This document shows positions 1-64,000 of a stretch of DNA of 64,000 bases, piece by piece. Numbering within the stretch: the first letter of the stretch is position 1; every line of letters starts with the position of its first letter. The notes under the pieces are model-generated. The model was not told where the DNA came from. It ran no database searches and saw only the letters and a program-made list of their open reading frames with translations. The stretch comes from Gammaproteobacteria bacterium (GTDB taxonomy: Bacteria; Pseudomonadota; Gammaproteobacteria; JAURND01), in contig JASGJS010000001.1 in NCBI GenBank assembly GCA_047601185.1, forward strand, positions 1,153,118 to 1,217,117. The letters are read 5' to 3'. The position numbers and the translations under genes are program-made.

Positions 1-126
1 GTGCCTATCCTTACTTTCCACAAGGAGAAGAATAAAGCTCACCACTCACTAATTGCTGCCTATCGGTGCTCTTTCTGCTGCCTATGGTGCGCCTCTGGCC
101 TAACGGAGCCTTCTTTGCACAGCTTG

Positions 127-2019
127 CTACCGCTCTCCTTCTTTCTCCAAATCCGTAAAGCTAATGAGCTTCTCGGCGCGGCTGGGGTGGCGCAGTTTAC
201 GCAGGGCCTTGGCTTCAATCTGACGAATGCGTTCTCGGGTGACGTCAAATTGCTTACCGACTTCTTCGAGCGTATGGTCGGTATTCATCTCAATCCCGAA
301 GCGCATTCTTAACACTTTGGCTTCTCGCGGGGTTAAGCTGTTGAGCACGTCGCCGATGGCTTGTTGGAGGCCAGAGATAGTGGCTGCGTCTACAGGTGAG
401 AGTTGATACATATCGACAATAAAGTCGCCTAAATGGGAGTCGTCTTCCCCATCGCCAATCGGGGTTTCTAGAGAAATCGGTTCTTTGGCGATCTTTAGGA
501 CTTTGCGAATCTTATCTTCGCTCATTTCCATCAGTTTGCTCAACTCTTCCGGGGTGGGTTCTAAGCCAGTTTCTTGGAGATGTTGGCGGGAGAGTCGATT
601 GAGTTTATTAATGGTTTCGATCATATGCACAGGGATGCGGATGGTGCGGGCCTGATCTGCAATTGAGCGGGTGATGGCTTGGCGTATCCACCAAGTTGCA
701 TAGGTGGAAAATTTATAACCGCGGCGGTATTCAAATTTATCCACGGCTTTCATCAGCCCAATATTGCCTTCTTGAATTAAATCGAGGAATTGTAAGCCAC
801 GATTGGTGTATTTTTTCGCGATCGAAATAACGAGACGTAAGTTGGCTTCGATCATTTCTTTTTTGGCGCGTCGGGCTTTGGCTTCACCAATCGACATACG
901 ACGATTGATTTCTTTAATTTCTGCGATGGTTAAATCGGTTGATTTTTCGATAGCTACCAATTTTTTCTGTGCGCGCAGAATATCATCGTTGGCCGCTTTC
1001 AGCGAATTCGCCTGATCTTTATGATCTTTGATGTAATTTTTGAGCCAATTTAAATTGGTTTCGTTATTGGGGAAGGACGCAATAAAATCTTTGCGAGGCG
1101 TGTTTGAGCGATTGACGCACAGATTTAAAATCAGTCGTTCTTCTTCTCGAATTTGTTCTAACATTTCGCGAATGCGGCGAATTTGTCGATTAAATTGTTT
1201 AGGGGATAATTTAAAAGTGGCAAATTCCTCTTGCAAAGCTTTTAAGTTTTTATCGGTATTTTTATTTTTTTTGCCGTTTTTATCTTTGGCTTGAATGAAG
1301 TTTTGATACAGCTCTTCTAAGCGAGCAAATTTGTTGCGGGTCAATTCAGGATCCGGGCCGGTATCCATAATGCCGCCTTCCTCACTACTGCTTTCACCCT
1401 CTTCCCCTTCCGGTTCGTCCAATTCGCCAGATTCAATGGCTTGTTCGAGTTCAGCTGAAATAACGGGAATGGTTTCGGGAGTTTTTCCTTCGGCTTCATC
1501 TAAAAAGCCGGTGATCACGTCACTTAAGCGTTTTTCGTCGCTCATGACTTTTTTGTATTCACCGAGAATGGATTCAATCACTTTAGGATAGTGGGCCAGG
1601 GCTTGCATGACATGGCGGGTGCCTTCTTCAATGCGCTGGGCAATCAAAATTTCGCCTTGGCGGGTGAGCAATTCAACGCTGCCCATTTCGCGCATATACA
1701 TACGGACAGGGTCTGAGGTGCGACCAAATTCCGAATCTGCTTGAACTAACGCAGCAGCTAACTGTTCGACGGCGGCTTCTTCATCGGATTCTTGTTCTTC
1801 TGTCGCGCCTTCCGCTAATAATAAGGCTTCTGCGCCCGGCCCTTCTCCTTCTTCATAGATTTCAATGCCGAGCTCCTTGAATACCCGAATAATTTCTTCA
1901 ATGCGTTCGGGATCAATCAATTCTGGCGGTAAGCCGTCGTTTAAATCGGCCATTGTCAGAGAGCCGCGCTCTTTGCCTTTAAGAATTAATGCTTTGATTT
2001 CTGAAGTTTCAAAACCCAT
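127..2019 (-). CDS. rpoD: RNA polymerase sigma-70 factor RpoD
   Basis: 630 aa ORF. The N-terminus aligns with E. coli RpoD ([22 protein letters not shown]...). It has an acidic spacer, regions 2-4 and a C-terminal HTH. It follows dnaG as in the classic operon. Confidence 0.95.
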
Positions 2020-2214
2020 GTGTTTCGTCCTAAGTTAAAATGCAATGTAATCGTTAATAATACCATCTCTTATTCTTAAACCCAATAAACCTATTGTAAA
2101 CATTTCGTATCCATTCAGCACAGCCTAAGGGAAGCTTGAGCTCAGAATAAGCGGGACGACGCCTCCTGCCTCATATAAGATTAAGCTCTCCCTAGGATGT
2201 GCTGAATCTATACG

Positions 2215-3930
2215 CTATTCAACTAAATTATGTTGTTCTCTTAATAATTTTAGCAGAATTTCTTTCTCCTGTGGCAGTAATACCCCTTGATTTGACTTTG
2301 CAATTAATTGTTCTATATAGGTTTTTTTGGCTTGTAATACAATCCCATCAAGCGTGAAAACCAGCTCTGCTAATGCCCCTTCTGGAGGGATTAATAGGGG
2401 GTGAGTGGCTAATTGTGCCAAACGTAATCCTGCTTTCGAATCCCGCCAAAATTCTAAAATCCCTCCCAATGTTATATTGCGGTGAGTTTTGATTAATTCA
2501 ACCAGTTGGCAGATGGTGGCGATGCCTGGCAGCTCAAGTTCTGAAAATTGTGGGGGTAAGTTGATGTCAGGGACGATCTCGGGAAATTGTAATATAAAGG
2601 CGATGGCGCGCTGAATTGGTGATAAAGTTTTAGAAAGATTCCATGCCTGAGGTTTTTTAGCCTTTAGGGGAAGGGTGATTTGCTCGGGCGGAATTTCGAT
2701 CAGTGCAGCGAGTTTATCCCGCATGAGTTGACTAAAGACGCCGGGCTGCAGTTTATCCAACCATTTTTTGGCCATTTGCGCGAGTTTGGCTTTGCCTTCG
2801 ATGGTTTGAGGATCCGCTAATTGGGATAAATGCTGGAAGAAAAAATCGGTTAAGGGAATGGCTTGGGCAATGGCTTGTTCAAAAGCCGCTTTGCATTGTT
2901 TTCGAATAAAGCTGTCGGGATCTTCGTCTTTCGGTAAAAAGATAAATTGAATCTTCCAGCCATCTTGGAATAAGGGCAGTGTGGTTTCTACAGCACGCCA
3001 TGCGGCTTTGTAGCCGGCTGCGTCACCGTCAAAGCAAAAAATAGCGGTATCCGTCAGACGAAACAGTCGCTGCAAATGCTGGGGAGTGGTGGCGGTGCCC
3101 ATGGTGGCTGCGGCTTGAGTGATACCGGCTTGGTGCAGGGCGATGACGTCCATGTAGCCTTCGACTAATAACAAATAGGGGAGGGCTGCTTTGCTTTGGT
3201 AATGCTCATACAGGCCATATAATTCGTTGCTTTTGTGGAATAATGGCGTTTCGGGAGAGTTGAGATATTTGGGCTGTTGTTCATCGGTTAAGCTGCGGCC
3301 GCCAAATCCTATCACGCGTCCACGCATATCGCGAATGGGGAATATGATGCGGTTGCGAAAGCGGTCGTAGGTTTTGCCGGATTGGCTTTGAGTGCCCAAC
3401 CCCGCTTCGATGATTTTTGGGGCGAGCTGAGGGTTGAGGTGTTTTAAGAGGGCGTCCCAATGATCGGGTGCGAAGCCTATGCCGAATTGCTGGATGCTGT
3501 GTTCGTTTAATCCTCGATTATGTAAATATTGAAGTGCTTGTGGGGCTTGCTGTAATTGGGTTTGGAAGAACCGCTTAGCTTTTTCTAACAGCTGATAGAG
3601 TTCATCGAAAGATTGGGTGGGCTTGTCATAGCCTTCCGGTAAGGGGAGCCCGGCTTGTTGGGCGAGCGTTTCAACCGCTTCGATAAATCCTAATTTTTCA
3701 TAGGCCATTAAAAACCCAATGGCGTTGCCGTGCTCGCCGCAGCCAAAGCAATGGTAGAATTGTTTCTTGCTGCTGACGGTGAAGGAGGGGGTTTTTTCGC
3801 TATGAAAGGGGCAGCAGGCGGAATAATTGGTGCCGGATTTTTTTAAGGTGATGCGTTGTTCGACTTGCTCTACAATATCGACGCGAGCGAGCAGTTCGTT
3901 TAAGTAGGATTGTGGAATGCGGCTTGACAT
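2215..3930 (-). CDS. dnaG: DNA primase DnaG
   Basis: 571 aa. Zinc-ribbon motif CCPFHSEKTPSFTV...FYHCFGCGEHGNAIGFLM and a TOPRIM region EGYMDV are present. Confidence 0.95.
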   Translation of the reverse strand: MSSRIPQSYLNELLARVDIVEQVEQRITLKKSGTNYSACCPFHSEKTPSFTVSSKKQFYHCFGCGEHGNAIGFLMAYEKLGFIEAVETLAQQAGLPLPEGYDKPTQSFDELYQLLEKAKRFFQTQLQQAPQALQYLHNRGLNEHSIQQFGIGFAPDHWDALLKHLNPQLAPKIIEAGLGTQSQSGKTYDRFRNRIIFPIRDMRGRVIGFGGRSLTDEQQPKYLNSPETPLFHKSNELYGLYEHYQSKAALPYLLLVEGYMDVIALHQAGITQAAATMGTATTPQHLQRLFRLTDTAIFCFDGDAAGYKAAWRAVETTLPLFQDGWKIQFIFLPKDEDPDSFIRKQCKAAFEQAIAQAIPLTDFFFQHLSQLADPQTIEGKAKLAQMAKKWLDKLQPGVFSQLMRDKLAALIEIPPEQITLPLKAKKPQAWNLSKTLSPIQRAIAFILQFPEIVPDINLPPQFSELELPGIATICQLVELIKTHRNITLGGILEFWRDSKAGLRLAQLATHPLLIPPEGALAELVFTLDGIVLQAKKTYIEQLIAKSNQGVLLPQEKEILLKLLREQHNLVE

Positions 3931-3956
3931 GGGATAGGCTCATGGGCTTCGAATAG

Positions 3957-4049
3957 GCTCGAGCTTGGGAGCGCGGGCAGCTTGCCCGCTGCTTTTAACT
4001 ATTTTAAAAAGCAGCGGGCAAGCTGCCCGCGCTCCACCAAACTCGAGCC
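3957..4049. terminator. Inverted pair of family-B GC-hairpin elements (GCGGGCAGCTTGCCCGC + TGCTTTT) between yqeY and dnaG
   Basis: A perfect long palindrome, ctcgagc...gggagcgcgggcagcttgcccgctgcttttaac/gttaaaagcagcgggcaagctgcccgcgctcc...ctcgagc. Each half is a GC stem followed by a T-run, so it could act as a bidirectional intra-operon terminator or attenuator. Confidence 0.6.
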
Positions 4050-4060
4050 TTTTGGATAGC

Positions 4061-4519
4061 TTAGAGTGAGCTGATCTTCTGCTTCACTAAATTGCTCACG
4101 ACGGTCATATCCGCCCGGCCTTGCAATTTGGGCTTTAACTCTGCCATCACCCGACCCATATCTTTAACGCCAGAGGCATTAGTGGTGGCAATGGCTTGTT
4201 GAATCGCTTCAGAAATCTCTGCTTCAGATAGCGGTTCTGGCAAATAAGCTTGCAGAATTTCCGCTTCAAAGGTTTCTTGTTCGACCAGATCGGTACGGCC
4301 GGCTTGCTGAAATTGGCTGATAGAATCTTGGCGCTGCTTCAACATTTTATCGATCACGGCCAGCACTTGCGCATCATCTAAGGTAATGCGCTCATCCACT
4401 TCACGCTGTTTGATCGCCGCCATCAACAGCCGAATCACCCCTAAACGCTTGGCGTCTTTGGCTTTCATGGCAGCGACCATATCTGCTTGGATGCGCTGTT
4501 TTAACGTGGGGTCGTTCAT
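4061..4519 (-). CDS. yqeY: GatB/YqeY domain-containing protein
   Basis: 152 aa of typical YqeY length and composition, sitting between rpsU and dnaG. Confidence 0.8.
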
Positions 4520-4812
4520 GCGGCGTCAGTTGAATAAGGTCTACGTTTTCTGCGGTCAGTGGCGCTCGATTTTTTACGTTCGCTGGTGCTGACACCCATA
4601 CGAGATTGCTGCATGGATTCGCGATCTTTGAACAGCTTTTTCTCCCAACGCTTAACGGCGGCAGCGCGTTTGCGTTTGCGCTTGCTGGTGGGTTTTTCGT
4701 AGAATTCAATTTGTCTCAGCTTGGCAACGGTGCCGGCTTTTTCGCAGGCGCGTTTAAAGCGACGCAGTGCAACATCAAAAGGTTCGGTTTCCTTGATAAA
4801 GACTTCAGGCAT
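4516..4812 (-). CDS. rpsU: 30S ribosomal protein S21 (with ~30 aa basic C-terminal extension)
   Basis: [55 protein letters not shown] matches S21. The ATG at 4812 is preceded by aggtg. The upstream GTG at 4824 given by the ORF track is less likely. Confidence 0.85.
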
Positions 4813-4971
4813 TGAAGGTGTCACCTACTTTGTAATTATGGGGCCCCAGTTAGGGATAGTTACTTCTTAAAGAATCGCTAATCTTAAAGGGGATTGGCGT
4901 TAAATGCAAAGATTTTATTTACTTTTTCTAGGCGATCATACACTATGCTCTTTTTGAAACAGGGTCAATGT

Positions 4972-5445
4972 ATGAAAGTGGGTTTAATCATGGGTTCAAA
5001 GTCGGATTGGGAAGTCATGTCGCACGCTGCGGATCTCCTCAATACCCTAAAAGTGCCTTACGAAGCTAAGGTCGTTTCTGCGCATCGCACCCCTGACTTA
5101 TTATATGATTATGCGGCTACTGCGAAACAGCGGGGATTAAAGCTGATTATCGCGGGTGCTGGCGGGGCCGCCCATTTGCCGGGGATGGTCGCGGCTAAAA
5201 CTGCTTTACCCGTATTAGGCGTGCCGATTCCCTCACAACACTTACAAGGCATGGATTCTTTATTGTCCATTGTGCAAATGCCTGCGGGGATTCCAGTGGC
5301 AACCTTTGCGATTGGCAAAGCTGGCGCTATGAACGCGGCTTTGTTTGCGGCGGCAGTTTTGGCGGAGGATTCTAAAGAAATTGCGGCGGAGCTCGAGGCT
5401 TATCGCGCACGGCAGACTGAACACGTTTTGTCCCAAAATTTATAA
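4972..5445 (+). CDS. purE: N5-carboxyaminoimidazole ribonucleotide mutase PurE
   Basis: [16 protein letters not shown]...[17 protein letters not shown] is a PurE signature. The start is set at the internal Met that matches the homologue N-terminus. Confidence 0.9.
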
Positions 5446-5459
5446 GAATAAGGTACATT

Positions 5460-6554
5460 ATGAAAATAGGCGTCATAGGCGGCGGACAATTAGCCCGCAT
5501 GCTCGCTTTAGCTGGCCATTCCTTAGGCTTTGAAACCATTTGCTTAGAATCTCAAAACGATTGCCCTGCCGCTAAAGTGACTGAAGTGATCGTGGCGGAT
5601 TATGGCGATGCAGAAAAGTTGCGGGCATTGGTGAATCGCGTCGATGTCTTGACCTACGAATTTGAAAACATCCCTACCAACACCATCGAAATATTAACGC
5701 CATTACTTGCCGATAAGCCTCATAAAATTGCCCCCTCGTTAGAAGCGCTCAGTATTGCGCAAGATCGTTATCGCGAAAAAACCTTTTTCCAAAAATTACA
5801 AATTCCTACCACGACCTTTGCATCCGTAGACAGTTTAGAAACCTTGCGTCAAGCTGCGGAACACATCCAATTTCCCGCTATTTTAAAGACTCGACGCTGG
5901 GGCTATGATGGGAAGGGCCAGTATGTATTGAAGTCAGCTGCTGATATTGAATCCGCGTGGGAAGACTGCGCGGGAGAAGGATTATTAGAAAATAAAGTGA
6001 ATTTTGAAAAAGAGTTTTCTTGTATTGGCGTCCGTTCTGCCAAAGGCGAAATCGCTTTTTATCCTTTGGCGGAAAACTGGCACAAGGAGGGCATTTTGCG
6101 CACTTCAACGGTGCAAGTGTCCCCCCTGGCCATGGAGCGTGACGCGCAGACTTATGTGGCGAATATTTTAGAAGCCCTCAATTATGTCGGTGTGTTAGCG
6201 GTGGAGTTTTTTTGGGCTAATGGCCAACTGATTGCCAATGAAATGGCGCCGCGTGTGCACAATTCCGGGCATTGGACCATAGAAGGCGCAGTTACCAGCC
6301 AATTCGAAAATCATTTGCGCGCCATTTTAGGCTTGCCTTTAGGGGATACAGCCGCTAGACAGCCGGTGACGATGTTTAATTTAATTGGAGAAGTTCCTCG
6401 GCTGGAAACTATTTTGCAGGTACCCGGCGCGCATTGTCATCTTTACGGTAAACAAGCCAAACCTAAACGTAAGTTGGGACATGTGACGTTGTGCGCGCAG
6501 GATGAGGTCAGCTATCGGCAGGGGGTTGAGAAATTGTTGGGGTTAGTGTTGTAA
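5460..6554 (+). CDS. purK: N5-CAIR synthetase PurK (ATP-grasp)
   Basis: 364 aa beginning MKIGVIGGGQLARMLA with an ATP-grasp core. It follows purE directly. Confidence 0.9.
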   Translation: MKIGVIGGGQLARMLALAGHSLGFETICLESQNDCPAAKVTEVIVADYGDAEKLRALVNRVDVLTYEFENIPTNTIEILTPLLADKPHKIAPSLEALSIAQDRYREKTFFQKLQIPTTTFASVDSLETLRQAAEHIQFPAILKTRRWGYDGKGQYVLKSAADIESAWEDCAGEGLLENKVNFEKEFSCIGVRSAKGEIAFYPLAENWHKEGILRTSTVQVSPLAMERDAQTYVANILEALNYVGVLAVEFFWANGQLIANEMAPRVHNSGHWTIEGAVTSQFENHLRAILGLPLGDTAARQPVTMFNLIGEVPRLETILQVPGAHCHLYGKQAKPKRKLGHVTLCAQDEVSYRQGVEKLLGLVL

Positions 6555-6696
6555 GAAGAGGTTGATTTTCCCTAGCAAACTATGTTAAAAACTCTCACTA
6601 AGATTGGTCTGTTACCACTCTAGGTAATGGCTACTCATGGGAAGTCAGCAATTCTTGCTGATAGTTGAGCGATTGATCTTAGTGAGAGAGTCTAAC

Positions 6697-7560
6697 ATGA
6701 AAAGGATATTTATTTGCACGTGTGCTGTATTATTAAGTTTCCCTGTGGCGTGGGCTAAACCTGTCCATCATCCACATAAAACAACCGTTTCTCATCAACA
6801 TTCAGGCAGCCGTGCGCACCATCATTCTAAAGCAGCGCATCAAGGCTATGGTGACCTGAATCCGCCTCAAAATTTATCTGAACAATCTATCGAGGTCCCT
6901 ATCAATACCGCTGCGCCCGCACCGGTTTCAGGTCATCAATATTTTAAATGGGCGCGTAATGTCGGGCAGGGGATTGCTGCGTTGGCAAGACGTACCATCC
7001 AAACGCTCCATTACACCAATTACAGCTTAGGGGGTTCGCATTACGACCCCAATCGTGGTGTGTATGTGCTAGATTGCTCCGACTATGTGGATAATTTAAT
7101 CAATCAAGCCACCCCTCATGCTTACTCGAATTTAGTGTATAACACCGGTACGGATAAACCGACCACCGCTGATTATTACAATTTCTTTAATCGATTGCCC
7201 AATGCGGCTAATAACAGTGGTTGGCATAAAGTCTCTGACGTGAGGCAAGTTCAAGCGGGTGATATCTTAGTGTTTCGGTATAAAAGTAATCGACATCGCT
7301 ATGCGGCAGGTGGGCATGTGATGGTGGTGATGAATGCCCCTGTGCGCAGCAACAATGTGTTTTTAGTGCAGGTCGCAGATTCAGCGGTTTCTGGGCATAG
7401 TCAAGATACCCGTCCTCCTCATGCTTCAGGCATTGGGATAGGCACGTTGCTGCTGAAAGTCGATCCGCATACTGAGCAATTGGCAGCGTATTCATGGAAA
7501 ATGGGCGCGCCGTGGAAGGATAATGTCAGCTTCGCCATCGGCAGACCGATCTCTGCTTAA
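6697..7560 (+). CDS. Secreted hypothetical protein with His-rich N-terminal region
   Basis: Signal peptide MKRIFICTCAVLLSFPVAWA, followed by the His-rich stretch HHPHKTTVSHQHSGSRAHHHSKAAH. No family recognised. Confidence 0.5.
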   Translation: MKRIFICTCAVLLSFPVAWAKPVHHPHKTTVSHQHSGSRAHHHSKAAHQGYGDLNPPQNLSEQSIEVPINTAAPAPVSGHQYFKWARNVGQGIAALARRTIQTLHYTNYSLGGSHYDPNRGVYVLDCSDYVDNLINQATPHAYSNLVYNTGTDKPTTADYYNFFNRLPNAANNSGWHKVSDVRQVQAGDILVFRYKSNRHRYAAGGHVMVVMNAPVRSNNVFLVQVADSAVSGHSQDTRPPHASGIGIGTLLLKVDPHTEQLAAYSWKMGAPWKDNVSFAIGRPISA

Positions 7561-7597
7561 TGGCTATGAACTCTCAGTAAACACTTTAAACTCTTGG

Positions 7598-7652
7598 TGT
7601 GGTGCCTTCTCCCCTCCGTGGGAGAAGGTGCCGATAGGCGGATGAGGGGGGA
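7598..7652 (+). repeat. Family-A hairpin repeat (ccttctcccc..gtgggagaagg..gataggcggatgagggg)
   Basis: One of 8 copies in the window. Its internal ATG (ggcggATGagggg) is the only in-frame start available for mutY. Confidence 0.8.
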
Positions 7653-8745
7653 CCACAGTCCGGGAGAGAAACCCATTACATTTTCCAAAAAATTATTAGC
7701 TTGGTATGACACGCAAGGCCGGCAAAACTTACCCTGGCGACAAAACATCACCCCTTACCGCGTTTGGGTTTCAGAGATCATGCTCCAGCAAACCCAAGTC
7801 AAAACAGTTATCCCTTACTTCAACCGCTTTATGCAGCACTTCCCCACGCTGCAACATCTCGCTGAGGCAGATATCGATCACGTTTTGCATCTTTGGACAG
7901 GTTTAGGCTACTACGCGCGAGCTCGCAACCTGCATCGAGCCGCCCAACTCGTTTTACAGCAGCATGCAGGGCAGTTTCCTCGTGATGTAGCGTCCTTACA
8001 AGCCCTCCCCGGCATTGGGCGTTCAACTGCAGGCGCTATCGCAGCGATCAGTTACCAGCAGCGTGCGCCTATTTTAGATGGCAATGTGAGGCGGATTTTA
8101 TCGCGATTACATCGAGTAGCGGGCAATCCGCAAGATCCCGCCACGTTAAAAGCATTATGGACTTTAGCGGAAGATTATACGCCTTCGCAAAGAACGGCCG
8201 ATTATACGCAAGCCATGATGGATTTAGGCGCCATGTTGTGTCTACGCGGCACGCCAGCCTGTGAACAATGTCCCGTGACCTCGCATTGCCAAGCCTATCA
8301 GCAGGGGCAGCAAAAACAATTTCCCCACCCCAAGCCCAGAAAAACCCAGCCTATCCGCACCACGCGCTTGTTGATTCTGCAAGATATCCAACAACAGACG
8401 ATTTTGCTCGAAAAAAGGCCCGCTAAAGGCATATGGGGAGGATTGTGGAGCTTGCCGGAGTGTGCCTGGGATATTGATTTAGCGCACTGGTGTCAACAGC
8501 ATTACCAGTATGAAGTGATGGATTCTGAAAGCTTGCCAGAATTTCGCCATACTTTTACCCATTTCCATCTCGATATTCAACCTTTTTATCTCAAAGGCAA
8601 GCCCCGTGCATCAACAAACCTGGACTCGCAGCGCCAAGTTTGGTATAAACCACAGCAAATAGCCCTTTTAGGGTTGCCAGCCCCCGTTAAACGATTACTC
8701 TATGACACGACAGATTTTTTGCAAAAAACGACAGAAAGAAGCTGA
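7642..8745 (+). CDS. mutY: A/G-specific adenine DNA glycosylase MutY
   Basis: [42 protein letters not shown], the HhH-GPD region, 4Fe-4S cysteines (C..C..C..C) and a C-terminal NUDIX-like domain. The start lies inside the family-A repeat. Confidence 0.85.
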
Positions 8746-8968
8746 GGGTTTAGAAAAGCCCCCTTTTCCAACCGCCTTAGGCCAAAGAATTTATGCCGAG
8801 ATTTCTCAAGAGGCCTGGGACATGTGGTTAAGTCATCAGACCATGTTGGTGAATGAATATCGTTTAAGCTTGATTGATCCCAAAGCCAAAGCCTTTTTAT
8901 TTCAAGAAATGGAAAAATTCTTTTTTGGAGAAGGAAGCGATAAACCGGCTGGGTTTCAAGATCGCTAA
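8702..8968 (+). CDS. yggX: Fe(II)-trafficking / oxidative-damage protection protein YggX
   Basis: [42 protein letters not shown] matches YggX. It sits after mutY in the conserved arrangement. Confidence 0.8.
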
Positions 8969-8974
8969 ACTGTT

Positions 8975-9625
8975 ATGGAGTGGGATGACCTCGCTATAAC
9001 GCCGCTGGTGGAGTTTTTAAAGCATCAGCGAATTCCTGCCAGCCAATGGCCAGTCTTGACTGCTCTCGCTCAGACCCAATTGCCCAAGCCTTATCATTTT
9101 TTATTGACTCAGCCATTGATGACCGTAGGGCTTCAGCAATTCTACCAGCGCAAACCCATGCTGCGCGCACCGCTTTATAGTGTTTACGACGAATCTAATC
9201 AACAGTATTCTAGAGCTATTGTGTTGATGATAGATTCCTGTCAACGTCGTAATGATGCCCTGGTCGCGGATCAGGCAAGTGAAGCCCAACCGATTGTGCT
9301 AGGCTTTATTACCATGAATTTAAGCGCCTTACCTGTCAAGATGGTCTCTGACGTATTAGAAGCTAAAACCCCATTAGGCGCACTATTAGCGGATAGCGCT
9401 CTTAATCTACATTCACAACGACGATATTTGAATTTACGAGATCGGCAGCAGGTGTTAACGGCCTCTCTCGGTGCAACCTCCACCCGAACATTGTATGGGC
9501 GCACAAATGCCCTCTCGCTAGCCGATGGACAGTGGGTGGCGCGGGTGGTGGAAGTGCTGTCTCCGCATGTTTGCAGAAATTCCCTTGACTCTTTTGAAAA
9601 GACTTTGTTTAATAGCACACTCTAG
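8975..9625 (+). CDS. Hypothetical protein
   Basis: 216 aa ORF with normal coding composition. No recognisable motifs. Confidence 0.45.
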   Translation: MEWDDLAITPLVEFLKHQRIPASQWPVLTALAQTQLPKPYHFLLTQPLMTVGLQQFYQRKPMLRAPLYSVYDESNQQYSRAIVLMIDSCQRRNDALVADQASEAQPIVLGFITMNLSALPVKMVSDVLEAKTPLGALLADSALNLHSQRRYLNLRDRQQVLTASLGATSTRTLYGRTNALSLADGQWVARVVEVLSPHVCRNSLDSFEKTLFNSTL

Positions 9626-9628
9626 TGA

Positions 9629-9704
<76 letters not shown>

Positions 9705-9771
9705 TGAATTGTTACAAAACCACCTAATCTGTAATCAACGATCCTCTACCGTCCTCAATAAACGCTACAGT

Positions 9772-10086
9772 ATGGCCAAAATAATCACTTTTTTTAATCA
9801 TAAAGAAGGGGTTGGGAAAACCACTCTGGTACATAATTTGGGTTTTATTTTGGCTGATAAGGGCTATAAAGTATTGCTCATTGATGCAGATCCACAAATG
9901 AATCTGACTGCAGCAATGTATGGTCTCTCTACAAGTCTTGAATACTCTACGGATGAAGATTCTAAATGGAATCAAAACGTAGAGAAATATATTTCATTGT
10001 CTGAATATATTAATATCAATCTTAAAGCTCAATCTTGTGAAAAGAAAATATTTAGGTATTGTCCATTTAACCCAAGAAATTTGTAA
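9772..10086 (+). pseudogene. Truncated ParA/MinD-family ATPase fragment (Walker A KEGVGKTT) adjacent to tRNA-Phe
   Basis: MAKIITFFNHKEGVGKTTLVHNLGFILADKGYKVLLIDADPQMNLT is a ParA N-terminus. The ORF stops after ~105 aa in an AT-rich tail where full-length ParA is 200+ aa. Confidence 0.6.
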
Positions 10087-10255
10087 TAAATACAAGGATT
10101 CTGGTCAAATGGTTGATCTTACTAAGGAGGATGGACAATATACGCGGTCGTTTGTCAGTATTTCTAATTCTTATCATAAGATAGCAGATGGCTTGATAAG
10201 GGTTCTCTAGTTTTCCCGCTGTTATGATTTAAAATTTATATTTTTCTTATAGACG

Positions 10256-10663
10256 ATGCCTATTAAACCTACGGTTTTGCATTGCCCTTGTGGCAAGAAT
10301 CAATCTTACGAAAATTGTTGCGGTCGATATATTTCTGGCGCAGAATTTCCAGAAGATGCTGAGAGCTTAATGCGTTCGCGCTACACCGCGTACACACAAT
10401 CTAACATCGATTACATCCAAGCGACTATGCAAGGACCCGCGACTGAAAACTTTAATGCACAACAGGCGGTGGATGTGGCAAATGCTACTAAGTGGCGGTG
10501 GTTAAAAGTGCATCGTGCTTTTCCTCACGACACTGACCCAGATTGTGCGTACGTGGAATTTACAGCTTTTTATATTTTATATGGGCAACCGGAAAAGTTG
10601 CACGAATTGAGTGAATTTAAAAAAATTAATGGGCGCTGGTATTACGTAGGGATGATGGGGTAA
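10256..10663 (+). CDS. YchJ-family SEC-C motif protein (UPF0225)
   Basis: N-terminal HCPCGKNQSYENCCGRY is a SEC-C metal-binding motif, and ...NGRWYYVGMM is a YchJ-like C-terminus. Confidence 0.65.
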   Translation: MPIKPTVLHCPCGKNQSYENCCGRYISGAEFPEDAESLMRSRYTAYTQSNIDYIQATMQGPATENFNAQQAVDVANATKWRWLKVHRAFPHDTDPDCAYVEFTAFYILYGQPEKLHELSEFKKINGRWYYVGMMG

Positions 10664-10737
10664 ATAATTGCAATGCATGAGATTGAGGTTTATTATCTCC
10701 TTGTTCACCGGTAACCAATCCCAAAAATGAAGTTGGC

Positions 10738-10962
10738 ATGGAAGTTCATCCATTTGATCAGGTTATCCTGGTGGTACAGGGCAATGGTAAGGCAATATTG
10801 GCTGGAAAGTCATGGGCAATTAATCCAGGTGATTTAATTTTTATTCCACAAGGGATACATCATAATATTATTAATTTAACCGCAAATAGTGCACCAATGA
10901 AAATTATGAGTTTTTATTCGAGCCAGGATATACCAGAGAAAGCTGTCTATCCAAAAAAATGA
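10738..10962 (+). CDS. Small cupin-domain protein
   Basis: GDLIFIPQGIHHNIIN is a cupin motif. Only 74 aa. Confidence 0.5.
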   Translation: MEVHPFDQVILVVQGNGKAILAGKSWAINPGDLIFIPQGIHHNIINLTANSAPMKIMSFYSSQDIPEKAVYPKK

Positions 10963-11012
10963 ACTAAATCAATAGAGGCTGTTGACATTTAGATTCTGCA
11001 AAGATGAGAATG

Positions 11013-11070
11013 GTGAGCTGTTGCCTTCTCCCCTTGTGGGAGAAGGTGCCCGATAGGGCGGATGAGGGGT
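11013..11070 (+). repeat. Family-A hairpin repeat copy
   Basis: gagctgttgccttctccccttgtgggagaaggtgcccgatagggcggatgaggggt, immediately upstream of the Sel1 gene start. Confidence 0.85.
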
Positions 11071-11078
11071 AACATGGT

Positions 11079-12085
11079 ATGAGCACTCAACTTAGAGAAA
11101 GAAAAAAAGTTCAAGTCGAACAATCTTCCAAAGAATCTACTTTTCAAGAAGCGCTAGCGTGTATTCAGAAAGCTCAGATTCAAAAAGCAATTACGCTTCT
11201 AAAAACGGTTGCATCAAGAGGTTATCCTCCCGCTTATCTTTATTTGCATAAAATATTTCGAGATAATCGGCCTTCCCATCCTAAGCAAGATCCTGCCATT
11301 ACCATCCCCAGCGATAAAGATGATGAATTGTTATATTATAATAAGAAAATTCTTGAATCTTCCGTTTGGTTTTTAACGCAAGATGGGGGACTGACAAAGA
11401 TATCAAAGCTGCTTTCCAATCTTTCCGCGATGCTGCAGAACAAGATGATGCAGGAGGGCAGGAAAATTTAGCAAGTTGCTATGCAGAAGGTAGCGGGGTA
11501 GATAAAGATCTTAAGACAGCATTCAAGTGGTATCAGACTGCGGCTTTAAAAAAGTATATTCCTGCGCAGAATGCTTTAGGATTTTGTTATGAGCGTGGGG
11601 AAGGGGTTGAGAAAAATATGGCAGAGGCAGTGAGGTGGTATCAGGCCGCAGCGTTACAAGACTATTCCGCAGCTCAATTTAATCTAGGGTTATGTTATCA
11701 GAGAGGCTTAGGCGTTAAAAAAGACTCAGATCGCGCAATTCAGTGGTATCAATCTGCAGCCCATCAAGGATATGCGAACGCACAGTCCAGTTTGGGTCAA
11801 TGTTATGCAGTAGGCCTAGTGGGAGGTAGCAAAAATCTAGAACAAGTATGGGAGGAGCCTATCATAAAGAATCAGAGCGCATGTGTAGATAACGACATTG
11901 AACGATTTTTGTCATTGGGGTACAGAGGATTTCCTGCCCACGATAAACCGACGCGAAATTTTTTTCCAGTTTTAGGTAATCGCTGTGTGGAGGGGAGATT
12001 GATTTGCCAGGCAGGTTGTGTTGAAGGAATGGTGCTCAATTCAGTTTCAAACCAGCGTGGTAAATTCATGATGGACACAGCATAA
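11079..12085 (+). pseudogene. Sel1-repeat (SLR/TPR-like) protein, frameshifted near 11388 at a G5 tract
   Basis: Two overlapping ORFs in different frames. The downstream frame carries consecutive Sel1 repeats (KAAFQSF..AAEQDDAGGQENLASCY, AFKWYQTAA..., AVRWYQAAA..., AIQWYQSAA...). The junction lies inside a Sel1 motif at caagatgggggactgacaaagat. The last ~200 nt overlap the convergent TPR gene. Confidence 0.6.
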
Positions 12086-13035
12086 TCAAAGGGAGGCGGT
12101 GGACTTGTCTCTGCCCATTCACTCACACCTAATTGTGGGAGTTTTTTTAAAAGTTCAATTAAAGCAGGTGGTGCCCCTAAAATAATGATGGCACCTCGTT
12201 GTTTAAGCAACGGTAAATAACGGATCATTTGAAATGCATCGCCATTGCCCTGATCGCAACAAACCAATAATCGGCGACCCCGTATATCTTCCCCTTGCCA
12301 GGGTGTTTTATAGACATCCAAATTTATGAATATGGGTCCTTTCCCTTTCATGAAACAACGTTCATACCCTTGCCAGCCGTCTTTATAATTTCCTAGTTTC
12401 AGAAGCGCTAGACTTCGGTTTTCGTGTGCAATGGATTTTGTAGGATCGGCTTTGATGGCTTGGTTTAACGTATCCAAAGCAGCCGTTATCTTATTTTGAC
12501 ATTCTTGATGAAAAGCATGATTAATATAAGCCCACGCTTTTTCCGCTTCTGGCAATGATTCCAAGGCTTGTTGATAAGTAGCCTCCGCTTCTTGGTGTAA
12601 TCCTTTTTCAATTAAAGCATTGCTGAGGGTAAGATATATAATTCCCTGTTTAAGGTCATCCTGTTCGTCCACAGTTAATGATTGCCTTAACAACTCAATC
12701 CCTCTATCTACCAAGCCTCTCTCGACATAAACCGTGCCAAGCATAGCAAGACTTTTTTTATGATAAGGATCTACAACTAATGCATGTTCGTATGCCTGGA
12801 TTTCTGAGCTGGTGTATTTTAATTGCGCGAATAGGCAGCCCAAGAAAAAATGATCCTCCGCAGATTGTGGTGGGTTTAAATAATAGGCATAAAAACTTTC
12901 ATATAACGCTTGTTCTATGTTTCCTGCTTTAATATAGACTTTGGCTAATTCCAGATGCATGTTAGCGCAATTTGGTGTGATCGCTATGGCATGTTTATAA
13001 TCGCTAATTGCCTGATAAAATTCCTTTAGATCCAC
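11872..13035 (-). pseudogene. TPR-repeat protein with C-terminal GT9 (heptosyltransferase)-like domain; N-terminus split off by IS3 insertion (remaining 5' fragment ~14263..14396)
   Basis: TPR repeats throughout, and a C-terminal CDQGNGDAFQMIRYLPLLKQ motif like the GT9 N-motif. Removing the IS and one TSD copy restores an in-frame upstream exon MNDILNQPASLSPS...AISRSIAFNPKDAASYVARAKVCVDLKEFYQ. The GTG at 13035 may allow reinitiation. Confidence 0.6.
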
Positions 13036-13074
13036 GCAAACTTTCGCACGTGCAACATAGTGTCAACTTCCCCT

Positions 13075-13926
13075 TTAGTGAGACATTTCTAAATTAGAGT
13101 TTTCCAGTTTAAGTTTTTCTCGATAAACACTTGGCGGTAATCCGCCCAGGCTATCGTGGGGTCTTTCATCGTTATAATCTATCCGCCAATACCAGGCCAT
13201 ATCTCTTACCTGAGAGATAGATTCAAATAAATATATATCTAAAAATTCTCGGCGAAACGAGCCGTTAAAACGTTCTGCAAATCCATTTTGACTTGGCTTG
13301 CCAGGCTGAATATGCAATAACTCAATTTCATTCGCCTCACACCAATCAATAAAAACCGCTGAAATAAGTTCTGGGCCGTTATCCAATCGCAACTGTTTCG
13401 GCAGCCCTCGTTCTTTTTTAAGCTGCTCCAAAACTCGGATAACACGCTCCGATGGCAAGGAGGTATCAACTTCTATAGCTAAACATTCTCGCGTTCCTTC
13501 ATCAATAATATTCAACGTTCGAAATCGTTTGCCGCAATATAAACTGTCATGCATAAAATCAAGCGCCCATTGATGATTTGCTATTGCCTGTATAACGAGC
13601 GGCTTAGCTATTCGCTTTGGTAATGCTCGCTTTATTCGTCGAGGTTTATTCAAACCCATCGCTTTATAAATACGATAAACTCGCTTAAAATTAAAGCCAT
13701 AACCCTTACGCCGCATGCGTTTAAAAATCTTCCAAAAACCTGCTTGCGGAGATTTTTTAAGCTCAACGTTAATAGCATCAATGACCACTGCATCCGCTAT
13801 CCGCCAATCTTTAAGTGGACGGTAGTAACTAGCCCGACTTAACCCTACTAGCCGACATGCCGTGCTGACTGGCAACCCATATTCACAAAGATCTTGAGCA
13901 GCTTCGCGCTTATCTTCAGCTACCAA
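13075..13926 (-). CDS. IS3-family transposase OrfB (DDE integrase core)
   Basis: 283 aa with a DDE/rve core (..LDNGPE..., ...ERFNGSFRREFL...). Normally expressed as an OrfAB fusion by -1 frameshifting. Confidence 0.85.
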   Translation of the reverse strand: MVAEDKREAAQDLCEYGLPVSTACRLVGLSRASYYRPLKDWRIADAVVIDAINVELKKSPQAGFWKIFKRMRRKGYGFNFKRVYRIYKAMGLNKPRRIKRALPKRIAKPLVIQAIANHQWALDFMHDSLYCGKRFRTLNIIDEGTRECLAIEVDTSLPSERVIRVLEQLKKERGLPKQLRLDNGPELISAVFIDWCEANEIELLHIQPGKPSQNGFAERFNGSFRREFLDIYLFESISQVRDMAWYWRIDYNDERPHDSLGGLPPSVYREKLKLENSNLEMSH

Positions 13927-14189
13927 TCCTTTTTTTTAATAAGATGCTTTAAAGCATCATTTTCTAAACTTAAATCTGCAAACATTCGTTTTAACTTGTT
14001 GTTTTCTTCTTCAAGTTCTTTAATCCGTTTAACGTCTGACGCTTCCATACCGCCATACTTGCTTTTCCAATTGTAATAAGTTGCATTACTTATGCCATAT
14101 TTACGGCACAGCTCTTCAATCTTAAAGCCAGCATCGCCTTCTTTTAACATGTTAATAATTTGGGTTTCCGTAAACCGTGTTTTTTTCAT
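13920..14189 (-). CDS. IS3-family transposase OrfA (HTH)
   Basis: 89 aa: MKKTRFTETQIINMLKE...YGISNATYYNWKSKY plus a leucine zipper. It ends at the AAAAAAG slippery site. Confidence 0.85.
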   Translation of the reverse strand: MKKTRFTETQIINMLKEGDAGFKIEELCRKYGISNATYYNWKSKYGGMEASDVKRIKELEEENNKLKRMFADLSLENDALKHLIKKKDW

Positions 14190-14506
14190 AGTAGCCTCCT
14201 GAGGATAATATCTCAGAAAACTCTAATCGTGTCTGTCTCAGTTTAAGGGAAGCTGACAATAGGAAGCTGCATCTTTTGGGTTAAATGCAATGCTCCTGCT
14301 AATGGCTTTGAATTTTGAGTTTGTTCTAAAATCTTGGTTGTTTGACACGGTTTCCGATGGGCTCAAACTGGCGGGTTGATTTAATATGTCATTCATTAGA
14401 TTACTCCCTTTATCGTGGTGTGAATACCAAACCCGGTTATCATAAGTTTCTAATGATGTTAGGACAATTTGTATTGTTGCTGCTATGCTGCTGCTGTGTG
14501 AGGTTT

Positions 14507-15715
14507 CTAGACAAGTTGAGACAAGAAGCTCAGGGCAGGCACTATAATAGGTGTATGATATTCAAAACAATTGATTTCCTGATAAGGTAAATCAATGACC
14601 ACTTGAAAGGCGTGAGGTGCTTGAGTTTGCTTTTGAAAGTAATAAAGATTTTCACTGATAGAGCGGTTGTTTTGGGATTTTACCTCAACTAAAAACCAAG
14701 GCTGATTGTCTTTGGTGACCAAAAAATCCACTTCGCGTTTTTCTTTGTCACGTAAAAAATATAACCCATATTCGCCTAGCCCTCGATCTTCCCACCAATG
14801 AATCGCTTTTAACAAGTGCGAAGCAATCATATTTTCATTGCGGGCGCCGATGTTTTCATTGTCTGCCCAATTCCATAAATAGATTTTAGGTTGCTTGATT
14901 AATGAACGAGTAATATTTTTTGCCCATGGTTTAATATCAAAGCAATAATAAAAACTTTGCAGGGTATTTAGCCAAGCTTGAATGGTGTCTGCACTGACTC
15001 GTACCAATTTAGCCAACTGTTGATAGTTGGCTAATTCACCGCTTTGCTTTTTTAATAGGGTTGCTAAAAATTTCATCTGCGCAAATTCGTGAATCCGGGT
15101 TAGTTCACGTAGGTCCAGATTGAATAATTGCTCAGAGCGCAGCTTTTCCCAGCGACGGTAAAAGGTTTGTTTTTGTTTGCTGAATGGTTCTGGAAAACCA
15201 CCAAATTGGATTAAGCTGGAAAACAAATCCTTTTCGAGTTGTTGCGGTAGTTGGATTTCAGTATCGGAAACGGTTGTACGTATTAATTCAGCAACGGATA
15301 AGGGATGCACTCGATAGGGAAAATAACGGCCCATTAGGCTGTCACCCGCGCGACGATAAACATCTAATTTTGAGCTGCCTGTGACAATAAAGTGCATCAA
15401 CTCAGCATGTTTATCATAAAAGCCTTTGAGATAATTTCGCCAGCGTTTTAATTTATGGATTTCATCAAAAATTAAAATGGGTTTTTCAGCTTGCGGTGCT
15501 AATAAATGATAACGCGCCAAAATTGCTTCTGGGCCTTCTAAAATGAGCGTTTGATCTTCTTCATAATCCCAATTCAAATAAACCAGCTCTTGGGTTAAGG
15601 CGGCAGCCGTTTTGCTGATAGTGGTTTTTCCAACTTGTCGCGGGCCAGCGAGGAAGACCATTTGCCGATCATGGCGCAAATGGTCTTTCATGATCTGGGC
15701 ATAAATGCGTTTCAT
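14507..15715 (-). CDS. AAA+ ATPase, DUF4143-type (AAA_14 N-domain)
   Basis: 402 aa with Walker A LAGPRQVGKTT and Walker B ILIFDEIH. Paralogue of the 16830..18029 gene. Confidence 0.7.
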   Translation of the reverse strand: MKRIYAQIMKDHLRHDRQMVFLAGPRQVGKTTISKTAAALTQELVYLNWDYEEDQTLILEGPEAILARYHLLAPQAEKPILIFDEIHKLKRWRNYLKGFYDKHAELMHFIVTGSSKLDVYRRAGDSLMGRYFPYRVHPLSVAELIRTTVSDTEIQLPQQLEKDLFSSLIQFGGFPEPFSKQKQTFYRRWEKLRSEQLFNLDLRELTRIHEFAQMKFLATLLKKQSGELANYQQLAKLVRVSADTIQAWLNTLQSFYYCFDIKPWAKNITRSLIKQPKIYLWNWADNENIGARNENMIASHLLKAIHWWEDRGLGEYGLYFLRDKEKREVDFLVTKDNQPWFLVEVKSQNNRSISENLYYFQKQTQAPHAFQVVIDLPYQEINCFEYHTPIIVPALSFLSQLV

Positions 15716-16205
15716 AGGCGCGTTCTCTGGCTTAACTATTGACCATTATAGAGTATACTAGATTTTAGTCAAGACTAAAAAAGGTTAGGGTCGTTTTTGG
15801 TCGGATGAAAATGTCATCTTTGCTCGCAATAAAGAATTTGATAACATATTGATTAATAGAGACTTTTCATGGGAGTATGGATTGCGCTCCATCTATAAGC
15901 TAAAATATCGTGGAATGCATTCCATTCAATGATGTTAAGGGGAGTATTGATTTCTTCAATTTTTACGATATCATGTTAAAGTGAAAAAGATTAGATAAGG
16001 TCGCAAAAATGCAGCATATCTCTATAGCTCAGCTCATCAGAATTGCAATTAAGGAGTATGGTGATGCACATCAAGAACAGACAGATACAGAAGTCGATTA
16101 TTTATTGCAGCAAAGCAAAGGAATCTGGCCTAATGAAGATGGATTGAAATATCAAATCAACCTACGAACAGAATAGCGAAATTAATTTTTAGTCATCATA
16201 TTTGA

Positions 16206-16727
16206 TCAAGCTTTGAGATCAAAATGATAAACAGGTTGATATTGTCCTGAAATACTATTAAATAACGTCAAACCTGTTACCGATTGTCTCTCGAATTGAG
16301 TTGGTGGCACTGTGCTTAAATCAAAAGATTCATCTATCATTTTTCCTAAAGTGATGTGGGGTAAAAATGGTCTAGGGTCATGCATAATACCTATTTCTCT
16401 TAGATGAGCCTCTAAACTATTGAATAATTGGCTGAGGGTATCGTTGGGTTCAATATTGAGTGCAAGCAATCGAATTTTATTTTGCGGAATGATAATACAT
16501 TGTTCAGGTTTGAGGGTAAATACAGGGAATGACAATAGAGTATTTTCAATAACAGGAATTAGTTTGGGTAATAGAGTGTCGGAAAGATCACCAAAAAATC
16601 GCACAGTTAAATGTAGCTTCTCTAATGGAACAGGTTTTATTGCCTTGGCTAAATTTCTGTTATATAGATTGATGGCGTGTTGAAGGGCAGAATCTAACGG
16701 GATCGCTAAAAATAATCGGTAATCCAT
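16206..16727 (-). CDS. thpR: 2'-5' RNA ligase / 2H phosphoesterase (LigT/ThpR family)
   Basis: 173 aa carrying the two H-x-T/S-x motifs HLTVRF and HITLGK typical of the 2H superfamily. Confidence 0.75.
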   Translation of the reverse strand: MDYRLFLAIPLDSALQHAINLYNRNLAKAIKPVPLEKLHLTVRFFGDLSDTLLPKLIPVIENTLLSFPVFTLKPEQCIIIPQNKIRLLALNIEPNDTLSQLFNSLEAHLREIGIMHDPRPFLPHITLGKMIDESFDLSTVPPTQFERQSVTGLTLFNSISGQYQPVYHFDLKA

Positions 16728-16776
16728 ATTTATCTCAGGTGGTGATTGTTGTAGTCATTATACGGCGCTAAACCGG

Positions 16777-16822
16777 ATTTTCAATGAAAATCCTTGACAA
16801 GCACCGAATTTTCAATGAAAAT
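16777..16822. promoter_or_regulatory. Two copies of perfect palindromic 15-mer ATTTTCAATGAAAAT (16777-16791, 16808-16822) flanking a TTGACA -35-like hexamer in the ligT / DUF4143 divergent intergenic region
   Basis: Exact duplicated dyad-symmetric sites 31 bp apart, immediately upstream of the ATPase start. Classic operator-over-promoter architecture. Confidence 0.5.
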
Positions 16823-16829
16823 CCCAATT

Positions 16830-18029
16830 ATGACCTATTTTCGTCGACTAATTGCCGCTAATATCCAAAGCCACTTAAAACGGGGTAAGAGCATTTTATT
16901 GCTTGGGCCACGCCAAACGGGTAAAACGACACTGATTCATCAGCAAATCAAGCCTGATATCCATTATTCTTTCGCGCAAGCTACCACGCGCTTACGTTAT
17001 GAGCAGGACCCGGCTTTGCTGGAAAAAGAGCTAGACCTCAAAATCCAAGCTTATAAAACTAAGGGCGAGTCTCCCATTATTTTTATTGATGAAGTACAAA
17101 AAATCCCGCGCGTTATGGATATTGCCCAACACCTTATTGATAATAAATCAGCAAGATTTATTTTAACAGGATCTTCTGCGAGGAAATTAAAAACGGGTAA
17201 AGAGATTAATTTGTTGCCGGGTCGAGTGGTGGCTTTGACTATGACTCCCTTAATCTACGAAGAGTTGCCAGATCCAAAAGCTTCTCTAGAAGAAATTTTA
17301 CTCTATGGCAGTCTGCCTGGCATCATGAATGAGTCAAATCTTGAAATGCGTGAAATAGATCTGTATTCCTATGTCACCACTTATTTGGAAGAAGAAATTC
17401 GAGCAGAAGCTGCAGTCAGAAATATTGGTAACTTCGCGCGTTTTTTGGAAGTGGCAGCGGGAGAATCAGGAAAACAATTAAATTTTACTCGGTTGTCCCA
17501 AGATATTGGGATCTCCGATACGACAGTGGCAAATTATTATCAATTATTAGAAGATTGCTTGATTTTACAGCGCGTTGATCCTATCACTAAAACCCAAACT
17601 AAACGTCGACTGATTAAATCACCCAAATATTTATTTTTTGATCTGGGGATTAGGCGTGCCTGCGCCAATGAAGGTGCAAGGTTGTCCCAACAAATGATGG
17701 GACATTTATTCGAACATTATATTGGCAATGCCTTGATTTGGCAGCTTGAACTTATGCTCCCGCAAGCTAAAGTCAAATATTGGCGAGATGCAGCCGGACC
17801 AGAAGTGGATTATGTGATAGAAATTTTTCATCAATACATTCCCATTGAAGTCAAATGGACAGAAAAACCCACAGAAACTGACGCTAAATATTTGAAGATA
17901 TTTCTGGAAGCTTATCCTGAAACCAAGCAAGCTTATATTGTTTGCCGTTCCCCTGAGCCCTATCTATTATCCGATAAAATTATGGTATTACCTTGGCAAA
18001 AACTTGGAGACATCAAACACATACCATGA
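16830..18029 (+). CDS. AAA+ ATPase, DUF4143-type (paralogue)
   Basis: Walker A LLGPRQTGKTT and Walker B IIFIDEVQ. The start is set at MTYFRRL by alignment to the paralogue; the ORF track starts 36 nt upstream. Confidence 0.7.
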   Translation: MTYFRRLIAANIQSHLKRGKSILLLGPRQTGKTTLIHQQIKPDIHYSFAQATTRLRYEQDPALLEKELDLKIQAYKTKGESPIIFIDEVQKIPRVMDIAQHLIDNKSARFILTGSSARKLKTGKEINLLPGRVVALTMTPLIYEELPDPKASLEEILLYGSLPGIMNESNLEMREIDLYSYVTTYLEEEIRAEAAVRNIGNFARFLEVAAGESGKQLNFTRLSQDIGISDTTVANYYQLLEDCLILQRVDPITKTQTKRRLIKSPKYLFFDLGIRRACANEGARLSQQMMGHLFEHYIGNALIWQLELMLPQAKVKYWRDAAGPEVDYVIEIFHQYIPIEVKWTEKPTETDAKYLKIFLEAYPETKQAYIVCRSPEPYLLSDKIMVLPWQKLGDIKHIP

Positions 18030-18068
18030 GTGAGCGTTCGTCATCCTTTCAGGGTTGGAATTTTTATG

Positions 18069-18758
18069 GCTAAAATTTTATTAGTTGAGGACAACAAAAA
18101 GCTCGCAAACTATATCCAAGACTATTTGCAAAACTCAGGACATCAAGTGAACCACGAAATACGTGGAGATAAGGCGGTTTATAGGATATTAGCTGAACAG
18201 CCCGATATTGTGATTTTAGATATCATGTTGCCTGGGTTGGATGGAATACAAGTATGTCAAACGGTGCGTCCGAGTTTTTCTGGCATGATTTTAATGCTGA
18301 CAGCTTTAGGCGAAAATGAAAGTCAATTTACTGGCCTGACCAGTGGTGCCGATGATTATGTGATCAAACCGGTTGATCCGAAAATTTTAGCTGCTAGAGT
18401 GGCAACTTTATTACGTCGTAAACAGCCCAGCCATAGACCTCAACACTTACAATTTGGATGGTTAACTCTCGATTTGGTGCAAAGAACCGTGAGGCTAAAG
18501 AACGAGTTTATTGCATTAAAACCCTTAGAATTTGAATTACTGACTTTTTTGGCTACCAATGCTGATCATGTTGTGAATAGAGAAAACATCATGCAAGCCT
18601 TGCGCGGCATCAGTTATGATGGAATCGATCGAACTATTGACTTGCGCATTTCCTATTTGAGAAAAAAATTGCATGATAATATAGCGCATCCATTTAAAAT
18701 TAAAACGATTCGCGGTAAAGGGTATGTATTTATTTCAACTGCTTGGGATAAGGGATGA
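18069..18758 (+). CDS. OmpR-family two-component response regulator
   Basis: MAKILLVEDN..., phospho-Asp context IVILDIMLPGLDG, and a C-terminal winged-helix (..IRGKGYVF). Confidence 0.85.
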   Translation, partial: AKILLVEDNKKLANYIQDYLQNSGHQVNHEIRGDKAVYRILAEQPDIVILDIMLPGLDGIQVCQTVRPSFSGMILMLTALGENESQFTGLTSGADDYVIKPVDPKILAARVATLLRRKQPSHRPQHLQFGWLTLDLVQRTVRLKNEFIALKPLEFELLTFLATNADHVVNRENIMQALRGISYDGIDRTIDLRISYLRKKLHDNIAHPFKIKTIRGKGYVFISTAWDKG

Positions 18759-20347
18759 TTAAACTACTTTTTAAATACATCATAAGTTTTATTTTATTAG
18801 GGTTAGTGGCTGCTGTATTACTTTATATGGCAGCTTCTCGCCTACATGCGCATGGCATAGCGCAAACAATGAAGGCCATGAATTATGGCGTATTACAGAA
18901 TTTACAAATGGAGCTGCAGCATTATCCACAAAAAAATTGGTCTGATTTGATTAAGACCTTGCAACCAAAAGGGGGCAATGAAGTACAACTTTTATCCATT
19001 TCTCAAATTAAGTTGTCTAAAGAAAAATTTCAAGATATCCTCGCGGGAGAGTTTGTTATCATTCCTGGAGAGACGTCTTTTTATTTTGGCTATGGTGCAC
19101 AAGCACTGAATTCTTATCAGCGAATCGGTCAGAGTGATTATGTCTTACAAATGTCAGATATTCCGATGGTGGTTATTGCTCAAAGAGTTTCAGCATGGAC
19201 GGTACAACTGATCAGCTTAAATTTAAAAAAGCGTCCCACGAGTCAGTGGCCAAGTGCTTTGCAATCATTACAAAAAATTTATGGTTTTCCGCTGACCCTG
19301 AGCAAATTTTCAAGCTTAACGCCATCCATAAAAGCTGAAATAGAAAAATATGGAATAGGCTTATCAGATCCTAAACAAACTCACGGTCAGATTCGATATG
19401 CGTATGCTCCGCTTTTTAATAACGCCATATTAAAGATTGGTCCCATTGCTTACCCGGCATATGCACAGTATCTACATTACATTTTAATTGGCATTTTTAT
19501 TGTTTTGGTTGTTGCTTTCATTATTTTACTGGTTTGGATATTGAGTCGAAATTTAGAAAAAATCTATCAAATAACTGTTCAATACAGTGAAGGTAATTTT
19601 TCATCTCCCCCAGTTGTAAGTAAACACTCTACATTGAGAACTTTATACGATAATATATTAAAAATGGGCGATAAGATTCAAACTTTAATGACGACGCAGC
19701 GTAATTTAACCCGATTTGTGGCGCATGAGTGTCGAACCCCCGTATCAACGATGTTATTTGCTATTGAACATTTAGAACAAGAGTCTTTATCAGAAAATAG
19801 CAAAAAACAGTTAAGCAGTATTAAGGAAGATTTGGGAGAGTTGGATAGTCTTATTTCCGACTTTTTAAATTATGCGAGATATAGTAATGAGGATCTTAAA
19901 CTAGATAAAAAGTTAAATGATGTCAATGCTTGGCTAAAAGATTGCATTGAAAAATATCAGCTTTCCCCTCTTCCTGTTAAACTTATTTCGCACGCTCCAT
20001 CAGGAAAATGTTTTCTGTTTGATCCAAATTTATTGCGCCATGTGATGACAAACTTGATTAATAATGCCTTAAAACACGCAAAATCCCAAGTGCAAGTTAT
20101 TTTAGAAATGGAAAATAATCACTTATTAATTCATGTTGATGACGATGGAAGCATCATAGAGAATGCGGAAAAATTGAATCTATTTGCTCCCTTTGTTCGT
20201 TTAGAAGAAAGCGCCAATTATAAAGGATTTGGTTTAGGCCTGAATATCGCTGAGATGATTGTTAAACGACACCAAGGCGATATCCAGGTGGCGGATTCGC
20301 CATTAGGCGGAACGCGTTTCACAGTACTTTTGCCGTGTTTAAAGTAA
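18755..20347 (+). CDS. Sensor histidine kinase (partner of upstream regulator)
   Basis: Two TM segments, H-box HECRTP, N-box NLINNALKH and G-boxes GFGLGLNIAEMIV..GGTRFTVLLP. A 4-nt overlap with the regulator gene indicates an operon. Confidence 0.85.
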   Translation: MIKLLFKYIISFILLGLVAAVLLYMAASRLHAHGIAQTMKAMNYGVLQNLQMELQHYPQKNWSDLIKTLQPKGGNEVQLLSISQIKLSKEKFQDILAGEFVIIPGETSFYFGYGAQALNSYQRIGQSDYVLQMSDIPMVVIAQRVSAWTVQLISLNLKKRPTSQWPSALQSLQKIYGFPLTLSKFSSLTPSIKAEIEKYGIGLSDPKQTHGQIRYAYAPLFNNAILKIGPIAYPAYAQYLHYILIGIFIVLVVAFIILLVWILSRNLEKIYQITVQYSEGNFSSPPVVSKHSTLRTLYDNILKMGDKIQTLMTTQRNLTRFVAHECRTPVSTMLFAIEHLEQESLSENSKKQLSSIKEDLGELDSLISDFLNYARYSNEDLKLDKKLNDVNAWLKDCIEKYQLSPLPVKLISHAPSGKCFLFDPNLLRHVMTNLINNALKHAKSQVQVILEMENNHLLIHVDDDGSIIENAEKLNLFAPFVRLEESANYKGFGLGLNIAEMIVKRHQGDIQVADSPLGGTRFTVLLPCLK

Positions 20348-20395
20348 CGTATCCATTCGGCACCCAAGGAAGCTGGTGATGCCATGAAGCTTGAA

Positions 20396-20457
20396 GTGGT
20401 GAGCTGTTTCCTTCTCCCCTTGTGGGAGAAGGTGGCCGAATAGGTCGGATGAGGGGA
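20396..20457 (+). repeat. Family-A hairpin repeat copy, abutting a partial family-C terminal repeat (20352-20378)
   Basis: gagctgtttccttctccccttgtgggagaaggtggccgaataggtcggatgagggg. It is preceded by tccattcggcacccaaggaagct, which resembles the family-C TIR. Confidence 0.8.
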
Positions 20458-20546
20458 AAATCGATTTAAAACGAATATCTTCTTTGCGATTGAGACTTAT
20501 CTTCTGCTGTCAACCCCCCATTTTTAGTACAACGCATAAGTAGAAA

Positions 20547-21281
20547 TCATAGCATTTCCCTATATTGCTGTGGTGTCAAATGCCCCAGCGACTGATGGGG
20601 TCTTTCCAGGTTATATTCCTGTAACCATTGATCAGTTATGGCTTGCACGTGGTTAATATCCTTAAATAAATGCACACCTAATACTTCTTCACGATAAGTA
20701 CGATTAAATCGTTCGATATAAGCATTCTGTGCTGGTTTTCCTGGCTCAATATGACGAAGCTTTACACCATGTTTTTTGGCCCAATCAAACATTTCTTTTG
20801 AAATATTCTCAGGGCCATTATCCACCCGAAGCTGCATAGGATAACCATGCTTGATAGATATCCAATCTAAAAACGCTGTTACCCGTTTAGCAGGTAATGA
20901 TAAATTTGCTTGGATTCCCAATGCTTCCCGATTGCAGTCATCCAGTACATTCACAGTGCGAAATCGCCTACCATTTGCAAGTGCATCGCTCATGAAATCC
21001 ATCGACCAGCTTTCATTCATTTGCATTGGCCAATTCAACGCAGTTTTCTCTCTCTGTGGCAGTCGCCTTTTGGGCTTACGTCTTAAATTTAATTTTAAAT
21101 CACAATAAACCCTATAAACACGCTTATGGTTCCATTGATAACCTTGTTGTCTGAGTTTTTGAAACATCTTTTCAAACCCATAACGGCGATACCTAATGGC
21201 TAAATCCTGCAGAGCACATTTAATCTCCTCATCATTTTCTAATTTATGAGAATATCCAAAAACTGAACGACTAATGTTCAA
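20547..21281 (-). CDS. IS3-family transposase OrfB (DDE)
   Basis: 244 aa with an rve core (..LRVDNGPE.., ..YIERFNRTYREEVL..). Identical to the copy at 26378..27112. Confidence 0.85.
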   Translation of the reverse strand: MNISRSVFGYSHKLENDEEIKCALQDLAIRYRRYGFEKMFQKLRQQGYQWNHKRVYRVYCDLKLNLRRKPKRRLPQREKTALNWPMQMNESWSMDFMSDALANGRRFRTVNVLDDCNREALGIQANLSLPAKRVTAFLDWISIKHGYPMQLRVDNGPENISKEMFDWAKKHGVKLRHIEPGKPAQNAYIERFNRTYREEVLGVHLFKDINHVQAITDQWLQEYNLERPHQSLGHLTPQQYREML

Positions 21282-21361
21282 TAATCGGCAGGCTCGATTT
21301 AGGCTAATTTGATGGGTTTGAATTGCATAATTAACCCATTCTCTACGCTCTACTGCCGTAA

Positions 21362-21625
21362 CTATTTTTTTTCGAGAACATCTTTCAATACCCGATAATC
21401 CAGGCTTAATTCAGCATACATATGTTTTAAGCGCTGATTTTCTTCTTCTAGCTGTTTTAAGCGTTTTACATCTGATTCGATCATTCCATTAAATTTGTTC
21501 CGCCAGCTATAAATCGTTGCCTCGCTAATGGCATATTTTCGGCTTAAATCGACGATGGGCACACCGGCTTCAAGCTCTTTTAAAATCCCAATTATTTGGT
21601 TTTCAGTAAATCTCGTTTTTTTCAT
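21362..21625 (-). CDS. IS3-family transposase OrfA (HTH)
   Basis: 87 aa MKKTRFTENQIIGILKE... Identical to the copy at 27193..27456. Confidence 0.85.
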   Translation of the reverse strand: MKKTRFTENQIIGILKELEAGVPIVDLSRKYAISEATIYSWRNKFNGMIESDVKRLKQLEEENQRLKHMYAELSLDYRVLKDVLEKK

Positions 21626-21696
21626 TGTAGAGTCCTCTTAGTTCGACTAGTTTATCGGAAAACTCTACTTATGGGTTGTACTATTTTAGGGGAGGA

Positions 21697-22467
21697 TTAC
21701 CCTGCCTTTACATGACCTTTAGTTTTTTGGTGCAATGCTTGCTGTAGTTGATGTTCTTCAAAAAAACGACCTGGTGCTAGGTAAATATTTTTAATAGGAG
21801 GCTTTTCTTTAAAATCATCTTGATTGGTAGATTGTTTTGACTCTCTATCTATTGATTTGGAATCTACAGGTTTTTGTACGAGTTGTGCAGAATGATGGTT
21901 TTCCAGTGATTCTTGTGGCAGGGATCGATATTGATAATCCTGATGAGGTGCTGCCTCAGGTTTCTCTCCTTTGATCAAAGCAAAAAATTTATGCGTTTGA
22001 TCATAACCTGCTAAGAGCACACTTAATCCTAGAATAGCAGCGAATGCGATACTGACCGCTAAAACCACTTGTGAAGGATAGACGAGCGCCTCTCCTAATA
22101 ACAGGCCAGATTGATAAGTTGTGACCGCGTTAGTCGCAGCGACCAGCAAAATGCAACTGGTGGTGATGAAGGCGAAGAGATAAGCTTTTGCCTTATTTTT
22201 CTTTATCTCAGCAGGGCTTGGTTGTGTTTCTTCCATCGTATTTTGCGCTGGCTCTGCATTGATTTTTTTCTGATTTTGTAGTATGAATACATTATACAAC
22301 ATCAGAGAGCCAAGATAAGCGGTTGCCGCACCGGCCAAAGCTGCCAATATTAAACCGCCTGTCGTGGGTAAAGTCAGGTAAATGAAGCCGATAGATATCG
22401 CTAAACAGATCAAACTTCCTAGGACAGACGTTGCAAAAGTGACGACACCTCTTTTTGATATAGCCAT
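21697..22467 (-). CDS. Membrane protein (4 TM, hypothetical), 3' end clipped by IS copy 1
   Basis: The stop codon TAA comes from the IS terminus (ggTAAtcc). Removing the IS and one TSD copy extends the ORF by 12 codons (...HVKAEDKSQSQRRYSF*). Confidence 0.6.
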   Translation of the reverse strand: MAISKRGVVTFATSVLGSLICLAISIGFIYLTLPTTGGLILAALAGAATAYLGSLMLYNVFILQNQKKINAEPAQNTMEETQPSPAEIKKNKAKAYLFAFITTSCILLVAATNAVTTYQSGLLLGEALVYPSQVVLAVSIAFAAILGLSVLLAGYDQTHKFFALIKGEKPEAAPHQDYQYRSLPQESLENHHSAQLVQKPVDSKSIDRESKQSTNQDDFKEKPPIKNIYLAPGRFFEEHQLQQALHQKTKGHVKAG

Positions 22468-22572
22468 ATATTTCCTCTCGTAATCTACGTTTAATGGTTT
22501 AAATGTATGGCGATATTTTACCTGTAATAAAAATTAACTTTGTATAAGATTTGTACATTCAGGATATTCATC

Positions 22573-23763
22573 ATGAAGCGAAATTTCTCTAAAACAATGA
22601 TTTTGATAGCCGTTATCTTTATGGATTTGCTAGGCGGTATGGAATTCGATTTATTTGTGCCAAGCTTTCCCGAGCTACAAAGCCATTTCAACCTCAGCCC
22701 CTTTTGGGTTGAAGCCTTGTTGTCGGCAAATTTTTTGGGCTATTGTTTAAGCTTGTTTTTTGTGGGGAGTTTAAGCGATCATTATGGGCGTAAGCCGATT
22801 ATTTTATGGGGGCTTACTCTCTTTATTATAGGAAGCATTCTGTGTGTGGGTTCAACGCTTTATCCATTCTTACTAGTGGGTCGATTTTTACAAGGTTTAG
22901 GCATTGCTGCGCCCGTCATCTTAAGTTTTTTGATTATTACCGATACTTATTCTTTAAAGCAGCAGCAATTTTTACTGGCTATGCTGAATGGCGTTATGAA
23001 TATCGCGGTGGCCATAGCGCCTGTGGTGGGTAGTTATATTGCGCTGCATTTTAATTGGCGAGTTAATTTTATCGCATTGTTAGCGTTAGGCATCATAACA
23101 GGAATAACGACTTTGGCCTTCGTACCTAAAACGCAACAGCAGCACCTTGCAGAAACACCAAACTCAGGATACATGACCATTTTCCGCTCCAGGCCCTTGG
23201 TATTATTGATCATCAATTTAGTTTTTATGTTCGTACCTTATTGGATTTTTGTGGGAATGTCTCCCTTGCTTTATATTAAGGAGTTAAAAGTCAGCCTCTC
23301 AGAATTTGGGTATTATCAAGGCATACTCGCGCTTGTTTTTGCTATCGGCACCTTTTTATTTGGTTTTATCGTGAAGAGAGTGGATCAGAAAAAAACATTG
23401 AAAGTTTCAGTGGGTATCTACACGATGAGTCTCGTGCTGATTGGCTTGACGATTTTTTTCAATAGCACTAATCCCTTGTGGATTACCCTGGCTTTTCTGA
23501 CGTTTATTATTGGCCAGATTATTCCGACGACTGTGTTGTATCCACTCTGTTTGAATTTTTTACCTTCAGTCAAGGGTAGAGTCTCTGCTATAGTTCAGGG
23601 GTTACGGCTGGTACTCACAGCAATAGGTCTGCAAATCGCGGGCTACTTGTATCAAGGAACTTTTCAAAATATTGGGATTGTGATTATAAGTTTTATTTTA
23701 ATTGGCGTGGTCACGTTAGTGATGGTGATTAAAAATAATGCTTTAATGAGGGCTTTTAGGTAG
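22573..23763 (+). CDS. MFS transporter, DHA1 (Bcr/CflA-like)
   Basis: 12 predicted TM segments and the MFS motif GSLSDHYGRKPIIL. Confidence 0.8.
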   Translation: MKRNFSKTMILIAVIFMDLLGGMEFDLFVPSFPELQSHFNLSPFWVEALLSANFLGYCLSLFFVGSLSDHYGRKPIILWGLTLFIIGSILCVGSTLYPFLLVGRFLQGLGIAAPVILSFLIITDTYSLKQQQFLLAMLNGVMNIAVAIAPVVGSYIALHFNWRVNFIALLALGIITGITTLAFVPKTQQQHLAETPNSGYMTIFRSRPLVLLIINLVFMFVPYWIFVGMSPLLYIKELKVSLSEFGYYQGILALVFAIGTFLFGFIVKRVDQKKTLKVSVGIYTMSLVLIGLTIFFNSTNPLWITLAFLTFIIGQIIPTTVLYPLCLNFLPSVKGRVSAIVQGLRLVLTAIGLQIAGYLYQGTFQNIGIVIISFILIGVVTLVMVIKNNALMRAFR

Positions 23764-24378
23764 TCGTATGCGTCATTGCCAACCATGATCTACAGTAATG
23801 ATACTATAGGAACCCATGAGAAAGGTCAGCGTTATATCAACTCTGCGAGGAAAAACCGTGGCTGATTTAATACCTATCGTTGGAGAAGATCGCGATATAA
23901 AAATTGCTATCGAGCAGATGCACCAAATTCAGAAGATAGAAGGAGTTTCTGAGGCAATGTTGGCAGAATGGATAGAAGGGGGGCGAAAATGAAACTTGCA
24001 TTGAATGCCTCGATGGCTTAGGGGCTTCACCCATTGTGTTGAGTGTGTTTGGATCTATAGGGTTCCATAGGGCAAGCCTAGACTTATAAAATAGCATCCA
24101 ACTTCAAGTGTTTACACTCAGGATACCTAGAATGTAAGGAGGTTCACCTAGTTTTAAATACCCAAAAAAGGTATCATAATGCCCAATATGAGCATTCAAA
24201 AAAAGAAAGGATCAGGTGTTCATTTGTCCAGAAGGGTTTCGATATCCAATCTGACTCATGTGTATGGGGATTGCCTTCGCGTGCTTCTGTGGAACGCGGA
24301 AAAGAAATGATAGCGGCGTTTCGTAGGCACACGTTATCATAAGTTTAGTCAATGATAAACTGAATTATCGAGCAGCTT

Positions 24379-25593
24379 ATGTTCCAATCCATCAAAAAAC
24401 AATACGATTTCTTTTTTACCTTATCAGCAAGCTCAAAATTCATCATTCTAAACTCATTAATATTTTCAGTAAGTAGTTTTATGATCATGCCATTTTTGGC
24501 AATTTTTTTATCAAAAAATATGCATATGAGTGCTGCTGAGATAGGGATTTTATTAGCGATCGTAACATTTATAAGTTATGGCGGTAGCATTGTAGGTGGG
24601 ATTGTCACGCATTGGATTGGGTTGAATACAGCAATGATATTGGCGCTTATTCTACGCTCGATGGGTTTTATATTATTAGCAACAGCAACAATAGCACCCA
24701 AACTTTCTATCTTGGCAACTTCTCTCATAGCTATGGGTTCAGCCATCTATATGCCGGCCAATAAAGCTTATACCATGTTAACCGCAGCTGAAAAATTAAA
24801 GCCTTTATTTGTCTCGATTTCAAATGCTACTGTCAATATGGGCATGGCTATAGGCCCCTTGATAACGACTTTCTTTATTCATGATAATCCCATTTGGCTT
24901 TTTAATGCCATAGCGTTTTTACTCATGATGATGGCTTTATTGCATAAAATAAAACTACAAAATATAAGCCTTTCCCATAAATCCTCCATAAGAAATTTTC
25001 CAGTTAGAATGACACTTGCAAAAATTTGGTATTTTTTATTTTTTAATATCATGACTTTCTATGTCTATTTATACTTTCAGGATTTTATTGGATTGTATTT
25101 TTCGATTGTGTCTAATCTTAAATGGTTTGGCTTGATGATGTTTATTAATTTTACACTACTGTCTTTTTTACAAATGTATTTGGCCCATGTAATAGCAAGA
25201 TTAAATTATAAAATTTTAATGTCCTCATCATTTTTATTATTAGCAATAGGTGTATCAATTATCAGTATAGGAAATGTGGTAACCTTATTTTTGGGTTCTA
25301 TTATTTTGACTATTGGGTCAGCTTTTCTGTTTCTAAGGGGTGATTTAGAAATAGTGAACAAGATCCCGGAATATCCTGCAATTGCCTTTGGTATTCAAAG
25401 ACTATCAATGGGTGTCAGTGGCATATTGAGCGGAATCGTTGGCGGAAAATTATTTCAATATTATCACCTTTCGAACGCTTTAAACATCTTTTGGTTGATG
25501 GTTTCCATACAATGCCTATTTGTTTGTTTCCTGGTTATTGTTATACCTCGGCAATTTGCAAAAACTCTCTACCTCGACGTCCCGCCTACTTGA
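24379..25593 (+). CDS. MFS-type membrane transporter
   Basis: 404 aa polytopic membrane protein with ~12 TM segments and MFS-like topology. AT-rich. Confidence 0.6.
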   Translation: MFQSIKKQYDFFFTLSASSKFIILNSLIFSVSSFMIMPFLAIFLSKNMHMSAAEIGILLAIVTFISYGGSIVGGIVTHWIGLNTAMILALILRSMGFILLATATIAPKLSILATSLIAMGSAIYMPANKAYTMLTAAEKLKPLFVSISNATVNMGMAIGPLITTFFIHDNPIWLFNAIAFLLMMMALLHKIKLQNISLSHKSSIRNFPVRMTLAKIWYFLFFNIMTFYVYLYFQDFIGLYFSIVSNLKWFGLMMFINFTLLSFLQMYLAHVIARLNYKILMSSSFLLLAIGVSIISIGNVVTLFLGSIILTIGSAFLFLRGDLEIVNKIPEYPAIAFGIQRLSMGVSGILSGIVGGKLFQYYHLSNALNIFWLMVSIQCLFVCFLVIVIPRQFAKTLYLDVPPT

Positions 25594-25657
25594 TCTAGTT
25601 TGCCGCACTATGTGCAATCTCAAGTAGTTCTCTGATAATTGTTTCAAGGAAAATTAC

Positions 25658-26119
25658 ATGCCAAGAATATTAATTCTAGGTAATGGTGGGGCAGGTAAAA
25701 CCTGGTTTGCGCATCAATTGCGTCAAAAATTGAATATAAAAATCATTCATTTAGATGCATTGTATTGGAAAGAGGGTTGGCAGCATACTTCTAAAGAAGT
25801 ATGGGAAAAAAGCTTACAAAATGCTATGGAAGGACAGCACTGGATTATGGAAGGGACTCAAATGAGAGATCTAGAGCTAAGAATGATTGCGGCTGATCAG
25901 ATCATTTTTCTAGATACCCCAAGATCTATTTGCTTATGGCGGATATTTAAAAAGGGGTTGGTGCGGAATACTACAACTCGATTGCCGGATGGCTGTCCAA
26001 TTAGAGGAATTTCTTGGAGAAGTCTTAAATGGGTTTATTTTTTTCCAATACGTCATAAACCTAAAATATTTGAACTAATCAAAAAATTAAAAAAAACTTG
26101 GATAAAGCTTATCGACTAA
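25658..26119 (+). CDS. P-loop NTPase, topology-modulation-protein / adenylate-kinase-like
   Basis: MPRILILGNGGAGKTWFAHQL...IHLDALYW matches the small AAA / topology modulation protein family. Confidence 0.6.
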   Translation: MPRILILGNGGAGKTWFAHQLRQKLNIKIIHLDALYWKEGWQHTSKEVWEKSLQNAMEGQHWIMEGTQMRDLELRMIAADQIIFLDTPRSICLWRIFKKGLVRNTTTRLPDGCPIRGISWRSLKWVYFFPIRHKPKIFELIKKLKKTWIKLID

Positions 26120-26377
26120 AGATGTAAAGGCGCTTTGCAGTGGACAAAAAAGCTATTCCGAGTATCATTTGGATCTTTAGAGCCAATGATAAGGAAATAG
26201 CTTCATACATTCCAGGAGAATTTGTACAAATTAAAACTTTCCCCAAAACATTGTAGCTAATCAGATTCCAAAAACGCCTGATAACTATATATTTTGTCTA
26301 CACCTATTTGAATGCCCTCATCTTTTTTCAAGATGTAATGTCAACCCCCCATTTTTAGTACAACGCATAAGTAGAAA

Positions 26378-27112
26378 TCATAGCATTTCCCTATATTGCT
26401 GTGGTGTCAAATGCCCCAGCGACTGATGGGGTCTTTCCAGGTTATATTCCTGTAACCATTGATCAGTTATGGCTTGCACGTGGTTAATATCCTTAAATAA
26501 ATGCACACCTAATACTTCTTCACGATAAGTACGATTAAATCGTTCGATATAAGCATTCTGTGCTGGTTTTCCTGGCTCAATATGACGAAGCTTTACACCA
26601 TGTTTTTTGGCCCAATCAAACATTTCTTTTGAAATATTCTCAGGGCCATTATCCACCCGAAGCTGCATAGGATAACCATGCTTAATAGATATCCAATCTA
26701 AAAACGCTGTTACCCGTTTAGCAGGTAATGATAAATTTGCTTGGATTCCCAATGCTTCCCGATTGCAGTCATCCAGTACATTCACAGTGCGAAATCGCCT
26801 ACCATTTGCAAGTGCATCGCTCATGAAATCCATCGACCAGCTTTCATTCATTTGCATTGGCCAATTCAACGCAGTTTTCTCTCTCTGTGGCAGTCGCCTT
26901 TTGGGCTTACGTCTTAAATTTAATTTTAAATCACAATAAACCCTATAAACACGCTTATGGTTCCATTGATAACCTTGTTGTCTGAGTTTTTGAAACATCT
27001 TTTCAAACCCATAACGGCGATACCTAATGGCTAAATCCTGCAGAGCACATTTAATCTCCTCATCATTTTCTAATTTATGAGAATATCCAAAAACTGAACG
27101 ACTAATGTTCAA
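26378..27112 (-). CDS. IS3-family transposase OrfB (DDE)
   Basis: Protein-identical to the 20547..21281 copy. Confidence 0.85.
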   Translation of the reverse strand: MNISRSVFGYSHKLENDEEIKCALQDLAIRYRRYGFEKMFQKLRQQGYQWNHKRVYRVYCDLKLNLRRKPKRRLPQREKTALNWPMQMNESWSMDFMSDALANGRRFRTVNVLDDCNREALGIQANLSLPAKRVTAFLDWISIKHGYPMQLRVDNGPENISKEMFDWAKKHGVKLRHIEPGKPAQNAYIERFNRTYREEVLGVHLFKDINHVQAITDQWLQEYNLERPHQSLGHLTPQQYREML

Positions 27113-27192
27113 TAATCGGCAGGCTCGATTTAGGCTAATTTGATGGGTTTGAATTGCATAATTAACCCATTCTCTACGCTCTACTGCCGTAA

Positions 27193-27456
27193 CTATTTTT
27201 TTTCGAGAACATCTTTCAATACCCGATAATCCAGGCTTAATTCAGCATACATATGTTTTAAGCGCTGATTTTCTTCTTCTAGCTGTTTTAAGCGTTTTAC
27301 ATCTGATTCGATCATTCCATTAAATTTGTTCCGCCAGCTATAAATCGTTGCCTCGCTAATGGCATATTTTCGGCTTAAATCGACGATGGGCACACCGGCT
27401 TCAAGCTCTTTTAAAATCCCAATTATTTGGTTTTCAGTAAATCTCGTTTTTTTCAT
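27193..27456 (-). CDS. IS3-family transposase OrfA
   Basis: Protein-identical to the 21362..21625 copy. Confidence 0.85.
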   Translation of the reverse strand: MKKTRFTENQIIGILKELEAGVPIVDLSRKYAISEATIYSWRNKFNGMIESDVKRLKQLEEENQRLKHMYAELSLDYRVLKDVLEKK

Positions 27457-27511
27457 TGTAGAGTCCTCTTAGTTCGACTAGTTTATCGGAAAACTCTACT
27501 TATGGGTTGTA

Positions 27512-28276
27512 CTATTTTAGGGGAGGATTACCGTAATAATAAATTCCCGTATCTTTAAGTTTCTGGGCGGGTTTTAATATCCATTCATTTGCGAGTGGTA
27601 TTACATCGTCACGATTAGGCAAAATGACAATTTTCTCTCTTTTTTCCAGAGCGTTGACCACACTTTCTGAGACTTCATCTTCATCCTGAGCAAGGTCTTT
27701 ATACATTTCTATGTCTTCCTCAGTGTTGATGATAAGCCAGAGTGGATTTCCAGCCATGTCGTACATTAAAAAGCTACCTGAGTCATCCAATAAATAATAT
27801 TCAATAATATTGTTTTCTTTGTAAGTTTTATTGAATAATTCGATGAAGTCTGGATTGTTTAAGTTGCTGACTGATTCAGAAATGGTAAGAGATTTACTTT
27901 CAAAATTTTCCAATTGTAATTCGTCAATACATTCTATTAATTTTTGATTATAGTCCGCAGCGCCTTTGACCAAGAATCTATCAATTTCCTTGTCATTAAA
28001 CGCTTTGATAGCCGTGCTCTGATCTGCCACACCTGTTAACATGATTACTTTCATAATCAGCCCTTTTTTCTTTAGGGCGCGAATCATATCTAATCCGTTC
28101 ATTTCTGGCATGTTATAGTCAATGACGACGACGCCAACTTGATTAAAGCGATTTTTATCAAATACTGTTTTATATATTTCAGAGATTGCCACATTCATTA
28201 AAATACTTAAAGAGCCTTCATAGAAGGGCAGCATGTAGCCCCAACTCGTTGATTGCAAGAACACATGTGTCTTCAC
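27512..28276 (-). pseudogene. Atypical receiver (REC)-domain protein with unknown C-terminal domain; last ~28 codons displaced by IS copy 2
   Basis: VVVIDYNMPEMNGLDMIRALKKKGLIMKVIMLTG...KGAADY is a receiver domain, but the N-terminal acidic DD pocket is missing. The C-terminal GNPPLK* is read from the IS end. Reconstruction across the IS continues ...GIYYYILKKDEGIQIGVDKIYSYQAFLESD*. Confidence 0.6.
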
Positions 28277-29448
28277 TGCATTTGATTGATAGGAGAAAAT
28301 ATTTTTGTGCTCAGAGCAAATATCACTATGGAAGTGGCCGAGATTAATAAGCTCAAAATGTAAATCGTCGAGTCAGGAATGGCTTGAGCGAATAAGGACC
28401 CAATGAGAGAAGATAACATGATAAATGATGCTCTAAAGGATGACACTAAACCTCGTGCGCCATCATATATGCTAAAAGATAGAGCTGTTGAGGGGGCATA
28501 TATGATACCAATAGCAAAAAGATATAGCCCATTTCCAAGGATGAAGAAATAATAATTAGGGTGAAAATTGATGATGTTGACTAAAGCGCCAATCAAAGCA
28601 ATGAATGTTCCAAGTTTAACTGTCGTGCTTAACGTGCAATATTTTATGATAAATTGAGAAACGAAGCAGCCAATGGCGAATATGAACACTAATAGGCTGA
28701 TTAAATATTTATAGGTTTGAATGTTTAAATGATAGACGTCATTAAAAATGAAAGAAGATTTTGTGATAAATGCCCAGTATCCGATAGAAGCAATAGGGTA
28801 TATCAGAATGACTTTTAAGAATCTTGGATATTTTGTCAAAAATTTTATTTCTTGAAGTGCTTCATTAAAATTAAATTTTTGTTTTCGATCCATTAATGTT
28901 TCAGGTAATAGAGTTATTGCTATGACTAATGCTAAGGCGGAGAGTATTATCATAAATTGAAATATCGCTTGCCACCCTAATGCTTCTAAAATATAACCCC
29001 CTATTAATGGCGATAAAGTTGGGATTAAAATTAAAAGCGTTCCTAAAAATGAGAGTATTCTACTGCTTTCCTTGACATTCAAACAATCTTGTATAATTGC
29101 AAATCCTATAATATTGATTCCCCCGGCACCTAACCCTTGCAATCCTCGCCCTAAAAGAAATAACGGATATTTTGTAGAGAAAGCGCAAACTATTGATCCT
29201 AAAATCGAAAAGACAATGGATAATAATACCAGTGGCTTTCTTCCGTAGATATCAGAAGCAAAACCGAATAATGCAACAGAAAGGATTGTTCCACAAAAAA
29301 ATAGCATTATTGAAGATTGTGCCATCAGTCCAGAAATATGGAAATAAGTTGCTATGATTGGTAGAGCAGAGACATGTATATCACTGCTTAACAACCCAAT
29401 TGCGGTTAAAAATAATTGTATGTAAGATGGGATTTTTTTAGATTTCAT
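28273..29448 (-). CDS. MFS transporter, DHA1 family
   Basis: GFASDIYGRKPLVLL motif and 12 TM segments. Confidence 0.8.
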   Translation of the reverse strand: MKSKKIPSYIQLFLTAIGLLSSDIHVSALPIIATYFHISGLMAQSSIMLFFCGTILSVALFGFASDIYGRKPLVLLSIVFSILGSIVCAFSTKYPLFLLGRGLQGLGAGGINIIGFAIIQDCLNVKESSRILSFLGTLLILIPTLSPLIGGYILEALGWQAIFQFMIILSALALVIAITLLPETLMDRKQKFNFNEALQEIKFLTKYPRFLKVILIYPIASIGYWAFITKSSFIFNDVYHLNIQTYKYLISLLVFIFAIGCFVSQFIIKYCTLSTTVKLGTFIALIGALVNIINFHPNYYFFILGNGLYLFAIGIIYAPSTALSFSIYDGARGLVSSFRASFIMLSSLIGSLFAQAIPDSTIYILSLLISATSIVIFALSTKIFSPINQMQ

Positions 29449-29484
29449 AACTTAAATTTTAATAAATGGTTTCTGATTCGATAA

Positions 29485-30696
29485 TCAACTTGATCCGATT
29501 ATTTTCTCTTGAGTGCTATCTTCTTTAATCTTATTGGCTAATAAATAATAAATAAAAAAACTGGCTAACATTTGTAGTACAACTGCAATTGCTAATGGCG
29601 TACTGGTTTTCATTGAAAAATGAGAAATAAATGTAGTTGATATGCCTCCTCCTAAAAATACTAAAAACCCATATAGCGCTCCAGCGCTACCCGCCATTTT
29701 GGGGAAGGGCTTCATGCATCCGGCAATACAATTTGCATAAATTAAACCCACGCCAAAGAACACAAAAAACATAGGAATTAAAATAGAAAATACAGAAAAA
29801 TTATGAGTAAAAACGAAAAATAATAAGGTAAGACTGCTTATACATAGAATGGAAAAACCAATTAAAATTGTTTTTTGCGTAGGATTGATTTTGCTAAGAT
29901 AACTGTTAAGATAAGAGCTTAATAAATAACCTGAGGCAACAAACATAGTTGACCAACCATATTGAATGGATGATAGATGGAGTTGTGTTTGTAATAAAAA
30001 TGGGCTAGCCGCACTAAAGACAATAAATACACCAAATAAAACAGCTACGCACATGGCGTTGCCTAAAAAAATGTGGCTTTTTAATAATGTGAAATAGTTT
30101 GTTAAAATGGTTTTGAATTTTAGAGGTTTTCTATATTCAATGATACAGGTTTCTGGCATCCATTTAAAAATAGTTATAATCATAATCAGAGCAAAAAAAA
30201 CTAAACATAAAAAGTTCATTTTCCAATTAGTATAAAATTGAATATATCCACCTAATAAGGGAGCAATGATGGGGACTAAAGCCCATGCAACAGCAGAATA
30301 AGATGCAACTTTAACTAGGGCATTTCCGCTAAACATGTCTCGCATGATTGCGCGAGATAAAACACTCGCAGCTCCTATTCCTACCCCTTGAAGTATCCTA
30401 AAGAATAAAAAATATTCTATAGACCTAGAAAATAAACAAAGTATTCCAGAAAAAATGTAAATACTTAATCCTATTAATAAAATGGGCTTCCTTCCATAAT
30501 AATCAGACAGTGGTCCATAAAATAATTGTGATATTGAAAATCCTACTAAAAACGCAGATAACGTTAATTGAATTAAATTAATGGAGGATTTGAAGAAGGC
30601 TGCCATTGAGGGGAGAGAAGGCAAATAGATATCGATTGACGATTGGCCAATCGTGATTAATAATAGAATTAAAAAAATCATTGGTTTTTTATTCAT
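29485..30696 (-). CDS. MFS transporter, DHA1 (Bcr/CflA-like)
   Basis: GPLSDYYGRKPILLIG motif and 12 TM segments. Confidence 0.8.
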   Translation of the reverse strand: MNKKPMIFLILLLITIGQSSIDIYLPSLPSMAAFFKSSINLIQLTLSAFLVGFSISQLFYGPLSDYYGRKPILLIGLSIYIFSGILCLFSRSIEYFLFFRILQGVGIGAASVLSRAIMRDMFSGNALVKVASYSAVAWALVPIIAPLLGGYIQFYTNWKMNFLCLVFFALIMIITIFKWMPETCIIEYRKPLKFKTILTNYFTLLKSHIFLGNAMCVAVLFGVFIVFSAASPFLLQTQLHLSSIQYGWSTMFVASGYLLSSYLNSYLSKINPTQKTILIGFSILCISSLTLLFFVFTHNFSVFSILIPMFFVFFGVGLIYANCIAGCMKPFPKMAGSAGALYGFLVFLGGGISTTFISHFSMKTSTPLAIAVVLQMLASFFIYYLLANKIKEDSTQEKIIGSS

Positions 30697-30708
30697 TCAT
30701 ATTCTCCA

Positions 30709-31458
30709 TTATGTATGATTCTTTCCAATTTTTAACCCGATTGGAAAGTGAAAACATATTTTCTCTTCCTTTGGCCACAATTCGATTAATTTGTCACGTT
30801 GTTTGCTCAAAAAGTCTTTGTCATGATTTTTAGTATAGGTTTGTATGGTGACCCAAGTAGATAGGAAATTTACCAGATCATCTATAGACCAATATTTTTC
30901 CATTTTAAATGAAGGGTGTGTTAAGGGGTGAAATGGAAAATATAAATCCCTATAAAGATTTAAATGTAGTAAGGTTTGATCAGTCCAATAGCTTGAAAGT
31001 ATTTGATCTTTAATGAAAAAAAGTATGCGTGCGAGTGGTTCATAAGATGTTTCAGGCCAGCTGTAAGTCCATATGGAAATGATTCCTTGTTTTTTTAATA
31101 CTCGTTTGGCTTCAGTATAAAAAGATTTTAGATCAAACCAGTGGGCCGCACAAGCTGAAGTAATCAAGTTAACTGAATTCGAAGCCAAATGAGTTCTTTC
31201 AGCGGGTTCACAATGATAAATAATTTTTGGATGGTATTGAGCAAATTGTATTTGATTTAAATTAAGATCCGTAGCTACAATCTGATCAAAATGGTCAGTC
31301 AGCATAATAGCTGCCTGACCATTACCAGTACCTACGTCCCATGCTAAATTTTTTTCTGTTGTACAATCAGATATCCAAGAAAACAAAGATTTTGGAAATA
31401 ATGGCCTATGCTTCAGATATTGCTCAGAAAATTCATTAAATTGTTTGCCATAATTCAT
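30709..31458 (-). CDS. Class I SAM-dependent methyltransferase
   Basis: SAM motif I LAWDVGTGNGQAAIMLTDHFDQIVATDLN. Confidence 0.75.
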   Translation of the reverse strand: MNYGKQFNEFSEQYLKHRPLFPKSLFSWISDCTTEKNLAWDVGTGNGQAAIMLTDHFDQIVATDLNLNQIQFAQYHPKIIYHCEPAERTHLASNSVNLITSACAAHWFDLKSFYTEAKRVLKKQGIISIWTYSWPETSYEPLARILFFIKDQILSSYWTDQTLLHLNLYRDLYFPFHPLTHPSFKMEKYWSIDDLVNFLSTWVTIQTYTKNHDKDFLSKQRDKLIELWPKEEKICFHFPIGLKIGKNHT

Positions 31459-31476
31459 CGTGAGTTCTCTGTTTTG

Positions 31477-32154
31477 TTAAACTTGCGACAGGCACTTCAT
31501 GTTACAGGAATTACCCATTTGTTGATTTTGACTTATAATGCGATTTAAATGCTGCAGTCCCACCATAATTCTTTTTACTCTGGAGTGAATAATCTCATCA
31601 CTTACCATGTCATAAGGGTGATTTTGAGCGCTAGCACCCATTTTCAACATAACGGGTGACGCAATCTGTACGATTTCAGCAAGTTCATTGAATCTGATAT
31701 AGCCACCTTTGGCAGCATATACATCCGTTGGCACATCTAAAATGAGTCCAGGGCATATTCGGCGCATCTCCTGTAAAGTGGCTAAGCTGGCATCATGAAT
31801 GGTTGTGATACTATCGGCACCGTTTTCTTGTAGTATTTTGGCAATCATCGGGTTGGCTGCCATACAGTGAGAAGATGCTTTAAATTTTAGTGTAGATGGC
31901 AATACTCCTTCGGTGCGCATTTTTGATAAAATTCTAAGTACCCCAATATCATAAACAATAATGCCGCGACAACCTAGCTCTGCTAGGCGTATGGCTTCTT
32001 CTATTGAATCAGAAATTGCTTTGTTATTATTAATGCGGCGACCTTGTTCAAGGCCAAACTCACTTCGATAAAAAGAGCTTTTAACATCATATTCTGGTCT
32101 TGGACTGAGTGCAAAAAGCATACCAATTTTCTTTTCAAAACAGAGCTGTAGCAT
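31477..32154 (-). CDS. Hypothetical protein (possibly TIM-barrel-like); ORF 32230..32418 may be its frameshifted N-terminal part
   Basis: 225 aa with no confident family. A 62-aa ORF lies 75 nt upstream on the same strand. Confidence 0.4.
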   Translation of the reverse strand: MLQLCFEKKIGMLFALSPRPEYDVKSSFYRSEFGLEQGRRINNNKAISDSIEEAIRLAELGCRGIIVYDIGVLRILSKMRTEGVLPSTLKFKASSHCMAANPMIAKILQENGADSITTIHDASLATLQEMRRICPGLILDVPTDVYAAKGGYIRFNELAEIVQIASPVMLKMGASAQNHPYDMVSDEIIHSRVKRIMVGLQHLNRIISQNQQMGNSCNMKCLSQV

Positions 32155-32530
32155 TTCCTTAATTTCTATATCTGATAATAAAAACGAACCTTTTGTTTCG
32201 TTGAAACGATCACAACGAATATTGTAATTTTATAAGTAATAAATTGTTTTTTCTAGAGTATTCATTGAATTAATGACTGGAATTTCAATTCCATAACTGC
32301 TCCCATCTTCAAATCTTTCAGAAGATGAAATCATCTGAATATCATCACTGTAGGGAAAGTGGTTGCTCATTAGCCAGGATTCTGCGCGCGCAGAAGATTT
32401 AATAATATCGAGTTTCATTTTTTGTTCCTCATGAATTTATTATGATATGACACTGTATTTCAAGGTCGCATACAGATCCATATTAATCTTTCGCGACGTA
32501 CTAATAAATACCGTAATTTTTGTTATCTAC

Positions 32531-32805
32531 CAACCGCCATGAGCTTTCCACAGCCGATAGCCGTAGGGAGTGAATTTGAGGAAAAAGATTTGCTGGTAAG
32601 GCTGGATTGACCAGCAGCAGCGCAGCAGCGCGTCGAGTAAAGAAAAAACGCAGAAAAGTGTTTTACGCAGAAGCGTGATGTTGTAAGCTTTTATAGCCAC
32701 GGTGACCTCTTGCTCAGGTTGTTAGTGGAAGTACCTGCTGGATGCTTCTAACCATTCAGTAGGTGCGTCTATTATTAAGCGGTGCTTAAAGAAAAGCAAC
32801 TCATT
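32531..32805. repeat. ~275-bp direct repeat, copy 1 (pairs with 36881..37160, ~90% identical)
   Basis: Long stretches are shared: ...ctttccacag.cgatag...ttgaccagc.gcagcgcag.agcgcgtcg.gtaaagaaaaaacgcagaaaa.tgttttacgcagaagcgtgatgttgtaagcttt.atagccacggtgacctcttgctcaggttgttagtggaagta.ctgctggatgcttc.aacca. Confidence 0.85.
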
Positions 32806-33228
32806 TTTGATATTTGTTTTAAATGGGTTTTGATCTAACCAAAAAAAGGGGTGTTTTAGCGTGAAAAATTATGGATATTCAATGTTCTAATGATTGCCGC
32901 TCGGATGAATGATAGTATGGTTTAAGATATAACACGTGATTTTATCGAAAATCAGTTGTTTTTATCAAATCAACACCTTGCTATACAGGGTGCCATCGGT
33001 TCTGATCCCGGAAAAATATAATTTGGTCATTAATCCATTGCATACAAAGTTTTATACAATTTTGAAAACGGTAAAAAACCTAGGTCAGCATGTGGCTCCA
33101 ACTCGCTGATTGTGAGAGCACTGCGTGTAGGTTTAGAGAGTGCACCCATGAGATCCCACTATATACCGATTGCAGTTCAAGATGCGAACAATGGTGAATT
33201 TAATATTTGAAAATTATCATTAATTCTT

Positions 33229-34305
33229 TCACGCAAGATAGTTTTTTTCCTGGCTATAGTTTAAAAAATTTTTTATTAGAAGATCAGAATTTAAGAGAAT
33301 AGAAGCTAATATTATAGATAAAATTCCACAACCGCTTATCAATAAGCTAGAAACATCAGACGTAAAGTACCGACCAAAGAATACAGCTAAACCGGCACCA
33401 ATACCAACAGCAGTTTCCTTAACAAGAAGAAATCCTGCTTTGGATCCATAGGCATCTAAGTAGCTTGCAAAGCATTCAATAATTGACAGAATAATCGTCC
33501 ATAAAGCTGCTCCAATCATAGTATAGGCATGAAAGTATTGAGGGAATGCAATAAGTATCATGCCAATTAACATCAAATAAAAAGTAATTTTAACAGAATT
33601 ATTGGGATGGAATCTATCTAAAAGGCGTATGATTGGAATCTGTAGCAAAATAACTGTTCCACTGTTGATAAATATCATTATTCCATACCAATTCGGTAAA
33701 TTATGTTTTGTTGACAAAATATATTGTGGTAATACTGATAGTACGCCAAAAAATTTTATTCCTATAGCAATGCCGACAAATAACCATCCGAACCATCTTT
33801 TTTTATCGAAGCTTTTAGGGATAGATAATACAATGTCTTTTTTTATAGAATTTTTTATGGAAAACAAGATTATAAAAAATAATACACAAGCACTTATAAA
33901 GAAAAAAACATCTTTAGAATTAATTGAGAGTAATAAAACAATTCCAGATGCTAAACTTCCTGCATTCAAAGCTATTTTATTATGAGCAGCTCCAGTAGTT
34001 GTTTCTGCAGCTTCTGATTTTATCAGATATCCTGAAACACTAAATCCAATGCCCACTAATATTGAACCAATGGTCATTTGATAATTACCATTTAAGCAAA
34101 ATAATAATGTGCCAATTGTGGAAATAATCAATGCTATGGTAATTGCATATTTCCCAAAAAGTCTAGAGAATAAAGGTGATGTTATGAGGAAAAATCTGTA
34201 TCCGATAGCAAGCAATGTGTTACTTAGTGGAGTTAGCCATATATTTGCTTTTCCTAAAAAGGCAAAGAGACAGGTTGCTGTGACAAATCTAATAAAGAAA
34301 ATCAT
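33229..34305 (-). CDS. MFS-type membrane transporter (putative exporter)
   Basis: 358 aa with ~10-12 TM segments. Very AT-rich coding sequence. Confidence 0.6.
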   Translation of the reverse strand: MIFFIRFVTATCLFAFLGKANIWLTPLSNTLLAIGYRFFLITSPLFSRLFGKYAITIALIISTIGTLLFCLNGNYQMTIGSILVGIGFSVSGYLIKSEAAETTTGAAHNKIALNAGSLASGIVLLLSINSKDVFFFISACVLFFIILFSIKNSIKKDIVLSIPKSFDKKRWFGWLFVGIAIGIKFFGVLSVLPQYILSTKHNLPNWYGIMIFINSGTVILLQIPIIRLLDRFHPNNSVKITFYLMLIGMILIAFPQYFHAYTMIGAALWTIILSIIECFASYLDAYGSKAGFLLVKETAVGIGAGLAVFFGRYFTSDVSSLLISGCGILSIILASILLNSDLLIKNFLNYSQEKNYLA

Positions 34306-34309
34306 TAAT

Positions 34310-35578
34310 TTATCCTATGTGGCATGGAGGGAGGATCTTTATACCGTGTTTTGATAAAAAAATTTCTGCAGATAGAAGGGAATATACCAAAGAATCATAG
34401 CTGTCTGACTTGGCTTTAATATATCCAATAAAGTCTGAGTTATCACGTGGGCAATCAGTAATTTTATCTCCAATTTTTTTAGTCCAAGTAAATTCAATAA
34501 AATCCCCATGTATCATTGAAGAAAGTTCTGTTAATTTTGATACAGTAAATCTTTCAATAACGCCGTCTTGCGGCGCAGTGATAAAACGTATGCCAGCAAA
34601 ACATTTCATTTTCAGTTCTTTAGGAGAACTATCAATTTTACCAATTGCCCATTCAATCCATAGCGTCCACGGGTCGAAGTCCTCAAATGCATATGATCCT
34701 AAATCCCAAATTTGACATCCACCAGGGCGAAGATTTGGCTCTACAGCGGAAACTTCATTTCTATTTTCTAACAAAAATATCTCATTGTGACAGGCGCATC
34801 CATTATAACCAGATACTTCAGCCATAAACCTGGCTCCAGATATCAGTAAATCATGTTCAATTTTTGGCAGTGGTGCTGGAATAATATGCTGTGGCTCTGC
34901 TCTATATTGAGTTGTTGTGGTCGTTTTTTCTGTTAACCAAGAATAACCGGCTACGTGATCCCAACTATATTCTTTTGAGTTCTCAATGAGTCTTTCTGCA
35001 GAAATTCCACCTGCAAGATATTTCTTTATTTGATGCCAAGCACGTTCGCAATCTTCATATTTTTTTATGGCAATGCAGCCACGACTATTTCCTTCTTTCA
35101 TCGGTTTTATGAAAACGCCAGAGTTAAATTCTCTAAAGACAGATTGTAGCTCCGCTAAAGAGCTTATTTTTTTCGAATCTACCTTTATGTATCCATCTGG
35201 CTTTGGTAAAATTGTTTCTCTTTGTCTAAAGTCATATTTATTCAAGGCGGAACCAATTGTTTTTGAATTTGCTCCTGGTAATCCAAAATATTCTGATAAC
35301 AGTGCGCCAATTTGAGTGCCTTGGTCGGAAAATGGTAATACGCCAATAACATTTAAATTAAATTTTTTACAGAAATTTATAATAATTTCTAGATTTTTAA
35401 AATCTTTATCCAAATTAACATCTATAGAAAAATCAACAGATTTTTTGTCATTATTGTCAATGCCATCCTTACATAAAACTGTAATGGCATTAATAGAAGA
35501 ACTTGCTTTTTCTCTAATTTTTATTACATCATTAATCCTGGTGTTGTTATATCCAACAACTAGAATGCAATCTTTCAT
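34310..35578 (-). CDS. ATP-grasp domain ligase (carboxylate-amine/peptide ligase-like)
   Basis: 422 aa. GVFIKPMKEGNSRGCIAIKKYED is an ATP-grasp phosphate-binding region. Confidence 0.6.
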   Translation of the reverse strand: MKDCILVVGYNNTRINDVIKIREKASSSINAITVLCKDGIDNNDKKSVDFSIDVNLDKDFKNLEIIINFCKKFNLNVIGVLPFSDQGTQIGALLSEYFGLPGANSKTIGSALNKYDFRQRETILPKPDGYIKVDSKKISSLAELQSVFREFNSGVFIKPMKEGNSRGCIAIKKYEDCERAWHQIKKYLAGGISAERLIENSKEYSWDHVAGYSWLTEKTTTTTQYRAEPQHIIPAPLPKIEHDLLISGARFMAEVSGYNGCACHNEIFLLENRNEVSAVEPNLRPGGCQIWDLGSYAFEDFDPWTLWIEWAIGKIDSSPKELKMKCFAGIRFITAPQDGVIERFTVSKLTELSSMIHGDFIEFTWTKKIGDKITDCPRDNSDFIGYIKAKSDSYDSLVYSLLSAEIFLSKHGIKILPPCHIG

Positions 35579-35626
35579 AGTTACCCTCTTTTATGGTTGA
35601 AATTTTTGAATCATAGGTTTGTATTG

Positions 35627-36658
35627 TTAATAATTCGTATTTTTTCTCTGACCTTTGCTGCGGTATAACAGCCTGGGTGTGTTAAATAAATTTGAATTAG
35701 AAGCAAACTTCATTGCGATATTTTTTTCAATTTTCATTTCTTCTCGTGCATGGAGAACTTTGTAGTTGGCGATTATTAAAAAAGTTCCTGTATCTGTTTG
35801 AGAAGTTTCAAAAGGACAATTTTTTAAATTATCAGTCATTTTGTTAAGCAGTATCTGATGTTGAGAATCTGAAGACAGCATTCTAGTACCTGTAATGTCA
35901 TCTATCCTGAAGTCAAGAAAAAATCTAAATCCATATAGTTCTGAGTACTCTACAATATTTCTTTCTCTTTCTATTATTATATCTACATTTTTTCCAGACC
36001 TAAACTTTGCTTTAATATTTTTTAATTGTGACAATTCATTATCAGTAAAATTTCTGAGAATATTTTTTGGAAAAAAACATTTTGTTGCTGTTCTTGTCTT
36101 GTCTCTGCATACAGTTAATGAAAGATAATCTACATTTAATTTCTCATATAAATCGTCAGCGTGTGGCATTATTTCTCCGTAACCACTTCCCCAATTTTTA
36201 TATTTTTCAGCTGATGACTTTAAATATAATGTTTTATGCTCTTCATAATCATATTTAATGTCTAAAATATTAAATAAATCTGAAAGAGATTCATGTACAA
36301 GGAGCGACAGTTTTGGGGAGTCACTTTCGAAAATATTTTTGATGCAAACTCCAGCGATATTACTTTTATGGAAGCCAACAATACTAAAGTAATCAATGTG
36401 TTCTTTTTTTAAATTATCTAAAAATATGTTTATCAGCTTAAATTTTAGATTTTGAAAAGATAAATTGGAGTTTAATTTTCTTATCCACCAATTTTCAATA
36501 ATGTCAGAAATATAAGAAAAATCTATTGTAATGAATTTTTCTTGATTTATCTCTTTTTTTAGTAATTTAGCAAATTGCTGTTCAGTCATTTTATTTTGTG
36601 AGAATTCTAATTTCATGGTTTTTCTCGGAGAAATTTCGTTTTTATTTCCTATTTGCAA
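35627..36658 (-). CDS. Fe(II)/2-oxoglutarate-dependent dioxygenase, TauD/TfdA (CAS-like) family
   Basis: HxD motif GEIMPHADDLY and the distal TGTFLIIANYKVLHAREE (equivalent of DNRxxxHxR). Length fits TauD-like enzymes. Confidence 0.6.
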   Translation of the reverse strand: MQIGNKNEISPRKTMKLEFSQNKMTEQQFAKLLKKEINQEKFITIDFSYISDIIENWWIRKLNSNLSFQNLKFKLINIFLDNLKKEHIDYFSIVGFHKSNIAGVCIKNIFESDSPKLSLLVHESLSDLFNILDIKYDYEEHKTLYLKSSAEKYKNWGSGYGEIMPHADDLYEKLNVDYLSLTVCRDKTRTATKCFFPKNILRNFTDNELSQLKNIKAKFRSGKNVDIIIERERNIVEYSELYGFRFFLDFRIDDITGTRMLSSDSQHQILLNKMTDNLKNCPFETSQTDTGTFLIIANYKVLHAREEMKIEKNIAMKFASNSNLFNTPRLLYRSKGQRKNTNY

Positions 36659-36880
36659 AATTGATACGCAATGATACCTTCAAGCGTTTTATTGAATTAA
36701 ATCGTAAAATTAGTTTGATAGGCGGAAGGAAGGTAAGTTGGTAACCAACTCTGACATTCTTATCGCTAAGGACCTGAGAAGGACACTAAAGAAAGCACGT
36801 CAAGCGTTACCCTAAACTTATCTTTTTGCCGCGATCTGTCATCTTAATTTAGAGTATGAACTAACCATGGAATGCCCCAC

Positions 36881-37160
36881 AACCAACCACTATGAACTTT
36901 CCACAGTCGATAGTCATAGGAAAAGAATTTGAGGAAAGAAATTTTCTGATAAGGCTGAATTGACCAGCGGCAGCGCAGTAGCGCGTCGGGTAAAGAAAAA
37001 ACGCAGAAAAATGTTTTACGCAGAAGCGTGATGTTGTAAGCTTTCATAGCCACGGTGACCTCTTGCTCAGGTTGTTAGTGGAAGTATCTGCTGGATGCTT
37101 CGAACCATCCAGTAGGTGCTCTTATTATTAAAGGATACTTAAAAAAAATCAACTATTTTT
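36881..37160. repeat. ~280-bp direct repeat, copy 2 (pairs with 32531..32805)
   Basis: See copy 1. The two copies bracket the AT-rich 4.1-kb three-gene cassette. Confidence 0.85.
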
Positions 37161-37493
37161 TGACAGTTTCTTTTTCAACTTTTTCTCTCTGCATTATTTC
37201 CAGAGGTCTTTATCGGAATGAAACCTAGGTTTTTTATTCACAGGATTTTTTTTAGCTAGCCCTTTCCAGGAAGAAAAGTTTTTCGAACTGATTTAAGGTA
37301 AGAAACGCTCTAAATTTCTTTTCACCGCAGTTCGCATGGCTTTAACCTTACTCTATAAATGACATTCATTTATAAATTTTTGCAAATAATGTACTAAAGT
37401 CGAAGTCAAAATAATATTAATTTTAGACATAAATCCTCCAAAATATGATATATTATACGTTAATATCCATTTATCAATAGACTGACCTCCTTC

Positions 37494-37554
37494 ACCCCTC
37501 ATCCGCCCTATCGGGCACCTTCTCCCACAAGGGGAGAAGGAAACAGCTCGCCAC
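37494..37554 (-). repeat. Family-A hairpin repeat copy (reverse orientation)
   Basis: cccctcatccgccctatcgggcaccttctcccacaaggggagaaggaaacagctcgcc, upstream of cphA. Confidence 0.85.
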
Positions 37555-37684
37555 TCAAATTTTTATAGATCTAAAATGTCAACAGCTCCTACCGATAAAT
37601 TATAAAATCTTGTCCTATACTTAAATCACGGCACTCTCTAAGCCACACCCTGAGCGTTAATGGACTGACTATCAAAGGGATTAT

Positions 37685-40315
37685 ATGGAAATTTTAAACC
37701 TAAAAGTTTTAAAAGGGCCTAACTATTGGTCAAATTTCAGAAAAAAGCTCATTGTTTTGGAGCTTGATCTTAAGCGTTATGAAGCCATTCCCACTGACCA
37801 GATCGAAGATTTTCCCGCACTGTTGACCCATTTAATCCCTTCCCTCCATACCCATCATTGCTCGGAAGGTCAGGAAGGGGGATTTGTTAAGCGTCTGCAG
37901 CAAGGGACTTGGCTAGGCCATGTTATAGAGCATGTTGCATTAGAATTACAGACGTTGGCGGGGATGGACTGTGGATTTGGTCGAACCCGCTCAACCGCTA
38001 AAAAAGGTGTCTACTATGTGGTGTTTTCCTACGAAATTGAAGAAGCGGGGATTTATGCTGCGCAGGCCGCTGTTCAATTAGTCAGTGCTTTGGTGCATTT
38101 TAAAAGTTATCCTTTTTTATTGCGCGATATTCAGCAACTGAAAAGAATATTTGCCGCAAAAAGTTTGGGTGTAAGCACGAAAGCCATCCTTCGAGAGGCA
38201 AAAAAGCGCAATATCCCTTACACCCATTTGGAAGATGACACCTCTTTAGTGATGCTGGGGCAAGGTTGTCATCGTCGCTTAATCTCTGCCACGATTGGTC
38301 ATGCCACCAGTTGCATTGGGGTGGACATCACGGCTGAAAAAGATCTCACCAAAAATATGTTGTCGGCAGCTTTTATTCCTGTGCCGGAAGGGAAAGTTGT
38401 AAAAGATTTCAATGACTTGAGGAAAGCTTTAAAGGTGTTAGGTTATCCTGTGGTAATTAAGCCGAGAGACGGCAATCACGGCAGGGGCATTACCACCCAT
38501 ATTCTGAACCAGCAACAAGCCATGGCGGCTTTTGATGTGGCTAAAACAGTATCAAAAACTGTTATTGTTGAACGGTTTGTGGAAGGTTCTGATTACAGAC
38601 TGTTAGTGGTAAATTATCAATTGGTAGCGGCGGCTAAGCGAGTGCCCGCTTTTGTGGTGGGGAATGGGCAATCTACCCTCCAACAGCTGATCGATCAAGA
38701 AAATCAAAATCCTCAACGAGGCGAAGGCCACGAAAATTATTTAACTAAGATTGTTGTGGATGAACAAACATTAATGATTTTAGCCAGCGTGGGTTTGACG
38801 CTAGAAAGTATTTTGCCCGCACAGCAGATATTATATTTAAAACACACCGCTAACATTAGTACGGGAGGTGTGCCGATGGATGTCACCAAACATATCCATC
38901 CCCAAAATAAACTGTTAGCGGAGCGAATTGCTCGGCTGGTCAATTTAGATATTTGCGGTATTGATCTAATCGCCAAAAATATTGAAACACCGATTTTAGA
39001 AAATCAGGGACGAATTATCGAAGTGAATGCTGCGCCCGGTCTGCGTATGCACATGAATCCTCAATTGTCTCATGATGGATCAATTGCTCAACACGTGATG
39101 GATATGCTGTATCCCAATGATGCGCCGACTCGCATTCCACTGATTGCGGTCACTGGCACCAATGGGAAAACCACTACCGTACGACTGATTGCCCATTTGG
39201 CAGCACAAGCTGGACATAAAGTCGGCTTCACCACGACCGATGGCATTTATATTAATCATGAACGCGTTTATACGGGAGATTGTAGCGGGCCGAGTAGTGC
39301 CCGTGCAGTGTTGCAAGATCCTTTAATTGATTTTGCGGTATTAGAATGCGCGAGAGGGGGGATATTGCGGCAAGGGTTAGGATTTAATGCCTGCGATATC
39401 AGCATTTTATTAAATGTGTCAGAAGATCATTTAGGACTAGAGGGCATTGAAACGCTAGAAGATTTAGTGCGAACCAAAAGTGTGGTGGTCAGGAGCACAC
39501 GCGCTGAAGGCACCGCTATTTTAAATGCAGATGATGATTTGATTTATGAATTGAGGGAAGAATTATCTTGTCAAATTGCTTTATTAAGTTTACGGGATGA
39601 TAACCCAAGAATCCTTGCGCACTGTGCAAATGGTGGGCTTGCCGCTTATATTTCTGAAGGGTTTATTGTGGTCCGCCGCAATCACGATCTCACCAAAGTC
39701 GTGAAGCTTGAAAACATCCCTTTAACCCATGGCGGCATGGCGCAGTGCATGATACAAAATCTGCTCGCCGCTTTATTAGCAGGCATTGCCAGCCAATTTA
39801 CTTTAGAGCAAATTGTTCAGTCTCTGGTGAGTTTTATACCTTCTGCGCAAAACTTGCCCGGACGAATGAATTTATTTCATTTTGATCATTGCAAAGTGTT
39901 AATCGACTATGCCCATAATACAGACGCTTTTATTCAATTGCAGCAATATGTCCAAAAAATAACGATGGGCAAAAAGGTTGGTATTATCGGTGCGCCAGGC
40001 GATCGCCGTCCACACGATATCAAACAAATTGGATTTTATGCCGCGCAAATGTTTGACCAAATTATTATTCGACATGATAAAGATGGTAGAGGGAAAACTA
40101 ATGAAGAAATTACCTGTTATTTAATGGAAGGGATAATGGCTGTCAATCCCAATTTAGATGTCTCTATTCTGTCAGATGAAAAAGCGGCATTATTGTACGC
40201 AATTAAGACCGCAGAAGCTGGCACTTTTATTACGTGTTGTTTTGATAAAGTATTTGAAGCGATAGATTTATTGAAAAATTTGCCGAAATTAACGAAGCAA
40301 GAGGAAATATCATGA
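37685..40315 (+). CDS. cphA: Cyanophycin synthetase CphA
   Basis: 876 aa. Characteristic N-terminus MEILNLKVLKGPNYWS...GHVIEHVALELQ, an ATP-grasp middle domain and a Mur-ligase-like C-terminal domain (GTNGKTTT). Confidence 0.85.
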   Translation: MEILNLKVLKGPNYWSNFRKKLIVLELDLKRYEAIPTDQIEDFPALLTHLIPSLHTHHCSEGQEGGFVKRLQQGTWLGHVIEHVALELQTLAGMDCGFGRTRSTAKKGVYYVVFSYEIEEAGIYAAQAAVQLVSALVHFKSYPFLLRDIQQLKRIFAAKSLGVSTKAILREAKKRNIPYTHLEDDTSLVMLGQGCHRRLISATIGHATSCIGVDITAEKDLTKNMLSAAFIPVPEGKVVKDFNDLRKALKVLGYPVVIKPRDGNHGRGITTHILNQQQAMAAFDVAKTVSKTVIVERFVEGSDYRLLVVNYQLVAAAKRVPAFVVGNGQSTLQQLIDQENQNPQRGEGHENYLTKIVVDEQTLMILASVGLTLESILPAQQILYLKHTANISTGGVPMDVTKHIHPQNKLLAERIARLVNLDICGIDLIAKNIETPILENQGRIIEVNAAPGLRMHMNPQLSHDGSIAQHVMDMLYPNDAPTRIPLIAVTGTNGKTTTVRLIAHLAAQAGHKVGFTTTDGIYINHERVYTGDCSGPSSARAVLQDPLIDFAVLECARGGILRQGLGFNACDISILLNVSEDHLGLEGIETLEDLVRTKSVVVRSTRAEGTAILNADDDLIYELREELSCQIALLSLRDDNPRILAHCANGGLAAYISEGFIVVRRNHDLTKVVKLENIPLTHGGMAQCMIQNLLAALLAGIASQFTLEQIVQSLVSFIPSAQNLPGRMNLFHFDHCKVLIDYAHNTDAFIQLQQYVQKITMGKKVGIIGAPGDRRPHDIKQIGFYAAQMFDQIIIRHDKDGRGKTNEEITCYLMEGIMAVNPNLDVSILSDEKAALLYAIKTAEAGTFITCCFDKVFEAIDLLKNLPKLTKQEEIS

Positions 40316-41169
40316 CGCCTAAAGGTAAGTTATTTTTAATTGGTGGCGCTGAGGACAAAGGAGAGGAAGACAAAATTTCTTCTCCTAATATCGAGTTTGG
40401 TCGATTAGAAATTTTAAGCGAATTATTAGCCGCGGCTAAACACCACAAAATTGAAATTATTACCACAGGTTCACGATTTCCAGATGAAGTTAAAAAAACC
40501 TATCAAAACGCTTTTCATAAATTGCATTATCCAAATCCAGGCTTTTTATCCATTAAGAATCGCTTTGAAGCCAATGATCCGCATTTTTTGGAAAGAGTCG
40601 AAAAAGCTTGTGTGGTGTTTTTTTCCGGTGGGGATCAATTTCGATTGTCGACAATATTAGGTGGCACGCAAATGACGGAAGTGATTAAACATCGCTACCT
40701 TCATGATAAAAATTTTGTGGTGGCTGGTACCAGTGCAGGTGCGATGGTGATGTCAACCGTGATGATTAAAGAGGGGGGCAAAGAGGAAGCTTTATTTAAC
40801 CATGATATTAAAACCACAGCAGGATTAGGGTTGTTACAAAACTGCATTATCGATACGCATTTTATTAAGCGTGGTCGTTTTGCTCGGTTAGCGCATGCCA
40901 TCATTATAAATCCAGAACAACTGGGCATAGGTTTAGGTGAAGATGCAGGATTAATGATTGAGCATGGCACCCATGCTGAATGTCGAGGTTCAGGCATGGT
41001 GGTCATTATCGATGGGAGATATATCGGACAAACCAATATCACCGAAGCCCAAGATGCGGATCCTATTTTTGTTGAAAATCTCAAAGTGCATTTATTAGTT
41101 AAAGGATGCCGATTTTCGATTAAAGAGCGCGAGTTAGCAAATCCTGCCATAGGAAAATTATATGAATAA
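40312..41169 (+). CDS. cphB: Cyanophycinase CphB (peptidase S51)
   Basis: LFLIGGAEDKG and the catalytic Ser in GTSAGAMVMS. Overlaps cphA by 4 nt. Confidence 0.8.
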   Translation: MTPKGKLFLIGGAEDKGEEDKISSPNIEFGRLEILSELLAAAKHHKIEIITTGSRFPDEVKKTYQNAFHKLHYPNPGFLSIKNRFEANDPHFLERVEKACVVFFSGGDQFRLSTILGGTQMTEVIKHRYLHDKNFVVAGTSAGAMVMSTVMIKEGGKEEALFNHDIKTTAGLGLLQNCIIDTHFIKRGRFARLAHAIIINPEQLGIGLGEDAGLMIEHGTHAECRGSGMVVIIDGRYIGQTNITEAQDADPIFVENLKVHLLVKGCRFSIKERELANPAIGKLYE

Positions 41170-63705: not shown

Positions 63706-64000
63706 TGCAACGATTTAAGCAAGTGCAGTATGGGTTATTGATAGGTTTAGTGCTCACTCTAACCACAGGATGTATTCCGGCCGCTTTTGTGGCCGGCGCT
63801 GGGGCGACGGGCATGGTGGTGTACGATAAGCGCAATATGTTGACGATGATGGAAGATCGGGATATGACCAATCTGATGCTGAAAAAACTCGGAGATGATC
63901 CACAACTGCGCGAGCAGACCCATATTGCAGTGGCTAGCTTTAATCATGTGATGTTGTTGGCAGGACAAGCCTCCAACGATGCTCTACGCACACGGGTTTA
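63706..64000 (+). CDS. dolP: BON-domain lipoprotein DolP/YraP (5' partial, continues beyond window)
   Basis: MQRFKQVQYGLLIGLVLTLTTGC lipoprotein signal, followed by the start of a BON domain. Truncated by the window end. Confidence 0.7.

What the first reader, a model, noticed from the sequence alone, without database searches (positions are those of the whole stretch)
32531..37160. AT-rich three-gene cassette (MFS exporter, ATP-grasp ligase, Fe/2OG dioxygenase) bracketed by ~275-bp direct repeats
Genes 33229..36658 are far more AT-rich than the flanks (roughly 30% against ~43-45% GC) and form a compact co-directional unit. It comprises an ATP-grasp carboxylate-amine ligase, a TauD/TfdA-like Fe(II)/2-oxoglutarate oxygenase (HxD and VLHAR motifs) and an MFS pump. 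That is the minimal logic of a ligase-made, hydroxylated, exported small metabolite, as with amino-acid-ligase antimetabolites. The unit is delimited by two ~90% identical direct repeats of about 275 bp (32531..32805 and 36881..37160). Each repeat lies at the 5' side of a minus-strand gene block. I cannot place this gene trio plus repeat in any described system.
Basis: partly seen in the sequence, partly recalled or inferred. Interest (0 to 1): 0.8.

Follow-up and report, generated by a model that had tools for sequence, protein, structure and literature searches.

The report
Dipeptide-type gene trio between antisense-RNA repeats
A horizontally acquired three-gene operon (amino-acid hydroxylase, amino-acid ligase, exporter) that probably makes a small modified dipeptide sits between two copies of a 292-bp unit; each copy looks like a small antisense-RNA-controlled gene heading an operon, not the end of a mobile element.

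Summary
Two 292-bp direct repeats (32529-32820 and 36882-37173, 87% identical) bracket three co-directional minus-strand genes with 31% GC.

The gene calls are right:
- The 329-aa protein has no Pfam hit but folds confidently (pLDDT 92.7) as a clavaminate-synthase-like Fe(II)/2-oxoglutarate amino-acid hydroxylase. Best structural matches are KDO1, VioC, OrfP and CAS.
- The 422-aa protein is an L-amino-acid ligase (profile match to BacD, 1e-13).
- The 358-aa protein is a weak MFS-like transporter.

The trio recurs without the repeat in unrelated contigs, so it is a conserved, uncharacterised module. Its logic is already known from bacilysin, the Hil operon, tabtoxin and dapdiamide.

- Each repeat carries a minus-strand promoter, a strong ribosome-binding site (SD) and a 57/69-aa ORF.
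- Each also carries a structured, terminator-ended plus-strand RNA. It resembles PtaRNA1 (35-37 bits, below the threshold of 47) and overlaps the SD and start codon exactly as in canonical ptaRNA1 type I toxin-antitoxin loci.
- The ORF is not a ptaRNA1 toxin and has no homologues.
- No recombinase is present.
- The low GC extends over about 28 kb of IS-rich DNA, not just the cassette.

No close relatives of this MAG exist, so an empty-site test was impossible. Interest is moderate.

The parts
35627..36616 (-). Fe(II)/2-oxoglutarate oxygenase of the clavaminate-synthase-like (TauD superfamily) fold. It is probably a hydroxylase of a free amino acid. 329 aa from the ATG annotated in GenBank as QM752_06010; the mechanical ORF from a TTG start reaches 36658.
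   Evidence: - Pfam gave no hit at E<=0.01.
- NCBIfam gave only a weak GntD beta-hydroxylase match around the HxD motif.
- AlphaFold2 with 42 homologues: pLDDT 92.7, pTM 0.92.
- Foldseek against the PDB: KDO1, VioC, OrfP, NapI, AsnO, CAS and CarC at E about 1e-10, TM 0.60-0.65.
- Invariant H152, D154, H289, R291, R315 and R319 in 42 homologues.
34310..35578 (-). ATP-grasp L-amino-acid ligase (LAL), 422 aa. GenBank MFT3742205, annotated 'biotin carboxylase'.
   Evidence: - A profile of 46 homologues matches BacD (1.1e-13), LAL BL00235 (2e-9) and then D-Ala-D-Ala ligases.
- Weak Pfam LAL_C2 match and weak NCBIfam BacD match.
- Invariant K158, E266, E280, N282, R284 and G287.
33229..34305 (-). 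Polytopic membrane protein, MFS-like and a probable exporter, 358 aa (QM752_06000).
   Evidence: - Pfam MFS_1 E = 1.7e-5, 24.3 bits, below the cut-off of 33.4.
- About 10-11 hydrophobic segments.
- Orthologues sit in the same position after the ligase in L001 (66% identity), L002 (51%) and L020 (47%).
36882..37173 (.). Repeat copy 2 (292 bp), directly upstream of the oxygenase-ligase-transporter operon.
32529..32820 (.). Repeat copy 1 (292 bp). It lies downstream of the cassette and directly upstream of the next minus-strand block (62-aa ORF, U32-like, methyltransferase, two MFS).
37047..37123 (+). Predicted PtaRNA1-like antisense RNA, copy 2. Hairpin 1 has a CCUCUUGCUC loop complementary to the SD. 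Hairpin 2 is an intrinsic terminator followed by a U-rich tail.
   Evidence: - Rfam RF01811: 36.8 bits (threshold 47), full-length model match.
- Plus-strand terminator at 37083-37120.
- Plus-strand fold -32.1 kcal/mol, z = -3.85; the opposite strand gives z = -1.5.
32694..32770 (+). Predicted PtaRNA1-like antisense RNA, copy 1.
   Evidence: - Rfam RF01811: 35.1 bits.
- Terminator at 32731-32766.
- Fold z = -3.90 on the plus strand against -0.42 on the minus strand.
- The three substitutions between the copies in the terminator hairpin are either pair-preserving (C-G to U-G, G-U to G-C) or fall in the loop (read).
36844..37053 (-). Small ORF copy 2 (69 aa, GTG start). AAGAGG lies 5 nt upstream. 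The first 7 nt overlap the antisense RNA.
   Evidence: Not annotated in GenBank, because there is no protein accession between MFT3742206 and MFT3742207.
32527..32700 (-). Small ORF copy 1 (57 aa, GTG start; GenBank QM752_05995), with the same SD and the same overlap. The repeat homology ends at its stop codon.
   Evidence: -.
- No homologue among 1.84 billion representative proteins other than itself.
- No PF12703 match.
37124..37152 (-). Sigma-70-like promoter (TTGATT-17-AATAAT) for the small-ORF transcript of copy 2. The equivalent sequence in copy 1 (TTGCTT...AATAAT, about 32771-32799) is weaker.
   Evidence: sequence read

Best explanation
There are two separate things here.

(1) THE OPERON. 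The three genes are a horizontally acquired, widely conserved operon.
- Shown: the folds and families of the three proteins, and conservation of the trio elsewhere.
- Inferred: a clavaminate-synthase-like Fe(II)/2OG oxygenase hydroxylates a free L-amino acid. An L-amino-acid ligase of the BacD type then joins it, using ATP, to a second amino acid. An MFS-like transporter exports the product. This is the logic of a minimal dipeptide antimetabolite pathway.

(2) THE REPEATS. The 292-bp repeats are not element termini. They are two paralogous copies of a compact antisense-RNA module of the PtaRNA1 type, which resembles a type I toxin-antitoxin locus.
- The minus strand carries a promoter, a roughly 60-nt 5'UTR, a strong SD and a 57/69-codon ORF.
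- The plus strand carries a roughly 77-nt two-hairpin RNA ending in an intrinsic terminator. It is fully complementary to that 5'UTR, the SD and the first 7 nt of the ORF. Pairing would block translation or trigger cleavage.
- No terminator follows the small ORF, and each copy sits directly upstream of a co-directional operon. Transcription from the module probably reads into the operon. The antisense RNA may therefore also gate the downstream genes.
- The SD-pairing hairpin is 100% identical in the two copies, so either RNA could act on both.

Whether the small basic, aromatic-rich peptide is a toxin or just a leader ORF is unresolved; I put it at roughly even odds. The whole arrangement lies at the right edge of a roughly 28-kb low-GC, IS-rich variable region. 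That region starts at a tRNA gene (9629-9701) and ends next to cphA.
For: GENES
- AF2 model pLDDT 92.7. Foldseek best matches are free-amino-acid hydroxylases: KDO1, VioC, OrfP, AsnO, CmnC and CAS.
- H152-x-D154...H289 and Arg residues are invariant in 42 homologues.
- The ligase profile matches BacD at 1e-13 and LAL BL00235 at 2e-9.
- The same order (oxygenase, ligase, MFS-like) occurs in L001 and L002-4, and in decayed form in Legionella drozanskii L020.
- About 20 further contigs carry both a ligase and an oxygenase homologue. This is inferred from matching contig lengths. They include Marivirga (Bacteroidota).
- A Coxiellaceae MAG adds an MR_MLE (dipeptide-epimerase-type) gene.
- The Pseudomonas oxygenase homologue sits with the AzlCD amino-acid exporter and no ligase. 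This fits action on a free amino acid.

REPEATS
- Rfam PtaRNA1 matches full-length on the plus strand of both copies, and nowhere else in the window.
- Plus-strand terminators are predicted in both copies.
- Structure is strand-specific: z = -3.9 on the plus strand, -0.4 and -1.5 on the minus strand.
- AAGAGG-N5-GTG heads an ORF that stays open in both copies.
- In canonical ptaRNA1 loci on IncP plasmids, the RNA match begins 7 nt inside the toxin CDS (601 against CDS 374-607). The offset here is the same: 32694 against 32700, and 37047 against 37053.
- The central 160 nt (RNA, its upstream region and the ORF 5' half) is about 95% identical, against about 82% at the edges.
- No minus-strand terminator lies between the small ORFs and the downstream genes.
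Against: - PtaRNA1 scores (35-37 bits) are below Rfam's gathering score of 47. Obviously spurious miRNA hits in the same scan have similar E-values.
- The offset agreement is partly built into the model, because its first 7 nt are the complement of a start codon region.
- The small ORF does not match PF12703 or NCBIfam ptaRNA1 toxin models, whereas canonical toxins score 1e-33 to 1e-40.
- The small ORF has no homologue anywhere.
- It shows no clear purifying selection between the copies: 11 nonsynonymous against 6 synonymous codon differences, spread 6/5/8 over the three codon positions.
- The two C-termini differ.
- The consensus scan found no plus-strand sigma-70 promoter for the RNA.
- A PtaRNA1-like RNA at the same score lies antisense to a Rha-family phage gene. 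The RNA type therefore does not imply a toxin.
- Substrates, product and expression are all untested. The MFS assignment is below the Pfam threshold.
Confidence: 0.6

Rival explanations
1. MOBILE ISLET. The repeats are the footprint of insertion. A circular DNA carrying one copy of the 292-bp segment plus the cassette recombined with a resident copy (Campbell-type single crossover), leaving the cassette between direct repeats. Recombination between the repeats can excise it again. This is compatible with the repeats also being antisense modules.
For: - The direct orientation brackets exactly the three foreign-looking genes.
- The cassette GC (31%) differs from that of the repeats (40-45%), suggesting different histories.
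- The cassette occurs in variable or mobile contexts elsewhere: phage-repressor-like genes in L001 and L021, rve and AbiEii fragments and effector genes in L020.
- The surrounding 28 kb is IS-rich.
Against: - The repeats differ by 13%, so any such event is old, or the partners were already diverged.
- There is no integrase, transposase or target-site duplication at the borders.
- The left neighbours outside the repeats are equally AT-rich.
- Cassette homologues elsewhere lack the repeat.
- No related genome exists to show an empty site.
Confidence: 0.2
2. PURE REGULATORY LEADER. The repeat is a duplicated promoter-leader cassette. The small ORF is an untranslated or merely translated leader, and there is no toxin. 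The antisense RNA serves only to co-regulate the two downstream operons.
For: - Both copies sit immediately upstream of, and co-directional with, an operon, with no terminator in between.
- The ORF shows weak or no purifying selection, and its C-termini differ.
- It has no protein homologues.
- A PtaRNA1-like RNA also controls a non-toxin gene (Rha) in phage contigs.
Against: - A 57-69-codon frame is kept open in both copies behind a near-perfect SD.
- Gaps of 108-228 nt, and separate promoter-like sites, lie before the downstream genes.
- Cassette orthologues elsewhere function without such a leader.
Confidence: 0.3
3. INERT REMNANTS. The repeats are decaying relics of a plasmid- or ICE-derived type I toxin-antitoxin locus, duplicated by chance, with no current function.
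For: - dN/dS is about 0.7 between the copies, and the ORF is truncated or replaced at its 3' end at the homology boundary.
- The setting is IS-rich and pseudogene-prone.
Against: - The SD, the start codon and both RNA hairpins are intact in both copies despite 13% overall divergence. Substitutions in the terminator stem preserve pairing.
- The central 160 nt is much better conserved than the edges.
Confidence: 0.15

Closest known systems
Bacilysin BacD (YwfE) L-amino-acid ligase with BacE MFS exporter (Bacillus subtilis)
   Same: The ATP-grasp ligase family gives the best solved-structure match (BacD, 1e-13). The ligase is followed by a transporter gene. The logic is a non-proteinogenic amino acid masked as a dipeptide and exported, as summarised in PMC3684760.
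   Different: Bacilysin's warhead comes from prephenate via BacABCFG, not from an Fe/2OG hydroxylase. Sequence identity to BacD is very low. Here there are only three genes.
Hil operon of Pantoea ananatis (HilA/HilB dioxygenases, HilC, HilD ATP-grasp ligase, HilE MFS; PMC3684760)
   Same: It combines free-amino-acid Fe/2OG hydroxylase(s), an ATP-dependent carboxylate-amine ligase and an MFS exporter in one operon, and was proposed to make a dipeptide antibiotic.
   Different: HilA and HilB belong to PF13640 and PF10014, not to the clavaminate-synthase-like fold found here. The Hil operon also has a reductase and regulators. Its product is also unproven.
[quoted passage not shown]
   Same: The same three enzyme or transporter classes occur together in proven antimetabolite pathways.
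   Different: Those clusters are much larger (beta-lactam synthetase, DAP-pathway genes, NRPS carrier protein). DdaC acts on a carrier-tethered substrate. No sequence comparison with those proteins was made here.
VioC / KDO1 / AsnO / OrfP family of free L-amino-acid hydroxylases (clavaminate-synthase-like Fe(II)/2OG oxygenases)
   Same: Same fold (TM 0.60-0.65) and an HxD/E...H triad.
   Different: Only 10-15% sequence identity. The protein is not recognised by Pfam TauD (PF02668) or by any NCBIfam model. A helix is inserted between the distal His strand and the last strand. The substrate is unknown.
PtaRNA1 / XCV2162 (ptaRNA1_toxin, PF12703) type I toxin-antitoxin system of IncP plasmids and ICEs (Rfam RF01811; described computationally only, PMC5367252)
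   Same: It has the same two-hairpin antisense RNA, with a CCUCU loop opposite the SD and a terminator. The 7-nt overlap with the start of a small ORF on the other strand is identical. About 70% of positions are identical across hairpin 1.
   Different: The RNA scores below Rfam's threshold. The small ORF is unrelated to PF12703: it is basic (+6/+7) and aromatic-rich, whereas the canonical toxin is acidic. The locus is chromosomal, present in two diverged copies, each heading an operon with no terminator, and has no neighbouring plasmid genes.

Membership tests
Fe(II)/2-oxoglutarate oxygenase, clavaminate-synthase-like / TauD superfamily | Double-stranded beta-helix (jelly-roll) fold of the CSL/TauD type | tested here: met
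   AF2 pLDDT 92.7. Foldseek gave 258 PDB matches at E<=1e-3, and all of the 50 best rows listed are Fe/2OG oxygenases of this class.
Fe(II)/2-oxoglutarate oxygenase, clavaminate-synthase-like / TauD superfamily | 2-His-1-carboxylate facial triad (HxD/E ... H) | tested here: met
   H152 and H289 are invariant and D154 nearly invariant in 42 homologues. Their spatial arrangement in the model was not measured.
Fe(II)/2-oxoglutarate oxygenase, clavaminate-synthase-like / TauD superfamily | Arg that binds the 2OG C5 carboxylate, on the strand after the distal His | tested here: inconclusive
   R291, R315 and R319 are invariant. Which one contacts 2OG was not determined.
Fe(II)/2-oxoglutarate oxygenase, clavaminate-synthase-like / TauD superfamily | Match to the Pfam TauD model (PF02668) | tested here: not met
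   No Pfam family at E<=0.01. Only a 19-bit NCBIfam GntD hit and no PDB sequence-profile hit. Membership rests on fold, not sequence.
L-amino-acid ligase (ATP-grasp, BacD/YwfE type) | Sequence-profile relationship to characterised LALs | tested here: met
   The profile of 46 homologues matches BacD at 1.1e-13 and BL00235 at 2e-9, ahead of the D-Ala-D-Ala ligases.
L-amino-acid ligase (ATP-grasp, BacD/YwfE type) | ATP-grasp nucleotide and Mg2+ ligands (Lys; the E...E-x-N motif) | tested here: met
   K158, E266, E280, N282 and R284 are invariant in the family alignment. Assigning these residues to roles is inference from the ATP-grasp literature.
L-amino-acid ligase (ATP-grasp, BacD/YwfE type) | Formation of an alpha-dipeptide from free amino acids | not testable with these tools
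   Needs an enzyme assay.
Major facilitator superfamily | Match to MFS_1 above the gathering score, with 12 (or 14) TM helices | tested here: inconclusive
   24.3 bits against a cut-off of 33.4. About 10-11 hydrophobic segments in 358 aa.
PtaRNA1 (RF01811) antisense RNA | Covariance-model score at or above the gathering score (47 bits) | tested here: not met
   36.8 and 35.1 bits.
PtaRNA1 (RF01811) antisense RNA | Two-hairpin architecture, the second hairpin a terminator, located antisense to the SD and start of a short ORF | tested here: met
   The same 7-nt overlap occurs in canonical loci L022 and L023.
ptaRNA1 / XCV2162 type I toxin-antitoxin system | Toxin belongs to PF12703 (ptaRNA1_toxin) | tested here: not met
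   No hit at E<=10 for either small ORF. Canonical toxins score 8e-40 and 2e-33 in the same call. No alignable similarity beyond the first three residues.
Type I toxin-antitoxin system (generic) | The small protein is toxic and the antisense RNA neutralises it | not testable with these tools
   Needs expression experiments. Indirect indicators are mixed: a strong SD and an ORF open in both copies, but dN/dS of about 0.7.
Mobile element or genomic islet bounded by direct repeats | Dedicated recombinase or transposase, with near-identical repeats or a target-site duplication | tested here: not met
   No such gene lies between or adjacent to the repeats. The repeats are 87% identical.
Mobile element or genomic islet bounded by direct repeats | Empty site with a single repeat copy in related genomes | not testable with these tools
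   SecD, DnaG and CphA of this MAG are singletons at 90% identity. The best CphA homologue is 59% identical, with no upstream synteny.

The most novel reading that the evidence does not exclude
A PtaRNA1-type antisense module, otherwise known only as a plasmid or ICE type I toxin-antitoxin candidate, has been recruited on a chromosome as a portable, duplicated 'head' for horizontally acquired operons. It carries a new, unrelated small ORF. The two near-identical antisense RNAs cross-regulate both operons, one of which makes an unknown hydroxylated dipeptide. At the same time, the two copies provide the homology by which the biosynthetic cassette can be looped out or captured.
Probability: 0.15. 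Interest if true: 0.6.

Novelty: new variant of a known kind. Interest (0 to 1): 0.4.

Why it matters
- The oxygenase-ligase(-transporter) module is conserved in dozens of contigs from Legionellales-like bacteria, Bacteroidota and others, yet is annotated as 'hypothetical protein' and 'biotin carboxylase'. Recognising it as a minimal amino-acid-hydroxylase plus L-amino-acid-ligase pathway gives a short, testable route to a new dipeptide-type metabolite. It also gives a name to an oxygenase family that sequence models miss.
- The repeats extend the PtaRNA1 antisense-RNA architecture to a new host lineage and to a different partner ORF. Together with the phage Rha case, this suggests that the RNA scaffold is a reusable translational switch rather than the antitoxin of a single toxin family.
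- Neither point overturns current understanding.

Tried and rejected
- REPEAT ELSEWHERE. blastn ('distant') of the repeat against 72,556 plasmids found nothing. A scan for the exact 19-mer of the SD-pairing hairpin gave one hit in 185,579 species genomes and six in JGI metagenomes. None has flanking similarity or a PtaRNA1 match. They are chance matches, at least one of them at the ribosome-binding site of an unrelated gene.
- SMALL ORF. A profile HMM of the two small ORFs searched against 1.84 billion representative proteins found only the ORF itself. An exact-sequence contig look-up found nothing.
- RIBOSWITCH OR STRUCTURED LEADER ON THE mRNA STRAND. Rejected as the main signal. No Rfam family matched, and the minus strand of the hairpin region folds no better than shuffles (z = -0.4 and -1.5), against -3.9 for the plus strand.
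- LONG-RANGE mRNA STRUCTURE. Folds predict an SD/anti-SD pairing and a 3' hairpin with two compensatory pairs. This is only marginal: p is about 0.05 for a structure derived from copy 1, and not significant for one derived from copy 2. The two single-sequence folds also disagree.
- EMPTY-SITE OR SYNTENY TEST. Impossible, because this MAG has no close relatives.
- LINK TO THE ADJACENT CYANOPHYCIN GENES. Rejected. The cassette is divergently oriented, and in the other loci with gene tables (L001-L004, L020, L021) no cyanophycin gene lies next to it.
- SEQUENCE-ONLY IDENTIFICATION OF THE OXYGENASE. Failed with Pfam, NCBIfam and PDB profiles. Structure prediction was needed.

Full report
OBSERVATION

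The two direct repeats are real. 32529-32820 and 36882-37173 align without gaps over 292 nt at 87% identity (37 mismatches, blastn E = 2e-102). They are the only copies in the window. Between them lie three co-directional minus-strand ORFs: 35627-36616 (329 aa from the annotated ATG; the mechanical ORF reaches 36658), 34310-35578 (422 aa) and 33229-34305 (358 aa).

The cassette is 31.3% GC, with GC3 of only 0.22-0.24. The contrast holds on the right side only, where cphA is 42.8% GC. The minus-strand genes to the left of repeat 1 (two MFS genes and a methyltransferase) are 32-34% GC. The whole 9.7-37.5 kb stretch averages 36.8%, against 44-47% outside it. That stretch begins at a tRNA gene (9629-9701). 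It holds three IS3-type transposase genes, several MFS genes, two-component genes and AAA/DUF4143 genes. The cassette is therefore the right-hand end of a large variable region, not an isolated AT-rich islet. The repeats themselves are the GC-richest part of that region (40-45%).

SOURCE

The ligase, the oxygenase, the small ORF of repeat 1, CphA, SecD and DnaG all match single-member protein clusters from one NCBI MAG. It is labelled 'Gammaproteobacteria bacterium', has a 1.71-Mb contig and uses locus tags QM752_. The best CphA homologue is only 59% identical, and Legionella proteins follow at 53-57%. This is a deep Legionellales-like lineage with no sequenced close relative. A search for an empty site could not be made. 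The nearest cphA locus (L024) shares only cphA, the S51 peptidase and the asparaginase.

THE THREE GENES

Oxygenase.
- Pfam gave nothing for the first gene.
- NCBIfam gave only a 19-bit match to the GntD beta-hydroxylase around the HxD motif.
- A PDB sequence-profile search gave nothing.
- An AlphaFold2 model built on 42 homologues is confident (pLDDT 92.7, pTM 0.92).
- Foldseek places it firmly among clavaminate-synthase-like Fe(II)/2OG oxygenases. The best matches are KDO1 lysine hydroxylase, VioC, OrfP, NapI, AsnO, CmnC, CAS, CarC, BBOX and CsiD, at E about 1e-10 and TM 0.60-0.65. Most of these act on free amino acids.
- H152-x-D154, H289 and several arginines are invariant.

Ligase.
- On its own the second protein hits BacD only weakly.
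- As a 46-member profile it matches BacD at 1.1e-13 and the LAL BL00235 at 2e-9, ahead of the D-Ala-D-Ala ligases.
- The ATP-grasp Lys and E...E-x-N residues are invariant.

Transporter.
- The third protein is a polytopic membrane protein with a sub-threshold MFS_1 match.

CONSERVATION OF THE MODULE

- The same order (oxygenase, ligase, MFS-like) occurs in a JGI contig (L001) and in ENA contigs (L002-L004). Transporter identity there is 66% and 51%.
- A decayed copy sits beside F-box/ankyrin effector and rve fragments in Legionella drozanskii (L020).
- A Coxiellaceae MAG has the oxygenase and a 422-aa gene in the ligase position, followed by an MR_MLE-type (dipeptide-epimerase-like) gene (L021).
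This implies co-occurrence of the pair across several phyla, including Marivirga (inference).
- In Pseudomonas, the oxygenase homologue stands without a ligase next to AzlCD, an amino-acid exporter. This fits action on a free amino acid.
- None of these loci contains anything similar to the 292-bp repeat.

The gene logic is that of known amino-acid-ligase antimetabolite pathways:
- bacilysin BacD/BacE;
- the Hil operon of Pantoea (dioxygenases, ATP-grasp ligase and MFS; PMC3684760);
- tabtoxin TblC/TblF/TblR (PMC3927611);
- dapdiamide DdaC/DdaF/DdaI (PMC3535389).

The three-gene version with this oxygenase family is, as far as I could find, uncharacterised.

THE REPEATS

Read on the minus strand, each copy contains four elements in order:
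- a promoter-like site (TTGATT-17-AATAAT at 37152-37124; weaker in copy 1);
- a roughly 60-nt leader;
- the sequence GAGCAAGAGGTCACC, with AAGAGG followed 5 nt later by a GTG start;
- an ORF that stays open for 57 codons (copy 1) or 69 codons (copy 2).

On the plus strand, an Rfam scan without the gathering cut-off gives a full-length match to PtaRNA1 (RF01811) in both copies. PtaRNA1 is the antisense RNA of the XCV2162 type I toxin-antitoxin candidate. The matches are at 32694-32770 (35.1 bits) and 37047-37123 (36.8 bits), and there are none elsewhere in the window.

Supporting evidence for a plus-strand RNA:
- The second hairpin is detected independently as an intrinsic terminator on the plus strand in both copies.
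- The 82-nt plus-strand segment folds far better than shuffled controls (z = -3.9). The opposite strand does not (z = -0.4 and -1.5).
- The three substitutions between the copies in the terminator hairpin are C-G to U-G, G-U to G-C and one loop change. The two stem changes would be mismatches on the other strand.
- The loop of hairpin 1 (CCUCUUGCUC) is the complement of the SD.

COMPARISON WITH CANONICAL ptaRNA1 LOCI

I fetched canonical ptaRNA1 loci from IncP plasmids of Xanthomonas cucurbitae and Marinobacter. There the RNA match starts 7 nt inside the annotated toxin CDS, at 601 against CDS 374-607. The offset in the window is the same: 32694 against 32700, and 37047 against 37053. About 70% of positions in hairpin 1 are identical.

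CAVEATS ON THE REPEAT ASSIGNMENT

- The scores are below Rfam's threshold of 47. Clearly spurious miRNA-family hits to palindromic repeats have similar E-values in the same scan.
- The offset agreement is partly built into the model.
- The small ORF is not a ptaRNA1 toxin. Canonical toxins score 8e-40 and 2e-33 against PF12703 in the same call in which the window ORFs score nothing. The proteins do not align beyond 'MAM'.
- The window peptides are basic (+6/+7) and aromatic-rich with a borderline hydrophobic stretch. The canonical toxins are acidic.
- A profile of the two ORFs finds nothing among 1.84 billion representative proteins except copy 1 itself.
- Between the copies there are 11 nonsynonymous and 6 synonymous codon differences, with no third-position bias.
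- The homology ends exactly at the stop codon of copy 1, while copy 2 runs on for 12 codons.
- IMG/VR phage contigs (L010, L012, L013) carry a PtaRNA1-like RNA at the same score, antisense to the SD and start of a 233-aa Rha-family gene. This RNA scaffold therefore occurs with different partner ORFs and does not by itself imply a toxin.

WHAT THE REPEATS ARE NOT

- They are not element ends in any recognisable sense. There is no recombinase, transposase or target duplication, and they are 13% diverged.
- They are not a genome-wide repeat, as far as the window shows.
- I could not find them in plasmids, in 185,579 species genomes or in JGI metagenomes. This rests on a blastn search and on exact 19-mer scans of the most conserved hairpin. 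Those scans returned only chance hits, at least one at the ribosome-binding site of an unrelated gene.

MOST LIKELY MECHANISM

Each repeat is a compact sense/antisense unit of the PtaRNA1 type. The plus-strand RNA pairs with the 5'UTR, the SD and the start of the small ORF, and represses it.

No minus-strand terminator is predicted between the small ORFs and the next genes. Both copies sit directly upstream of co-directional operons: the oxygenase-ligase-transporter operon, and the block holding the 62-aa ORF, the U32-like gene, the methyltransferase and the MFS genes. The unit probably also feeds transcription into those operons, so the RNA may gate them. The SD-pairing hairpin is identical in both copies, so cross-regulation is possible.

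Whether the peptide is toxic (a true type I toxin-antitoxin system) or a leader is open. A Campbell-type origin of the bracket, in which a cassette with one copy recombined with a resident copy, is compatible with the data but untestable here.

Weak hints of mRNA-strand structure are marginal and are recorded as unexplained. They comprise SD pairing with an internal CCUC and a 3' hairpin with two compensatory pairs. The p-value is about 0.05 for a structure derived from copy 1, and is not significant for one derived from copy 2.

VERDICT

The finding is real and the gene calls are right. The cassette is a new, minimal member of a known kind of pathway. The repeats are best read as a diverged variant of a known antisense-RNA module, not as cassette borders. 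Interest is moderate (0.4).

Noticed in passing
window 20508-20807 and 26339-26638 (ORFs 20547-21281 and 26378-27112): Two 100% identical stretches (at least 300 nt) lie in direct orientation 5.8 kb apart. Each carries an identical 244-aa IS3-type transposase (rve/rve_3). They bracket two MFS genes (22540-23763 and 24379-25593) and two unknown ORFs, a layout resembling a composite transposon. A third, different IS3-type gene lies at 13075-13926.
   Followed up: partly
window 11011-11070, 20397-20456, 45004-45063, 60761-60820; opposite orientation 37494-37552, 55716-55774, 59387-59445: A roughly 60-nt REP/MITE-like palindromic element (…CCTTCTCCCCTTGTGGGAGAAGG…GGGCGGATGAGGGG) is scattered in both orientations. 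One copy lies in the intergenic region between repeat 2 and cphA.
   Followed up: no
window 3964-4035, 52863-52934, 53830-53901, 62982-63053 (and 40-nt cores at 4007, 45969, 52416, 53687, 63025): A second family of GC-rich palindromic repeats (CTTGGGAGCGCGGGC.GCT.GCCCGCTGCTTTT…) gives spurious sub-threshold hits to miRNA families in Rfam.
   Followed up: no
window 52484-52913: Three tandem copies of a 140-nt unit, 91-95% identical.
   Followed up: no
window 9629-9701 to about 37600: The low-GC (about 37%), IS-rich region of about 28 kb starts immediately after a tRNA gene. The first ORF after it is a short, 138-aa ParA/CbiA-like ORF, possibly truncated. The region ends at the cphA promoter region. 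It looks like a tRNA-associated genomic island or an accretion of several.
   Followed up: partly
window 31477-32154 and 32230-32418: The first genes after repeat 1 are a 62-aa ORF with no family and a 225-aa protein with only a sub-threshold, partial Peptidase_U32 match (profile positions 10-82 of 233). This may be a fragmented or decayed gene.
   Followed up: no
L010 4046-4124, L012 8335-8413, L013 about 2742-2820 (IMG/VR phage contigs): A PtaRNA1-like RNA (37 bits, below threshold) lies antisense to the SD and start codon of a 233-aa Rha-family phage regulatory gene, with the same 7-nt overlap. This suggests an antisense switch on a phage regulator that Rfam's PtaRNA1 family does not cover.
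   Followed up: partly
L005/L006 3374-10469 (Klebsiella aerogenes): A more distant homologue of the ligase (40% identity) sits in a different, larger cluster. That cluster has two further ATP-grasp genes, a 2Fe-2S ferredoxin, a haem-oxygenase-like (Haem_oxygenas_2) protein and an MFS gene, next to a GntR/aminotransferase regulator. It is probably another uncharacterised small-peptide pathway.
   Followed up: no
L007 8001-10065 (Pseudomonas glycinae): The oxygenase family occurs in many Pseudomonas genomes (about 50% identity) without a ligase. It lies directly upstream of azlC/azlD and next to betaine-aldehyde and choline dehydrogenase genes. There it is also AT-richer than its flanks (50% against 61% GC).
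   Followed up: partly
window 32527-32575 and 36880-36928, minus strand: The 3' end of the small ORF can form a hairpin in which two G-C pairs of copy 1 are A-U pairs in copy 2. Simulation gives p of about 0.05 with a structure derived from copy 1, but the copy-2 fold differs. The repeat homology ends right after this hairpin.
   Followed up: yes
window 49387-49515 and 62328-62451: Sub-threshold Rfam matches to WsnRNA46 (a Wolbachia sRNA; 34-36 bits against a threshold of 65), on both strands at the first site. They are probably structured repeats.
   Followed up: no
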